DNA of 64,000 nt from Gammaproteobacteria bacterium (GTDB taxonomy: Bacteria > Pseudomonadota > Gammaproteobacteria > CAJXQU01). Positions 1 through 64,000 of the stretch are shown piece after piece. The notes below the pieces were generated by a model. The model had not been told where the DNA came from. It was given only the letters and a program-made list of their open reading frames with translations, and did not search any database. The translations under genes were made by a program, and so were the position numbers. The stretch's first letter is position 1; each line of letters begins with the position of its first letter. The stretch is taken from the NCBI GenBank assembly GCA_965238175.1, contig CBDEGZ010000003.1, forward strand, positions 128,001 through 192,000, given 5' to 3'.

Positions 1-90
1 AACTGTGTAAATAATCTAAGTTCGGGATAAGGAAAGACAATGATTCCTTATGATTCAATAGATTCTCTGGTTATTACTGGGTTCTAGTCA

Positions 91-271
91 GAAAATACTA
101 ATGGGTTATTTTGTCAGTATTTCCCCAAAAAAACCTGCCTTAAAAAATATTCATAAGAACAGCTCAATATCGTATCAAAGCAGTTGAATAACTGGCCAAG
201 GAAAGTACTTGGTTATAACTCACCAGAAAAGACTATTTTATATGATGTTGCGTTGACAGGTTGAATCTACA
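91..271 (+). pseudogene. IS30-family transposase C-terminal remnant with right end
   Basis: Translates as ENTNGLFCQYFPKKTCLKKYS*EQLNIVSKQLNNWPRKVLGYNSPEK, matching the IS30 ENTNGLxRQYFPK...LNxRPRKxLG motif with an internal stop. Ends in GTTGCGTTGACAGGTTGAATCTACA, which resembles the IS30 inverted repeat. Confidence 0.75.
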
Positions 272-295
272 CTCGTCAATATTATCTTCATAAAC

Positions 296-1521
296 TGTAG
301 AAGTTTAGACCCAATCTGACACATCACTAAATCAAGCGGAGCGTAGCGACGCTTGATTTAGTGAGAGTTACCCGCTTTGATGTAACTGCAACGTAAACAT
401 CAAAACACAAAGAGGTAACTCTCATGATTCATACTAATGACAAAGTTATAAAACATAAAGTTGGTCTACTCAATCTCGCTGAAGAACTCGGCAATGTCTC
501 AAAAGCCTGCAAGATGATGGGTTTGTCCAGAGATACATTTTATCGCTACAAAGAAGCGGCTGATGAAGGCGGTGTAGAAGCCTTGTTTGATCGTAATCGG
601 CGTACCCCAAATCTTAAAAACAGAATCGACCCGGCTATTGAAACCGTTGTGCTCGAGTATGCACTGGAAGAGCCCGCACATGGTCAAACGCGCACCAGTA
701 ACGAGCTGCGCAAACGGGGAACATTTGTCTCACCCAGTGGCGTTCGTTGTATCTGGCTTCGTCATGGTCTTGCTTGCTTTAAAGATCGCCTGAAGGCATT
801 GTCTGATAAGGTAGCTGGTGAAGGCTTGATCCTCACTGAGTCTCAAGTCGCGGCGATGGAACGCAAGAAAGACGACGATGAGGCTTGTGGCGAGATAGAG
901 ACGGCACACCCTGGTTATCTTGGCTCGCAAGATACTTACTATGTCGGTACTTTCAAAGGCATTGGTCGGGTTTATCAACAAACGTTTGTTGATACTTACA
1001 GCAAGGTCGCTCACGCGAAACTGTACCCGACTAAAACACCGATTACGGCAGCTGACATGCTCAATGACCGCGTCCTCCCATTCTACGAACAACAACGTTT
1101 GCCTATGTTGCGCATTTTGACAGATAGAGGGACGGAGTATTGTGGGCGAGCTGACCAGCATGATTATCAGCTTTATATGGCGTTGAACAATATCGAACAC
1201 ACCAAAACCAAGGTCAAATCACCTCAGACGAATGGTATTTGTGAGCGATTCCATAAGACGATCCTCAATGAGTTTTATCAAGTCGCTTTGCGTAAGAAAA
1301 TTTACCAATCGATTGATGAACTGCAACTCGACCTTGACGAATGGTTGCTCAAATACAATACTCAACGAACTCACCAAGGCAAAATGTGCTGCGGGAGGAC
1401 GCCGATGGAAACACTCATCGACGGACAAGCTATCTGGAAGGAAAAGTTTGTGAATTAAACTTAACCTGACAGTCGGTTACTGATAATTGGGTAACTGTCA
1501 GATCAAATCTGAATTTCTACA
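296..1521 (+). mobile_element. IS481-family insertion sequence, copy 1 (1226 bp)
   Basis: TGTAGAA...TTCTACA imperfect terminal inverted repeats around one transposase. Near-identical to 20562-21787. The flanks (CATAAAC / GGTTAAT) do not form a target duplication. Confidence 0.93.
424..1458 (+). CDS. IS481-family DDE transposase
   Basis: N-terminal HTH (LAEELGNVSKACKMMGLSRDTFYRYK) and rve core (SQDT, LTDRGTEY, PQTNGICERFHKT). Confidence 0.95.
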   Translation: MIHTNDKVIKHKVGLLNLAEELGNVSKACKMMGLSRDTFYRYKEAADEGGVEALFDRNRRTPNLKNRIDPAIETVVLEYALEEPAHGQTRTSNELRKRGTFVSPSGVRCIWLRHGLACFKDRLKALSDKVAGEGLILTESQVAAMERKKDDDEACGEIETAHPGYLGSQDTYYVGTFKGIGRVYQQTFVDTYSKVAHAKLYPTKTPITAADMLNDRVLPFYEQQRLPMLRILTDRGTEYCGRADQHDYQLYMALNNIEHTKTKVKSPQTNGICERFHKTILNEFYQVALRKKIYQSIDELQLDLDEWLLKYNTQRTHQGKMCCGRTPMETLIDGQAIWKEKFVN

Positions 1522-1627
1522 GGTTAATTTATAGCACGCTTTCCATTTACGATAAAAATGACCCGCTATAACTGCCGTTAGTCTTTTTCAAATTGTGTAC
1601 TTATAAGATCCGAAACTGCCACAATTT

Positions 1628-2818
1628 ATGATGTCTGTTTACTCTCCTTTAACTTATAACTCGTTTAAACTAAAAAGTATGGATAAAAATTACAATTATC
1701 GAGAACGTAAAGTTGAGTTAGATAGAGAGAAACAATTCCGTCTGGGAGAGGGAAAGATCAGTGGTTATAGTTCTATTTTTCTAGGCGCATTAAGCTTGCT
1801 TGGGGTGCTTGCTTATTTGTTTCCTGCCTATCTTACTACGATTGAATTGCGTCAAACCTATGATGCTGTTTTTCTACAAAAGGTACTCAAGTACGGAATG
1901 TACTTTTCGTTATTTTTTGGCGTACTGACTCTGATCCTGAATAGATATAAGCTACTCGGTATTACAGGTATCACCCTTACGTTGATCGCCTTTGCCTTAG
2001 GCGGTTACAAAATTCCAGTTGATCATGTAGAACCCTTGCGACTCTCTTTGGGGTTAGATTGGTTGATTCTTGCTTTTTTAGGTTCAGCTTTTATTTTTAT
2101 GTCGTTAGAGAAGTTATTCCCAAAATATAAAGATCAGGTGATCCTTCGTCATGAATGGGGGTTGGATTTATTTTATTTTTGTTTTAACCATCTGATGATA
2201 TCGGCAATTCTGATTTATGCGAATTATCATGTAAGTCATTTTGATTGGGTGGTGAGCGCATCTGTGCAATCTGCAATTCAATCAACTCCCGTTTTTCTAC
2301 AGGTGATAATAATCTTAGCGGCAGACTTTGTGCTTTACTGGGAACATCGTTTATACCACATGACCCCGGTTTTATGGCCAATACATGCTGTTCATCATTC
2401 GGTAAAAAATTTAGATTGGCTGGCGGGTTCAAGAGGACATTTTTTTCAGGTGTTTACTGAACGAGCAATGGTAATGTTGCCTTTATATTTACTCGGTGCA
2501 GATAAAGCGGCCTTAAATATTTACGTTACTTTCGCCGCGTTACAAGCTGTTTTGATCCATAGTAATCTTGGAATTCCATTTGGTTTTTTAAAATATATCT
2601 TTGTTACACCACAATTTCATCATTGGCATCACAGCTCAGAAAAACCGGCGATCGACACTAATTTTTCAGCTCACACAGTAATATTTGATCGATTATTTAA
2701 AACTTATCATATGCCTAATGAGCATTGGCCAGCGCACTATGGAGTGAATGATAAAATGCCAGGCAGTTATTTAGGCCAGTTAATTTATCCACTCTCTAAC
2801 TTTTTCAAGCGAAATTAG
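1628..2818 (+). CDS. Sterol desaturase / fatty acid hydroxylase family membrane protein
   Basis: Histidine boxes YWEHRLYH, IHAVHHS, IHSN, FHHWHH and multiple TM segments. The start may be at 1679. Confidence 0.85.
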   Translation: MMSVYSPLTYNSFKLKSMDKNYNYRERKVELDREKQFRLGEGKISGYSSIFLGALSLLGVLAYLFPAYLTTIELRQTYDAVFLQKVLKYGMYFSLFFGVLTLILNRYKLLGITGITLTLIAFALGGYKIPVDHVEPLRLSLGLDWLILAFLGSAFIFMSLEKLFPKYKDQVILRHEWGLDLFYFCFNHLMISAILIYANYHVSHFDWVVSASVQSAIQSTPVFLQVIIILAADFVLYWEHRLYHMTPVLWPIHAVHHSVKNLDWLAGSRGHFFQVFTERAMVMLPLYLLGADKAALNIYVTFAALQAVLIHSNLGIPFGFLKYIFVTPQFHHWHHSSEKPAIDTNFSAHTVIFDRLFKTYHMPNEHWPAHYGVNDKMPGSYLGQLIYPLSNFFKRN

Positions 2819-2941
2819 TCGATTAGGTTAGTTGAAAACAAGTAGACATTTATATTCACCCATTGAGTGATACGCATTGCTCAATCAAGTGCGCTACTTT
2901 TCATAAAAACACATGTTTTTTTAACCTTTAAGGTTTATAAA

Positions 2942-3385
2942 TTAATACCTGAATCGTCTTAACCTACCCTTGCTCCTAAACCCAGCCATAATCCCTTCGA
3001 CTTTTATTTTGATCAGTTCAAGTTCTTTCACTTCATATTTGATTGCATTACCGAATCCCCAGATCGGTGCTGGCCATGCGGGATCCTTTTTGTATCGAAC
3101 GACATGATGGATATGTAATTGCGGAACAACATTCCCAAGTGACGCGATGTTCATTTTGTCTGCGGAAAAAACATCAGCCATTTTCTTTGACAAGTAGGTC
3201 GACTCTTTTGCAAGCTGAATTTGATCTAGCTCGTTTAGTTGAAAAATTTCGGTGAGTTTGTCTCTCTGTGGCACCAGAATGACCCAGGAATAGCGGCTGT
3301 CATTCATTAGTAATAAACGACAGAGATCAAATTCACCTAGATCGAAACAGTCGGCAGCGAGTTGTGAATGAAGTTTAAATGCCAT
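2942..3385 (-). CDS. HIT family protein
   Basis: GNVVPQLHIHHVVRY HIT motif and FKLHSQLAAD N-terminus. Confidence 0.9.
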   Translation of the reverse strand: MAFKLHSQLAADCFDLGEFDLCRLLLMNDSRYSWVILVPQRDKLTEIFQLNELDQIQLAKESTYLSKKMADVFSADKMNIASLGNVVPQLHIHHVVRYKKDPAWPAPIWGFGNAIKYEVKELELIKIKVEGIMAGFRSKGRLRRFRY

Positions 3386-3393
3386 ATTTACAT

Positions 3394-3530
3394 TATACCC
3401 CCGTGATACTTGGAAATGCGTGTTTTAGACGACTCCAGGGTGGAGTCGTGCTCACGCCCTTACCTAAACGCTGCCATGGATGCGCAAGAGCGGTCTATAA
3501 AGAGGCATTTCCAAATATCATGGGGAGATA
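3394..3530. mobile_element. Short ERIC-like MITE / inverted-repeat element (~137 bp)
   Basis: CCCCGTGATACTTGGAAATGC and GCATTTCCAAATATCATGGGG are 19/21 inverted repeats. There is an internal hairpin ACGACTCC-AGGGT-GGAGTCGT. The left end resembles the termini of the element at 43129. Confidence 0.55.
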
Positions 3531-3619
3531 CCTTCTGACTATAAAGGATGGATGGTTTTAAGCGAACAGCAATGTCATAATTCTGCTTATAACAAAAAAG
3601 TAGTAATTAAGGAGATTGT

Positions 3620-4018
3620 TTGATGAGTGATATACCTGAAGATTTACGATATTCAGAAAGTCATCAATGGTTGTGTTTGCAGGAAGATGGTTCTGTTCGC
3701 GTTGGCATTACGGATTATGCTCAATCAGCTTTGGGAGATTTGGTATTTGTTGAATTACCAGAATTGGGAGCAACCTACGCCGCAGAGTCAGAGTGTGCGC
3801 TAGTGGAATCGGTCAAGTCGGCATCTGATCTGGTTAGCCCTGTTTCTGGTGAAATTACAGAAGTGAATGAAGAATTAGGTGACACCCCAGAAATGATTAA
3901 TTCGGTTCCTTACGATGCAGGTTGGATTTTTGCGATTATGCCTGAAGATGAAAATGAGTTAGATGCCTTGATGGACGCGGATGGTTATCGATCATTTGTA
4001 GAATCAATCGAAGAGTAA
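3620..4018 (+). CDS. gcvH: Glycine cleavage system H protein
   Basis: VRVGITDYAQSALGDLVFVELP and lipoyl motif VESVKSAS. AAGGAG RBS upstream. Confidence 0.93.
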   Translation: MMSDIPEDLRYSESHQWLCLQEDGSVRVGITDYAQSALGDLVFVELPELGATYAAESECALVESVKSASDLVSPVSGEITEVNEELGDTPEMINSVPYDAGWIFAIMPEDENELDALMDADGYRSFVESIEE

Positions 4019-4036
4019 TTCAGGGAACACGTTGAA

Positions 4037-6211
4037 ATGGATGTCTCGCATATTCTTGACCCCTTAAATGATGCCCAGCGCGAAGCAGTTGCAGCCGATG
4101 CTGGCAATATTTTGGTTCTTGCTGGGGCTGGAAGTGGGAAAACGCGCGTACTGATCCACCGTATCGCCTGGTATATACAAACGGGACAAGGCACTGCTGG
4201 GAATATTCTAGCGGTGACGTTTACCAATAAAGCCGCGGGTGAAATGCGTGGTCGTTTAGAGAAAATCCTCGGGCATTCTGTGGGTGCAATGTGGGTGGGC
4301 ACGTTTCATGGAATTGCCCACCGTGTCTTAAGAGCGCATTGGCGAGATGCAAATCTCGATCAGAACTTTCAGATCATGGACAGTGATGATCAGTATCGTA
4401 TGATCCGTCGGTTAATGCGCAGTATGGAAATTGATGAGTCAAAATGGCCCCCGCGTGAGGTTCAATGGTTCATCAATGGTAGCAAAGATGAAGGTCTGCG
4501 ACCGCAGCATTTAGATAGCGGTGGTGATTTCCACCAAGAACAGATGATCCATATATATCGAGCTTACGAAGAGGTTTGTACTCGATCTGGTTTGGTGGAT
4601 TTTGCTGAGCTATTACTCCGTACCTTTGAAATATTCCGCGACAACGAAACTCTTCGGCGACATTATCAAGAACGATTCCGTCATGTGTTGGTGGATGAAT
4701 TTCAGGATACAAATACGATTCAGTATAGCTGGCTAAAATTATTGGTCGGCAACCAAAACAGTATGTTTGTTGTCGGCGATGATGATCAATCTATCTACAG
4801 TTGGCGTGGCGCGCAGATCGAAAACATGCAGCGTTTTCAGAGCGAATTTACAGACACGACCCTGGTGAGGTTGGAACAAAACTATCGATCGACTGCGACT
4901 ATTCTTGCTGCATCGAATGCCTTGATCGGAAACAATACTGGGCGAATAGGAAAAGAGCTTTGGACGGAGGGTGACGAAGGCGATCCAATTCCAATTTACA
5001 CAGCCTACAACGAGCAAGAAGAAGCGCGCTATATTATTGAACAAGTGATGGACTGGCAGCGACAGGGACACCGTTACGATCAATCTGCAGTGTTGTATAG
5101 AACCAGTGCCCAATCACGGGTTTTTGAGGATCATTTAAGACGTAATGGAATACCTTACCGGGTTCATGGCGGCTTCCGCTTTTATGAAAGAGCCGAAGTT
5201 AAAGATGCGCTGGCTTACATGCGACTGGCGGCATTTCGAAATGATGACACCGCATTTGAACGGATCATAAATACACCGACACGCGGGATAGGCAATCGCA
5301 GCGTTGAAACAGTTCGCGAACAAGCGCGTCGTGAGAACACCTCTTTATGGCAAGCAATGGCGGATATTGTTCTGCATAAAACCATGAGCGGTCGTGCGAT
5401 AAATGCGTTTAGTGGTTTTATAAACCTGATCGAAGCAATGGCACAAGAGATCGAAGGCCAAGACTTAGACTACAATCTACATGAAGTTCTCGATAACGTA
5501 ATCAAAATGAGTGGTTTGATTGCGCACTATAAAAAGGACACGTCGGGTAAAGCCGAAGATCGGATCGAAAATCTGGAAGAACTCGTCACAGCGGCACAAG
5601 AGTTTGAAGCGCCACAAACCGATGATGACGAACCGCAACTTGATCCATTATCAGAATTTCTAGCGCATGCTGCGCTTGAAGCCGGTGAAGGACAAGCCGA
5701 TGTTTATGAAGACAGCTTGCAGCTGATGACATTGCATGCGGCGAAAGGATTGGAATATCCATTGATCTTTCTGACCGGAATGGAAGAAGGTTTATTTCCG
5801 CATCAGCGAAGCCGACAAGACATTAGTCAGCTCGAAGAAGAACGTCGACTTTGTTATGTTGGTATGACACGGGCAATGGAAAAGTTGGTACTCACTCATG
5901 CAGAAGTTAGACGATTACATGGGCAAGAAACCTATCCGCAACCATCACGATTTATTCGTGAAATTCCCGGTGAATTAATTTCATCAGTTCGATTTGGAAA
6001 TAATGAGTCTCCAGAAACTTCAGACTTTTTTGATGAAGAACCACACGAAGATGGCCTGGGCCTTGGACGTCGTGTTTATCATGATACATTCGGAGAAGGT
6101 GTGATCTTAAATCTGGAAGGCCAGGGTAGTCACACGCGAGTACAAGTGAATTTTGAACAAACAGGACCAAAATGGTTGGTCGCGGCTTACGCCAATTTGC
6201 AAACGGTTTAG
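4037..6211 (+). CDS. uvrD: DNA helicase II
   Basis: AGAGSGKT, DEFQDTN, MTLHAAKGLE, EEERRLCYVGMTRA and C-terminal Tudor-like tail. Confidence 0.95.
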   Translation: MDVSHILDPLNDAQREAVAADAGNILVLAGAGSGKTRVLIHRIAWYIQTGQGTAGNILAVTFTNKAAGEMRGRLEKILGHSVGAMWVGTFHGIAHRVLRAHWRDANLDQNFQIMDSDDQYRMIRRLMRSMEIDESKWPPREVQWFINGSKDEGLRPQHLDSGGDFHQEQMIHIYRAYEEVCTRSGLVDFAELLLRTFEIFRDNETLRRHYQERFRHVLVDEFQDTNTIQYSWLKLLVGNQNSMFVVGDDDQSIYSWRGAQIENMQRFQSEFTDTTLVRLEQNYRSTATILAASNALIGNNTGRIGKELWTEGDEGDPIPIYTAYNEQEEARYIIEQVMDWQRQGHRYDQSAVLYRTSAQSRVFEDHLRRNGIPYRVHGGFRFYERAEVKDALAYMRLAAFRNDDTAFERIINTPTRGIGNRSVETVREQARRENTSLWQAMADIVLHKTMSGRAINAFSGFINLIEAMAQEIEGQDLDYNLHEVLDNVIKMSGLIAHYKKDTSGKAEDRIENLEELVTAAQEFEAPQTDDDEPQLDPLSEFLAHAALEAGEGQADVYEDSLQLMTLHAAKGLEYPLIFLTGMEEGLFPHQRSRQDISQLEEERRLCYVGMTRAMEKLVLTHAEVRRLHGQETYPQPSRFIREIPGELISSVRFGNNESPETSDFFDEEPHEDGLGLGRRVYHDTFGEGVILNLEGQGSHTRVQVNFEQTGPKWLVAAYANLQTV

Positions 6212-6258
6212 AAGCAATCTAAACGCAATTCATTTAAGAGTAATTCACTGAGAAAAAT

Positions 6259-7365
6259 ATGAACAAAAACAAACAAATTCTTTCGACATTCTTTATAACA
6301 TTTTTGACCCTGATAACAGGTTGTAGTGATCAAAAAGCGGCAAGTGTCGAAGTGACGAGTACTGAAACTACGAAAACTTATAAGTGGAAATTAGTGACCA
6401 CATGGCCGGCAAATTTTCCTGTTTTTCAAGAAGGCGTTGAGCGTTTTGCCGAAGATGTAAAAACCATGAGTAATGGCCGTTTGAATATTCAGGTTTTTGC
6501 TGGAGGACAATTGATCCCACCTCTCGGTGTGTTTGATGCCGTGACGCAAGGTAGTGCAGAAATGGGCCACGGTGCTGCATATTATTGGTCAGGCAAAATA
6601 CCTGCTGCACAGTTTATGACGACAGTTCCTTTTGGTATGACGGCCACCGGTGTGAATGCATGGATGTATGGGGGTGATGGACAGAAATTATGGGACGAGA
6701 TTTATGCACCATTTAATTTAAAAGCATTTCCAATGGCCAATACCAGTGCGCAAATGGGTGGTTGGTTTAATAAAAAAATCAATTCTACGGCGGACTTGAA
6801 AGGCTTGAAAATGCGTATCCCAGGTTTGGGTGGGAAGGTGTTATCGAAAGCTGGTGGTAACCCTGTTCTGATGGCCGGTGGAGAAATTTATACCGCGTTG
6901 GAACGCAACACGATCGATGCGACAGAATGGGTTGGGCCATATCATGATCTACGACTTGGTCTACAACGTGCAGCTAAATATTATTATTTTCCAGGTTGGC
7001 ATGAGCCGGGGCCTACTTTGGAATTATTAATCAATTTGGACGCATGGAATTCGCTTCCAGCTGATCTGCAAAAACTTATCGAGGTTTCAGCCGCAGCTAA
7101 TAATGTCTGGATGCATGCAGAGTTTGACGTACTCAACCAACAAGCTCTACAGGAACTAAAAGAGAAACATACGCATGTTGAAATTCTCGAATTTCCAAAA
7201 GAAGTGATGGGCGAGTTTAAACGCTTAACCAATGAGGTTTTGGAAGAACAATCTGCAAATGATCCAGTATTTAAAAAAGTTTATGAAAATTACAAGACCT
7301 TCCGTGAACAAAACGATGATTGGGATGCGCTTTCTGACGGTGCCTACCGAAATGCAACCAAATAA
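6259..7365 (+). CDS. TRAP transporter substrate-binding lipoprotein (DctP/TakP-like)
   Basis: WKLVTTWP, LKGLKMRIPGLGG, EWVGPYHD and lipobox ITGC. Confidence 0.9.
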   Translation: MNKNKQILSTFFITFLTLITGCSDQKAASVEVTSTETTKTYKWKLVTTWPANFPVFQEGVERFAEDVKTMSNGRLNIQVFAGGQLIPPLGVFDAVTQGSAEMGHGAAYYWSGKIPAAQFMTTVPFGMTATGVNAWMYGGDGQKLWDEIYAPFNLKAFPMANTSAQMGGWFNKKINSTADLKGLKMRIPGLGGKVLSKAGGNPVLMAGGEIYTALERNTIDATEWVGPYHDLRLGLQRAAKYYYFPGWHEPGPTLELLINLDAWNSLPADLQKLIEVSAAANNVWMHAEFDVLNQQALQELKEKHTHVEILEFPKEVMGEFKRLTNEVLEEQSANDPVFKKVYENYKTFREQNDDWDALSDGAYRNATK

Positions 7366-7494
7366 GGGTTAGTTGAATTGTTATTAAACTAGGAGCATGA
7401 TGTTTGTCGAGCCGTAAGAGCTCACAAAAATAAGCTGAAAATCAGCAAATAACTACAACTATAAATAATAATAAACCCGTGAGGAGGTTATGAT

Positions 7495-8019
7495 ATGAAA
7501 AGCCTAACAGCTTTATCTTTAAGTATCGGTGTACTTGGTGGTGCTGCAACATGGCTGGCACTTGGTCCACTGGCAGGAATAATTTTGATCTGGGCGGTCT
7601 TTGTAGCCTGGGCAACATTTTTTGCTGTTGGTGGCGATAATAACGCGTTGGTGAATACTATCGTTTGTGGAATCTTTGGTGCAATTTGTGCCTGGATCGC
7701 TGCATTTATCATCTTGAAAGTACCAATGGCAGAAAGTTTAGGTTTGCCTGTTTGGGCTTCCATTGTCGTTGCTATTACAGTGTTCGTTATGTGCTTGGCT
7801 GCTAATATTCCCGCTTTAGCAACGATTCCTGCCAGTGTATTAGGTTATGCGGGTACTTTTGCTTTCTTATTACAAACCCCCGATAAATTAAGTGTAGAAA
7901 ACTTAATGAGTTCAGTTCCAGCCAATAATGCTTTGATCACGATTGCAGCTTCACTGGTGATTGGCGCGATCTTTGGTATGGTTTCAGGCAAGCTTGCTGG
8001 AGCATTAACAAGTGATTAA
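7495..8019 (+). CDS. DUF1097 family membrane protein
   Basis: Hydrophobic protein with IWAVFVAWATFFAVGG and IPASVLGYA. GAGGAGG RBS. Confidence 0.75.
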   Translation: MKSLTALSLSIGVLGGAATWLALGPLAGIILIWAVFVAWATFFAVGGDNNALVNTIVCGIFGAICAWIAAFIILKVPMAESLGLPVWASIVVAITVFVMCLAANIPALATIPASVLGYAGTFAFLLQTPDKLSVENLMSSVPANNALITIAASLVIGAIFGMVSGKLAGALTSD

Positions 8020-8050
8020 TTCGATTTGATAATTAAGTCGTAATCACATC

Positions 8051-8084
8051 AAAAAAAACCCAGTTTTAAAGCTAGGTTTTTTTT
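8051..8084 (+). terminator. Rho-independent terminator
   Basis: A8-CCCAG...CTAGG-T8 hairpin after the DUF1097 gene. Confidence 0.6.
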
Positions 8085-8279
8085 GAGCAAAATTCCTACA
8101 AAAATGAGCTAAAAAAACCAAGATCTGTGATGTAACGATCAGAAAATTAAGCTTGCTCAGAATGAGATGGGCAAACGGATAATTCGTATTAATAGACATA
8201 CAATTTTGGTAGCGGAGGGAAAATTAAAATTCCTGATTAGTTTCAAATCTAATCAATCATCTTCGACATCAAATTTAGG

Positions 8280-9014
8280 ATGTTTCGTGATAAAGTTTCA
8301 TCTATGAAACTCAATAATAAAAAATTTATCCTTTGTACAATTTTATTAACACTTACCGCTTGCAGTCAGTCGGATGTCGAATATTTCCCATTGGCGGCGG
8401 GTAAAACCTGGCAATATCAGGTGGTAATGCACGATATGGATCTTGAAAAAAAGTACAAACAATTTTATACAAATCAGTCGCCAGTCGAGATCGACGGAAA
8501 TAAAATTTTTCCTAGAAAGGTCAACGATGGCACCCAATATTATTATGAACATTCTGATCAAGGTATTCGTCGAGTTGGTGCAAAAAGAAAGTTAGATATC
8601 AATACAACGCTAGAGAAACAAGATCATTTTGCGATCAAATTTCCAATAGAAATTGGCACCAGTTGGGAGCAAGAGTCGGTTACTGCAATACTTGAAGTGG
8701 TTATCGCACCATTTCGACGACACTATGCTCTGCATACACCGGTGAAAATGAAATACACCATAGACAGCCTCGAACAAAAAGTGAAGGTTGCGGCGGGCCA
8801 ATTTGAGAATTGTCTGAAAGTGGTTGGCCATGGTACGGCGCTGAGTGTGGAGGCAGAAAAGACCATTGGAACAGTCGATGTCACCGTCGAATCGTCTGAT
8901 TGGTATTGTCCAAATATCGGCTTGGTAAAGAGTCAACGCGAAGAACGAACCACGAGTACGGTGCTTGTGAAAGGTGATTTTTTAATGGAGTTAGAAAGCT
9001 TTTCAGAAGGTTAA
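8280..9014 (+). CDS. Hypothetical beta-rich lipoprotein
   Basis: Lipobox LTAC, EYFPLAAGKTWQY and VAAGQFENCLKV...WYCPNIGLVK patterns. The start is likely the second Met. Confidence 0.7.
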   Translation: MFRDKVSSMKLNNKKFILCTILLTLTACSQSDVEYFPLAAGKTWQYQVVMHDMDLEKKYKQFYTNQSPVEIDGNKIFPRKVNDGTQYYYEHSDQGIRRVGAKRKLDINTTLEKQDHFAIKFPIEIGTSWEQESVTAILEVVIAPFRRHYALHTPVKMKYTIDSLEQKVKVAAGQFENCLKVVGHGTALSVEAEKTIGTVDVTVESSDWYCPNIGLVKSQREERTTSTVLVKGDFLMELESFSEG

Positions 9015-9023
9015 ATCGTAGAC

Positions 9024-9227
9024 TTATCGATCAAACTTCAACTCACGGATTTTTCGTCGTTTTTCAGTATTCTCCAAAATTTTCCTACGTTGTTGATCAT
9101 TCACCATTCCCCAGGCGGTAATTTCTGATAATGATCGAAAACAACCCATACAAACATCGTTCTCATCAAGACAACAATTTTGTACACAAGGAGATTCAAC
9201 GGTTGGTATTTCAAGCTCCATGTGCAT
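9024..9227 (-). CDS. DUF1289 family Cys-rich small protein
   Basis: SPCVQNCCLD...CMGCFRSLSEITAW. Confidence 0.85.
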   Translation of the reverse strand: MHMELEIPTVESPCVQNCCLDENDVCMGCFRSLSEITAWGMVNDQQRRKILENTEKRRKIRELKFDR

Positions 9228-9269
9228 ATGTAAGCATTTTTGCTGGAAATGATCTATGCTTTATAGACG

Positions 9270-9719
9270 ATGGATGTTGAAACAAATCACAAACTTATCC
9301 ATAGATTAAAATCTGATATTGCAGGTTTTGAGGCCAGTTTGTTACTTGAAGAAACCAATCGGCAATATGCATTGCAGATCAACATTTTTAATCAAAATCG
9401 CAAGCTTATCGATGAAAAAGACATACTCGTTTATCTGACCGAGTTATTTAACTACTATCAGCGTCTCATCACTCCGCCGATTATTGCAGCACCACAGGTA
9501 GAGTTCGTTGATCGGTTTTCTGATCTGCAAATTAAGCGAAGTGCTCCCGGTATGGGGAAAATCAATGGTCGAACTCGATTAAAAATAATCGCATATAATC
9601 AAGCAAAGTCAGTCGGGCAGCTTTTTCGTCAACTCTATCTCAATGAAACATATGGTTTGTCTAACTATCCGCAAGGAGGTGATCTTAGTAAACTCGTCGG
9701 AAAATTATTCAAACTCTGA
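9270..9719 (+). CDS. Hypothetical protein
   Basis: 149-aa ORF filling the intergenic space, no recognised motif. Confidence 0.55.
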   Translation: MDVETNHKLIHRLKSDIAGFEASLLLEETNRQYALQINIFNQNRKLIDEKDILVYLTELFNYYQRLITPPIIAAPQVEFVDRFSDLQIKRSAPGMGKINGRTRLKIIAYNQAKSVGQLFRQLYLNETYGLSNYPQGGDLSKLVGKLFKL

Positions 9720-9778
9720 ACCACATCATTCGAAGTAACGTATAATCTTCTGCTTCAAAAATCGAACAAGATCTATTA

Positions 9779-11572
9779 ATGAGCATAGTAAATTATCTAA
9801 ACGCGCGCGCGGTTAAAGCTTTCAAAACCGAGGACATTCCTGTTGAACTAGCTGTTTTTGGTGCTAGTGATAGACCTGATCTAGCCGACTTTCAATGTAA
9901 CGGCGCATTTCAAGCTGCAAAAGCACTGCGAAAAAACCCACGTGAAATTGCTGCTGCAGTTCAGCAACACTTGGAAAGTGATCCCGCATTTGAAGAAGTC
10001 ACCGTCGCCGGTCCTGGTTTTATTAATGTTCGGCTGACCAATGAATTTATCAGTGAAAATCTCGAAAGTTTGGATTTTGAAAATGTGATCAACGAAGGCG
10101 AAACACCAGAAACGATGATCTTTGATTATGGCGGCCCAAATATCGCCAAGCCTTTGCATGTTGGTCATTTAAGATCGGCTGTCATCGGTGATGCGGTAAA
10201 GCGTATCGCACGATCATTAGGACATACAGTGATCGCCGATATTCATCTCGGAGATTGGGGTACGCCGATGGGAATGTTAATCGCGGAATTGGAACAGCGA
10301 CATCCTGATTGGCCATATTTTTCCTCAAAATTTTCAGAGACTGAAACTTCATTCCCAGAAGAATCGCCGATCAATGTTGATGATCTCAACAGCCTCTATC
10401 CTGAAGCGGCAACCCATTTTAAAGAAGATTCAGAATTTGCTGATAAAGCACGTGTAACAACGGCAGAGCTGCAAGCAGGACGAGCAGGTTATCGCGCCTT
10501 ATGGCAACACTTTGTGAACACATCTTTGAGCTCGGTGAAAAAAGATTTCACCGCTTTAGATATCAATTTTGATCTATGGCTGGGTGAGTCTCACGCCGAT
10601 GTTGCCATGCCAGAAATGATCGCAGATCTAAAACAAAAAGGGCTTGCAGTTGAAAGTGATGGAGCAACAGTTATACACGTCGCACGAGAAGATGATGATT
10701 CAGAATTCCCACCACTAATCCTCGAAAAAACCGGTGGTGGTGTTACTTATGGAGCCACCGATCTGGCGACGATTTATCAACGTGTGAATCAGCATAAAAC
10801 GGAGCAAAAAGAAAAAATTGATCGTATTGTCTACATTGTTGATCAGCGACAATCGTTACATTTCAAACAAGTTTTTCGAGCAGCTGCACTGGCCGGATAT
10901 ATTGAAGAAGATCGCTTGGAGCATCTTGGTTTCGGAACCGTAAATGGGCCAGATGGAAAACCCTTCAAAACCCGCGAAGGTGGTGTTATGCGTCTTTCCG
11001 ATCTGTTACAAATGGCGCGCGATGAAGTCGCAAAAAAAATGGGTATAGTTGGTAAGAATGACGAAAATCTAACCAATATGGCGGAATCAATCGCCATGGC
11101 GGCGGTGAAGTATGGTGACCTCTCAACGCAAAGATTGGCTGATTATATTTTTGATACTTCAGCCTTCGTAAAACTTGACGGTAAAACCGGACCTTATATT
11201 CAGTATGCAGCCGTCCGAGTACAATCTTTGTTAGATAAAGCCGCTGAGAATGATCTAACGCCCGGATCAAAAATTACCTTAGAAGCACCCGAAGAAAGAG
11301 CACTGGCTTTATTATTATTAGAGTATCCCATAGTGCTACAACGCGCTCATGCTCGACGTATGCCGAGCGACTTATGCGAACATGTTTACAACATTGCACA
11401 AGCCTATAGTCGCTTCTATCAAAACTGCCCGGTCATGACCGCAGATTCAAAACAGCAAAGCGAATCACGACTCGCACTTAGCCAACTTTGTCGTCAAGAT
11501 ATTGTGGCGTGCATGGATAAGTTAGGGATAGTTATTCCTGATCGGATGGTGACGTTTGATCAAGAGGAATGA
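9779..11572 (+). CDS. argS: Arginine--tRNA ligase
   Basis: DYGGPNIAKPLHVGHLRS (HIGH motif), GKPFKTR and GKTGPYIQYA. Confidence 0.95.
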   Translation: MSIVNYLNARAVKAFKTEDIPVELAVFGASDRPDLADFQCNGAFQAAKALRKNPREIAAAVQQHLESDPAFEEVTVAGPGFINVRLTNEFISENLESLDFENVINEGETPETMIFDYGGPNIAKPLHVGHLRSAVIGDAVKRIARSLGHTVIADIHLGDWGTPMGMLIAELEQRHPDWPYFSSKFSETETSFPEESPINVDDLNSLYPEAATHFKEDSEFADKARVTTAELQAGRAGYRALWQHFVNTSLSSVKKDFTALDINFDLWLGESHADVAMPEMIADLKQKGLAVESDGATVIHVAREDDDSEFPPLILEKTGGGVTYGATDLATIYQRVNQHKTEQKEKIDRIVYIVDQRQSLHFKQVFRAAALAGYIEEDRLEHLGFGTVNGPDGKPFKTREGGVMRLSDLLQMARDEVAKKMGIVGKNDENLTNMAESIAMAAVKYGDLSTQRLADYIFDTSAFVKLDGKTGPYIQYAAVRVQSLLDKAAENDLTPGSKITLEAPEERALALLLLEYPIVLQRAHARRMPSDLCEHVYNIAQAYSRFYQNCPVMTADSKQQSESRLALSQLCRQDIVACMDKLGIVIPDRMVTFDQEE

Positions 11573-11624
11573 AGAAATATCACTCTTTTGTCATTAATAT
11601 TTTTGTATCTCTTGATCAAATAAT

Positions 11625-12359
11625 ATGACTGAAGAACATACAATTAGAGAGCTTGAAATTTACTTTGAATTTATAAAAGTCAGGAAATGGGATCCTGAGA
11701 ATGTGCATTATCAAAAAAAAAGAACCTCCCGAACCAGATCTTCTAGTCCATGACCAAAGTGGAAATATATTTTCAGTGGAACTGGTAGAAATTTTAGGTC
11801 AAGACTATATGGGGCCACTTGGAAAGACTTTTAAAATCAAAAGTTATCTCAACGATTATTTTGAAAGTTTAGAACAAAAAGAAAAGTCCTATTTTTTAGA
11901 AAAATACGGTAATGTGCAATTTTATTTGAGCTTTGAAGCAAGCTCCTCTTACAAACAAAGGTGCTCGGTTGTACCACAGCTTTTTGAGTATCTTTCCAAA
12001 CTGGATGATAACTTCGCTGAAGAACATTCTTTGCATACTATGAAAGAGTTTCCGTTTTTAAATTCAATTAAAATTTATAGACTTAATATTAATGGACCTC
12101 TTTTTGATATCGAATGTACTTCTTCTATATCTGATCCAACTGTACTCGTTCTAAAAAAGAAGTTTGGTAAATCATACCAATCTCAGTATCCTATTGAATT
12201 ACTTGCATACATTAAGAACCAGCCAATGGTACCACCAGAAATATGGAAGCATAATCTCAAAATATTTCTCCAAAAGAAAAAAACGGGCCATTTGATAGGA
12301 TATGGGTTTTTGATGTAAATAGAAAATCAATTGAAGCTGTATATTCCAAACTTGATTGA
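11625..12359 (+). pseudogene. Hypothetical protein with two homopolymer frameshifts
   Basis: ATG at 11625 (MTEEHTIRELEIYFEF...YQKK) joins EPPEPDLL if the A9 run near 11713-11721 were A8. The C-terminus GPFDRIWVFDVNRKSIEAVYSKLD* lies in another frame after an A7 run at 12277-12283. Confidence 0.55.
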
Positions 12360-12428
12360 TTTAGTTTAGGTCGGATTGTTCTACGCTATTCCGGCGTACA
12401 TTTTGTTCGTATTAATTACCATTAGGCG

Positions 12429-12831
12429 TTATTTTTTCATTGTCACTGTTCGTAGCCACAAGTGTTCAACAAAAGGAAGAAAATCTCGATCAGAAAATAA
12501 CAACGGGAGTTTATTTCTAATGCAAAAAGTTGCGATGATCACGTCCGCTGTTTTTCTTATTGTGATCCCTTTCTTTCTTAGTTTCCGGTAGTTTTCAGCA
12601 GACTTTATTGCATTTTCGTGACCAAGTATTTCATATTGATGTAACGAGGCCAGGTGTTTTTTGGCGGCAGAATAATCTTTGTCGGATTGAAAATCCTTGT
12701 AGGATCTCAACGAGAATCAAATCACCAATAGCGACTACTTCAGATCCCAGAGCCTGATCAAGTGTTGCAGTTTCGAGTGTATCTTGACCATTGAAATAGT
12801 CGATCCAAACGCTCGTGTCGACTATGATCAT
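12429..12831 (-). pseudogene. vapC: VapC PIN-domain toxin, frameshifted
   Basis: MIIVDTSVWIDYF...EILQGF in one frame and QSDKDY...TIRKTADVIIATFC...LLFSDRDF in another. One extra base in the T4 run at 12690-12693. Confidence 0.85.
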
Positions 12832-13022
12832 TTAGTGGATCTCATGTCTTTCAGATCACCTTCCCATTTGATATTACCGCGTAAGGTTTTTATGTCGGAT
12901 TGCTTGCGTAGCTTTACTAATAGCTTTAAACCTTCTTCTACAACTTCCTTCTTGGTTTGTGATCCACTGGCTTTGAGAGCATCGGCCATGAGTTTATCGT
13001 CTATAACAATGTTAGTTCGCAT
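12828..13022 (-). CDS. vapB: VapB antitoxin
   Basis: MRTNIVIDDKLM...TKKEVVEEGL...LRGNIKWEGDL. Overlaps the vapC start by 4 nt. Confidence 0.9.
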   Translation of the reverse strand: MRTNIVIDDKLMADALKASGSQTKKEVVEEGLKLLVKLRKQSDIKTLRGNIKWEGDLKDMRSTK

Positions 13023-13381
13023 TTTGCACCTATATGTATAAATTATTTATTAATACACATTTTAGTTTGGTTTGAAAATATAACAAGTCGATCTTATTAA
13101 GAACTATTTCTAGTTTAATGTTTGGGGAAACTGCCCAGACCTGTTTTTGCTCCTCGTTAGCTGTCTACATCGACAATCAGAGTACCTTCGATTGGGCAAA
13201 TATGAACCGCGCTTAAATAAACATTGACGAGATCTAATTCACTTTTATCAGGAATCAAAGCTGTCCTGATTATACTTCATCAAAACGTTAGTTCAGTAAT
13301 CAATTCTTTTATGATCTTTTGTATACTATCTTTTAAAATAACGTTTTCTATCACTAACTAAAATAATAAAAGGAGTCATAG

Positions 13382-14323
13382 ATGGCCGGTAGTAGTTTGT
13401 TTGCTTTAATAGATGATATTGCAACAATTCTTGATGATGTTGCTTTGATGACAAAGGTTGCGGCGAAAAAAACCGCAGGTGTTTTAGGTGATGATCTGGC
13501 GCTTAATGCGGAACAGGTTTCGGGTGTAAAAGCCGATCGTGAATTACCGGTAGTTTGGGCAGTTGCGAAAGGTTCGTTCGTTAACAAGTTGATTCTGGTA
13601 CCGGCAGCACTTGCGATAAGTGCGTTTATTCCCTGGCTGATTACACCTTTGCTAATGGTCGGTGGTGCTTATTTATGTTTTGAAGGTGTTGAAAAACTGG
13701 CGCATAAGTTTGGACATCACGAGGAAGAGGATCAAGCACATCATGATGAAATTGCCCAAGCATTGGTTGATCAAAATGTTGATATGGTGGCCTTTGAAGA
13801 AGAAAAAATAAAAGGTGCGATCCGTACCGATTTTGTACTTTCTGCCGAGATAATCGTTATCGCTTTAGGGACGGTTAAAGAAGCAGCCTTTTCTTCTCAA
13901 GTCGCCGTTGTTTGTGCAATCGCTATGATCATGACAATTGGTGTTTATGGACTTGTTGCAGGAATTGTTAAGCTCGATGATGGTGGATTATTATTGATCA
14001 AATCCACTGCACAAAATGCCTGGGGTGGTTTCAAACGCTGGTTGGGTAAAACGATTTTATGGTTTGCTCCTTTTTTGATGAAAACTCTTTCTGTGGTTGG
14101 AACGGCGGCAATGTTTTTAGTTGGCGGTGGTATTCTGGTGCATGGAATCCCAGAGAGTTACGCACACTACTTACATGTAGAAGAAGCGGCTAAACAATTA
14201 CCGATGATTGGTAGCCTTGCCGCCGCTATTGGACCGATGTTGGTAAATGCAATTGTTGGTATTATTGCCGGTGCAATAGTTTTAGTTATTGTCAGTTTAA
14301 TCCAAAAGATTATGGACAAATAA
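13382..14323 (+). CDS. yedI: DUF808 (YedI-like) inner membrane protein
   Basis: MAGSSLFALIDDIA...KKTAGVLGDDLALNAEQV...GAIRTDFVLSAEI. Confidence 0.9.
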   Translation: MAGSSLFALIDDIATILDDVALMTKVAAKKTAGVLGDDLALNAEQVSGVKADRELPVVWAVAKGSFVNKLILVPAALAISAFIPWLITPLLMVGGAYLCFEGVEKLAHKFGHHEEEDQAHHDEIAQALVDQNVDMVAFEEEKIKGAIRTDFVLSAEIIVIALGTVKEAAFSSQVAVVCAIAMIMTIGVYGLVAGIVKLDDGGLLLIKSTAQNAWGGFKRWLGKTILWFAPFLMKTLSVVGTAAMFLVGGGILVHGIPESYAHYLHVEEAAKQLPMIGSLAAAIGPMLVNAIVGIIAGAIVLVIVSLIQKIMDK

Positions 14324-15047
14324 CCGGAATAGACTTCACTAGTTCAATTTCCACAGGTGAAATTTTTGCAGAATAAGCAATCGCTTCAACACCAGAATTG
14401 ATCGCTGTTCGTAATAGTTGGCCATATTCTGGATCGATTTTATCAGCCGGTCGCACTTCTTCAACATCATTACGTTGCACGCAATAAAAAATGATCGCTC
14501 GTTTACCTTGTTCGACCATTGTTTGTAGTTCACGCAAATGTTTGCTGCCGCGTTTGGTTACGGCATCTGGAAAGTAGGCAATGTTATCTTCAACGAGGGT
14601 GACATTTTTTACTTCAACGTAACAATCTTGTTTTTCTTCACCTTCAGGCTGTTGATCAATTAACATCAGATCTATTCGACTATTTTCTATGCCATATTTC
14701 ACTTCATGCCGGATTTGATCATAGCCCTGTAACTCGGTAATGATTTCATTTTTGATCGCTTCTTCTACTAAAAAATTGCTGAGATGTGTGTTGATTCCGA
14801 CAAGCACGTTTGGTTTTGTTTCAACCATTTCCCACGAGTATGGATATTTTCGATCAGGATTTTTTGTGTCCCTTAACCAAACTGTAGAACCCTGTTCACT
14901 ACAACCTCGCATCGAACCTGTATTAGGAGTGTGTGCAGTAATTTGGTCACCATTTTCAAGAATAATATCCGCCAGGAAGCGTTTGTAACGTTTGATCAAG
15001 GTTCCTTTGATCAATGGTGATTTAAATTCCATAACTTTATTTCTCAC
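14310..15047 (-). CDS. sfsA: DNA/RNA nuclease SfsA
   Basis: LIKRYKRFLAD, HTPNTGSM, YVEVKNVTL and FPDAVTKRGSKHLREL. Confidence 0.95.
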   Translation of the reverse strand: MRNKVMEFKSPLIKGTLIKRYKRFLADIILENGDQITAHTPNTGSMRGCSEQGSTVWLRDTKNPDRKYPYSWEMVETKPNVLVGINTHLSNFLVEEAIKNEIITELQGYDQIRHEVKYGIENSRIDLMLIDQQPEGEEKQDCYVEVKNVTLVEDNIAYFPDAVTKRGSKHLRELQTMVEQGKRAIIFYCVQRNDVEEVRPADKIDPEYGQLLRTAINSGVEAIAYSAKISPVEIELVKSIPVICP

Positions 15048-15101
15048 TTTTTTATTTTATGAAAGATAACATAGGTTGTTTTATGGATAATCGATCTTTA
15101 T

Positions 15102-15136
15102 AAAAAAATGGCCAGAGAGATAGTTCTCTCTGGCCA
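15102..15136 (-). terminator. Rho-independent terminator of the pspA-membrane protein operon
   Basis: TGGCCAGAGAGA-TAGT-TCTCTCTGGCCA perfect stem followed by T7 on the minus strand. Confidence 0.8.
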
Positions 15137-15171
15137 AATTGATAACAATACAGATTAAAAAAAGATCTGTA

Positions 15172-16566
15172 TTACTCTTGTGATACCGCTTGTTTCCAAT
15201 TGGTAAGTTTCAATTTGATAGTCGCGCCGTGACGTTCAAGTATGGATGCGATCACAATGGCAGATGCACCAGTAATTGCAAAACCCAGCCAACCACTGTT
15301 CATAAATATTTCAAATATCTCTTGTAGACCATAATAGATGCTCATCAAAGTAGTAGAAATACCCAATAAGCTCAGTAGTTTTATTTGTGATCGTAAACCA
15401 AAATAAACCAAACCAAGACCAGACGCGAAACCAAGAATTACACTCGCCGCTGTGTCATAACTCAACAGGTTTATTGTCACTATTGTCGCGATCAAAAATG
15501 ATGCAATTATTGTATTCAGTGTTCCAATATTCTTTCTACTGGTACGTTGTGAGAAGTCATATATAAAGACAGCAAGAATAATAACCGCTAGGGTTGCCAC
15601 TAGATCATGTTGTACAAAATTTTCAAAAAAGTTAAATGCAGAAAACATAAACGAATAAGCAACAGGTATAGACAAGATCTCAAGACCCGCACGAAGTACT
15701 GAAACTTCTTTCAACATCATAGAGATCTGGCGTAAAGTGATAAAAGCACATGCACTTAAAGTTAGTTCTAATACTATGTCGAACTCATACAGGAACAGAC
15801 TACGGACAATTAATAATATTGCTGGCACAATCAGCAGTGCAAGAGAAAACTTACCTTCAAACGTTGTCAGTGTAGAGTCTTGTTTGTATAGTTGTTGAAT
15901 AATATATGCCGCATAAAATGTTGCCACAATGATCAGTACACCTGTGGCAAGTGAGCCACGTAATGGCAGTAACAAAAGACTGTTTAAAGCAAGAAAGTTG
16001 ATAGTCAACATCTTTGCCGAGCGTCTTGCCATAATCGTAAAACTAAACAGGGTAACGATACTCAATAGTAATAATGCACCGCCTGCGACAAAGCTAACCA
16101 TACTTGGGTTGATTATTTTCCAGCTTGCAAATTCAGGATAGTTAATCAATGAACCATCCCATTGTGTAACGGAATAAATCAGTGCGCCTAAAATAGTAAA
16201 GTTAGCGGGGATGGAAACCAGTGATAACCCAAAAAATAGCCGCGCACCTTTGTTCTCTTTGAGCAAATAGCTCATTAAAAAACCACCGCCTGCCAGCAGG
16301 CCCGTCTGGGTTAATAATTTCAAGTATCGTTGAATATCATTTCCATCACTCCATCCTTGCAAGAGAAACATCGACATAGATGCAATCATGATCATTGCAC
16401 CAAGAATTCTTAGAATCTCTGAGATGGTCGCAAACTCTTTAATGATTGCGATCACTTTTGTCATCTTTGATGGTTGTTGTTCGTGATCAATTTCTTGTCT
16501 TTCGTAAATATGATTTTCTGTCACTGCAGGTATATCCTGCGGTGCGAATTCAATTTGAGTGGTCAT
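15172..16566 (-). CDS. Polytopic membrane protein (12+ TM), PspA-associated
   Basis: 464-aa hydrophobic ORF starting 3 nt after the pspA-like stop. Confidence 0.75.
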   Translation of the reverse strand: MTTQIEFAPQDIPAVTENHIYERQEIDHEQQPSKMTKVIAIIKEFATISEILRILGAMIMIASMSMFLLQGWSDGNDIQRYLKLLTQTGLLAGGGFLMSYLLKENKGARLFFGLSLVSIPANFTILGALIYSVTQWDGSLINYPEFASWKIINPSMVSFVAGGALLLLSIVTLFSFTIMARRSAKMLTINFLALNSLLLLPLRGSLATGVLIIVATFYAAYIIQQLYKQDSTLTTFEGKFSLALLIVPAILLIVRSLFLYEFDIVLELTLSACAFITLRQISMMLKEVSVLRAGLEILSIPVAYSFMFSAFNFFENFVQHDLVATLAVIILAVFIYDFSQRTSRKNIGTLNTIIASFLIATIVTINLLSYDTAASVILGFASGLGLVYFGLRSQIKLLSLLGISTTLMSIYYGLQEIFEIFMNSGWLGFAITGASAIVIASILERHGATIKLKLTNWKQAVSQE

Positions 16567-16569
16567 TTT

Positions 16570-17217
16570 TTACTGCTCCTTATTGTGCAATAAAGCCTCA
16601 AGTTCCATCTTAAGACTGTCTTTTTCTTCCTGTTGGAGAAACTCGTATTCAAGAACATTGGTTGTTGAAGCCTGCTCCACTGTGATCTCTGTTTCAGCCA
16701 GGCTAATTTCCCAACGATCAAAAGTATCTTCGATCTCTGATTGCGCACCACCTTCCAGATGACTGATCACTCGCATCGCTTCAGCGGCTGATTGACGTGA
16801 GCGCATGGCATTGCGTTGCTGACTCATGTCTGTGATACGGCTTTCTATTTTGGTGAGATTTTCGCGCACATTTTTTTCAACTTCTTCGTACTTACGAAAG
16901 GACTGTTGCAAATTGTCGAGAGTGGTTTCGCAATGTTTTTTTTGTTTTAAACATTGCAATGCCTTTTCTTGATCAGATTCTGCGACTGACATAGCACGAT
17001 CAGTCCAAAGGGTAATATCCTGCTTTGTTTTTTCCCGTTTTTGCTGAAGGTTCTCACCATCACGCTGGACTCTCGTTAAATGTACTCGTGTGCGCGCTGC
17101 GGCCTGCCGGGTTTCTTTGATCGAAGCTTCAATGATCGCATCATGGTTTTCTACCCGTGAGACAGCCTGGTCTACAGATGCAGAAACAGTGGCAGAAATT
17201 CTTTTAAATAAGCTCAT
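16570..17217 (-). CDS. PspA/IM30 family protein
   Basis: MSLFKRISATV amphipathic N-terminus, long coiled coil, TFDRWE and LEYEF...LEAL. RBS AGAGGA before the ATG at 17217. Confidence 0.85.
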   Translation of the reverse strand: MSLFKRISATVSASVDQAVSRVENHDAIIEASIKETRQAAARTRVHLTRVQRDGENLQQKREKTKQDITLWTDRAMSVAESDQEKALQCLKQKKHCETTLDNLQQSFRKYEEVEKNVRENLTKIESRITDMSQQRNAMRSRQSAAEAMRVISHLEGGAQSEIEDTFDRWEISLAETEITVEQASTTNVLEYEFLQQEEKDSLKMELEALLHNKEQ

Positions 17218-17337
17218 AACAGATTCCTCTTTTATTAATGAATGGAAGTATGAGTTTGGCAGCAAAGCATTAAATATAAAACTAAAATAATAAAAGTACG
17301 CTATAATTTACTATAAAGTATAGATATACAGTACTTA

Positions 17338-18111
17338 ATGATAAGTCAGGAGCCTATGACACGCGCTATAAACTTGATTGATGCTTTGAAATGTCAGTTA
17401 AAACAAACGGGTATCACCTACCGACAACTGGCGCGGCGTCTTGAACTATCTGAGTCTGCCATCAAACAAATGTTTGCTTCAGGTAACTTCTCGCTCAAAC
17501 GGCTCGACAAGATTTGTGATGTTATTGATTTGGATATTGGCGAATTGGTTGAACTGGCAATCAGTGGTCAGGATCGTATTCTAGAACTCGGGTTAGATCG
17601 CGAGCGAGAATTGGTTGCTGATATTCATCTATTGTTAGTCGCCTATTGTCTGGTTAATAACTGGACCGTTGCCGAGATCCTTGATCGTTACATTATTGAA
17701 GAACATGAGGCCACGCTACTTCTGAGTAAACTTGATCGTATGGGAATGATTGAGCTTCTTCCAGCTAATCGCGTAAGGCTATTGATCTCTCGCAGCTTTA
17801 GATGGTTAGAAAATGGACCGATTGAAAGGTTTTTTCGTACCCAGGTACAGGGTGAGTTTTTCAAAAGTAACTTCAGTAGAGATGGGGCATTAAGGCTCGT
17901 TAAAAATGGTGATATTACCAAACGTGGTCTACGACAACTCACTGAAAGAATACAAGCCACAGGTAACCTCTTCGATGAGATTTGCCACGAAGAACGTAAA
18001 CTGTTTGCAGAAGAGCGGGAAGGAACGACAATGATTCTGGCCATCCGACATTGGGAGTTTACGGCCTTTGTTGATCTGGAAAGAGAACAGAAATCGAACC
18101 TAGGTTCGTAG
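17338..18111 (+). CDS. XRE/Cro-C1 HTH transcriptional regulator
   Basis: LKCQLKQTGITYRQLARRLELSESAIKQMF...FSLKRLDKIC. Divergent from pspA. Confidence 0.85.
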   Translation: MISQEPMTRAINLIDALKCQLKQTGITYRQLARRLELSESAIKQMFASGNFSLKRLDKICDVIDLDIGELVELAISGQDRILELGLDRERELVADIHLLLVAYCLVNNWTVAEILDRYIIEEHEATLLLSKLDRMGMIELLPANRVRLLISRSFRWLENGPIERFFRTQVQGEFFKSNFSRDGALRLVKNGDITKRGLRQLTERIQATGNLFDEICHEERKLFAEEREGTTMILAIRHWEFTAFVDLEREQKSNLGS

Positions 18112-18130
18112 TCAAACTAAGCTCTATTTC

Positions 18131-18418
18131 TTAGTTCTGTTTAGCTTGTTGGCGTAGGATATAAAATTCCATCACTTCGCCAGTTTCGATCAAATGGACT
18201 ATTTCGTGACCAGTACGGGCACAATAAGCTTTGAAGTCGACCACGGCATGTGGATCTGTTGCCATGACGTGCAAAATTTCGCCATCTTCCATACGCTGCA
18301 AAGCGAGTTTTGTTTTTAAGATCGGCAGGGGACAATTCAAGCCTTTTGCATCAAGGACTTGGTTTGGTTCTGGATATATAATGTTATCTTTCACAGGGTT
18401 AAAGATAACATACTGCAC
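18131..18418 (-). CDS. TusA/SirA family sulfur carrier
   Basis: LDAKGLNCPLPILK and ATDP motifs. Confidence 0.9.
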   Translation of the reverse strand: MQYVIFNPVKDNIIYPEPNQVLDAKGLNCPLPILKTKLALQRMEDGEILHVMATDPHAVVDFKAYCARTGHEIVHLIETGEVMEFYILRQQAKQN

Positions 18419-18486
18419 GAAATATTTTGTAAGAAAAATGACTAGCTAAATAATTCATGTGAATAAAAATAGAAGAGCCAATCAAA

Positions 18487-19977
18487 TTGAATGAGAATAA
18501 TTCTCCAAATTTTGATAATTCTTATGTGTCGTTACCAGAGCGATTTTATACTCGGTTAGCGCCAACTGAAGTATCAAACCCTGAACTAATACGAGTAAAC
18601 CATTCATTGGCTGAAAAGCTGGGAATTAATGTGAGCTGGTTAGAATCTGAACAGGGGCTACAAACGATTGCCGGTAATTTTATTCCTGAAGGATCAGAAC
18701 CTATTGCAACGGTTTATGCAGGACATCAATTTGGTAATTGGAACTCACAATTGGGTGATGGGCGTGCGATCTTGTTAGGAGAAATTTTAGATCCTGAAGA
18801 TCGAAGATACGATCTTCAACTAAAGGGTTCTGGGCCGACGCCTTATTCTCGGGGCGGTGATGGTCGAGCGCCTCTTGGCCCTATCTTACGAGAATATATC
18901 GTAAGCGAAGCAATGGCTGCACTTGGTATTCCTACGACAAGAGCGCTGGCTTGTGTGACAACAGGCAATAATGTTTATCGTGGGATTCCATCACCAGGCG
19001 CTATTCTGGCCCGCGTCGCACAAAGCCATATCCGCATAGGTCATTTCCAATTTTTTGCATCGCGTGGCGATATTGAGGGACTACGTTTATTGGCCGATCA
19101 TGTTATTCAAAGACATTATCCTGATCTGGAAAAATCTGAGAATCCGTATAGAGACTTGTATAAAGCTGTCATCAAAAAACAAGCTGCGTTAGTTGCTCAA
19201 TGGCAGCTTATTGGCTTTATTCACGGAGTGATGAATACCGATAACATGTTGCTGTCTGGAGAAACGATTGATTATGGGCCTTGTGCATTTATGGATGTTT
19301 TTGATCCTGATGTAGTGTTTAGTTCGATTGATCAAGGCGGACGTTATGCCTATGGAAAACAACCAGATATAGCGCATTGGAATTTAATGTGCCTGGGACA
19401 GTCACTTTTTCCATTGTTTGAAGAAGATGAAAAACAAGCCTTGGAAATAGCTCAAGAAGCTCTTGATCAATTTCCTGATTATTATTCCAAAGCATACCAA
19501 CAAGGGATAAATAAAAAGTTAGGTTTGGAAGAAACTATTCATGGTGACGCTGGCCAAATTTTAGGCGAGGAGCTGTTGCAGTTAATGCATCGACAGGAGC
19601 TAGATTTCACACTCACATTTCGACGGCTGGCAGAACTTGTTCAGGAAGAAAATGATCAAGCGAGTATAAGTTCAATTATTGAATTTCCAGAAACACTACA
19701 GCCATGGCTAGAAAAATGGCAAGCAGAACTTGATAAAAATATCGTAGATCGATCATTCCTGCAGTCGCAAATGTTCTTAACAAACCCGGCTTATATTCCA
19801 AGAAACCACCTTGTTGAAGAAGCCATCACTAAAGCAATAGATCAAAAAGATTTTTCAGCATTTAATCATCTGTTGGATTTATTAAAAGATCCTTTCATAT
19901 TAGATCCTGAGTTGCTCTCTTATGCAAATACACCCACATCGGATCAAATTGTTATTGCGACATTTTGTGGAACCTGA
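18487..19977 (+). CDS. selO: Protein adenylyltransferase SelO (YdiU)
   Basis: YAGHQFG, LGDGRA, QLKGSGPTPYSRGGDGRA, HGVMNTDN and C-terminal TFCGT. Confidence 0.93.
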   Translation: MNENNSPNFDNSYVSLPERFYTRLAPTEVSNPELIRVNHSLAEKLGINVSWLESEQGLQTIAGNFIPEGSEPIATVYAGHQFGNWNSQLGDGRAILLGEILDPEDRRYDLQLKGSGPTPYSRGGDGRAPLGPILREYIVSEAMAALGIPTTRALACVTTGNNVYRGIPSPGAILARVAQSHIRIGHFQFFASRGDIEGLRLLADHVIQRHYPDLEKSENPYRDLYKAVIKKQAALVAQWQLIGFIHGVMNTDNMLLSGETIDYGPCAFMDVFDPDVVFSSIDQGGRYAYGKQPDIAHWNLMCLGQSLFPLFEEDEKQALEIAQEALDQFPDYYSKAYQQGINKKLGLEETIHGDAGQILGEELLQLMHRQELDFTLTFRRLAELVQEENDQASISSIIEFPETLQPWLEKWQAELDKNIVDRSFLQSQMFLTNPAYIPRNHLVEEAITKAIDQKDFSAFNHLLDLLKDPFILDPELLSYANTPTSDQIVIATFCGT

Positions 19978-20254
19978 ATGAAATTTATTATGACTTTCAG
20001 GTAACCTTTCCTTTTAAAACTTTTAATAATAACAATTAAATTGAGCTCAAAAAGAACAACCCAGTTTTCTTCAATTAATGAACAAGTGGACTCAAATTTA
20101 AATTGATTGTGATATGACTAACATCGAAGATCAAAACCGATTCGATATTACTACTCTTTGTTATTGTTCTTTAAGAACAATTATCTAGTTCACGTTGTAA
20201 CAAATCGATTAATTAACCTCAGATCAATTTAAGAAACGGTCACTAATGTCTGCT

Positions 20255-20380
20255 TCAGGCAATCAAATCATCACCTGATAAGTTCAAAGAAGGTTTGTTT
20301 TCTTTCAAACAATAAGCAATTAATCCGTCAATGAGGTTGAGCATAAAGCCATGTACAGAGCGGTCTCTGGAGTGCTCTAT
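20255..20380 (-). pseudogene. IS982-family transposase C-terminal remnant
   Basis: Minus strand reads IEHSRDRSVHGFMLNLIDGLIAYCLKENKPSLNL, matching the IS982 IEHSRHRS...GLxAY...KKPSL tail. Confidence 0.7.
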
Positions 20381-20561
20381 TGCTTTTAAGCGGATAAAAC
20401 CACTCATAGGAGAGCTGTTGTATGTTTAAATATTTATACAATTTCGTGAGGTTTACTCAGGGGCTAACTTGATTCAGCCATTGTAGATTTTACACTAGAA
20501 ATTGGGTGTTCCAGTTTTTGAAATTTACCTACATTACAAATCGACTATGATAAAGTTAATT

Positions 20562-21787
20562 TGTAGAAGTTTAGACCCAATCTGACACATCACTAAATCA
20601 AGCGGAGCGTAGCGACGCTTGATTTAGTGAGAGTTACCCGCTTTGATGTAACTGCAACGTAAACATCAAAACACAAAGAGGTAACTCTCATGATTCATAC
20701 TAATGACAAAGTTATAAAACATAAAGTTGGTCTACTCAATCTCGCTGAAGAACTCGGCAATGTCTCAAAAGCCTGCAAGATGATGGGTTTGTCCAGAGAT
20801 ACATTTTATCGCTACAAAGAAGCGGCTGATGAAGGCGGTGTAGAAGCCTTGTTTGATCGTAATCGGCGTACCCCAAATCTTAAAAACAGAATCGACCCGG
20901 CTATTGAAACCGTTGTGCTCGAGTATGCACTGGAAGAGCCCGCACATGGTCAAACGCGCACCAGTAACGAGCTGCGCAAACGGGGAACATTTGTCTCACC
21001 CAGTGGCGTTCGTTGTATCTGGCTTCGTCATGGTCTTGCTTGCTTTAAAGATCGCCTGAAGGCATTGTCTGATAAGGTAGCTGGTGAAGGCTTGATCCTC
21101 ACTGAGTCTCAAGTCGCGGCGATGGAACGCAAGAAAGACGACGATGAGGCTTGTGGCGAGATAGAGACGGCACACCCTGGTTATCTTGGCTCGCAAGATA
21201 CTTACTATGTCGGTACTTTCAAAGGCATTGGTCGGGTTTATCAACAAACGTTTGTTGATACTTACAGCAAGGTCGCTCACGCGAAACTGTACCCGACTAA
21301 AACACCGATTACGGCAGCTGACATGCTCAATGACCGCGTCCTCCCATTCTACGAAGAACAACGTTTGCCTATGTTGCGCATTTTGACAGATAGAGGGACG
21401 GAGTATTGTGGGCGAGCTGACCAGCATGATTATCAGCTTTATATGGCGTTGAACAATATCGAACACACCAAAACCAAGGTCAAATCACCTCAGACGAATG
21501 GTATTTGTGAGCGATTCCATAAGACGATCCTCAATGAGTTTTATCAAGTCGCTTTGCGTAAGAAAATTTACCAATCGATTGATGAACTGCAACTCGACCT
21601 TGACGAATGGTTGCTCAAATACAATACTCAACGAACTCACCAAGGCAAAATGTGCTGCGGGAGGACGCCGATGGAAACACTCATCGACGGACAAGCTATC
21701 TGGAAGGAAAAGTTTGTGAACTAAACTTAACCTGACAGTCAGTTACAGAAAAAGGGGTAACTGTCAGATCAAGTCTGAATTTCTACA
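20562..21787 (+). mobile_element. IS481-family insertion sequence, copy 2 (1226 bp) with 7-bp target duplication
   Basis: TGTAGAA...TTCTACA ends, flanked by GTTAATT at 20555-20561 and 21788-21794. Confidence 0.95.
20690..21724 (+). CDS. IS481-family DDE transposase
   Basis: Same protein as 424-1458 except one Q/E substitution (YEQQ vs YEEQ). Confidence 0.95.
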   Translation: MIHTNDKVIKHKVGLLNLAEELGNVSKACKMMGLSRDTFYRYKEAADEGGVEALFDRNRRTPNLKNRIDPAIETVVLEYALEEPAHGQTRTSNELRKRGTFVSPSGVRCIWLRHGLACFKDRLKALSDKVAGEGLILTESQVAAMERKKDDDEACGEIETAHPGYLGSQDTYYVGTFKGIGRVYQQTFVDTYSKVAHAKLYPTKTPITAADMLNDRVLPFYEEQRLPMLRILTDRGTEYCGRADQHDYQLYMALNNIEHTKTKVKSPQTNGICERFHKTILNEFYQVALRKKIYQSIDELQLDLDEWLLKYNTQRTHQGKMCCGRTPMETLIDGQAIWKEKFVN

Positions 21788-21855
21788 GTTAATTTGTAAT
21801 GCAGGTTGTTGTAGTACTCTTGTTCTGCTTTTACAGCATTATTACTGCTACTTTT

Positions 21856-23862
21856 TTAAATAATGAAACGCTTCATCATTTGTTCCATAGCTTCGGCTTC
21901 CTGAGAAAGCTGTTCAGCTGCCGATGCGCCCTCCAAGGATGCGCTAACGGTTGATTGTATAATTTCACCAATATTTGCAACACCGTTATTTATTTCTTCA
22001 ACACCTTGAGCTTGTGCTCCACTCGCATCAGCAATTTGTTTAACCAAATCTGAAGTTTTGTGAATGCTGGTGAAAATTTCTTTTAGTCCTTCTGCCGTTT
22101 TGTCAGCAATAGCATTACCATTTCGGGTTTTCTCAGCAGACAGCTTGATGAGTTTGTTTGTTTCTTCAGCAGCAGCTGTACTTCGTGCTGCTAATACTCG
22201 CACTTCATCCGCAACAACCGCAAAACCACGTCCCTGTTCGCCTGCTCGAGCTGCTTCGATTGCAGCATTAAGCGCCAATAAGTTAGTCTGAGCTGCAATT
22301 TCATCAATCGTACTAATAAACACCGAAATACTCTGCCCTGCTTCCTGGATTTCTTCCATTGCCCGCATCATCTCATTCATACGTTCTTGACCAGATGTTG
22401 CTGCGTTTTGTGCGGTACTCACCAAGATATTTGCTTCATTCGCACTTTGTGCATTTTCCGACGTTTGTGACGATAGGTTGCTGAGCGATATAGATATCGA
22501 CTCAATATTTGCAGCTTGTTGGTTTGCTCCAGCTGATAATGAATTACTAGTATTAAAAAGTTGAGTGCTGCCACCAGCAATTTGCTTACCGGAATTTTGA
22601 ACTCGACCAAGAACATCATTTAAGTTCTCATTCATTGTCGCAAGTGCTTTTCCTAATACATCGTGTTCTGAAGCAAGTAAAACGTTCTGGGACAAATCAC
22701 CATCTGCAATTTGTTGCGCAAGAACAGCTTTTTCTTTGAGGTTATTTACCATTACACGCATTGTTGCGTATAAACTAGAACTTGATTCTCCTCGCTCTGG
22801 CATTTCAACAAAAAGATCGCCTTCTGACACAAATTTTGCAATCTTGGCTACTTCTGAAGGATCGCCTCCCATTTGTTCAATTGTTGAACGAGTAATGAAG
22901 TAAGCTATAAACACACCAAATACCATCGCAATGATCACACATAAACCTATAATAATAGTTGCTTGAGCATTACTGTTTTGCAAGGTAGGGCCTAGTTCAT
23001 CCTGAATCCCCTTGATTTCGAGCTTAATAGATTCAATGTCTTTGGCAATCATTGGACCCAAACGATCAAGCTTAGTAGTTTTAATCTCATTACGTGTATT
23101 GATCGCATCAACAACGTTTTCAAAGGCTTTTGCATACACCTTTTTATCTTCAATAACACTTGCAAGCAAAGCTCGGCGTTGCGGATTCTGCAACGATTTA
23201 TCGAGGACTTCCAAATGTTTATCCATTTCTTTAAACTCTGTTCGTACTCGATCAACAGCTGCTTGTTTATTTGAATCGAGGAATTTTCCTGAATAGAGAC
23301 GCGCTAACAATAAACTTCTTGTCGTTATAGCTGCTTCGTAGGCTGCCTCCATATCTTCGTCTTCTTTTGCAGATATCAGGATCTTAGTCAGATTTTTTTC
23401 TATCGCCGGACCTTTTTTATTGAGTACTTCATTAACAAGTTTGTTACGAGTTGCAATCAGTTCGACAACTTGTTCAAAGCTGAATTTATATTCTCCTAGA
23501 AATTCATCGACTTTGTCTATCACCTTAGCTCGTTTCGGATCGTTAATTTGTTCATGTGCATCAACCATGAATTTATTGGTTTTTCCCCAATATTCTTCAA
23601 ATTCCGCTTTGTCCTTGTCACTTGCGGTTAAGATATAGTCCTTTACATTCATTCGTACCATGAGCATATTCGCTTGCACTCGGCCAGAAAGATTGGTTTC
23701 TCTAGCCATCTCACGATAGGAGGAGAATCCGTCAGAAGCTCCTTGGATTGCCTGGTAAGCGATAATACCCGTCAATAGAAGTAATCCTAATACTACTGAA
23801 AAGGCTGTATATAGTTTTTTTTTCAAACTCAGATTTGAAAACATGGTTAAATTCGTATCCAT
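21856..23862 (-). CDS. Methyl-accepting chemotaxis protein
   Basis: Two TM segments, helical periplasmic domain and [34 protein letters not shown]. Confidence 0.95.
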
Positions 23863-24194
23863 TACATTTCTCTTAAAAAATTTAGCTAACGGCTTTTCAC
23901 ATTAAATTGTGTACTTCAGATATAACGACCGATCTAAACAGTTCTGAAATTTAATTTCTTAACTAGAGAGATGTCAGATTGCTGAGATCCAATATTGATA
24001 TTTTTTTAACTTTTCTGTGAATCTAAAAAAATACAGGATATGCTGAGTAGCAAACAGGCAGAGGTTTGGGAACTGTTAGGCTAGAAAAACAAAATGGAAG
24101 AATGAATCATGTAAAGATCAAAACTACTTTGATCCTCATATTAAGGCAGATAACTCGACTAACTATGATTGAAGAGAACCTCGGAGCCTCTTTG

Positions 24195-25229
24195 TTATTT
24201 ATTACTTGTCGCAGCAAATTCAAATGCGTCAGAAAAAAGCCTTTCTTGTTGCAGCCCATACTCGCTAAATGATTTATGGATCGATTCGACCATAATTGGA
24301 GGCCCACTAGCATAGACGTCCATTTCTGAGAAATCCGTAATATCTTCGAGAATCGCATCATGAACAAAACCGGTTTTTCCCTGCCAATCGTCATCTAATG
24401 GGTCTGATAAGACTGGAAAATATTCTATATGATCATGTTTTTCTGCCCAGTGACTGGCAAGTTCATCTAAATACAGATCTCGTTTTGATCTGACACCCCA
24501 GTAAAGTGAAACGGGTCTCTGGTCTCCTTTCGCGATCATATGTTCTATGATTCCTTTTATTGGGGCAAAACCGGTTCCACCAGCAACAAAAATAATCGGT
24601 CGGTTACTATCTTCTCTTAAAAAGAAATTACCGTAAGGACCTTTGATACGAAGTAATGTTTTTTCTTTCATTTCATTAAAGACAATTTCAGAAAAAATAC
24701 CACCATCATAATATCGAACCTGGAGTTCTAAATACTCATCATCATGCGGAGCATTAGCAAGTGAGAAAGAGCGTTCTTTCCCATCCTTCATGAGAATATC
24801 GATATATTGGCCGGCTAGAAACTGTAATCTTTCAGTAGAAGGCAACTTTAACCAAAGCCCCATAACATCATGTGAAAGCTGTTCTAATTTCATTACCCTA
24901 GAAGGTAATGCTTTAATTGTAATTTCCTTTGTTTCAGTGATTTCTGAAGCTCTTAATACCAGATCTGTTTTAGCTCTGGCCTGACAACATAAAATCCAGC
25001 CCTGCTCGGTTTCTGTTTCAGTCAACGCTTCTGGCGTAGTTTTCCCATATTCGATTTTACCTTCAATCAAACGTGTTTTACATGCACCACAACTACCTCC
25101 TCTACATCCATAGGGGAGCTGAATTCCTTCTCTTAGGGCAGCATCCAGAATTGCCTCGTCAGTCGAGCAATTAAATTCTGTATCACTGGGGGTTAATACA
25201 ATCTTTCGTAAATCTTTATCTTTGGTCAT
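24195..25229 (-). CDS. 2Fe-2S ferredoxin / FAD-NAD oxidoreductase (CDP-6-deoxy-delta-3,4-glucoseen reductase family)
   Basis: CRGGSCGAC...CC, RSFSLAN, AGGTGFAP and SGPP. Confidence 0.88.
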   Translation of the reverse strand: MTKDKDLRKIVLTPSDTEFNCSTDEAILDAALREGIQLPYGCRGGSCGACKTRLIEGKIEYGKTTPEALTETETEQGWILCCQARAKTDLVLRASEITETKEITIKALPSRVMKLEQLSHDVMGLWLKLPSTERLQFLAGQYIDILMKDGKERSFSLANAPHDDEYLELQVRYYDGGIFSEIVFNEMKEKTLLRIKGPYGNFFLREDSNRPIIFVAGGTGFAPIKGIIEHMIAKGDQRPVSLYWGVRSKRDLYLDELASHWAEKHDHIEYFPVLSDPLDDDWQGKTGFVHDAILEDITDFSEMDVYASGPPIMVESIHKSFSEYGLQQERLFSDAFEFAATSNK

Positions 25230-25271
25230 TATTTACTCATGTGATTTTTCTGATCTCGTTTAATCCGAATT

Positions 25272-25925
25272 TTAAGGTCGACTTCTAGCACTACCCAACC
25301 AGCGAAGTAAAGGTTTCCACTGCTGCCTATCAGTTTCTGTGGTTGAAGGAGCAAGCTCAAATATTGATAGACCTTGCTCCGCAGCACGTATGTAATTTTG
25401 ACTAGCTCTGAGTACTGTCACAAAAGGAAACTTTTTTCCATCCGGTAATTTTTGTTTGGAAAGATAATCAGAAAGATCGTATCCAGCAATAGTTTTTTCA
25501 CGTACACGATTTGCAACTGTTGCTAATTTCACATCCGCCTTGACCACTTTATTAGCCCGTTTCAGATCTTCTATAAAACGTGTTGCAGCTCGCACATCTA
25601 ATGGTGAAGGCAAAATTGGTATGACGATAGTTTCTGTTCTTCTCAAAAGATCAGTTAATTGTTTACCATGGATCCCAACAGGTGCATCCATGATTAGAAC
25701 GTCTGTGTTCTTATTTGCGCGGAATTTCTCTTTACATGCCGCAACACCCTGTATTTCTGGCAGTTGATCAGATCTCACTGCCAGCCAGTCTATACTTGAT
25801 AATTGCGGATCATAATCTGCCAGCAACACAGATTTACCTTGTGTAGCATAAAAGCCAGCCAAATTTGTAGCTAATGTTGTTTTACCACAACCGCCTTTCG
25901 GATTCATGACCAAAATAGATCGCAT
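25272..25925 (-). CDS. Short ParA/MinD family ATPase
   Basis: NPKGGCGKTT deviant Walker A, DYDPQ and MDAP. Confidence 0.88.
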   Translation of the reverse strand: MRSILVMNPKGGCGKTTLATNLAGFYATQGKSVLLADYDPQLSSIDWLAVRSDQLPEIQGVAACKEKFRANKNTDVLIMDAPVGIHGKQLTDLLRRTETIVIPILPSPLDVRAATRFIEDLKRANKVVKADVKLATVANRVREKTIAGYDLSDYLSKQKLPDGKKFPFVTVLRASQNYIRAAEQGLSIFELAPSTTETDRQQWKPLLRWLGSARSRP

Positions 25926-25988
25926 CGTTAAATTCGCTCCTGTTTTTCTTATTATTTTGCAGTATACCGTGTTCGCTTTGTTAAAAAA

Positions 25989-26867
25989 CTATCGAGTTCC
26001 TCGCCGTTCTAACATCAACTTTTCTGCTATTGGTGTGAAGATTAACTCCATTGCTAACGTTTTTTTACCGGCAGGGACAACAATCGTATCGGGTGTTGAC
26101 ATGAAAGACCCATCAAGCATATTCAATAAATAAGGAAAATCCACATCTAGCTTTTTATGGTTTCGTACATGAACAACCGAAAAACTTTGATCGTTGGAAG
26201 GCACTTCTCGTTCCGCAAAAGGATCAGAAGTATCGACCGTAGGGACACGTTGAAAATTAATATCTGTTCTTGAAAATTGCGGGACAATATAGTGAACATA
26301 ATCGTGCATACGACCAAGTATAGCCTGAGTCGCAGCTTCAACCGAGTGCCCACGCTCTACTCGGTCGCGCTGAATTTTTTGGATCCACTCAAGATTTATG
26401 ATCGGCACAACACCAACCAGAAGATCCACATATTTAGCGACATTGACTTTGTCCGATATCAACCCTCCGTGAAGCCCTTCGTAGAAAAGTACATCAGAAT
26501 CCTTCGGCAAGGGTTCCCAATCCGAAATTGAACCTGGTGGCAATTTGTGAAGGAAGGCTTCTTCTTCATTATGTACATACCAACGACGTCGGCCGCTACC
26601 CTTTTCTGAATATTCGCGAAAAACCGCTTCTAATTCCTCAAACAAATTTCCTTCAGGGCCAAAATGGGTAATTGTTTTTCCTTCTTCCTTAGCCGCTAAA
26701 ACCATTGATTGCATTTCAGAGCGATCATAGCGATGAAAACTATCACCTTCGATAATCGCGGACTTCATTCCTTCTCGATAGCATATATGTTCAAATGCTA
26801 TCTTAACATTCGTTGTTCCAGCTCCAGAGGAACCAGTAACTGCAATAATCGGGTGCTCGTGAGACAT
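25989..26867 (-). CDS. prkB: Phosphoribulokinase (proteobacterial type)
   Basis: HPIIAVTGSSGAGTT, EGDSFHRY, FYEGLHG and NFQRVPTVDTS. Confidence 0.92.
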   Translation of the reverse strand: MSHEHPIIAVTGSSGAGTTNVKIAFEHICYREGMKSAIIEGDSFHRYDRSEMQSMVLAAKEEGKTITHFGPEGNLFEELEAVFREYSEKGSGRRRWYVHNEEEAFLHKLPPGSISDWEPLPKDSDVLFYEGLHGGLISDKVNVAKYVDLLVGVVPIINLEWIQKIQRDRVERGHSVEAATQAILGRMHDYVHYIVPQFSRTDINFQRVPTVDTSDPFAEREVPSNDQSFSVVHVRNHKKLDVDFPYLLNMLDGSFMSTPDTIVVPAGKKTLAMELIFTPIAEKLMLERRGTR

Positions 26868-26963
26868 ACCGGATCTCTCCTTCCTATACAGATGCGATAC
26901 GTTACCTCATGTATAATTGCTTCGCAAAATTTTAGAAAAATGATGAGCTAAGAAAATGAATTT

Positions 26964-28727
26964 TTGTGTTGTATCAAAACTATGAATGAAAGTGATCGAA
27001 AGTTATATCTACGCTTACTCCGATATGTAAAACCCTATTGGAAGCGTTTCGCTCTTTCCATACTTGGAATGGCCTTATTAGGTGCAATGGAGCCTGCTTT
27101 ACCCGCATTATTGAAACCCCTTCTTGATGGTAGTTTTGTTGATGAACCTGTTGGTGAAATATGGCTAATCCCAATTCTGCTTGTTTTGCTATTCCTGATC
27201 CGGGGTATTCTTATGTTTGCCAGCCAGATACTTTCTAAATGGGTCGCTCAACGTGTTGTGATGGATTTGAGAACGGACATCTTCAACAAATTACTTACCT
27301 TACCAACTTCTTTTTATAATGATAACTCCACAGGTTCATTAATCTCAAAAATCACCTTTGACACTGTTCAAGTTAGACAATCGACTACACGAGTTTTTGC
27401 TGTGCTAGTGAGGGACAGTTTAGCTGTCATCGGTTTAGTTCTGTATATGATCTATCTGAATTGGAAATTGAGTTTAATCGTGTTTTTGCTCGTTCCGATG
27501 ATTGGTTTCATTGTCAATATAGTTAGCAAACGTATGCGAACGATGAGCAGTTTGGTACAAGAATCGATGGGCGATATTACTCATGTTGCGCAAGAGGTCA
27601 TTGATTCACAAAAGGCTGTCAAAATTTACTCTGGCCAGGAATATGAAAAAAAACGCTTTACCAGAGCGATTAATAAAACCCGCCAATACAATATGAAAAT
27701 AGTTGTTACATCAGCGGCAAACAGCCCGATAATCCAATTTATTATGTCAATTGGACTGGCAATCGTTATTTATTATTCAACTTTTTTAGCACATAAAGGG
27801 CTGATGACCGCTGGTGAATTTGTTGCTTATTTTACCGCTATGATGATGTTGCTCGCTCCCATCAGAAGACTCGCCAAAGCGAATGAACCCTTACAAAACG
27901 GTTTGGCTGCAGCCACCAGTTTGTTTAATTTATTGGATGAAACCACAGAAACTGATCACGGCACGATGACGATTAATCGAGCCGAAGGTGCACTTCGCTT
28001 CGATCAAGTTTCAATGACCTACCAGTATGCAAAGACATCCGCCTTATCTAATATTTCCGTTGAGATCGCGCCAGGAGAGACTGTTGCGTTAGTCGGCGCA
28101 TCTGGGAGCGGTAAATCAACTTTCGCGAATTTGATCCCTCGCTTTTATTCAACCGAAAATGGAGCGATCTTTCTTGATGATCAAAATATAGAAACCATCA
28201 CTCTCGAGTCTCTGCGCCAGAACATTGCGCTAGTCAGCCAGGAAATTATGTTATTTAACGACACGATCAAAAATAATATTGCTTATGGTGCACTGCGGAA
28301 TATAACGGATGAAGAGATTACCAAAGCAGCAGCTTCAGCACATGCACTGGAATTTATCGAGAAATTACCCGATGGAATGGATACATTGATTGGTGAAAAA
28401 GGCGCGCGACTCTCTGGTGGACAACGCCAACGTCTTTCGATTGCACGTGCATTATTGAAAAATGCCCCCGTATTAATTCTTGATGAAGCAACTTCCGCAT
28501 TGGATACGGCTTCAGAAAAATACATTCAGGAAGCACTTGAACAACTACGAAAAGGACGTACTTGCATTATCATTGCTCACCGCCTATCCACCATAGAAAA
28601 TGCAGATCGAATCCTGGTGATGGAAGGGGGGCAGATTGTTGAATCTGGTACGCATATAGAGTTGATCAGAAAACAAGGCACTTACGCGCGATTACACCAG
28701 TTGAGATCTTCTGAAGAAATATCTTAG
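26964..28727 (+). CDS. msbA: Lipid A export ABC transporter MsbA
   Basis: TM domain plus NBD (GASGSGKS, LSGGQRQR, ILDEATSALD). The start is probably the ATG at 26982. Confidence 0.88.
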   Translation: MCCIKTMNESDRKLYLRLLRYVKPYWKRFALSILGMALLGAMEPALPALLKPLLDGSFVDEPVGEIWLIPILLVLLFLIRGILMFASQILSKWVAQRVVMDLRTDIFNKLLTLPTSFYNDNSTGSLISKITFDTVQVRQSTTRVFAVLVRDSLAVIGLVLYMIYLNWKLSLIVFLLVPMIGFIVNIVSKRMRTMSSLVQESMGDITHVAQEVIDSQKAVKIYSGQEYEKKRFTRAINKTRQYNMKIVVTSAANSPIIQFIMSIGLAIVIYYSTFLAHKGLMTAGEFVAYFTAMMMLLAPIRRLAKANEPLQNGLAAATSLFNLLDETTETDHGTMTINRAEGALRFDQVSMTYQYAKTSALSNISVEIAPGETVALVGASGSGKSTFANLIPRFYSTENGAIFLDDQNIETITLESLRQNIALVSQEIMLFNDTIKNNIAYGALRNITDEEITKAAASAHALEFIEKLPDGMDTLIGEKGARLSGGQRQRLSIARALLKNAPVLILDEATSALDTASEKYIQEALEQLRKGRTCIIIAHRLSTIENADRILVMEGGQIVESGTHIELIRKQGTYARLHQLRSSEEIS

Positions 28728-28747
28728 TATTCGAAAAATTTACCTAA

Positions 28748-29773
28748 CTACTCGCTCACCTGGTTACGACCACCATGTTTAGCTCTATAGAGAGCCTTAT
28801 CCGCAAAACCAATTAAACTTTCCTGATCATCATTAGTTTGCAATTCTGCAATACCTAACGAGAGCGTCAAGGGTGGTAACAGCTCTCCTTCAACTGCAAA
28901 TAGGTCAGTCTCCTCAACAGCCGCACGCAGACGCTCAGCAACTTGAGCTGCCTCTTGTATATCTGAACCGGGTAGCACGGCGAGGAATTCTTCCCCTCCA
29001 TAACGTGTGATCGTATCTTCAGGCCTCAAATGTTCGGTCAGTGACTGTGCAATAGAATTCAAGGCCCGATCACCAGCTAAATGTCCGTATGTATCATTAA
29101 AATTTTTAAAATGATCGATATCCATCATAATCATTGAAAGTGGTCTCCCATCTTCTTCGCTCTGACAACGATGAACAAGCCGTTCTAACATTTTGTTCAA
29201 CCAACGTCGATTATAAAACCCCGTCAGTGGATCAACGGTTGCATCATACTCAAACTCCTTCAACAAGTTCTGGATTTTATGCATCACAGAATTGCCAAAC
29301 CGTAAACGAAATGCCAAAGTACGTAGCAGGTTTTGAGAGGCAGCATGAGAGGTATCAACAATTTTCCAAAGCGTATCCTCATCTACTCTAAGTACACGCG
29401 TGTCTTGAGCCGCTATCACATATCCAGAAGTCGGCTGTTGATCAAGAATCGAAATCTCACCAACGCTTTCACCTTCGGCAAGAATAGTAATCGGTTGATC
29501 ATCTTCTTCTTGTAAAAATATTTTCAATGCACCTGTAAGCACTAGATACATGAAATCTTCAGCTTGACCGGCTTTGACCAAGGTCTCGCCTTGTGAGAGG
29601 GATAAAATGGAGCAATTTTCTAGTAGTGGCGAGATTGAGGAAAGATTAACACCATGAAAGAGTTTAATTCTAGATAGCTGTTCTTCAGTTGGCTTATTGC
29701 TACTTTGATTGATTAGCTCAGAGTCCATCTTCAAACTGTGTTCCATTTTAGTTCTTCCCGAATACCGTAGCAC
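28748..29773 (-). CDS. Diguanylate cyclase with cNMP-binding domain
   Basis: GESVGEISILD cNMP-binding motif, DPLTG and RPED...RYGGEEF. Confidence 0.9.
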   Translation of the reverse strand: MLRYSGRTKMEHSLKMDSELINQSSNKPTEEQLSRIKLFHGVNLSSISPLLENCSILSLSQGETLVKAGQAEDFMYLVLTGALKIFLQEEDDQPITILAEGESVGEISILDQQPTSGYVIAAQDTRVLRVDEDTLWKIVDTSHAASQNLLRTLAFRLRFGNSVMHKIQNLLKEFEYDATVDPLTGFYNRRWLNKMLERLVHRCQSEEDGRPLSMIMMDIDHFKNFNDTYGHLAGDRALNSIAQSLTEHLRPEDTITRYGGEEFLAVLPGSDIQEAAQVAERLRAAVEETDLFAVEGELLPPLTLSLGIAELQTNDDQESLIGFADKALYRAKHGGRNQVSE

Positions 29774-29911
29774 GATTCATATCTATATTAGGTTGATTTT
29801 TTCACCTCGTTCTCCCAAATGTTAGCACGGTCAAGTTATTGACACAAAAACTTTTATTTGCTTATGCCTGTCAGTGAACTATTCCTTGATTGTATCGAAG
29901 TCAGAGAAGAA

Positions 29912-30043
29912 CTAGCTACGTTCTTTATCGCAATTACAACTTCCGGATAATTTACCCTGTCGAAATTTGTTTATTTGACTAACAATGAATTTACCGACAA
30001 CAGCTACGACGATGAGCAGAGCTAGAACTGTTTGAAGATCCAT
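29912..30043 (-). CDS. FeoB-associated Cys-rich small membrane protein
   Basis: 43 aa, one TM plus GSCNC, directly after feoB. Confidence 0.7.
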   Translation of the reverse strand: MDLQTVLALLIVVAVVGKFIVSQINKFRQGKLSGSCNCDKERS

Positions 30044-30048
30044 CTTAA

Positions 30049-32220
30049 TCAGGATCCCAGTTGAAAAATTAATAATGCACCGAAATAACCAATACTGGTC
30101 ATGTAAAACCAGGACATAATCGGATAACTCCATGTGCCTGTTTCGCGTCTAATCGTTGCAACTGTAGCAACACACTGTAAACAGAAAGCATAAAAAATCA
30201 TTAAACCAACCGCCATTGGAGTTGTAAAAACTATACTTCCATCAGGCCAGATAGAGGATTTTATTCGGTTGATCAAACTTGTATCTTCCTCATCAACATC
30301 ACCACCCACGGCATAAATTGTGCCTAAAACGGCTATCACGACTTCTCTTGCTGGGAAAGATGCAACAACTGCGGCGGAGACTTTCCAGTCCCAACCTAAA
30401 GGTTGAAAAGCTGGCACGATAAATTTACCTATACGTCCCAGGTAACTTTGTTCAAGATACGCTGCCGCTTCTTGATTATTTAGATCTGAAATGCGGGCCA
30501 TTTCTTGCTGCTCATCTTCTAACGGATTGATAAGTCGCTGGGCCTCAAATTGTTGGTGAACCGATTCTGGATGTGGAAAATATGCCAGCGCCCAGATCAA
30601 TACTGCCACAGTGAAAATTATCGTCCCTGCTCGTCTTAAAAATATCTTGCCGCGTTCCCATAGTTTGATCAAAACAGACGTAAAACTTGGCCATCGATAA
30701 GGAGGCATTTCCATTAAAAAGGTAGGCGCAGGTCCCCGTAACAAGGTTCTTTTAAGCAGCAAAGCGGTAATAACACCGCCCAGAATTCCAAGCAAATATA
30801 AACCAAGTAATACTAATCCCTGGAGATTGATCAGTCCTCCAAGCCAGACTTGCTTTGGTACAAATGCCGCGATTAACAATGCATAAACCGGTAATCGCGC
30901 AGAACAAGTCATAAAGGGCGCGGCCATCATCGTAGCGAGACGATCGCGTTTATCCGATATTGTCCTTGTCGCCATTACACCAGGTACTGCACAGGCGAAA
31001 CTTGATAACATTGGAATAAATGATCGCCCCGAAAGACCCGCGCTGCGCATCACACGATCGGCCATAAATGCAGCCCTTGCCATATAACCGCTATCTTCTA
31101 AAAAAATGATGAAAGCAAAAAGGATCAAAATCTGAGGTAGAAAAATGATCACACTTCCAACGCCTGCGATAATGCCATCAACCAACAAACTTCGAAGCGC
31201 ACCTTCAGGTAAATGAGATTCTAACCAACCACCAAGACCGGCTGTTGTAGCATCCATAAAATCCATCAGTGGGGCTGCCCATGCAAAAACAGATTGAAAA
31301 ACCACCGCCATCAATAGCAAAAATAAAATACTACCCATAATTGGATGACTAACTATTTGATCTATACGTTCTGTCGTACTTTTTTTATTTATTTCAGTAC
31401 TAGTTTTATCAATAGTTTCAACTTCTTCAAGCAGCGTATTGATCCATCCATATCGTGTACGTGCATCTTGCGTCGCCAGGCTTGGTCCATGAGCTAATGA
31501 AGATCGAACCTCTTTAATTTGATCCAGCACTTCTGTTCCAAACTGATCGAAAATTCTCTTTTCTGCATGGCCTTCTTGATCAATCAATGCACGCTCAACT
31601 TCATACATAGAAAGATCAAAACCCTGTACTTTAAACTTCTCTGTTAGCCTTAAGGCATTTTGACGAATTTCTGGTAAGAGATTAAGTGTAGGAATTGTTC
31701 TTACCTTCATAACATTTAATAATGCTTGTTTTAATGCATCTATTCCCTCTCCCGATGTCGCGACTATTGACAAAACTGGAACTTGGAGCTTCTCGCTCAA
31801 TGCGTCAACATCGATATGAATCCCATTCTCATGGGCAAGATCAATCATATTAAGCGCTAAAACGGCAGGTAAGCTTAACTCTAGAAGTTGACTGACAAGA
31901 TAAAGATTCCGTCGCAGGTTAGATGCGTCGGTGATTATTAAGATCATATCTGGCGATCCAACTTCAGCCACTTCACCACGTAGAACATCTAAAACCACCA
32001 TTTCATCTGGTGATTGTGCAGAAAGTGAATAGGTGCCTGGTAAATCAATCAGGCTGGCAGGAACATTTTCTAATTGAAACTGGCCAACATGTTTTTCTAC
32101 TGTCACACCAGGATAATTACCAATTTTTTGATTTAAGCCAGTTAACTGATTGAATAAAGTACTTTTGCCCGCATTAGGATTTCCAACCAGAGCGATAACC
32201 AATCCATTCCTCTCCATCAA
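30049..32220 (-). CDS. feoB: Ferrous iron transporter B
   Basis: GNPNAGKS, NYPGVTVE, DLPGTYS and PFMTCSARLPVY. Confidence 0.95.
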   Translation of the reverse strand: MMERNGLVIALVGNPNAGKSTLFNQLTGLNQKIGNYPGVTVEKHVGQFQLENVPASLIDLPGTYSLSAQSPDEMVVLDVLRGEVAEVGSPDMILIITDASNLRRNLYLVSQLLELSLPAVLALNMIDLAHENGIHIDVDALSEKLQVPVLSIVATSGEGIDALKQALLNVMKVRTIPTLNLLPEIRQNALRLTEKFKVQGFDLSMYEVERALIDQEGHAEKRIFDQFGTEVLDQIKEVRSSLAHGPSLATQDARTRYGWINTLLEEVETIDKTSTEINKKSTTERIDQIVSHPIMGSILFLLLMAVVFQSVFAWAAPLMDFMDATTAGLGGWLESHLPEGALRSLLVDGIIAGVGSVIIFLPQILILFAFIIFLEDSGYMARAAFMADRVMRSAGLSGRSFIPMLSSFACAVPGVMATRTISDKRDRLATMMAAPFMTCSARLPVYALLIAAFVPKQVWLGGLINLQGLVLLGLYLLGILGGVITALLLKRTLLRGPAPTFLMEMPPYRWPSFTSVLIKLWERGKIFLRRAGTIIFTVAVLIWALAYFPHPESVHQQFEAQRLINPLEDEQQEMARISDLNNQEAAAYLEQSYLGRIGKFIVPAFQPLGWDWKVSAAVVASFPAREVVIAVLGTIYAVGGDVDEEDTSLINRIKSSIWPDGSIVFTTPMAVGLMIFYAFCLQCVATVATIRRETGTWSYPIMSWFYMTSIGYFGALLIFQLGS

Positions 32221-32447
32221 CCCAGCTCCACAACAACCATTTTTGCTTCAGCTTTTCTCAAGGAAAGACAATAACCCATGACATGGATCTCAATTGGATC
32301 ACCCCCTGGTGCAATACGAATAATTTCCAACTCGCTGCCTTCGAGTACACCTAATTGCATTAATCTTTGCATCACAGGACCTTCTGAATTAAACCCTGTT
32401 ACTAATGCCTTTTTGTCGACTCCCAATTGGTCAAGCGTTATTTTCAT
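32217..32447 (-). CDS. feoA: Ferrous iron transport protein A
   Basis: RLMQLGVLEG...APGGDPIEI...LSLRKAEA. ATG at 32447. Confidence 0.92.
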   Translation of the reverse strand: MKITLDQLGVDKKALVTGFNSEGPVMQRLMQLGVLEGSELEIIRIAPGGDPIEIHVMGYCLSLRKAEAKMVVVELG

Positions 32448-32531
32448 TTCTTTGGTGCGTCCTGAATTACTACAATTATGGTTTGTGTAACAGAGATTAT
32501 GTAAGAGTGCATTATGCAACAATCATACGTT

Positions 32532-32550
32532 GATGTGAATCATTCTCGTT
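32532..32550 (-). promoter_or_regulatory. Putative Fur box upstream of feoAB
   Basis: AACGAGAATGATTCACATC resembles the Fur consensus and sits upstream of an iron-uptake operon. Confidence 0.6.
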
Positions 32551-32652
32551 TCCATTTCCGATTTCGTTTCTGTGTCATCTTAAACAAACGTCAATTTTCT
32601 GTCAGAAATATAGACAAACGTATCTAAACGTCGCAATATCAGTCACCGTATA

Positions 32653-33066
32653 TTGAAAAAATATAAACACTCACTGAAAACTAAGGATGGAATCATGAGT
32701 AAAAAAATAACAAATTTTGATTTCGATGAATGGATGCAGCTTGCAAAAGAAGATCCTGAATCTTTTGAACTAAAACGCACAGAGGCAATTCAAGATGTCA
32801 TCTCTGGCGCGCGCGGCCATACCAAAAACCGTTTAGAGGGCTTGCAATGGCAACTTGATCAAATGTGTCAAACCTCAAAATCTCCTATGGCAACTTGTTT
32901 GAATATCTCAAAATTGATGTGGGAAAATGTAAATGGTGAAGATGGTTTAGTCGATGTACTTAATCAACTATCTGGTAAAGCACCAGTTAAACAAAAATCG
33001 ACGAATCGGGCAGAGGTGGTAGAGTTGAAACCTAAATCTTCTGATCCATCAGAAGAAACTGGTTAA
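32653..33066 (+). CDS. DUF3135 family protein
   Basis: FDFDEWMQLAKEDPESFE...RLEGLQWQLD...SPMATC. Confidence 0.8.
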   Translation: MKKYKHSLKTKDGIMSKKITNFDFDEWMQLAKEDPESFELKRTEAIQDVISGARGHTKNRLEGLQWQLDQMCQTSKSPMATCLNISKLMWENVNGEDGLVDVLNQLSGKAPVKQKSTNRAEVVELKPKSSDPSEETG

Positions 33067-33172
33067 TTCGCTTGCATCTTTACCATTGGAAACGCTAGAA
33101 TTGCGCGCTTTCCTTTTAATGGTTGGTTAATATCAATGATATTGGATCACCCCTTAGACAGTGTACTGAATT

Positions 33173-33376
33173 ATGAAACCAGAAATACACCCACGCTACG
33201 AAGAAATATCCGTCACATGCAGCTGCGGTAGTGTGTTTAAAACACGCTCTACATTGAAAGACCCAGAATTACATATTGACGTATGTTCAGAATGCCATCC
33301 TTTCTACACAGGCAAACAGAAAATTGTTGATACGGCTGGCCGTGTTGATAAATTCCGCAAAAAATACGGAATGTGA
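33173..33376 (+). CDS. rpmE: 50S ribosomal protein L31 (Zn-binding type A)
   Basis: MKPEIHP, CSCG and [12 protein letters not shown]. Confidence 0.97.
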
Positions 33377-33421
33377 TATTCTGTGTAAGCATTCTCTCAG
33401 GCGTGCACCATACCAAAACAT

Positions 33422-33454
33422 AAAAAAAGGCTCTTTTAATTAAGAGCCTTTTTT
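33422..33454. terminator. Bidirectional rho-independent terminator
   Basis: AAAAAAAGGCTCTT-TTAATT-AAGAGCCTTTTTT between convergent genes. Confidence 0.85.
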
Positions 33455-33477
33455 ATTACCTGCAAATTTTCCAGTCA

Positions 33478-34482
33478 CTATTCCTTATAACTATAAGCTA
33501 CCACTTTATTATTATTCATCATCGGAATTAGTACTAAGCCACTCTCACTAATATATTCATGATCGGCTGACCCTTGATCAAGATCCACTAACATTTCGGC
33601 CTGTCCTTTTTGATCGACTAATAATAATTTTCCATTCAACCAATCTGTCACCAGAAAATTACCACTTGGTATTTGTTCCACTCCATCAAGGTTACCAATA
33701 GAAGCTGATGAGCCCATTGGTGATCCAAGCTCAGAAATCTCTCTATCACTAAGTCCAACTGAAAGTAGACGACCTGGAACACTGGTAGAAAACCCTTCGC
33801 CGTCGATAAATCCCCATGTACCAATAATTAGCTTGTCATCTGCAACCGTCAAACCATTAGGTGTATCCAAATTTTCGCTGGTTAACCAAAGATTCATAAA
33901 TCCGTCTTTGATCCTGTGAATACTGTTTGTCATCATGTCTGAGACATAAATATTACCATCTTGATCAGCGGCAACATCATTAAAGAAAACGGCTGATGAA
34001 ACCGGGTAAGTTGAAACAAGCGTTGCTGTCTCCAGATCAATTTGTACCACTCTATTAACATCAGCAACAAAAAGCTGATCGCCCGCAATCGCCATTCCCG
34101 TTGGTGACCATAACGGTTTACTGAACCATTCTAATTCGAGGATCTCACCTTCTAACGACATTTTAGAAATGAAGCCTTTTTCTTCTTTTTCCATTGGGCC
34201 GCTGTTGAGATTAGATACGTATAAAACATTGCGTTTTTGATCATGAATAACAGACTCTGGGGTTTTTAGTTCATTGTCTGAACTTTCCCAAAGCTTGCTA
34301 ATACTCCCATTATCTTTCTCTGTTTGTTCTGTATTAGTTTGCATTGTCGGATCGGATACTGCTTCAACTGGAGACTGCTCAGATGTAGTCTGATCAATAC
34401 CGGCCTTTTCCGATTCTGCTTGTTCTGAACATCCAACTAAAAATAAGCTGCTCAAAATGATTAGCACCATGAATGTTTTCAT
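33478..34482 (-). CDS. SMP-30/gluconolactonase-like beta-propeller lipoprotein
   Basis: Lipobox LVGC, PESV...LYVSN, FFNDVAAD and PNGL. Confidence 0.75.
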   Translation of the reverse strand: MKTFMVLIILSSLFLVGCSEQAESEKAGIDQTTSEQSPVEAVSDPTMQTNTEQTEKDNGSISKLWESSDNELKTPESVIHDQKRNVLYVSNLNSGPMEKEEKGFISKMSLEGEILELEWFSKPLWSPTGMAIAGDQLFVADVNRVVQIDLETATLVSTYPVSSAVFFNDVAADQDGNIYVSDMMTNSIHRIKDGFMNLWLTSENLDTPNGLTVADDKLIIGTWGFIDGEGFSTSVPGRLLSVGLSDREISELGSPMGSSASIGNLDGVEQIPSGNFLVTDWLNGKLLLVDQKGQAEMLVDLDQGSADHEYISESGLVLIPMMNNNKVVAYSYKE

Positions 34483-34558
34483 GTTTTATTCCCCTTTATA
34501 TAAATTATTTAATGAAACTATAAAAAATCCGTTCTTTTTTTAAAGAATGATTTTTTAC

Positions 34559-34930
34559 TCAAAGCTCCAGATCTGACCAAACAGCAAATTCATTGCCATT
34601 AGGATCTTTAAAATGAAAACGTCGACCTCCGGGAAATAAAAATATGGCTTGTGTTATAGATCCTTTTGCACTTTCAACTTTGGATTGAGTCTGCTCCAGG
34701 TTATCACTATAAAAAACAATTAGTGAGCTGCCTTTCTGGGAAGAGGCGGATAGATCAGATCTAAAAAATCCTCCATCTACCCCTGCATTTGAAAATGCCA
34801 TGTAGTCAGGACCATAATCGGTAAATGACCAACCAAAAACAGTGCTGAAAAATTGCTTAGTCGCTTCAAAATCACTTGCATGAAGTTCAATATAATTAAT
34901 TTTTTCGTGCTTATTTTCTGGATCAGACAT
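34559..34930 (-). CDS. VOC/glyoxalase family protein
   Basis: INYIEL...[12 protein letters not shown]...[21 protein letters not shown]. Confidence 0.9.
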
Positions 34931-35738
34931 CGAATAATTTTCTCAGTTTTTGACCAGGGTCTGCCGCTCTCATAAAGGCTTCTCCAACCAGAAACGTAAA
35001 CACTTCATGCCGCCGCATCATTGCAATGTCTTCCGGCGTATGGATCCCACTCTCTGTCACAATCGTCCTGTCATGCAATATATCTGGCAATAGATCTATT
35101 GTTGTTTGCAAACTGGTTTCAAATGTTCGCAAATTTCGATTATTAATTCCGATCAACGGTGTCCTTATCATTAACCCACGTTCAAGCTCTTCTCTGTCAT
35201 GCACCTCGACCAACACATCCAACCCCAGTTCAGCAGCTAGCCAAGCCAAATCCTGCATCTGCTTATCTTCGAGACAAGCAACGATCAGCAAGATGCAATC
35301 TGCCCCCATCGCTCGGGCTTCATAAACCTGATAAGGATCAATCATAAAATCTTTACGCAATACTGGAAGATTACAAGCAGCTCGAGCATCGATTAAATAT
35401 TGATCGTTTCCTTGAAAATATTTTTCGTCAGTCAAAACGGATAGACAGGTCGCACCGGCTTTCTCATATGAAAGGGCTATTTCAACGGGATCAAAATTTT
35501 CCCGGATCACGCCTTTACTCGGCGATGCTTTTTTCACTTCAGCAATCACGGCCAGTTTTCCTTCACTGATACGCTGCTTTATTGCTGTCGTAAATCCGCG
35601 AGTAGGAACTGTGTCTTTAACTTTCGATTTTATCTCGTCTAGTGAGATTCGACTTCTTCTAGCAACAATCTCTTCGGCTTTATCGAGAATAATTTTTTTC
35701 AGAATGTCAGGGGTATTGTCCAGATTCAAGGTTGTCAT
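34923..35738 (-). CDS. trpC: Indole-3-glycerol phosphate synthase
   Basis: [24 protein letters not shown] and TESGI. Confidence 0.96.
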
Positions 35739-35753
35739 TACAGAGAGTCTTTA

Positions 35754-36782
35754 TCAGAATTGATTGGTTTTTTTGATCAGAGCATTTAGTTTTTGATCCG
35801 CTGCTCCACTGGCAATAGTTTCTCTCGCTTTTTCAATGCCTGTTTTCAGATCAACAGCAAGCCCCGCAACATAAATAGCCGAACCCGCATTGAGTAAAAC
35901 GATATCTAAAGCAGAGCTTTGCTCATTAGCAAGTACTGACTTCATCATCGCCAGACTAGGCTCAACATCCGTCACCGCAATCGCTGAACTACTCGCACGA
36001 GTTAAACCAAATTGTTCTGGCTCAATTGTATATTCACTAATCTCGCCGTCCTGAAGTTCAGCTACTTTGGTCGGTGCGCAAATACTGATCTCGTCCATCC
36101 CATCTTCAGAGTGAACCACCATGACATGATTACTACCGAGTTTTTGTAATACTTTTGCTAATGATAATACCCAATGATTGCTAAAAACACCGAGCACCTG
36201 ATTCGGTGCTGAAGCTGGATTTGTTAGTGGGCCTAGAAGATTGAAAACTGTACGAACACCGAGTTCTTTGCGCGGCCCAATTGCATGTTTCATTGCAGAA
36301 TGATGCATTGGCGCAAACATAAAACCAACACCAATCTCCTCAACACACTCTTTAACTTGCTCTGGTGTTAGATCTAATCTTACCCCGGCGGCTTCCAACA
36401 CATCAGCACTACCAGATTTACTTGAAACCGCTCGGTTACCATGTTTCGCGACGTGACAGCCTGCTGCCGAAGCAACAAACATACTGGTTGTCGAAATATT
36501 AAAACTATTAGAGGCATCGCCGCCGGTTCCAACGATATCAACGGTATTAGGCAGACTAGAAAGCTCAACACCTGACGCAAGTTCACGCATCACTTCTGCG
36601 GCAGCGGCAATTTCTATAACAGACTCGCCTTTCATTCGTAACCCAACTAAAAACGCGCCGATCTGTGCTTGAGTTGCTTCACCCTGCATGATGGTACGCA
36701 TAATTGATCGCATTGAATCTGGATCAAGATCTTGTTTGTTGATAAGTGCATCTACAGCGGCGGGAAGATCTAAAATTGCCAT
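35754..36782 (-). CDS. trpD: Anthranilate phosphoribosyltransferase
   Basis: DIVGTGGD, KHGNRAVSSKSGSAD and FNLLGPLTNP. Confidence 0.96.
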   Translation of the reverse strand: MAILDLPAAVDALINKQDLDPDSMRSIMRTIMQGEATQAQIGAFLVGLRMKGESVIEIAAAAEVMRELASGVELSSLPNTVDIVGTGGDASNSFNISTTSMFVASAAGCHVAKHGNRAVSSKSGSADVLEAAGVRLDLTPEQVKECVEEIGVGFMFAPMHHSAMKHAIGPRKELGVRTVFNLLGPLTNPASAPNQVLGVFSNHWVLSLAKVLQKLGSNHVMVVHSEDGMDEISICAPTKVAELQDGEISEYTIEPEQFGLTRASSSAIAVTDVEPSLAMMKSVLANEQSSALDIVLLNAGSAIYVAGLAVDLKTGIEKARETIASGAADQKLNALIKKTNQF

Positions 36783-36784
36783 GA

Positions 36785-37363
36785 CTACATCTCCAAAAAA
36801 ATTTTCAATATATCGTGACCATGCTGCGTCAAAATTGATTCTGGGTGAAATTGCACGCCGGAGATTGCATATTCTCTATGACGAAGGCCCATGATCTCAT
36901 CTAACTTTCCATCTGCAGTTTCTGTCCATGCAGTTACTTCTAAACAATCCGGCAATGTTTCCTTACTCACAACTAGAGAATGATATCGCGTTGCAGTAAA
37001 AGGATTATCCAGACCATGAAAAATATCTTCATCACTATGCAAAATCGGTGATGTTTTGCCATGCATAATCTCTCTCGCATGGATCACATCACCACCGAAT
37101 GCCTGACCAATACTTTGATGGCCAAGACAAACTCCAAGGATCGGCAACTTACCCTTGAAGCGTTTGATCGTATCGATAGAAATTCCTGCTTCATTGGGCG
37201 TACATGGACCGGGTGATATTACAATGCGATCCGGTGCCATATTTTCAATTTCGCCAACCGTGATTTGATCATTTCTAAACACGCGTACATCAGCACCTAA
37301 CTCACCCAGATATTGCACGATGTTATAAGTAAAAGAATCGTAATTATCAATCATTAATAACAT
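36785..37363 (-). CDS. trpG: Anthranilate synthase component II
   Basis: [17 protein letters not shown] and QFHPES, in the trp operon context. Confidence 0.93.
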
Positions 37364-37375
37364 TAATGTTCACCC

Positions 37376-38857
37376 TTATAAGCCATTTTCTGCCATTGCT
37401 ACCGCCCGAAAAACAGCGCGTGCTTTATTCATTGTTTCATTCCACTCCATTCTTGGAACAGAGTCGGCAACAACCCCAGCACCTGCTTGAATGTGTAAGG
37501 TACCATCTTTGATCACCGCCGTTCGAATTGCGATTGCGGTATCCATATTCCCCTGCCAGGAGAGATAACCGACCGCACCACCGTAGACACCGCGTTTTAA
37601 TGGTTCCAATTCATCAATAATTTCCATGGCTCTGATCTTGGGCGCACCACTTAACGTTCCGGCTGGAAAAGTCGCACGAAGAACATCTAACGCACTCTGC
37701 CCTTCGCTAATTTGTCCTATAACATTCGAGACAATATGCATAACATGCGAATAACGTTCGACGATCATTTTATCCGTTAGTTTTACGGATCCAATCTCAG
37801 CGACTCGACCGACATCGTTTCGTCCCAAATCAATCAACATTAAATGTTCAGCTAATTCTTTGGGATCTTCCAGTAATTCCTTTTCTAGTTTTTGATCGGC
37901 TTCGGTATTTTCTCCACGAGGTCTGGTTCCTGCAATCGGTCTTACCGTGACTTCGCCATCTTCTACTCGCACCAAAATTTCCGGCGATGAGCCAACGATA
38001 TGAAAATCATCCAGATCCAGAAAATACAAATAAGGTGATGGGTTCAAACAACGTAATGATCGATATAAATCCATTGGTGAAGCTTGGAAAGGAATCGACA
38101 ATCTCTGCGAAATAACCACTTGCATGGCATCGCCTTCAACAATGTACTCCTTGATTTTATCAACAGCCGCTTCAAATTTTTCTTGGGTAAAGCCAGAAAT
38201 AAAATCTTCTTCGTTGACTGTTCTCGACTCCGCAGGCGCAACTTTTTTAACATCGCCCTGTTCTAATTTTTGTACTAATTGCTCGAGTCTGGCCAAACCA
38301 TTTTCATAGGCATTACTGTCCGCCGGATTAGCATGAACAACGATCAATAATTTACCGCTGAGATTATCAAAGACTAGAACTTCATCGGACACCATCAATA
38401 AAATATCCGGGTTTCCCAAAGGATCAGGATTTGGACATTCAGACAAACGCGGTTCAATATAACGAATTGTATCGTAACCAAAATAACCGACTAATCCACC
38501 CGTAAAACGCGGTAAGCCTTCGACTTCCGGCACTACAAATTCTTTGCGGAAATTTTCGATCCAATCTAAAGGATCTTCAACCTCAAACTCTTCGATCAGT
38601 TCTCCAAGCTTCATTACCTGAATATTTTTGTCAGAAACACGCGCAACAATTTCTGCAGGCAAACCAATAATTGAATAACGTCCCCATTGTTCACCTCCCT
38701 GAACAGACTCAAACAGGTATGAATATGGACCGCTGGCAAGCTTTATATAAGCTGAAAGCGGAGTATCCAGATCAGCAAGAACTTCTCGCACTAGTGGAAT
38801 GCGATTGTAACCTTCAGCAACATAGCCTTTGAAATCTTCATTTTGCATCATGCTCAA
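37376..38857 (-). CDS. trpE: Anthranilate synthase component I
   Basis: [21 protein letters not shown] and [11 protein letters not shown]. Confidence 0.96.
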
Positions 38858-39523
38858 CTATGGAAATAGTTCGATCATTTCTGACAATGAATCGACCAAA
38901 AAGTCAGGGTTCGAATCTGCGATATTATTACCGTGATTATAACCGTACGTCACACAAAGGATGGGAACATTTGCAGCGCGTGCAGCGTGCAGATCATTGA
39001 CCGAATCACCCACCATTAATGTTTTTTCAGTTGTAGTTCCAAGTGTTTCCATAGCATGCAATATTTGATCAGGATCAGGTTTCTTTTTAAGCAAAGTATC
39101 ACCACTGATCACAATTGAAAAATCGTCGAGCATGCCAAGCGATTCCAAAACCGGCTCAGTAAACCGACCACGCTTATTCGTTACACACCCCAATTTGCAA
39201 CCATGCGCAAGCATATGGTCCATCCCTTCACGAACGCCAGGGTAATAGCTACTACGCTTGCTGGTATTTTGCATATAGAAATCGGAAAACAGATCAAACA
39301 TTTTCTGGAATAAAGCCTCATCCGGCTCGCCATCCATATCATCAGTAAGTGCCGCTTTAACGAGTTTTTCTGCACCTTTTCCGACCCAGGATCGGATTTT
39401 ATCTTCACCTTGCATTGGCAGATCTAATTCTTGTAAAGCTCGATCAACACTATAGGCAAGATCAGGAACGCTATCGATAAGCGTGCCGTCCAGATCAAAT
39501 AAAACTAATTCAGGCGTTTGCAT
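38858..39523 (-). CDS. gph: Phosphoglycolate phosphatase
   Basis: FDLDGTL, KKPDP and VGDSVND, between rpe and trpE. Confidence 0.93.
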   Translation of the reverse strand: MQTPELVLFDLDGTLIDSVPDLAYSVDRALQELDLPMQGEDKIRSWVGKGAEKLVKAALTDDMDGEPDEALFQKMFDLFSDFYMQNTSKRSSYYPGVREGMDHMLAHGCKLGCVTNKRGRFTEPVLESLGMLDDFSIVISGDTLLKKKPDPDQILHAMETLGTTTEKTLMVGDSVNDLHAARAANVPILCVTYGYNHGNNIADSNPDFLVDSLSEMIELFP

Positions 39524-39569
39524 CGTTTTCCCCTGAGGCCTGTTGATCTTTCATAAATATCAACAGCCC

Positions 39570-40247
39570 CTAGCAGCAGCTCAACTTTTCTAATTCTGAC
39601 CTCATTGTATCAATGGTCTTTTTATAATCATCACTACCGAAAATCGCTGAACCGGCGACAAAGGTATCTGCACCTGCTCGAGCAATTTCGCCAATATTAT
39701 CAACCTTAACACCGCCATCAATTTCCAAACGAATATCTCTACCGCTTGCGTTTATTAATGTACGTGCTTCATGTAGTTTATCCAGTGCAGAGGGAATAAA
39801 AGCCTGCCCTCCAAAGCCAGGATTAACTGACATCAAAAGAATCATGTCGACTTTATCGATTACATATTTAAGACAGTCGAGTGGTGTTGCAGGATTAAAA
39901 ACCAACCCCGCTTTACAACCAGAATCTTTAATCAATTGCAGAGAGCGATCTATATGATCACTGCCTTCTGGATGAAACGTAATATAACTTGCGCCAGCTT
40001 CGGCAAACTCATTGATCATATGATCAACCGGACGCACCATCAGATGAACATCAATCGGTGCGGTAATTCCAAAATCACGTAATGCCTGACAAATGACCGG
40101 ACCAAAAGTCAGATTCGGTACAAAATGGTTGTCCATAACATCGAAATGGACAAAGTCTGCACCAGCATCCAAAACGTCACGTACTTCTTCTCCCAAACAA
40201 GCAAAATCTGCTGACAAAATTGACGGTGCTATGACGAAATCTGACAC
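39570..40247 (-). CDS. rpe: Ribulose-phosphate 3-epimerase
   Basis: [32 protein letters not shown] and EIDGG. Confidence 0.96.
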
Positions 40248-40350
40248 GTGTTGTTATCTCGATAAATTCTGGACAAAAATAATGGCGCAACTTTACCTGA
40301 TCGGCAAGGTAATTGCAGCAAAATTACCTCTCTCTATCGCGTTTAAAAAT

Positions 40351-41364
40351 ATGATGTTCAAACACTATTTCCTGATCGGTCTGTTTTTTCTCCTGTCTGC
40401 ACAATTTACTGAGGCAAAGAAAGAAGAAGAAAAACTTGCGGAAACCACCGAGGAAATGCTTGAGCCAGCAGTAGAGAAACCGGATTTAGAAGAAGAGATT
40501 AGTACTCAAATCGAAAAGGCCCTGACGACAGGCGAAGCTGTTTGGCTGGGAGAAGAAGGTGCAAATTTTTTGAGTCTGTATAAATCGAATTCTTTTAAAA
40601 AGACACATGGTGGGATCTTATTTTTACACGATATAGGAGCCAATTCCGATTGGCCAAATTTGATCAAGCCTCTACGGTTGGCTTTTCCCAAAAAAGGGTG
40701 GGATACGCTATCCATACAACTACCTATGGTAAATGTCGATGCTGAAAAAACCGAATATCTAGGTCAGTTTGATGAAGCTGTCTCCAGAGTCAATGCAGGG
40801 GTTGAATTCCTGAAACAAAAAGGACTAACTAGCATCGTAATACTCGGTCATGGAATGGGTTCGATAGTCGCCATTTATGATCTGAATAAAAATCCACAAG
40901 AATCTGTTAAGGCACTAATAGCAGTGAGTCTTTCAGGTTCGGACACGATAAAACCACCATTAAAAATAGAATCACAGCCAATAGAAAATATGGCCGATCC
41001 CGCTACTATGGAAAAGCCCGACAAAAAGAAAAAAGACGAGATGAAGGAAAAAGCAGCAGAACCTACTATGGCAGAAATAGATCCAGCGGCGGAAATTCCT
41101 GAACGCGATCTATTCGCAGAAATGGCTAAAATCAGGATCCCATTCCTGGATATTTATGCACAGCAAGATCATCAAGATGTCGTAAGGGAAGCCGAAAAAC
41201 GTTCAGAAACCATAGAAGGTAATAACCAGGATTATTTCCAATGGGAAATTGAAGGCGCAGATCATTATTACCGTGGTCTTGAGGAACAGCTTCTCAAACG
41301 GCTTCGTGGCTGGTTAAAAAAACAAGTTGTCGAAAAAAAGCCTTCGATCTCTCCTAACGCATAG
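40351..41364 (+). CDS. DUF3530-like alpha/beta hydrolase fold exported protein
   Basis: Signal peptide after the ATG at 40351, LFLHD...DWP...LR...GWDTLSIQLP, LGHGMG and LRGWL. Confidence 0.7.
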   Translation: MMFKHYFLIGLFFLLSAQFTEAKKEEEKLAETTEEMLEPAVEKPDLEEEISTQIEKALTTGEAVWLGEEGANFLSLYKSNSFKKTHGGILFLHDIGANSDWPNLIKPLRLAFPKKGWDTLSIQLPMVNVDAEKTEYLGQFDEAVSRVNAGVEFLKQKGLTSIVILGHGMGSIVAIYDLNKNPQESVKALIAVSLSGSDTIKPPLKIESQPIENMADPATMEKPDKKKKDEMKEKAAEPTMAEIDPAAEIPERDLFAEMAKIRIPFLDIYAQQDHQDVVREAEKRSETIEGNNQDYFQWEIEGADHYYRGLEEQLLKRLRGWLKKQVVEKKPSISPNA

Positions 41365-41479
41365 GTTCTGACAAAATACTAAGGGATCCATATATTTTTT
41401 TGAATGGCGTTTATTATGAAACGTTTGAGCCAACATGGGTTTTCTCAGTTTGAATAGAACATCCACATCACATCTTTTA

Positions 41480-41651
41480 CCAAAAAAGCACACTGCCTTG
41501 GGTAGTTATGCTGAAGTTTCTATGAATAACAAACCCGAATAGAAATCCAGCAAGCATGCTAGCAAAATTCGTTATTGAGATCGAAACAGAAAACTTTAAA
41601 AATAAAAATACCGGATATAGCAAATCGTTTTAGATAGCTAAAATTATTCAA
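41480..41651 (-). pseudogene. Possible GtrA-like flippase remnant
   Basis: A TTG overlapping the upstream stop gives MNNFSYLKRFAISGIF. Another frame gives SITNFASMLAGFLFGFVIHRNF. Both resemble GtrA segments, and the sequence is broken. Confidence 0.3.
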
Positions 41652-43005
41652 AGTGATGGGAGACATAATCTTTCTTTGTTGGCGAGACTATACAGTAAGC
41701 TAGTAAGATCACTGAGGATAGGGTTAAAGTGTAGCCATAACGAAAATCACAGGCAATCGAAATAATGAAATAACTTAACAAAAAAAGTATGGCAGTAATG
41801 CCTAGACTAGCTAGTACATATTGTTGTCTCTTGACCAGAATTATACTGCACGCAATACAGATCAAGCCATAGAACCAAAGGTAAAATAACGGGCTGTTCG
41901 CAAATATCTTACCAAAAAGATAGAGATAACCCGCATAAGGGTAGACCCTATTGTGAAGTCCTAATACTTCCGATAACTCAGTATCAATGGCTTCATGATG
42001 AAAAGTATTTATGCCCGAAAATAAAGGAAAACATAAACGCATGTCTCCAAAACCAAGGAGTGCTGAGAAATGTTCTACTCGGTGTGAAAGATAACTCAGA
42101 GGGTTTGCAAGGATACTTTTACCGAGTATTGAGAGGCCATCTTTTAGTGTTAACGACCAAAAGTGTCCTGAAGGTCCTAAAAGGGTATCTTGACGTGTTG
42201 GATCGTATTGTTTTTTAAACTGTTGTAATTCTTCTACTAGTTGTTTTGAGGTCTCTTTAGGGAGTTCTCCGTCATGTACCATAATACCGACGAGGTTATA
42301 ACGTATGATCACTCTCAAGCCAATATTAGTGCTGGTTGATTGCACGGGAGAAGACTGTTCTAAACTGTTAGAAATACTATGACTTAATAATATAGGTATA
42401 GCCAGAAAAATGATGAATATGATCGGTTTGAAAGCCTTGCGTGATGGCTGAAGAATAGTTAACCAAATAGTTGCAGGAATTAAGAAAAGTATACCTTGTT
42501 GTCTGCTGCCGACAATAATAGTCATTAATAAAAAGCAAAGTATCAATCGGCCAATATTGACAGGTCGGCCCGTCCACTGGAGATAATGGATAAATAAGAA
42601 AAGAAATACCACAGAATTTGCGAGTAAAACATCTTTCCACACGATCCCCGTGTATATGGCTATAACAGGATTTAATAACACATACATAGCTAAAATCAGG
42701 CGAACATAACTTGTTCTAAAATCAGCACTCAGAACTAACCAGATTGATGCTGAGAGTAGTGCCTGCATACTTAAAACAAATAATGCTGAGGCATTTCCAA
42801 GTCTGTCAAAAAAACCCAGTAACACCGACATAAAGGGAGGATGCCATGAAATGGAATGACCATATCGACCTTCGTATAGTTGTACTAAAGAATCAACACT
42901 AAGTTGGCCAGGAAGACCAATAGTTAAAGCAATACATGCTTGAAGGAATATGAAACAGAAAATAGCCGCTTTTCTGGTAAAGAGGAAAGAAAAAAGTGTC
43001 TGCAT
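41644..43005 (-). CDS. Polytopic membrane protein, putative GT-C-like glycosyltransferase (paralog A)
   Basis: PGQLSVDS...Q...WHPP, VWKDV and C-terminal ACDFRY, with many TM segments. Paralog of 43452-44834. Confidence 0.65.
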   Translation of the reverse strand: MQTLFSFLFTRKAAIFCFIFLQACIALTIGLPGQLSVDSLVQLYEGRYGHSISWHPPFMSVLLGFFDRLGNASALFVLSMQALLSASIWLVLSADFRTSYVRLILAMYVLLNPVIAIYTGIVWKDVLLANSVVFLFLFIHYLQWTGRPVNIGRLILCFLLMTIIVGSRQQGILFLIPATIWLTILQPSRKAFKPIIFIIFLAIPILLSHSISNSLEQSSPVQSTSTNIGLRVIIRYNLVGIMVHDGELPKETSKQLVEELQQFKKQYDPTRQDTLLGPSGHFWSLTLKDGLSILGKSILANPLSYLSHRVEHFSALLGFGDMRLCFPLFSGINTFHHEAIDTELSEVLGLHNRVYPYAGYLYLFGKIFANSPLFYLWFYGLICIACSIILVKRQQYVLASLGITAILFLLSYFIISIACDFRYGYTLTLSSVILLAYCIVSPTKKDYVSHHFE

Positions 43006-43128
43006 TTTTTGATTTAAATAGCTGAAATTTCAGAGGGTGCTAAAATTTATTATTTTTAGTGATTGGGCATCACCATAAAGAATCATCCTAACACAGAAAA
43101 AAAGTGTGCTCGAGTTAACTTTAAACTA

Positions 43129-43426
43129 TATACCCGTACTACTTGGAACCGCAGATTTCAGCAAGTCCAAGGGTCTACACAGCAAGGCAGCGTACGCCGA
43201 GAATAGTGGTTCCATTTTCAAGTACGCTAACGCCGTTGGGTAGATGCTTGGACTCGCCCTCGATGCTTGTTCCGGACAACATTCTACCTCGTCCGGGTGG
43301 CTCTATCGTTCTCGCTGGACGTCGTTGTGTGTCTGGAAAAGGGAACCACCCTTTCCGGCGAAACACGCTTTGCCAGCGAGAACGATAGAGCCACTGAAAC
43401 CTGCAGTTTCAAGTAACACGGGTATA
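43129..43426. mobile_element. ERIC-like MITE (~298 bp), non-coding, highly structured
   Basis: Terminal inverted repeats TATACCCGTACTACTTGGAACCGCAGATTTCAG / CTGAAACCTGCAGTTTCAAGTAACACGGGTATA. Two long internal hairpins. AAACTAT occurs at both 43123-43129 and 43426-43432. Confidence 0.8.
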
Positions 43427-43451
43427 AACTATTACACTTTCTTAAAGATTG

Positions 43452-44834
43452 TTAGCTCAATATCTTAAACCTAGCAGGGTTAAAAATCACCTTCGGAGAT
43501 AGAATGCAATAGGCAAGTAGAGTAACTGAAGTGAGCGTAAGTGTGTAGCCATAACGAAAATCACAAGCAATCCCAATAATGAGATAACTTGCCAAAAAAG
43601 CAAGTGATGTAAAACCAAATGTTGCGAGTATATATTCATTCCTTTTGATCAAAATGATACTGACAATGATACAAATTAAACTGTAGAACCAAAGAGAAAA
43701 TAATGGAGTGTTAGCGTACGATTGACCAAATGATTTAATGTCTTGAGAATATGAATAATCCCCAGGTGTTATACCAAGTATTGTAGCAAGTTCAGCATTA
43801 ATGACTCGATGATAAAATTGGTTCACGCCAGAAAATACAGGCAAACAGAGCCTCGTGTCATTGAAACCTAATAGAGTGGAAAAATGATCACCTCGATGGG
43901 AAAAATATGCGATAGGATTTTCGACAATCGTCGAGTACCATAATTTAACCTTGTTCATAAAAGGCATTAGTAAATATTGAGAAGTCCATACGGGTAAAGT
44001 ATCAACGCGATAAGGGCTGTAAAGAGGAATTTCTGCTTCAAGCTCATTAATTAAAAGTGGTGATGTACCTTTAGCAAGATTACCCTGATGAGCAAGAATA
44101 CCCACGAGATCATAATGAATGGCAATTTGTACACCAACGTATTCTGTTGGTCTATCATCCACCTGTTTTGAAACCTCCAGTGTCTTCGAAATTAAAAAGT
44201 TTAGCACCAAGGGGATGATTATAAAGATGGCAAGCCTACAAAATTTAGATGCAATACGTGAGGAAGAAATCACACTTAACCAGACTGCTGCCGGGATAAG
44301 GAAAAGAATGCCCTGTTGACGACTACCTACAGTCACTGTCATTAAGCCTAGAGAAATGACAATATGGAAAAGATTTACGTTGATGTTTTTGAGGTGGAGA
44401 TGATTTATATATAAATACATAAGTAAAACAGAATGGGCTAATAACACATCTTTCCAGACGATCCCTGTATACAGAGCGATTATAGGATTTGTAAGTACCA
44501 GCATGGCGAGACATAGGCGGAAAGGTTGAATTTTTGTCTGGGAAGAAAGAACTAGCCAGATAGAGATTGAGAAGAATGCTTGCATAATAAGGACAAAACT
44601 AATCGGTGCATTCCCCAATTTATCAAGCCATCCCAATAAAGCGGACATAAAAGGAGGGTTAAAGGAAATGGATTGCCCGAACCTTCCTTCATACAACTGG
44701 ATAAGAGAGTCGACGCTAAGTTGACCTGGTAGGCCATAGGATAGTGCGAACCAAGCTTGGATAATTAAAAACAAGATGATAGCGATATTTTTATTAAAAA
44801 TGATCGATCTATTCAAAAGTTTTTCCATGATCAA
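43452..44834 (-). CDS. Polytopic membrane protein, putative GT-C-like glycosyltransferase (paralog B)
   Basis: Same motifs as paralog A (LPGQLSVDSLIQLYEGR, YTGIVWKDVLLA, GSRQQGILFLIPA, IACDFRYGYTLTL). Confidence 0.65.
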   Translation of the reverse strand: MIMEKLLNRSIIFNKNIAIILFLIIQAWFALSYGLPGQLSVDSLIQLYEGRFGQSISFNPPFMSALLGWLDKLGNAPISFVLIMQAFFSISIWLVLSSQTKIQPFRLCLAMLVLTNPIIALYTGIVWKDVLLAHSVLLMYLYINHLHLKNINVNLFHIVISLGLMTVTVGSRQQGILFLIPAAVWLSVISSSRIASKFCRLAIFIIIPLVLNFLISKTLEVSKQVDDRPTEYVGVQIAIHYDLVGILAHQGNLAKGTSPLLINELEAEIPLYSPYRVDTLPVWTSQYLLMPFMNKVKLWYSTIVENPIAYFSHRGDHFSTLLGFNDTRLCLPVFSGVNQFYHRVINAELATILGITPGDYSYSQDIKSFGQSYANTPLFSLWFYSLICIIVSIILIKRNEYILATFGFTSLAFLASYLIIGIACDFRYGYTLTLTSVTLLAYCILSPKVIFNPARFKILS

Positions 44835-44859
44835 GTTATATTGAGATTTGTATGGCTAA

Positions 44860-46140
44860 CTATGTTGTTTTAGCTCGACGGTTCAACCACCATAAAAGCA
44901 TAATACTGAGCACTATATATTCGACAAAGGAAATAGTTCGAGTTGTCGAGCTCGCGTGATAAGAAAATAATTCGAGATATTGAAAATCATTACTAAGAAT
45001 TGTAAGAATCGGAAAAGGAACAGGAGTTCCATTAGGAAAATCAGGAATAATCCAGAATATTCTCTCCGATAGTGATTGTGTAACAAACAAAACGAACAGT
45101 CCCATAGAATTTTGTTTGTTGAATAACCCATTATCTAAAATAATCTTCCCTATTAATAAATATACAATGGGACAACTCCAAAAAAGAAGTCTTTCAGTAT
45201 CAGTACCACCAGCCCACCCTAACACTGAAATTCCGAATAAAAATATCAACATGAACTGGTTTCTGATCAAAAACTGTAAAACAGTTCGCCAGTAATAAAT
45301 CGGAATAATAATGATAGGTCCAAAAGCTACAAACCATGCGAGCAGGTAGGAAATAAATGTTTTCAATTGCACCCAATTAAGTGCAGACATAAAGAATGAA
45401 TATGTATTATTTTGGGTGACGGACAACTTAATCATCGTAAAGCTAACAATGCCTAAGAAAAGTGGAATAAAAAAGCTTAGAGGAATATTTTTTATAAAAT
45501 GTTTTACAAATAAACTTATTTGTAAAGAATGCTTTCCAAGCATAGAAGTAAAAGGATTTTTAGAGAAAAGAAATGCAACGGCAATGATGAGAGATACTTC
45601 TCGAAATAAAACGCCAATAAACACAATAATTCCTAGAAGAACTATCCGTAATAGGGTCGTATTTTCCTGAACTTTTCGGATCCCTATTAGCCCAGCCAGC
45701 AAAGCGACAAACAGCCAAGGATCCGTATAAACAGGATAGTAATAGACAAACCGGGTCGGCCCATGCCACATAAACAGAAAAAGTGCACTAAGCAAAATTC
45801 GGGTTTTTAAATTATCAAGATACAGTCTTAACCAGAATATAAATAATATTGTTGCAAGTAGGTTTCCAATAACATTAATGATTTTAAAACCTGAAATTAA
45901 ATTCTCTTCAGAAACAAGTGAGGCTAAAAAAGGTGTTCCGATCCGATAAACGTAAGGACCTTCAGCATCAGGTATTTTGTGATTGGAGAATTGTTCGGCA
46001 ACTTTAGTGTAAATGACACCATCAAAGCCCTGACCACTATTTACTGTTATGGGAGGTTGAAATTTTTGGCTTAGGAAATTAACAAGAACAAATAAAAATA
46101 AGACAATAAGGATCTCAATTTTACAATCATTTTTTTTCAT
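44860..46140 (-). CDS. Polytopic membrane protein, possible GT-C-like transferase
   Basis: About 10 TM segments, with a first-loop acidic motif GFDGVIY and PYVYRIGTP. AT-rich. Confidence 0.55.
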   Translation of the reverse strand: MKKNDCKIEILIVLFLFVLVNFLSQKFQPPITVNSGQGFDGVIYTKVAEQFSNHKIPDAEGPYVYRIGTPFLASLVSEENLISGFKIINVIGNLLATILFIFWLRLYLDNLKTRILLSALFLFMWHGPTRFVYYYPVYTDPWLFVALLAGLIGIRKVQENTTLLRIVLLGIIVFIGVLFREVSLIIAVAFLFSKNPFTSMLGKHSLQISLFVKHFIKNIPLSFFIPLFLGIVSFTMIKLSVTQNNTYSFFMSALNWVQLKTFISYLLAWFVAFGPIIIIPIYYWRTVLQFLIRNQFMLIFLFGISVLGWAGGTDTERLLFWSCPIVYLLIGKIILDNGLFNKQNSMGLFVLFVTQSLSERIFWIIPDFPNGTPVPFPILTILSNDFQYLELFSYHASSTTRTISFVEYIVLSIMLLWWLNRRAKTT

Positions 46141-46222
46141 AACACGATTAGCTTCATCCCGAATTTATAGAGTATTAGATGCAAAACTATAAAGTAAGAT
46201 AAAACAATTTAGCTGCCTCATA

Positions 46223-47149
46223 TCAAGGCATGCTTCCATCCGTCTCAGCCCCTTCTTTTTCCACTGGCATGAGATCTTCTTTGCTAACACCAAGTGCTAA
46301 TGCGGTAGTACTCGCCACGTACATTGATGAGTAGGTTCCGATAACGACACCGATTATTAATGCAAGCGCGAAAGGTTTGATGACTTCTCCACCGAAAAGG
46401 TACAAAGCGATCAAAACAAGTAAGGTTGTTAAGGAGGTGATCACCGTTCTTGTCAGTGTTTGATTCAGAGAAATATTCATTATCTCTTCAGTATCCTTTT
46501 TACGCACTTTAAGGAAGTTTTCACGGATGCGATCAAAAACAACAATCGTATCGTTGAGTGAATAGCCGATGACCGCGAGTATTGCTGCAAGTACCGATTG
46601 TTCAAATTTGATCTGAATCAGAGCAAAGAAGCCGAGGACGATGATGACATCATGGAACAGTGCAGCAACAGAACCAACTGCAAAACGTTTTTCAAAACGT
46701 AAAGATACATAGATCAAAATACAAAACAACGCGAGTAACATTGCAATACCACCGTCATTGGTGAGCTCTTCACCAAACTGTGGTCCAACAAATTCAACGC
46801 GGCGTAGGTCTGCTCCTACCAATATCTCAACAACTTTATCGCTGACTTTATCGTTACTTAACCCTTCGGTTGGAGCAATTCGAATCAGCACATTTTTATT
46901 ATTTCCAAAATGTTGTACGACAGCTTGGCCAATTTGTGAATCTTCAAGTGACGTTCGGATTTCATCAAGATTCACATCATTCTCATAACCCAGTTCGATC
47001 AAAGTCCCGCCGGTAAAATCGATACCGAAATTAAGACCACGTATAGCAAGTGCAGCAATCGAAGTAATGAGTAATACGACGGAAAAGATCATGGCCAGCT
47101 TACGCTTGCTCATGAAATCAAAGTTAGGAATTTTATTGAAAATTTTCAT
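46223..47149 (-). CDS. secF: Protein translocase subunit SecF
   Basis: GLNFGIDFTGG, IGYSLNDTIVVFDRIRE and GTYSS. Confidence 0.96.
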   Translation of the reverse strand: MKIFNKIPNFDFMSKRKLAMIFSVVLLITSIAALAIRGLNFGIDFTGGTLIELGYENDVNLDEIRTSLEDSQIGQAVVQHFGNNKNVLIRIAPTEGLSNDKVSDKVVEILVGADLRRVEFVGPQFGEELTNDGGIAMLLALFCILIYVSLRFEKRFAVGSVAALFHDVIIVLGFFALIQIKFEQSVLAAILAVIGYSLNDTIVVFDRIRENFLKVRKKDTEEIMNISLNQTLTRTVITSLTTLLVLIALYLFGGEVIKPFALALIIGVVIGTYSSMYVASTTALALGVSKEDLMPVEKEGAETDGSMP

Positions 47150-47167
47150 AATATTTTTATCCTTATG

Positions 47168-49024
47168 CTAGATAGCAAGTTTTACGTCTTTTTTGCCACC
47201 ATAGATAAAATTGACCAATGCTCGCGAACCAATAATTGCGGTGAACATAGAGGTGAGAATTCCCAGCGCCAGTGTCACGGCAAAGCCTTTAATCGGCCCA
47301 GTTCCAAAACCATAGAGGACCGTGGCGGCGATTAAGGTTGTAATGTTCGCATCAATAATAGTTGAGAATGCTTTAGCATAACCTGCCTGAATACTTGTTT
47401 GTGGCGTACTACCGTTACGTAACTCTTCTCGAATACGTTCAAAGATCAGCACGTTAGCATCCACCGCCATACCAACGGTAAGTACAATCCCTGCAATACC
47501 AGGTAAAGTCAGTGTGGCTTGTAATAACGAAAGTAATGCAACAATTAAAACTAAGTTAACCGCTAGCGCTACATTTGCGACCATACCGAAAACTTTGTAG
47601 TAAAGCGCCATAAAGATCAAAACTAAAATAAAACCGATTTTCACTGACATAAAGCCTTTATCAATATTATCTTTACCCAGGCTCGGACCAATGGTGCGTT
47701 CCTCAATGATTTCGATTGGTGCGACTAGAGCACCTGCACGAAGAAGTAATGACAGATCACGTGCTTCTTCTGAACTGTCTAATCCAGTAATTTGGAAACG
47801 TTTACCGAGCTCACCTTGGATGGTTGCAACATTGATAATTTCTTCAATTCTTCGGCTACGCTTTTTCAGCTCACCATTTTCTTCATAAGTTTCTATTTTA
47901 CTTTCGATGAAAACAACGGCTTGCAAATGGCCAATTTCATCTCGTGTAGCTCGGCTGAACAGCGTCACACATCTACCATCTAAGGTAAGGAATACAGCCG
48001 GTGAGCCAGATTGTTGTTCAAGACCGGAAGAAGCATTGACGATACAGTCACCCTTTAACATAACTTTTTTGTCTAACAAGAAGTCACGGCCATCACGCGC
48101 TTTATATAGCTTAGATCTAATCGGCACTTTTCCGCGTAAAGCTTCTTCGACATTGCCTTCTTCATCGACCATGCGAAATTCGAGTGTTGCCGTCGCACTA
48201 AGAATCTCTTTGGCTTTGGATGGATCTTGTACACCGGGTAGTTGAATAATAATTCGTTCTAAACCCTGCTGTTGGATAACAGGCTCTGCAACTCCAAGCT
48301 CATTTACCCGGTTTCTTAATGTCGTAATATTTTGTTGTAAGGCATATCTCTTTGTTTCTCTGAGAGAATTTTCCGACTGAACCATATCGATCAAAAACAA
48401 GCCGTCTTTCTCAGAAATAACTCTTTCTAGATCGGGAAACTCATCTCGGATCAAATCATTTGCCGCAGTTTGAATGGCTTCATCTTTGCAACGGATCAAA
48501 ATGCCGCCTTTTGGTTTACGGCTGATGGTTTTGTAACGGATTTCGTTCTCACGCAGTTTGGTACGTAACTCAGTAACAAAACTTTCTTCTTTATCTTTGG
48601 TGACAGTAGCCATATCGACTTCCATCAAGATATGAACACCACCGCGCAGATCCAGACCAAGGTTCATTGGTTCGGCGCCGAGATTTTTAAGCCACTCAGG
48701 CGTTGCCGGTGCAAGGTTCAAAGCTGTCGTATACTTGCCTCCCAACTTCGCCTGGATTATCTCCTGTGCTCTGGATTGCGTTTCCGTGTCATTAAATCGA
48801 AGCATCATGCCACGTGCATTTTCTTCCAGCGATTTTGACTCAACGCCAGCTGCAGTTAAGGCTTCGCTGACAGAATCAATGGTGCTTTGCGTAAGATCTG
48901 CGTTTCGTCCCGGTGTCACTTGTATTGAAGGATCGGTGCCATACAAATTTGGTAAGGCATAAAGTGTACCGACGATCAAAACTATGACGATCAGAAGGTA
49001 TTTCCATATTGGATACTGGTTCAT
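47168..49024 (-). CDS. secD: Protein translocase subunit SecD
   Basis: LGLDLRGG, RVNELGVAEP and GMAVDANVLIFERIREE. Confidence 0.96.
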   Translation of the reverse strand: MNQYPIWKYLLIVIVLIVGTLYALPNLYGTDPSIQVTPGRNADLTQSTIDSVSEALTAAGVESKSLEENARGMMLRFNDTETQSRAQEIIQAKLGGKYTTALNLAPATPEWLKNLGAEPMNLGLDLRGGVHILMEVDMATVTKDKEESFVTELRTKLRENEIRYKTISRKPKGGILIRCKDEAIQTAANDLIRDEFPDLERVISEKDGLFLIDMVQSENSLRETKRYALQQNITTLRNRVNELGVAEPVIQQQGLERIIIQLPGVQDPSKAKEILSATATLEFRMVDEEGNVEEALRGKVPIRSKLYKARDGRDFLLDKKVMLKGDCIVNASSGLEQQSGSPAVFLTLDGRCVTLFSRATRDEIGHLQAVVFIESKIETYEENGELKKRSRRIEEIINVATIQGELGKRFQITGLDSSEEARDLSLLLRAGALVAPIEIIEERTIGPSLGKDNIDKGFMSVKIGFILVLIFMALYYKVFGMVANVALAVNLVLIVALLSLLQATLTLPGIAGIVLTVGMAVDANVLIFERIREELRNGSTPQTSIQAGYAKAFSTIIDANITTLIAATVLYGFGTGPIKGFAVTLALGILTSMFTAIIGSRALVNFIYGGKKDVKLAI

Positions 49025-49044
49025 TCTTGTTTCTTCCAGAAGTT

Positions 49045-49380
49045 TTAAAGAGTTTTGATAGTTCCTTTCGGCATAACTGCGGTGATCGCAGTACGCTGAA
49101 GTTTAACCTCGGTGCCTGATGAAATTTCGAGGGTAATAAAGTCTTCACCCAGTTTTGTGATTTTGCCAAGCAGACCGCCATTAGTAATGACTTCATCACT
49201 TTTTTCCAGACTTCCAACCAGGTTTTTATGTTCTTTCGCACGTTTCATTTGTGGACGGATCAACATGAAATAAAAGATCACAAACAACAAAATCAAAGGT
49301 AAAAATTCAGCGATGCCGGGTGTTGCAGCAACGCCGCCTCCGGTTGCTCCAGCCATTGTATTTGAAATAAAGAAATCCAT
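49045..49380 (-). CDS. yajC: Preprotein translocase subunit YajC
   Basis: FYFMLIRPQMKRAKEH...DEVITNGGLLG. Confidence 0.96.
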   Translation of the reverse strand: MDFFISNTMAGATGGGVAATPGIAEFLPLILLFVIFYFMLIRPQMKRAKEHKNLVGSLEKSDEVITNGGLLGKITKLGEDFITLEISSGTEVKLQRTAITAVMPKGTIKTL

Positions 49381-49490
49381 AATTTGATCCTCTCTTTGTT
49401 ATTTTTCTATTTAATTAGACTTAATTGATCGCGACATTATGACACAGGCAAACGTTCTGTACTCTGTCTAGTTAGCTGTATACGATAATA

Positions 49491-50612
<1,122 letters not shown>

Positions 50613-50617
50613 CTAAA

Positions 50618-51631
50618 TTAATAGATAAACATGGCATCGCCATAACTAAAAAAACGGTATTTCTGTTCCACTGCATGTTGATATGCATTGATCATTTTTT
50701 CTTGTCCGGCAAATGCACAAACCAGCATCAGCAATGTGGATTCGGGTAAATGAAAGTTGGTGATCATCGCATCAATGCTTTTAAATTCATAACCGGGATA
50801 GATGAAAATTGAAGTTTCACCCGAATATGATTCGATCGAACCATTAAGACTGGCTGACTCCAACGCTCTCACCGTTGTCGTTCCGAGCGCAACGACACGA
50901 CCACCCTGTTCTTGCGTTTTGTTGATTTGATCACATGTTGCTTTAGAAACCTCTATGCGCTCCGAATGCATTTTATGATCATTAATGTCATCAACGCGCA
51001 TTGGTTGGAAAGTCCCTGCACCAACATGCAAAGTCACTTGCGCAAATTGAACGCCCTTTTTTTCTAACTGATTCAGTAAGTTTTGATCAAAATGCAAACC
51101 GGCGGTGGGTGCCGCAACTGCCCCGGCTCGTTTAGCAAAAACGGTTTGATATCGTTCATCATCAAATGCTGAATCTTCTCTATTAATATAGGGAGGTAAT
51201 GGAATATGGCCAATCGCCTCCATAACTTGATCAATTTCAGACTCAAATTTCAATTCAAAAAAACCGTCTTTGCGACCAGTGACAACAGCCGAAAAATTCT
51301 GATCAAATTTGAGCGAAGTTCCGGGCTTGGGCGCTTTGCTGGATTTCATTTGTGCCAGCGCATTATGCTCATCAACGGCTCTTTCGATCAAAATCTCAAC
51401 CTTACCACCGGTTTGTTTTTGCCCAAACAAACGTGCGCGGATCACACGGGTGTCGTTCATTACTAACAGGTCGCCGGGTTGAAGCAGATCAACAATCGAT
51501 GAGAAATTTTGATCTTGAATTTCGCCATTATTTCGATCAAGCACTAACAAACGGCTTGCAGTGCGCTCAGCCGAGGGTTGTTGCGCGATCAAATCGTCCG
51601 GCAGATCAAAAGTAAAATCGGTTCGTTTCAT
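50618..51631 (-). CDS. queA: S-adenosylmethionine:tRNA ribosyltransferase-isomerase
   Basis: [28 protein letters not shown] and [10 protein letters not shown]. Confidence 0.97.
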
Positions 51632-51729
51632 GGTGCGCGGATCATAGCAGAGAAAAACACAAGAAATGGATCGCGAAAAAGAAATTGTAAGCGTATTCTA
51701 AAACCTCAACTTGTTACGTTTATTGCTCA

Positions 51730-52560
51730 ATGACAAATACAAAACAATCCGATTATGAACGCATAAGCAAAGCGATCGAATACATCTCAGCTCATGTAAA
51801 ACAACAACCTTCGCTTGATCAAATTGCGGAGCACATTCATCTTAGCCCTCAACATTTTCAGCGCTTGTTTAAACGTTGGGCCGGCGTTTCACCTAAACGA
51901 TTATTGCAAGTCCTAACTGTAGAGCATGCAAAAAAATGTCTTGAAAATTCAACACTTATGGAAACAAGCCATGATTTAGGCCTGAGTAGCACAGCGCGTT
52001 TGCACGATCATTTTGTAAGTTTGGAAGCAATGACGCCGGGTGAATTTAAATCGCAAGGTCAAGGTTTACAGATCAAATATGGGATCCATAAATCCCCTTT
52101 TGGTGAGGTTTTTATCGCGACAACACAACGTGGGATCTGTCATCTTATTTTTTTTGATCAAAAACAAAGACAAGCAGATATTGATCAGGCATTAATAGAA
52201 ATCAAACAGAAGTTTATTTTTTCGGATTTAGAACAAGATCAAAAATCAACCCAAGAATTTGTCGAAAAGATCTTTTCTCTACAACAGGAAAATTTGCCAT
52301 TGATCGTGGTGGGTACAAACTTTCAGATCAATGTCTGGAAAGCCTTATTAAAAATCCCATCGGGACAATTGAGTACTTATGGCGCAATTGCAAAACAGCT
52401 CGAAAACCCTAAAGCCTCAAGAGCGGTTGGAAGTGCCGTCGGTGCAAATCCGATCAGTTATATCATTCCATGTCATCGCGTTATTGCCTCAACAGGAATC
52501 ATCGGTAACTATCGATGGGGAAAAACAAGAAAAAAAGCCATGCTTCTTTGGGAATCTTGA
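51730..52560 (+). CDS. AraC-HTH / methylated-DNA--protein-cysteine methyltransferase (Ada-like)
   Basis: HFQRLFKRWAGVSP HTH and IPCHRV active site. Confidence 0.9.
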   Translation: MTNTKQSDYERISKAIEYISAHVKQQPSLDQIAEHIHLSPQHFQRLFKRWAGVSPKRLLQVLTVEHAKKCLENSTLMETSHDLGLSSTARLHDHFVSLEAMTPGEFKSQGQGLQIKYGIHKSPFGEVFIATTQRGICHLIFFDQKQRQADIDQALIEIKQKFIFSDLEQDQKSTQEFVEKIFSLQQENLPLIVVGTNFQINVWKALLKIPSGQLSTYGAIAKQLENPKASRAVGSAVGANPISYIIPCHRVIASTGIIGNYRWGKTRKKAMLLWES

Positions 52561-52574
52561 TCGATAATAGCTAC

Positions 52575-53039
52575 ATGGAGCAGTTCAAACTTTATCTATC
52601 AACTATTCTTTTGAACATAATGATCTCAGCATGTTCAGAGCCACTAGATCCTTATGAAGCTTTTGCGGTTGGTGAATACGAGGCTGCAAAACAGCAATTA
52701 CTGCCACTTGCCGCAGAAAACGATCTAAAAGCCATGACCTACCTGGCAGCTGTTTATCAAATAGAACGTAATTACACAAAAGCCGTAGAACTCTATACGA
52801 AAGCGGCATTAAAAGATTATGTCCCTGCACAATATAATCTGGGAGTGATGGCATACCAGGGAAAAGGTATGGAACCGGATAATCTCAAAGCTTACGGTTG
52901 GTTGGATCATGCAAGGGAGCAAGGTCACCCAAAAGCGAGTGACTTCATCAATGGGTTTCTTCGGTTTGAAATGACGCCAAACGCCGCAATGCAAGCAAAA
53001 GAAGATGTTAAAAAACTGATCAGAGCTGAGGCTGAATAG
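52575..53039 (+). CDS. Sel1/TPR-repeat lipoprotein
   Basis: Lipobox ISAC and AQYNLGVMAYQGKG...AYGWLDHAREQG. Confidence 0.75.
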   Translation: MEQFKLYLSTILLNIMISACSEPLDPYEAFAVGEYEAAKQQLLPLAAENDLKAMTYLAAVYQIERNYTKAVELYTKAALKDYVPAQYNLGVMAYQGKGMEPDNLKAYGWLDHAREQGHPKASDFINGFLRFEMTPNAAMQAKEDVKKLIRAEAE

Positions 53040-53071
53040 CACTCTAAAAAAACAGTATAAATAAACTGTTT

Positions 53072-56000
53072 TTACAGATTATCCTCCAACAACATAATTT
53101 CCGTTTTGCTTAGATCAAATAAATCATAAACCAACGAATTGATTTGTTGTTCTGCTTGGGCAATCTGCACACTGAGTTGTTCGATTTTCTCTGTCTCGAC
53201 ATTTAACCAGCTTTCCCAGTCATTACGATCTTGCAAAGGAATATCCTGTTTAAACTGCTTTTTGATCTCACGACGAAATAAAGCAAAATCCAGCGCCCAC
53301 CATTCGATCAGTTTTTTAGATAATTTGGCTTCACGATCAGAAGGACACAAGTCTGGAATGCGTTGACGCACCGCTTTCTGGATCGCATAGCGTTGTTCTG
53401 CAAAGTGTTGACAGGATTCTGCTAGCTCCGCGAGTGTTTGTTTTTGTTGATCTGTAGCTGTTGGGATAGGAAAAGGTTCAATGAACTGATTTTTCATCCT
53501 TAAATACCCACCACGTAAAATTGTAGTGACCGACGAAAAGTGAAACCAAGCCAGGCTAGAATTTAGTATCGCTAGTAATTCAAGTTCGGCATTAGGTAAG
53601 AAGAAAGTTGTGGCTTCTTGATATATACCTGACTTGTCGTAACAAAAAGGATTAGTCGAACAAATTTCGATATAGCTAATTTTTGGTTCTTCAAACATAT
53701 GATAGTAATCACAGGATCGTAGTTCCCACCAAAATTCACCTTTATCACTACGCCTTTTTCCTTTGGCTGAAAATGGAATTAACCAGTTACATATTGCTGG
53801 ATATAGTTGGAGTAGTTCAGAGAAGGCTTTATCCTCGTCAATATTTCCAAATTTAGAAGTCGTCCATCCTTTTGGAAAGAGAATTAAAAAGTTTCCCTGG
53901 TTATCAAAATGCCACTTTCTAATTTCATTTCCTTTGATTAAAGGTTTGACTATCTCAGTAGAGTTTGGATCTTCCCGCACTAGCTGATCACGTGTTTTGC
54001 GATCAATCACAAATGCTTCATTCAACCCAGTTTTGACGCCGTATTTGGGTGATCCATATACTTCTTTTAGCGTCGGTTTTCCTTGCGTAATTTTTGATCG
54101 CAGCTCGGCAAGTTGATGTTCTTCGAGTCGCCAGCTTTGTTGTTGCAATTGCTGTTGTTGCATGACGCGTTGAGATTGTTGGAAGTGACTGTGCAAATCT
54201 TCCGGCAGTTGATTTTGCAGGGACAAAAATGAAATGTTGCTGTTGGGATTTGCCGTTTGATTGCGCGCAATAATAATCGCCGGATAAGTTGTGACCCCTT
54301 CAAACAATTGCAAATCATTAAAATTGATCAGTACTTCCAATGTGGTTTGTTGGCTCAGAAAAGTGCGTAAATTTTTACCACTGCTGGTTTTAAAAAACGT
54401 GCTGGATGAAATGTAACCGAGCAAACCGTCGGGCTTTAACACACGCATACCCAGCTCAAAAAAGTAGCAATACAGATCAGCCACGCCATGATAAACCGTG
54501 TAGTTTTGTTCTAGCCAGGGTTTGATTTCACTAATCCGTTCCTGGCGGACATAAGGTGGGTTTCCGAGCACAACATCAAAACCACCTGTTGCAAATACCG
54601 CAGGAAATTGTTGTTGCCAGTTAAAGGCGTGATGATCAATTTGCCGATCGTTGATCAGAGAATTGCCGTGTTTGAGGTTGTCATCCAGACTGGTTAACGG
54701 TTTGCCCTTGTGCGCAGTTTTCAGCCAGAGTGAGAGTTTGGTAATTTCTATTGATTCTTCATTTAGATCAACACCGTATAAATTGTTGTTGAGGATTTCT
54801 TTATCCAGATCGAAGAGATCCCGGCTGCCGGTAATATCGGCCAGCTTGTCATTTACGCGGGTGTATTCAGCGTATAAATAATCAAATGCGGCAACTAAAA
54901 AAGCACCAGATCCGCAGGCAGGATCAAGTATGCGAATTTGCATTAAGGTATCACGCCAGCTTATCCAGAATTGTTGTTCGGATGATTTATTTTTCCAGCG
55001 TATTTTTTGATCACTTTCTTCAAAAGATTGTTTTTTTGTGTATTGGATCAACAACTGATCAAACGCATTTTTTAAGTAGCTGCCGAGGGTCTTTTCAACA
55101 ATAAACTGGGTGATGTTATCGGGTGTGTAAACGACGCCATGTTGCTTGCGCTTACCTTTAACGGCGGTTTGTTTTTCGATAAGTTGCGTAGGCGTAGTAC
55201 CAGCTTCGATCGTTTCGTGAATGGTTTCCAGATCACTGATCGATTGTTCAAAAATATGCCCGAGTACAGTGACGCCAACTTCGGATTCAAAGTCGTATTC
55301 ACCAAGCGCTTTGAATTTTTCACAAAGATCATCACTAATTACAAGTTGATCTATGGCTGGATCAGGTGAAAATAAACCGCCGTTATACGCGGGTATGTCG
55401 AGCGTTTTGTTACCCTGATTAATTGCCTGAAATAAACCTTTGAAATTTTCCCAAATTGGTTTTTGATTATAGGGATCATTATGTTGATAAGCCTTTTGCA
55501 AAGTTTGTTCTGGCAATAAGCCACGATCTTCCGCGAAAGCGATAAACAAAATACGATCGAGCAGAGTTTGTGCATGGCCGACTAATGTGAGTGACGAAGT
55601 GTTCGGATTGTCGTGTTGTAAGGAGTCGATCAAATGGAAACGTAAGTTGCGGTAATCTTCATAAAGACGACTGGTAATGTCTTTTTCGGCTTTTTCGCTG
55701 GCTTCTAGTAAAGAACGTGTTTCAGTTCTAAGTAAATTTTTTGCAGAGAGTAGCAGCATGAATCGAGCATATTCATGGGGATCTAATAGATCAGTAAATT
55801 GCCAGGTTTCGTAATCCTGGCGACCATAACCGACTGCATATAACCGAACCTCGACATAATTACTTAGTAAAACCCATTTTGCGCCCGGTGCGTCCATTGC
55901 ATATTCCCATGCTTGTTGAACCGGACTTTTATGACGGCCTGACATGATTGCGTCGAGATCTTTGGTGTTAGCACCTTTGAGTTCAAATGGCGCGATGATT

Positions 56001-56287
56001 TGTGCTTCTGTTTCGCTAAAACGGCCAAGTGCAACATCAACATTTCCACGACCAATTTTTTGCTCTCGCTGCAGATCCCATTGATCGGATTCACCAAAAC
56101 CCTGATAACCGAGAACCCCGATCAGAATCTCATGAATAAAATGACCATGGAGGGCAACTTCGTTTTGCGAATAGATCGAACGTGATTCGATGCTGTCCAC
56201 CCATTTTTGCAAAATAGTTTTGTGGGCATCAGGAATATGCAGTTCTGAGATCGAACGAGATAAAATTTTGGATTGAAAAAGTGGCAT
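53072..56287 (-). CDS. Type IIG restriction-modification enzyme (nuclease + N6-adenine MTase + TRD, Eco57I-like)
   Basis: N-terminal VDVALG...PFELKG (PD-(D/E)xK), YNGGLF, ILDPACGSGAFL (motif I), GNPPYV (motif IV) and a TaqI-C-like TRD. Confidence 0.88.
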   Translation of the reverse strand: MPLFQSKILSRSISELHIPDAHKTILQKWVDSIESRSIYSQNEVALHGHFIHEILIGVLGYQGFGESDQWDLQREQKIGRGNVDVALGRFSETEAQIIAPFELKGANTKDLDAIMSGRHKSPVQQAWEYAMDAPGAKWVLLSNYVEVRLYAVGYGRQDYETWQFTDLLDPHEYARFMLLLSAKNLLRTETRSLLEASEKAEKDITSRLYEDYRNLRFHLIDSLQHDNPNTSSLTLVGHAQTLLDRILFIAFAEDRGLLPEQTLQKAYQHNDPYNQKPIWENFKGLFQAINQGNKTLDIPAYNGGLFSPDPAIDQLVISDDLCEKFKALGEYDFESEVGVTVLGHIFEQSISDLETIHETIEAGTTPTQLIEKQTAVKGKRKQHGVVYTPDNITQFIVEKTLGSYLKNAFDQLLIQYTKKQSFEESDQKIRWKNKSSEQQFWISWRDTLMQIRILDPACGSGAFLVAAFDYLYAEYTRVNDKLADITGSRDLFDLDKEILNNNLYGVDLNEESIEITKLSLWLKTAHKGKPLTSLDDNLKHGNSLINDRQIDHHAFNWQQQFPAVFATGGFDVVLGNPPYVRQERISEIKPWLEQNYTVYHGVADLYCYFFELGMRVLKPDGLLGYISSSTFFKTSSGKNLRTFLSQQTTLEVLINFNDLQLFEGVTTYPAIIIARNQTANPNSNISFLSLQNQLPEDLHSHFQQSQRVMQQQQLQQQSWRLEEHQLAELRSKITQGKPTLKEVYGSPKYGVKTGLNEAFVIDRKTRDQLVREDPNSTEIVKPLIKGNEIRKWHFDNQGNFLILFPKGWTTSKFGNIDEDKAFSELLQLYPAICNWLIPFSAKGKRRSDKGEFWWELRSCDYYHMFEEPKISYIEICSTNPFCYDKSGIYQEATTFFLPNAELELLAILNSSLAWFHFSSVTTILRGGYLRMKNQFIEPFPIPTATDQQKQTLAELAESCQHFAEQRYAIQKAVRQRIPDLCPSDREAKLSKKLIEWWALDFALFRREIKKQFKQDIPLQDRNDWESWLNVETEKIEQLSVQIAQAEQQINSLVYDLFDLSKTEIMLLEDNL

Positions 56288-56354
56288 GTACTTTCCTTTT
56301 CTCAGGATTGTGGCGCGGTTCTTTTTTTATCGCAAGTTTTACATTAAATATTGA

Positions 56355-58007
56355 TTAATCTTTGATATGAGTGAATCGCACAGGTACAATCACGCCTCGT
56401 GCCGGGGTGGCGGAATTGGTAGACGCGCCGGATTCAAAATCCGGTTTCTTCGGAAGTGCGAGTTCGATTCTCGCCCTCGGCACCATTTGATTATTGTTGG
56501 TTGAGATATCCCTTAAGAGTTTGAATGGTAAGGAGATTTCTGGTGTTCTAGCGCCATGATTTCGCTCATAAGCTAATCCTTGCGTAAATACGAGTTTTAG
56601 CACGGCTCTTTTATCTTCAAACCTCTCAGAGAGCCATATCTTATGCGGGTTTTCAAGAAATCGCAGCGCGGTTCTAGAAATGCTCTCAAAGGGTCTGATG
56701 GGCTGGCTCACACCCTCTATTTTTTCGTTGAGCAGCGCTTTTTCATGTTCTAGAGTATGCATCTTTGTTTCAAGGTTCTTGGTCACGGCGGCGCTGCTGG
56801 ACTCAATCATTAAATCTAGAGCCTTGTTAATTTTCTCATCTGTTTGCTCGCGCTGGGCTTTTAGCTCTTGCCTGCGTTGTTTTTGATGCTTTGCCCGGTA
56901 ATCCCATATGGCGCTGAACATGGCTGTTGCTGCCTTCATGACCGGCTTGGCAGGGGTTAGAGATTGAAGCAACTCTTCAAACGCGCCCTCCACATCGGCC
57001 CGGCGGAGTGATTTACCGTAGCTCTCGCAGCCCTTTTGTTGGCACAGGTAATAAGGATGGTGTTTGGTTTTGCCTTTACTAAAACACGAGGTGTAAGGCT
57101 TGCCGCAATCACCGCACAGGATAAAGCCGCGCAAAGGGAATTCCTGATTGAGGTCTTTACGCGCAGGCACATAAGCCCGGCCTTTCATACGGCCCTGTAT
57201 GCGCTCGAAAGTTTCCAAGTCTATAAGAGGTTCATGATGAGCCCGTACCATCGATATTCCCCAGCGCTCATGGGTGATATATCCGGCGTAGAGCACGCGG
57301 GTTAGCAAGTCAGGCACACGTTTATTGGCAATGCGTCCATGGGCATTTTTAGGAATGGTCTCATGCTTTTCTAAAAACTTGCGCACTTCTGCTTGGGTCT
57401 GAAACCTCCCCCGTGCATAGCCTTCAAGGGCTTCTTGAACGATAGAGGCGTTTGGCTCATCACGAACCAGCAATTTGCCATGACCTTTGGTCTTTTTGTA
57501 GCGGTAGCCTAGCGGGGCTTGAAAGACAAAATAGCCTTGCTCCAAACGTGCCTGCATTTTTTGAATGGTTTGGCGCCCGGTTTGCGCACGCTCCAGCTCA
57601 CCTTGGGCAGCATGGATAATCTCAACGAACTTGCCTTCAGGCGTATCTTCAAACTTAAAGTTTAAGCACTCTATTGTGGCATGATACTTCGTCATCTCAG
57701 CGCGCAGCTTAAGATGGAACATTGTGTCACGGGCAAAGCGCTTTAAATCATCAAAAATCACCACATAATCTGTATTTCTGCGGCGGCGTAAATAATCCAA
57801 TAGCGCCACCATACCTTTGCGTTTCATAAAATCACCGCCGCCAGAAACGTCATCAGTGAAGACCTTCTCAACGCTATAGCCCTGAGAGTTCGCATATTTG
57901 CGGCAGCGATGTTCTTGGCTTTCTAGCCCTGAGCCTTCAACGCGCTGCTTGATGGAGCTAATGCGGCAATAGATGATAGCTTTTGGTGGTTGAGATGTTT
58001 GCTTCAT
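56355..58007 (-). CDS. Large serine recombinase / integrase (integrated-state reading frame)
   Basis: AIIYCRISS catalytic Ser, DLKRFAR, recombinase domain, Zn ribbon CGDCG...YYLC...C and coiled coil. The last 41 codons run antisense through tRNA-Leu and its upstream DNA. Confidence 0.92.
   Translation of the reverse strand: MKQTSQPPKAIIYCRISSIKQRVEGSGLESQEHRCRKYANSQGYSVEKVFTDDVSGGGDFMKRKGMVALLDYLRRRRNTDYVVIFDDLKRFARDTMFHLKLRAEMTKYHATIECLNFKFEDTPEGKFVEIIHAAQGELERAQTGRQTIQKMQARLEQGYFVFQAPLGYRYKKTKGHGKLLVRDEPNASIVQEALEGYARGRFQTQAEVRKFLEKHETIPKNAHGRIANKRVPDLLTRVLYAGYITHERWGISMVRAHHEPLIDLETFERIQGRMKGRAYVPARKDLNQEFPLRGFILCGDCGKPYTSCFSKGKTKHHPYYLCQQKGCESYGKSLRRADVEGAFEELLQSLTPAKPVMKAATAMFSAIWDYRAKHQKQRRQELKAQREQTDEKINKALDLMIESSSAAVTKNLETKMHTLEHEKALLNEKIEGVSQPIRPFESISRTALRFLENPHKIWLSERFEDKRAVLKLVFTQGLAYERNHGARTPEISLPFKLLRDISTNNNQMVPRARIELALPKKPDFESGASTNSATPARGVIVPVRFTHIKD
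56401..56485 (+). tRNA. tRNA-Leu(CAA)
   Basis: GCCGGGG acceptor stem pairs with CCTCGGC-ACCA. D-loop GGAATTGGTAGAC, anticodon arm CCGGA-TTCAAAA-TCCGG, long variable arm and GTTCGATT T-loop. Confidence 0.97.
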
Positions 58008-58292
58008 TTACTCCTCCTTTGCAGGCGTCGACATTACGCGGCGATGAACAAGTTTAAGATTATGGTTCTTTTTTAAAGAATTGTCAGAATCAGGGGAAGC
58101 TTTTTCAAAGATATCGGGCAAAAACATCTGGACACTATCCAGCCCCCAGCCAATATCAACAAATGTATGCATGATGTGCCACAGAGCTGTGAGGAGCTGC
58201 TCAGCCTCCTCATCGGTAATCTCAACACCGTCTAAATGATGGAGATATTCATCGGGATTAAAGTCTAGCTTCGGTGGTGGTTGGCTGGCCAT
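58008..58292 (-). CDS. Small acidic protein translationally coupled to the integrase
   Basis: 94 aa with RBS AAGGAG. Its TAA directly abuts the integrase ATG (AGGAGGAG-TAA-ATG). Confidence 0.8.
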   Translation of the reverse strand: MASQPPPKLDFNPDEYLHHLDGVEITDEEAEQLLTALWHIMHTFVDIGWGLDSVQMFLPDIFEKASPDSDNSLKKNHNLKLVHRRVMSTPAKEE

Positions 58293-58617
58293 GGGCGTTG
58301 CTCCTTATTGGTAAAGAGTAAAGATAGGCTTACTTTTTACCATTGAGAGCAGTGAGAAATGGGAAACATGTTAATCAGGGAAGAGGGCTTTAACCAGTCT
58401 CAGGCGGTGTAATACAGGCACATTTTTGTATTCCAAATCCATTCAATGCTTGGATATAAACCCAATCACACTCCGTGCAAGCTGTGCGGTGTTATACACC
58501 GCGCTTGGCAAGGGGGTCGCTGCGCACCCCCGTTGCATCCCCCTAGCAGATGGCGTTACTCGCACCATTCAATGTAATCGCATTAGGTTTATAGCTAAGC
58601 TTCCCATGCGATTTTCA

Positions 58618-58647
58618 TTGACATAATTGATTATGGTCTGCTATCAA
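58618..58647 (+). promoter_or_regulatory. Putative sigma70 promoter for the repeat-protein gene
   Basis: TTGACA, 18-bp spacer, TG-n-TATCAA, about 45 bp before the TTG start. Confidence 0.4.
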
Positions 58648-58692
58648 TATCACCCTGAAAGTTAATGGATTAACAATAAGAAAGCGCAAGAT

Positions 58693-60105
58693 TTGTCTAC
58701 TACGAAAGATGTATACGAAGAGTACATTATTGAGTGTTTAAAAGAGGCGGGCCTCACGGATGAGCAAGCTCATTCTGTTTGTCCAACTCTACTGAATGGG
58801 CTTGATTTTCTTGGTGGAACGCGTTCTTTTGACTCTCAGTTATTCGCATATAAAGAGAAGGTCGAGCGAAGCTCTTCGTTGTTAGACCTTAAGAAAAGTC
58901 AGTTCGTTGCAGCGGCACTAAAACAACCTCAACTCTTTTATCAATCGCCGGAAACCATCAACGCGAATGTTGAGGGTAGTGTCAGATTGCTAAAACTTGA
59001 GAAAAAGCAGTTTTTATCCGCGGCACTGAAACAGCCTCAGCTATTTTATCAACGTCCAGAAACCATCAATGAGAATGTTGAAAGGAGTGCTTCATTGTTG
59101 GAGCTTAAAAAGAGCCAGTTCATTGTGGCTGGATTGAAACGGCCCCAGCTTTTTGCTCAATCACCGGAGACAATCAATAGAAACATTGAAGGGAGCGCTG
59201 CATTATTGAAGCTTGAGAAAAGCCAGTTCGTCGCAGCAGCACTAAAAAACCCTTCACTCTTTTATCGATCACCGGAGGCCATCAATAGAAATGTTGAGGC
59301 CAGTGCTCTATTGTTAGAACTTAAAAAAAACCAATTCGTTGCCGCAGCGTTAAAGCAGCCCCAACTCTTTGCTCAATCGCCAGAGACTATCAATGGAAAT
59401 ATTGAGGGTAGTGCTTCACTGCTGGGGCTTGAGAAAAGCCAATTCGTTGCCGCAGCGCTAAAACAGCCTTCACTCTTTCCCCGATCACCAAAGACAATCA
59501 AGAGCAATATTGAAGAGAGCGCTGTGTTATTGGGCCTTGAGAAGGATCAGTTTATAGCGGCGGCTTTAAAGCAGCCTCAGCTTTTTGGCCAATCACCGGA
59601 GACGGTCAACAGCAATGTCGAGAGAAGCGCATCTTTGTTGAAACTTGAAAAAAAACAGTTTGCAGTAGCTGCACTAAAACGGCCCCCTCTTTTTGTTCAA
59701 TCACCAGAGACGATTGCCAGACATGCACGGCTTATGGAGATATTTGCACAAAAAGGCCTTGCGCCTAATTCTGTGCAGAAATTTTATCTTAAAACCCCAC
59801 TTATGCTTACCCTTGCGGATAATAATTTTCACTTGCGTTTGGTATATGCACTTCATTCAAAAATGGGGAATATTGAAAACTTCACATTATTGCGCACACC
59901 AAGAAAAACAATTGAGCGTGATTTTGTGAGGGCTTTGGGGCACAATCCTGATGTCAAAACCATCACAGATATAAAGCCTCGCAGAGAGCAGGTTCAAAGT
60001 AAGGCAGCTCAAAACCTTCGTACTTTGATTGCAAATATACAAAATGGGTTGTTAAAGGGGTATAAGTACGAGCCTACAGAAGAGGTAAGCGAACTTGCTT
60101 TGTAG
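58693..60105 (+). CDS. 36-aa tandem-repeat protein, mTERF-like
   Basis: Eight repeats with consensus LxLxKxQFVAAALKQPQLFxQSPETINxNVExSAxL plus a degenerate ninth (KTPLMLTL...LRLVY). TTG start. Confidence 0.8.
   Translation: MSTTKDVYEEYIIECLKEAGLTDEQAHSVCPTLLNGLDFLGGTRSFDSQLFAYKEKVERSSSLLDLKKSQFVAAALKQPQLFYQSPETINANVEGSVRLLKLEKKQFLSAALKQPQLFYQRPETINENVERSASLLELKKSQFIVAGLKRPQLFAQSPETINRNIEGSAALLKLEKSQFVAAALKNPSLFYRSPEAINRNVEASALLLELKKNQFVAAALKQPQLFAQSPETINGNIEGSASLLGLEKSQFVAAALKQPSLFPRSPKTIKSNIEESAVLLGLEKDQFIAAALKQPQLFGQSPETVNSNVERSASLLKLEKKQFAVAALKRPPLFVQSPETIARHARLMEIFAQKGLAPNSVQKFYLKTPLMLTLADNNFHLRLVYALHSKMGNIENFTLLRTPRKTIERDFVRALGHNPDVKTITDIKPRREQVQSKAAQNLRTLIANIQNGLLKGYKYEPTEEVSELAL
58882..59745 (+). 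repeat. 8 x 108-bp coding tandem repeat
   Basis: Exact 36-codon periodicity, with copies diverged largely at synonymous positions. Confidence 0.92.
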
Positions 60106-60128
60106 TTCTCAAGGGGGAACGCAGCAAC

Positions 60129-60224
60129 TTACTCCAAACTAGGAAAGTTATCTTCAAGATAGTCACTCCACTCCTCCAACGTATCACACAAGGTGTTCGA
60201 GGTTTCACTATCAGGGTGCACCAT
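60129..60224 (-). other. Alternative integrase C-terminus (excised/attP form)
   Basis: Reads MVHPDSETSNTLCDTLEEWSDYLEDNFPSLE* in frame with the shared ATG GTG C core. Confidence 0.75.
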
Positions 60225-60260
60225 TTCAACGTCCACTACCTTCCAGTAACACCTACACAG

Positions 60261-61346
60261 TTACTCTTCTTGCTTGTGTATTAGATCTACTAATGACCTG
60301 TTGATATAAAAATTTGTGCGTCCTACTTTGTGTTTGTCGACAAAATTATGTTCGTATAATTCATTCAAATATTTGCTGGCTGTGATGCGCTTAACATCTA
60401 ATTGATCCATAACAAATTGTACTTTTGTGTAAGGATGAAAAAACAGGTTGTTGAGTAGTTCTTGGCTATAAATTTTTGGTAGTTCTTTACGCATTCTCTG
60501 CTTGGTCACCATAATTAGTTCACGGATCTGATTTACAAACTCTATGGTTTCTCTTGCAGTAATTGCGACACCATCAACAATATAGGCTAGCCAGTCTTGC
60601 CAGTTATTTTGATCGCGAACCAATTGTAACAATCGATAATAATCATCTTTGCTACGGACAATATATCGGCTAAGGTACAAGATAGGTAAGTCTAGCAAAC
60701 CACTTCTTACTAAATACAAAATGTTGAGTATTCTACCTGCTCTTCCATTTCCATCGTAAAATGGATGGATACTTTCAAATTGATGATGAATAATTGCCAT
60801 TTTTATTAATGGATCGAGATCTGAAAGTTGATCGTCGTTAATGTATTCGACAAGGTTGGTGAGCAGATCTGTTATTTCATCTGGGTGCTGTGGAGGAGTA
60901 TGGACAACTTCTCCTGTCCTACTATTACCGATTACAATACCTGGTATTTTTCTAATACCCGGCTTGTTAGGTTCAATGATGGCTTGAATACGTAATATAT
61001 CTTCGAAGCGGATTAGATCTGTGTCTCTTGTATTTCTATAACTTTCCCATAAAGAAGCACGATAGTTCTCCACTTCTTTTGCAGCTTGATTGATTTCTTT
61101 TCCTTGAATAACACCAGCCTGAAAGAGTTGGTCATGAGTGGTAAAGATGTTTTCAATTGCGGAGCTGTCTTTCGCTTCTTGCATTGTTAGTGTAGAAATC
61201 AGTATGCCTTCATTAGGTATGGTTTTAGCCACACCTTTCAATTCAGCAAGGTAACGATGAGCTTGAGCGACTTTTTTTAGAAGCTCTATTGATTCCCATG
61301 AAGCTTCTTCAGGAAAAGGTAACTTCGTAAGAGAGGAAGATTCCAT
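60261..61346 (-). CDS. Fic family protein (Fic_N + Fic + C-terminal wHTH, SoFic-like)
   Basis: EAKDSSAIENI inhibitory helix, HPFYDGNGRAGR Fic motif and C-terminal VKRITASKYLNEL HTH. Confidence 0.92.
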   Translation of the reverse strand: MESSSLTKLPFPEEASWESIELLKKVAQAHRYLAELKGVAKTIPNEGILISTLTMQEAKDSSAIENIFTTHDQLFQAGVIQGKEINQAAKEVENYRASLWESYRNTRDTDLIRFEDILRIQAIIEPNKPGIRKIPGIVIGNSRTGEVVHTPPQHPDEITDLLTNLVEYINDDQLSDLDPLIKMAIIHHQFESIHPFYDGNGRAGRILNILYLVRSGLLDLPILYLSRYIVRSKDDYYRLLQLVRDQNNWQDWLAYIVDGVAITARETIEFVNQIRELIMVTKQRMRKELPKIYSQELLNNLFFHPYTKVQFVMDQLDVKRITASKYLNELYEHNFVDKHKVGRTNFYINRSLVDLIHKQEE

Positions 61347-61459
61347 ATGTATAGAAAACTGGGTTTAATTGATATATGGATCAGTATATGTATATATTTT
61401 CCGATTATCTATACATATCAAGATAAACATATATAGAAAACAGCATAATCTATACATTA
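61345..61459. repeat. Three 41-bp-spaced palindromic operator-like units upstream of fic
   Basis: ATGTATAGA-N11-TCTATACAT consensus at 61347, 61388 and 61429. The right half of the first unit is degenerate. Confidence 0.7.
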
Positions 61460-61599
61460 AAGAAAACTATTTACTTAAAGGATAGATGTGTGAATAAAGT
61501 GAGTAACTTCGATCACCTGGGGGTATTTATAGGGGTATATGAATAAATGTGAAAACAACTAATTCAATATTATCAATTAGTTACTGTTAGTTAGCGGTG

Positions 61600-61617
61600 C
61601 TCGCCCTCGCACCATTT
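61600..61617 (+). repeat. tRNA-Leu 3'-end fragment (attR-like)
   Basis: CTCGCCCTCGCACCATTT versus tRNA CTCGCCCTCGGCACCATTT (one G missing). Confidence 0.8.
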
Positions 61618-61746
61618 CAACGTCCAACACTGTCCAATAACATCCTCGAAAACATAAAATATCAATAATTTACCTTGATTCTTTGTCCTGAGTCGTCTTG
61701 TCTTTTATCTGACTTGGGCTGACGAAGAAATGTTAGCCTAACATAC

Positions 61747-62371
61747 GTTGTCGGTTCGGATCGTTTTAATTCGGAAAGGAAATTTATCCACCACGTAATT
61801 AATGAAATCAATCGAATTAGCTTGCGTGTGTTTCTCATAGATTTTAAGTGCTCTTATACGCGTACAATCATCAACCGCTGTGTATTTTGGAAACGTTTAA
61901 GACGTTTTCCGTGTTTATCTTTGAAAAAGAGAAACTTAACATCCACTTGAACATGATGTCCCGGCACTTTTTTTCGTAACGTTTAAACTTACTGTGTGAA
62001 CGTTTCTTGATGTTTTCAGGGAGCCGATTTAGTTTATTTCGGCACAAGAAACACCCATTGCGAGATATTTTAATGTCATGGTAACGCTGTAGATGCCATA
62101 CAATCATATCTGGGCCAAAATGGTACGTGGTTCTCAAGTAAATAATTTTTTCTTCGATTTCTTTAGGCAATCGTAGTTTATGATTTTCAGGACAAGGTTT
62201 ATTGTTAACTAAAGCAGCTTCCCCATGCTCTTCATATGCTCGCTTCCACGTATAAAATGTTTCCCGACAAATACCAAAGTAACGACAGGTCTTTGCGATA
62301 TTGCCAATTTCTTTAGCGTGATTTAATACCTTTAGTTTTCTTGTAATATCGTGTTGTGCCTTTTGATTCAT
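61747..62371 (-). pseudogene. IS481-family transposase pseudogene (different lineage from copies 1 and 2)
   Basis: GNIAKTCRYFGICRETFYTWK HTH, then across frameshifts PGHHVQVDVKF, TAVDDCTRIRALKIY and FPFRIKTIRTDN. Truncated there. Confidence 0.85.
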
Positions 62372-62588
62372 ATGCTCGACTCCTAAAATAAGCTGATGAC
62401 AGTATAATCTGTCTGCCTAAGGCGAGATTTTTATACTCGCCCTTGGCAATATTTTTTGTTGTCAGTGATTTGCTACGTTAGCAAAACTACCTAATCTTTT
62501 GTATTTCTCTTCTTAGCTAGCTAGTTATAATTAAAGGTCGCATCTAGTTTGACTGAACGTATGTTAGAAAAGTAATTCAAGTTAACTT

Positions 62589-63314
62589 ATGAATAGTAAA
62601 CCTTTAAAATTAATTGTTTTTCAACATATCGATGTTGAACATCCCGGTATTTTTTGTGATTTCTTGAAAGAAGATGGAATTACATGGGACACCGTCGAAC
62701 TTGATGTTGGTGATCAAATACCCGAATTGGAACAATACGATGCTTTAATCGTAATGGGTGGTCCTATGGATGTCTGGGAAGAAGATAAGCATCCGTGGTT
62801 AATTGATGAAAAAGCCGCTATACGACGTGCAGTTATTGATCTAAAACTACCTTACCTTGGCTTTTGCCTTGGCCATCAACTACTGGCTTCTGCACTCGGT
62901 GGTAAAGTTGGGCCAATGACAAAACCTGAAGTTGGAATACTAGAAATTGAATTGACAACCGATGGCGAAAAAACACCCCTCTTTGCTGGCGTAAATCAAA
63001 AAATTAAATGTCTTCAATGGCATGGGGCAGAAGTATCCGTACCACCCGCAAACAGTAAAACTCTTGCTCGATCAAAAGACTGTGCTATCCAAGCATTACA
63101 AATTGGGGATACTGCATTTAGCATGCAATGCCACGTAGAACTCACGTCAACAACGGTTTCAGATTGGGGTGCGATACCAGAATATGAAAAATCGCTTGAA
63201 CAAACATTAGGGACTGGTGCTTTATCAAAGCTTGATAGCGAAGCGAGTATGCATATGACAGAATTCAATGAGACTGCCAGAACGCTGTATAATAATTTTC
63301 GATTACTCTTGTAA
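62589..63314 (+). CDS. Type 1 glutamine amidotransferase (GuaA-like)
   Basis: VMGGPM, GFCLGHQ, QWHG and QCHVE. Confidence 0.9.
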   Translation: MNSKPLKLIVFQHIDVEHPGIFCDFLKEDGITWDTVELDVGDQIPELEQYDALIVMGGPMDVWEEDKHPWLIDEKAAIRRAVIDLKLPYLGFCLGHQLLASALGGKVGPMTKPEVGILEIELTTDGEKTPLFAGVNQKIKCLQWHGAEVSVPPANSKTLARSKDCAIQALQIGDTAFSMQCHVELTSTTVSDWGAIPEYEKSLEQTLGTGALSKLDSEASMHMTEFNETARTLYNNFRLLL

Positions 63315-63324
63315 AGGAGCACCT

Positions 63325-63480
63325 ATGAAGCCAGCAACCGCAACGTTTATTATGTTTATTGTTATTGTGCTGTGTGGGTATGTAGTAAGCCATGCTCAGG
63401 GGACGATGAAAATGGCCGCTTTTATGGTTGGTATCGCAGCCACGGGTATCTGTTTCTACCTCTATTGGCGTGAACGATGA
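63325..63480 (+). CDS. Small two-TM membrane protein
   Basis: AAGGAG RBS, 51 aa hydrophobic. Its stop overlaps the next ATG. Confidence 0.6.
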   Translation: MKPATATFIMFIVIVLCGYVVSHAQGTMKMAAFMVGIAATGICFYLYWRER

Positions 63481-64000
63481 ACATGTCTACTGAAGAATGG
63501 CTGGTATTCATTACTGCTTGTAGCCTGTTAAATATTGCTCCTGGCCCTGACACTATATACATTACCAGTCGAACTATTGCTCAAGGGAAAATGAGTGGTT
63601 TTATATCCGCTCTTGGTGTTTGTAGTGGTGCTATGCTTCATGCTCTGGCAGCTGGAATTGGCTTGTCACTGATACTAACAACTTCTGTACTCGCCTTTAA
63701 TATGATCAAATGGCTAGGTGCGATCTACTTTATCTATCTAGGTTATAAAGCCATCTGCGGTAATCACCTTTCTTCAAACATGTCCCGACCGTCAGAAGTT
63801 GTTATGACTTTGGATTATAAAAAGATCTACCTTCAAGGTGTTTTGGTAGATCTACTTAATCCTAAAACCGCCCTATTCTTTTTAGCCTTTATCCCGCAAT
63901 TCATTGATACTCAGCGTGGCCCTCAATTGGCACAGTTCCTGACCCTTGGCCTTGTTGTCATAATCAATGCTTTGATTATTGAATATACCCTGATTATATT
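63477..64000 (+). CDS. LysE/RhtB family translocator (runs off the window)
   Basis: IAPGPD, IKWLGAIYFIYLG and LLNPKTALFFLAFIPQF. Not in the ORF track because there is no stop in the window. Confidence 0.9.
   Translation, partial: MNMSTEEWLVFITACSLLNIAPGPDTIYITSRTIAQGKMSGFISALGVCSGAMLHALAAGIGLSLILTTSVLAFNMIKWLGAIYFIYLGYKAICGNHLSSNMSRPSEVVMTLDYKKIYLQGVLVDLLNPKTALFFLAFIPQFIDTQRGPQLAQFLTLGLVVIINALIIEYTLII

Follow-up and report, generated by a model that had tools for sequence, protein, structure and literature searches.

In the window, a 64,000-nt stretch of a gammaproteobacterial contig, a 3.7-kb integrative element is inserted at the CCA end of tRNA-Leu(CAA) (56401..56485, plus strand; found by ARAGORN, Rfam tRNA score 60.4 bits). 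The element (56489..60226; 3,738 bp including one core copy) is flanked by two copies of the 9-bp core GCACCATTT, the attL copy at 56480..56488 directly at the CCA end and the attR copy at 60218..60226, which are spaced 3,738 bp. According to the ORF list and Pfam, it encodes a large serine integrase (56355..58007, minus strand), a 94-aa protein whose stop codon abuts the integrase start (58008..58292, minus strand) and a repeat protein; all ORFs are intact. The repeat protein is the cargo (58693..60105, plus strand). It has 470 aa with about six 36-residue repeats and a Pfam mTERF match. The intergenic region between the divergent genes (58293..58692) contains a 19-nt imperfect inverted repeat (58448-58466 / 58582-58600). 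A relaxase or other mobilisation genes, as an integrative mobilisable element would carry, are absent from the element.

With four occurrences in the 100 kb searched, the 9-mer core by itself is not significant; the element boundaries are drawn from further observations. Sequence homology to five relatives of the same genus stops at the core. In the sister species G004, an uninterrupted site joins both flanks at the core and runs on into the right flank of the window with ~21 of 30 nt identical (by eye). The far end is marked by a coding tail homologous to tails at the distal ends of related elements (see below). Two contigs assembled from the same sample carry the region 54500-62000 in the integrated form only, with neither a circle joint nor an empty site at the cores, and two runs labelled as this species map to the tRNA alone.

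The integrase and its exchanged C-terminus

The 550-aa chromosomal isoform has the domains of a large serine recombinase: a Resolvase domain (PF00239, E 5.5e-24, residues 10-158) with the catalytic Ser and Arg residues, a Recombinase domain (PF07508, E 1.5e-6) and a zinc ribbon (Zn_ribbon_recom, PF13408, E 6.5e-9). Among 63 sequences, R15 and S17 are invariant, R63, R90 and R93 invariant or nearly so, and the four zinc-ribbon cysteines C298, C301, C322 and C327 invariant. AlphaFold2 models of two homologues (pLDDT ~90) place a coiled coil inside the zinc ribbon, formed by helices 351-399 and 403-429 in P0019 and by helices 190-238 and 242-269 in P0093. Solved structures are matched only distantly in sequence (E 4e-8 to 2e-4). 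None of the 50,697 records of a phage collection matches the integrase at E <= 1e-20, and only one of 72,556 plasmid records does, covering 43% of the query.

The initial annotation had claimed that the integrase lacks a stop codon ahead of the core and reads through the antisense of the tRNA to a length of 550 aa. The ORF 56355..58007 bears this out. At the junction, the minus strand reads ..NNNQ-M-V, and the core spans A-ATG-GTG-C. Where ORF and tRNA overlap, the host encodes a replacement C-terminus of 41 residues plus stop (56355..56479, minus strand), provided by the antisense of the tRNA and of 43 nt from the spacer upstream of it. Equally correct was the claim that the same frame continues after the second core copy: Here, M-V is followed by HPDSETSNTLCDTLEEWSDYLEDNFPSLE and then a stop (60129..60224, minus strand), which corresponds to a detached, acidic native tail of 29 residues. 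The rejoined integrase is predicted to comprise 509+29 = 538 aa. As read from the sequence, the last 30 codons of the integrase are exchanged for host sequence at each insertion.

In the homologues P0019 and P0093, AlphaFold2 predicts the tail as a helix of low confidence (pLDDT ~55-64) following a disordered linker; neither of the two models returned contacts or a confident placement for a docked tail. Mimicry of the 94-aa protein by the tail was considered and ruled out, as the two have no profile similarity (hhalign probability 3.7%). Spread of the family requires a catalytically active tail-less isoform. The tail is therefore dispensable for catalysis, and it may have only a small effect.

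A family with one fixed junction at many tRNA genes

One scan gave at least 550 matches to the family. Of 80 homologous loci, 70 have an integrase ORF that extends into the antisense of an ARAGORN-predicted tRNA, with 17 tRNA species represented. The same overlap is found in five of the six paralogues of the window's genome, which contains decayed copies (E, F and a fragment in L007). The junction falls at one fixed codon in all 62 loci whose alignment reaches residue 509/510. Beyond it, the replacement ends vary from 2 to ~190 residues and have nothing in common except the features imposed by the tRNA. About 60 of 82 database homologues end in tRNA-antisense residues (by eye). Related elements are non-independent samples, which applies to all these counts.

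Across the family, the core reduces to the TGG that is antisense to CCA (56483-56485); the crossover could be narrowed to it by the pair L111/L101, in which the flanking bases differ. The B arm of attB is the 3' part of tRNA-Leu(CAA). It contains the motif TCGAAC, the antisense of the T-loop (56462..56467, minus strand), whose first base is at +19 counted from the T of TGG. In the P' arm, the same motif (60195..60200, minus strand) forms the codons S-N of a tail segment E-T-S-N and starts at +24. These offsets were found in the right-hand arms of six of six pairs, and six further pairs have the same codon layout (by eye). The attP motif lies hence 5 bp further out than the attB motif, as in att sites of serine integrases; this agrees with the LI integrase, for which a 5-bp displacement of the zinc-ribbon motif from attB to attP is described (PMC3783163). 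Mirror symmetry of attP reached at best 8-12 of 22 matches with inconsistent shifts.

Together, these data describe a widespread proteobacterial family in which a putative attP is embedded in the final ~30 codons of the integrase gene. By strand exchange at the TGG, the gene body would lose a conserved, acidic tail predicted to be helical. The chromosomal gene copy closes with arbitrary residues from the antisense tRNA instead, and the tail lies at the far end of the element.

Conserved tails at the far ends of related elements

The first reading of the locus would have failed if homologous elements had no conserved in-frame tail at their far ends. Such tails exist. The window's genome and 11 of 16 further genomes that were examined and encode the integrase have tails with the motif N-x-L-x-x-x-L-x-x-W-x-x-x-L upstream of it. 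In homologous loci, the tails are located 3.7-94 kb upstream of the integrase on the same strand. The window's genome has three tails, every one upstream of a same-strand integrase. Among the genomes reached through the loci, 10 of 15 have a tail on the contig and strand of the integrase, 11-94 kb upstream, and likewise the sister species G005 has one upstream on the integrase's contig and strand. All 38 integrase-less genomes of a 41-genome panel lack the tail. No paired tail was found in G041, G043, G049, G051 and G054, which are the other 5 of the 16 genomes, nor for paralogue D of the window's genome, and G020 encodes the integrase with no tail found. Only one of 80 loci has the tail within the fetched flank; at least 9 kb of upstream sequence were available for 56 of them.

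In 12 end-pairs, the reading frame is maintained across TGG. Paralogue B and L116 (paired with L032) carry the tail at the far end, where a core could not be recognised. A candidate far end of L031/L032 at 2.3 kb was rejected because its M-V lies within a longer ORF that is unrelated. Integrase and tail are contiguous in four database proteins (P0019, P0093, P0092 and P0098) and in a pseudogene (G000:C3:975.7-976.07 kb). Wherever the junction is uninterrupted, the tail is joined to the integrase.

Comparison of 10 tails shows how the helix core evolves. There, synonymous sites differ far more often than nonsynonymous ones (pS 0.84 vs pN 0.37), and all six Leu codons are used at the conserved Leu columns, a pattern of selection acting on the tail helix at the protein level. 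The E-T-S-N codons have fewer synonymous differences (pS 0.54), with TCG in 7 and AAC in 9 of the 10 tails. Conservation of this segment is probably due in part to a DNA constraint of attP.

In larger relatives, the tail adjoins mobilisation genes. Paralogues B and C each encode a relaxase, a NikA/MobC-like protein and a coupling protein. The coupling protein is encoded upstream of the integrase, the relaxase downstream of the tail and the NikA/MobC-like gene. The tail stop codon overlaps or abuts the NikA/MobC-like gene in B, C, L101, L103 and L107; L102 has such a gene at this position that scores below Pfam's cut-off. In L099, L104 and L106, the tail is not adjoined by such a gene. For the window's element, which has no mobilisation genes, an operon argument does not apply.

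The 94-aa partner protein

In 72 of 80 loci, the gene immediately before the integrase encodes a homologue of the 94-aa protein, a conserved partner and candidate recombination directionality factor. It has no family match in Pfam, PHROGs or NCBIfam, and in the Atlas it falls only into unnamed clusters (0.82). A complex model of the integrase with the 94-aa protein scored 0.64 compared to 0.00 for the best control; 58 of 80 solved complexes attain this mark, as do 2 of 110 mismatched pairs. Since the model was built on self-made alignments, these calibration counts apply only approximately. At least 44% of the contacts agree between model runs, and the pLDDT of the partner is at least 56. The modelled interface comprises integrase residues 355-375, 434-451, 464-472 and 492-501 and partner residues 32-51. 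The zinc-ribbon/coiled-coil junction is the predicted binding site of verified directionality factors, and in other large serine recombinases it was proposed to be blocked by C-terminal extensions (PMC12286644). The 94-aa protein is predicted to bind the integrase where directionality factors bind.

Proposed mechanism and alternatives

The best overall explanation combines the attP-in-integrase family, the tail swap, a division of work between isoforms and the re-joining of the relaxase operon; as a whole, we give it an even chance. The central part, that two isoforms share out integration and excision, is a tentative proposal that falls somewhat short of that. The tail-bearing enzyme made from the circle would integrate, and the tail-less enzyme made from the chromosome would excise together with the co-expressed 94-aa protein, which would work as directionality factor at the zinc-ribbon/coiled-coil junction. 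The tail would exit the fold right by the predicted site of the 94-aa protein and could prevent it from blocking integration, despite both proteins coming from one operon. In larger relatives, the junction would re-join the integrase to the NikA/MobC-relaxase operon, allowing mobilisation read-through from the circle only. More doubtful is the full version, in which the DNA state sets the direction of the enzyme: The acidic helix of the circle isoform would confer insensitivity to the co-translated factor, and in the larger relatives the relaxase operon would be expressed from the circle only. In the chromosomal isoform, the helix would be gone, the 94-aa factor would bind and the same operon would then drive excision. 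If true, this would constitute a self-contained two-gene directionality switch that works at almost any tRNA CCA end and whose factor does not need separate regulation. The layout, which recurs in hundreds of related elements, may allow the enzyme to sense whether the element is inserted or free.

Among the alternatives, the one that survives best, although it is unlikely, regards the tail as a stability or activity element. The chromosomal isoform would be unstable or weak, and integration would damp the enzyme and lock the element in. In mycobacteriophage BPs, integration strips a C-terminal degradation tag from the repressor. Like in the family, attP is situated there within a coding sequence, and integration alters the C-terminus and behaviour of a protein; unlike in the family, this protein is the repressor, the enzyme a tyrosine integrase and the change the removal of a degradation tag. 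A conserved tail under protein-level selection would be expected for a stability element, and so would replacement ends of 2 to ~190 residues sharing only what the tRNA imposes. However, excision would still have to be catalysed from the chromosomal gene, so that a crippled isoform would limit spread, and the co-expressed 94-aa partner at the directionality-factor site would be left unexplained.

It is distinctly less probable that the tail serves transfer, either as a peptide that docks to the relaxosome or the coupling protein, or as an ORF end translationally coupled to NikA/MobC that confines mobilisation expression to the circle. The stop/start overlap with NikA/MobC-like genes at 5 of 10 tails, plus the one below Pfam's cut-off, points in this direction, as does the gene order of B and C with relaxase downstream and coupling protein upstream of the integrase. 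Yet the window's element retains a conserved tail without any mobilisation gene, L099, L104 and L106 have no such gene beside the tail, and the conserved helix motif lies well ahead of the coupling point.

A neutral by-product, with equivalent isoforms, could have arisen if attP had drifted into the 3'-terminal gene region and constraints on the DNA had conserved the sequence as attP arm and perhaps as oriT. An oriT is commonly located ahead of relaxosome genes, and the E-T-S-N codons do coincide with the TCGAAC arm motif and its reduced synonymous variation. This is nevertheless very improbable: Past the arm, synonymous sites are near saturation while the residues are kept, with all six Leu codons in use, and the frame is maintained in 12 pairs. 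That the window's copy is a fossil or its far boundary a chance 9-mer, so that the swap no longer occurs here, would fit the frequency of the 9-mer, the missing mobilisation genes, the decayed copies in the genome and the lack of a circle among the assembled contigs of one sample, but is hardly credible in view of the intact ORFs, the uninterrupted G004 site joined at the core and the location of both tail and +24 motif exactly at the second core.

Relation to known systems

The family proposed here to divide integration and excision between two isoforms resembles the large serine integrases A118/LI, phiC31, Bxb1, SPbeta SprA and TP901-1 in the order of catalytic, Recombinase and zinc-ribbon domains with coiled coil, in short att sites with the arm motif 5 bp further out in attP, and in a small partner predicted at the zinc-ribbon/coiled-coil junction. 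Unlike these, it targets tRNA CCA ends, carries attP inside its own reading frame and has the partner in the integrase operon. In SSV1-type and SNJ2-type archaeal tyrosine integrases, attP is located inside the int gene, which is split upon integration into a tRNA gene. They are unrelated tyrosine recombinases, whereas the protein described here has serine recombinase domains, and the likeness concerns the mode of working only: Their gene is split into two large parts, whereas in the family only ~30 C-terminal codons are swapped. Excision-dependent read-through is known from Tn916. As in integrative mobilisable and Tn916-like elements, circularisation of the paralogues B and C would place transfer genes behind an upstream operon; in Tn916-like read-through, however, the joint lies between genes, in the family inside an ORF, and the window's element lacks transfer genes.

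A precedent for the overlap is DsiB, a ~540-aa ssrA-specific serine integrase of Dehalococcoides genomic islands reported in 2011 (PMC3146451). Its 3' end always overlaps attL and enters the antisense of the tRNA-like gene, and the authors suggested, as a speculation, that the enzyme attains full function only when encoded on the circle (PMC3146451). The idea is therefore less novel than the initial annotation held, and precedents for the swap exist in DsiB and the SSV1-type integrases. Compared by description, the family differs from DsiB in several respects: DsiB targets tmRNA and inserts in the T-loop, the family tRNA genes; its partner DsiA is a small serine recombinase, whereas the 94-aa partner has no resolvase domain; and a conserved detached tail is not described for DsiB, whose overlapping ends were found to be divergent (PMC3146451). 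For SCCmec Ccr, a C-terminal zinc-ribbon extension was proposed to fill the directionality-factor site (PMC12286644). That extension is permanent, whereas the tail of the family would come and go with the DNA state.

Serine integrases were stated in the Islander paper from 2014 not to target tRNA genes (PMC4383910). The family contradicts this with 17 tRNA species targeted, always at the CCA end, and at least 550 matches in one scan. The literature searched, supplementary tables apart, yielded no description of a serine integrase that targets the CCA end of tRNA genes and has a conserved tail detached from its gene. A Mesorhizobium survey, whose Table S7 may list such elements, assigns serine recombinases to five mobilisable elements and a single conjugative one (PMC8627217).

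How direction is set when a candidate factor is encoded in the integrase operon can be examined directly here, with three protein forms and four att sites. Large serine integrases are genome-engineering tools, for which a direction set by a removable 30-residue tail would be useful, as would a family with ready-made tRNA targets in every genome. For annotation, it follows that most database C-termini of these integrases are integration artefacts and that the true C-terminus is encoded kilobases away.

Architecture of the integrase gene and the element

An integrase gene whose native C-terminal codons (the tail) lie detached at the far end of the integrated element is a real and widespread feature, with a conserved tail and a conserved frame. 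In the window, the integrase ORF (56355..58007, minus strand, 550 residues) contains the Pfam domains Resolvase, Recombinase and Zn_ribbon_recom, and every feature tested places the enzyme among the large serine integrases. The ORF overlaps tRNA-Leu(CAA) (56401-56485, plus strand, called by ARAGORN and Rfam). Therefore, its final 41 codons come from the antisense of the entire tRNA and 43 nt of the spacer upstream of it, which includes a promoter-like site of the tRNA gene. Two copies of the core 9-mer GCACCATTT are located at 56480-56488 and 60218-60226, 3,738 bp apart, and are read A-ATG-GTG-C in the integrase frame. Beyond the second copy, the same frame is open for 29 acidic residues and then reaches a stop. 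The initial annotation had described exactly this: no stop before the core, a tRNA-antisense end and an in-frame acidic tail at the second core.

Between the cores, the element comprises only four parts: the integrase, a 94-aa ORF with a stop directly adjoining the integrase start, a spacer of 400 bp and a 470-aa repeat protein (58693-60105, plus strand). The latter is the sole cargo. It consists of about six repeats of 36 residues (108 nt); its Pfam match is mTERF (E 2.6e-8), which is known from organelles. A clear paralogue is absent from the rest of the genome (best other match E 0.33).

On its own, the core 9-mer is no proof of the boundaries, because the 100 kb searched contain four copies of it. 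The boundaries are supported by comparison: in five same-genus genomes, sequence matching the tRNA region ends at the core. In one other genome, G004, the tRNA directly adjoins sequence that can be aligned by eye with the right flank of the window (about 21/30 nt); by this alignment, it is an unoccupied integration site. A circular form of the window's element was not seen in the assembled contigs, from one sample, that contain it.

Integrase family and tRNA targets

Scanning a single genome for each species yielded at least 550 relatives, of which the 80 best loci were retrieved. In 70 of them the integrase ORF enters an antisense tRNA, with 17 tRNA species called by ARAGORN. Among the remaining ten, three end at a contig end and seven in sequence without an ARAGORN tRNA; five of these seven ends look tRNA-like by eye. 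The final base of the tRNA occupies an identical codon position in all 62 loci whose alignment reaches residue 509/510. Also by eye, tRNA-antisense residues were recognized at the C-terminus of about 60 of 82 database homologues. An integrase match was found in none of 50,697 phage records and, as a partial match, in one of 72,556 plasmid records.

The genome of the window (G000) has been repeatedly colonized by this family and carries six copies of the integrase. Five share the order ..LPFKxL.., about nine residues, M-V(A) and then an antisense tRNA 3' end, and enter Leu-CAA, Leu-CAG, Met, Lys and Arg tRNAs. The sixth, paralogue D (G000:C3:1743525-1745105, L004), is full-length, has its 94-aa partner and runs into an antisense fragment that resembles tRNA-Arg and is not called as a tRNA by ARAGORN. 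A tail for this copy was not found, and it may have been rearranged or mark a secondary site. Two integrase remnants truncated at the N-terminus (G000:C3:713339-714460 and 2527010-2528053) abut tRNA-Lys and tRNA-Arg(ACG).

Occurrence of the detached tail

Paralogues C and B both have a homologue of the window's tail upstream on their own strand, at a distance of 18.9 kb and 28.7 kb, respectively. Other genomes were searched with a profile built from the tails. In 10 of 15 genomes reached through the loci, a tail is located on the contig and strand of the integrase, 11-94 kb upstream, with the identity of the contigs verified from their lengths. G043 has tails on contigs other than that of the integrase, G049 and G054 have tails of which none pairs with an integrase, G041 shows a weak match only, and in G051 the profile detected no tail. 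Within a panel of 41 relatives, G000 and G005 have tails, and G000, G005 and G020 have the integrase; tails are present in none of the 38 panel genomes without integrase. The 10-kb flanks of the 80 loci contain a single tail (L099), which means that most elements are longer than that. Among the carriers encountered, Roseovarius sp. E0-M6 (L099, 10.1 kb) and Oceanobacter antarcticus (L022, 38 kb) are in culture. In 12 end-pairs, TGG, the antisense of the tRNA CCA end, is at an identical codon position at both ends, so that excision would keep the frame. These ten genomes and 12 end-pairs confirm the key prediction of the initial annotation, conserved in-frame tails at the far ends of homologous elements. 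At two far ends, those of element B and L116 (paired with L032), the tail is present and the core not recognizable.

The uninterrupted junction was encountered as well. Integrase and tail form one ORF in the database proteins P0019 (596 aa) and P0093 (378 aa), the latter with Recombinase and zinc-ribbon domains, and are contiguous in the remnants P0092 and P0098. The other 11 of 14 fetched proteins (from 24 matches) are tails fused to an unrelated flank. In addition, tail C is preceded by a decayed integrase 3' end (G000:C3:975.7-976.07 kb; L007, L113) that contains stops and frameshifts and continues in frame into the tail. This fossil of the uninterrupted junction points to a tandem or dimer insertion in the past.

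A conserved Glu/Arg/Gln-rich ORF upstream of the partner gene (L031 3082-3321 and L032 9230-9469, in a Nitrosomonas marina contig and a Burkholderiales MAG) has a 9-mer in common with the integrase junction at an internal M-V. This was judged to be chance.

The 94-aa partner and a possible role of the tail

In 72 of the 80 loci, the gene immediately upstream of the integrase encodes a homologue of the 94-aa protein; this protein matched no described family in the family databases searched. Modelling of integrase residues 160-510 with the 94-aa protein gave a score of 0.64 vs 0.00 for the best control. This mark is reached by 58/80 solved complexes and 2/110 mismatched pairs, counts that hold roughly since own alignments were used. 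The runs share at least 44% of contacts, with a partner pLDDT of at least 56. The models support a predicted binding of the 94-aa protein to the coiled-coil base (355-375, 434-451) and the last strands of the zinc-ribbon domain (464-472, 492-501), of which 492-501 immediately precedes the linker to the tail. In one study, verified directionality factors are predicted to bind at the zinc-ribbon/coiled-coil junction, and C-terminal extensions of other large serine recombinases are suggested to block it (PMC12286644).

The integrase made from the circle would bear the tail, and that made from the chromosome would lack it. With the 94-aa protein, as candidate directionality factor, co-expressed at all times, integration would need some means of being permitted, and the tail, which would exit the fold beside the predicted partner site, is the obvious candidate. 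In such a switch, the tail-bearing form would integrate despite the partner and excise poorly; the tail-less forms would excise with the partner and be inhibited by it during integration. Four points count against this reading: a circular form was not seen, docking of the tail gave no confident prediction, the tail has no similarity to the 94-aa partner, and spread of the family requires an active tail-less isoform. Alternatively, the tail may have a role in stability or activity.

Split archaeal SSV1-type integrases and the integration-dependent immunity of phage BPs work alike, but employ tyrosine recombinases. In layout, the closest precedent is DsiB from the Dehalococcoides ssrA islands, whose gene always overlaps attL and for which full function only on the circle was speculated; unlike in the present family, a conserved detached tail is not reported in the accessible part of that paper (PMC3146451). 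According to the Islander paper, serine recombinases were not known to target tRNA genes (PMC4383910). A full-text literature search found no description of this integrase family.

Larger relatives

A role of the tail in transfer is a further possible explanation. In elements B and C, a NikA/MobC-like gene begins in overlap with the tail stop and is itself followed by a relaxase gene; a coupling protein is encoded upstream of the 94-aa gene. The NikA/MobC-like gene also follows the tail in the loci L101, L103 and L107, and in L102 below Pfam's cut-off. Therefore, excision would rebuild a partner-integrase-relaxosome operon. NikA/MobC-like, relaxase and coupling-protein genes are absent from the window's element.

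Element B (G000:C3:1674.8-1705.0 kb; L114, L115) spans about 30 kb at tRNA-Leu-CAG. It encodes a CBASS-like set (DncV-like cyclase, patatin, Cap15 receptor, E1/E2-like and JAB proteins) as well as ArdA, a small resolvase, an IS, a relaxase-helicase and a coupling protein.

Protein and DNA constraints on the tail

According to the last explanation, the tail would be a by-product of compaction. Judged from ten tails, the helix core L-x-x-x-L-x-x-W-x-x-x-L is under selection as a peptide, because pooled pS is 0.84 vs a pN of 0.37 and all six Leu codons are used in the conserved Leu columns. In the first part of these tails, pS is 0.54, and the S-N codons are TCG in 7/10 and AAC in 9/10. This hexamer, TCGAAC, is the tRNA T-loop read in antisense. 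Counted from the T of TGG, its first base is at position +19 of the tRNA arm and +24 of the tail arm in 6/6 pairs, and six more pairs have, by eye, the same codon layout. This shift matches exactly the zinc-ribbon motif of LI integrase, which is described as 5 bp closer to the centre in attB than in attP (PMC3783163). Therefore, E-T-S-N is probably conserved as attP arm and the remainder of the tail as protein: both constraints act, on different parts. In the L111/L101 pair, the bases around TGG differ between the ends, which confines the crossover to TGG.

Genomic surroundings

The surroundings of the tRNA site in the window look island-rich. On one side, a 1,071-aa Eco57I/MmeI-type restriction-modification fusion is encoded (53072-56287, minus strand), on the other a Fic/SoFic-like protein (60261-61346, minus strand) and an IS481-type transposase fragment (61871-62371). 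Elsewhere in the genome, a second tRNA called Leu(CAA) (G000:C3:427355-427429) has only 75 nt, which is short for a leucine tRNA given the long variable arm. Contig C1 (10,967 bp) bears a second tRNA-Leu(GAG); with a GC content of 0.558 vs 0.404 for the chromosome, it may be foreign DNA or a binning contaminant.
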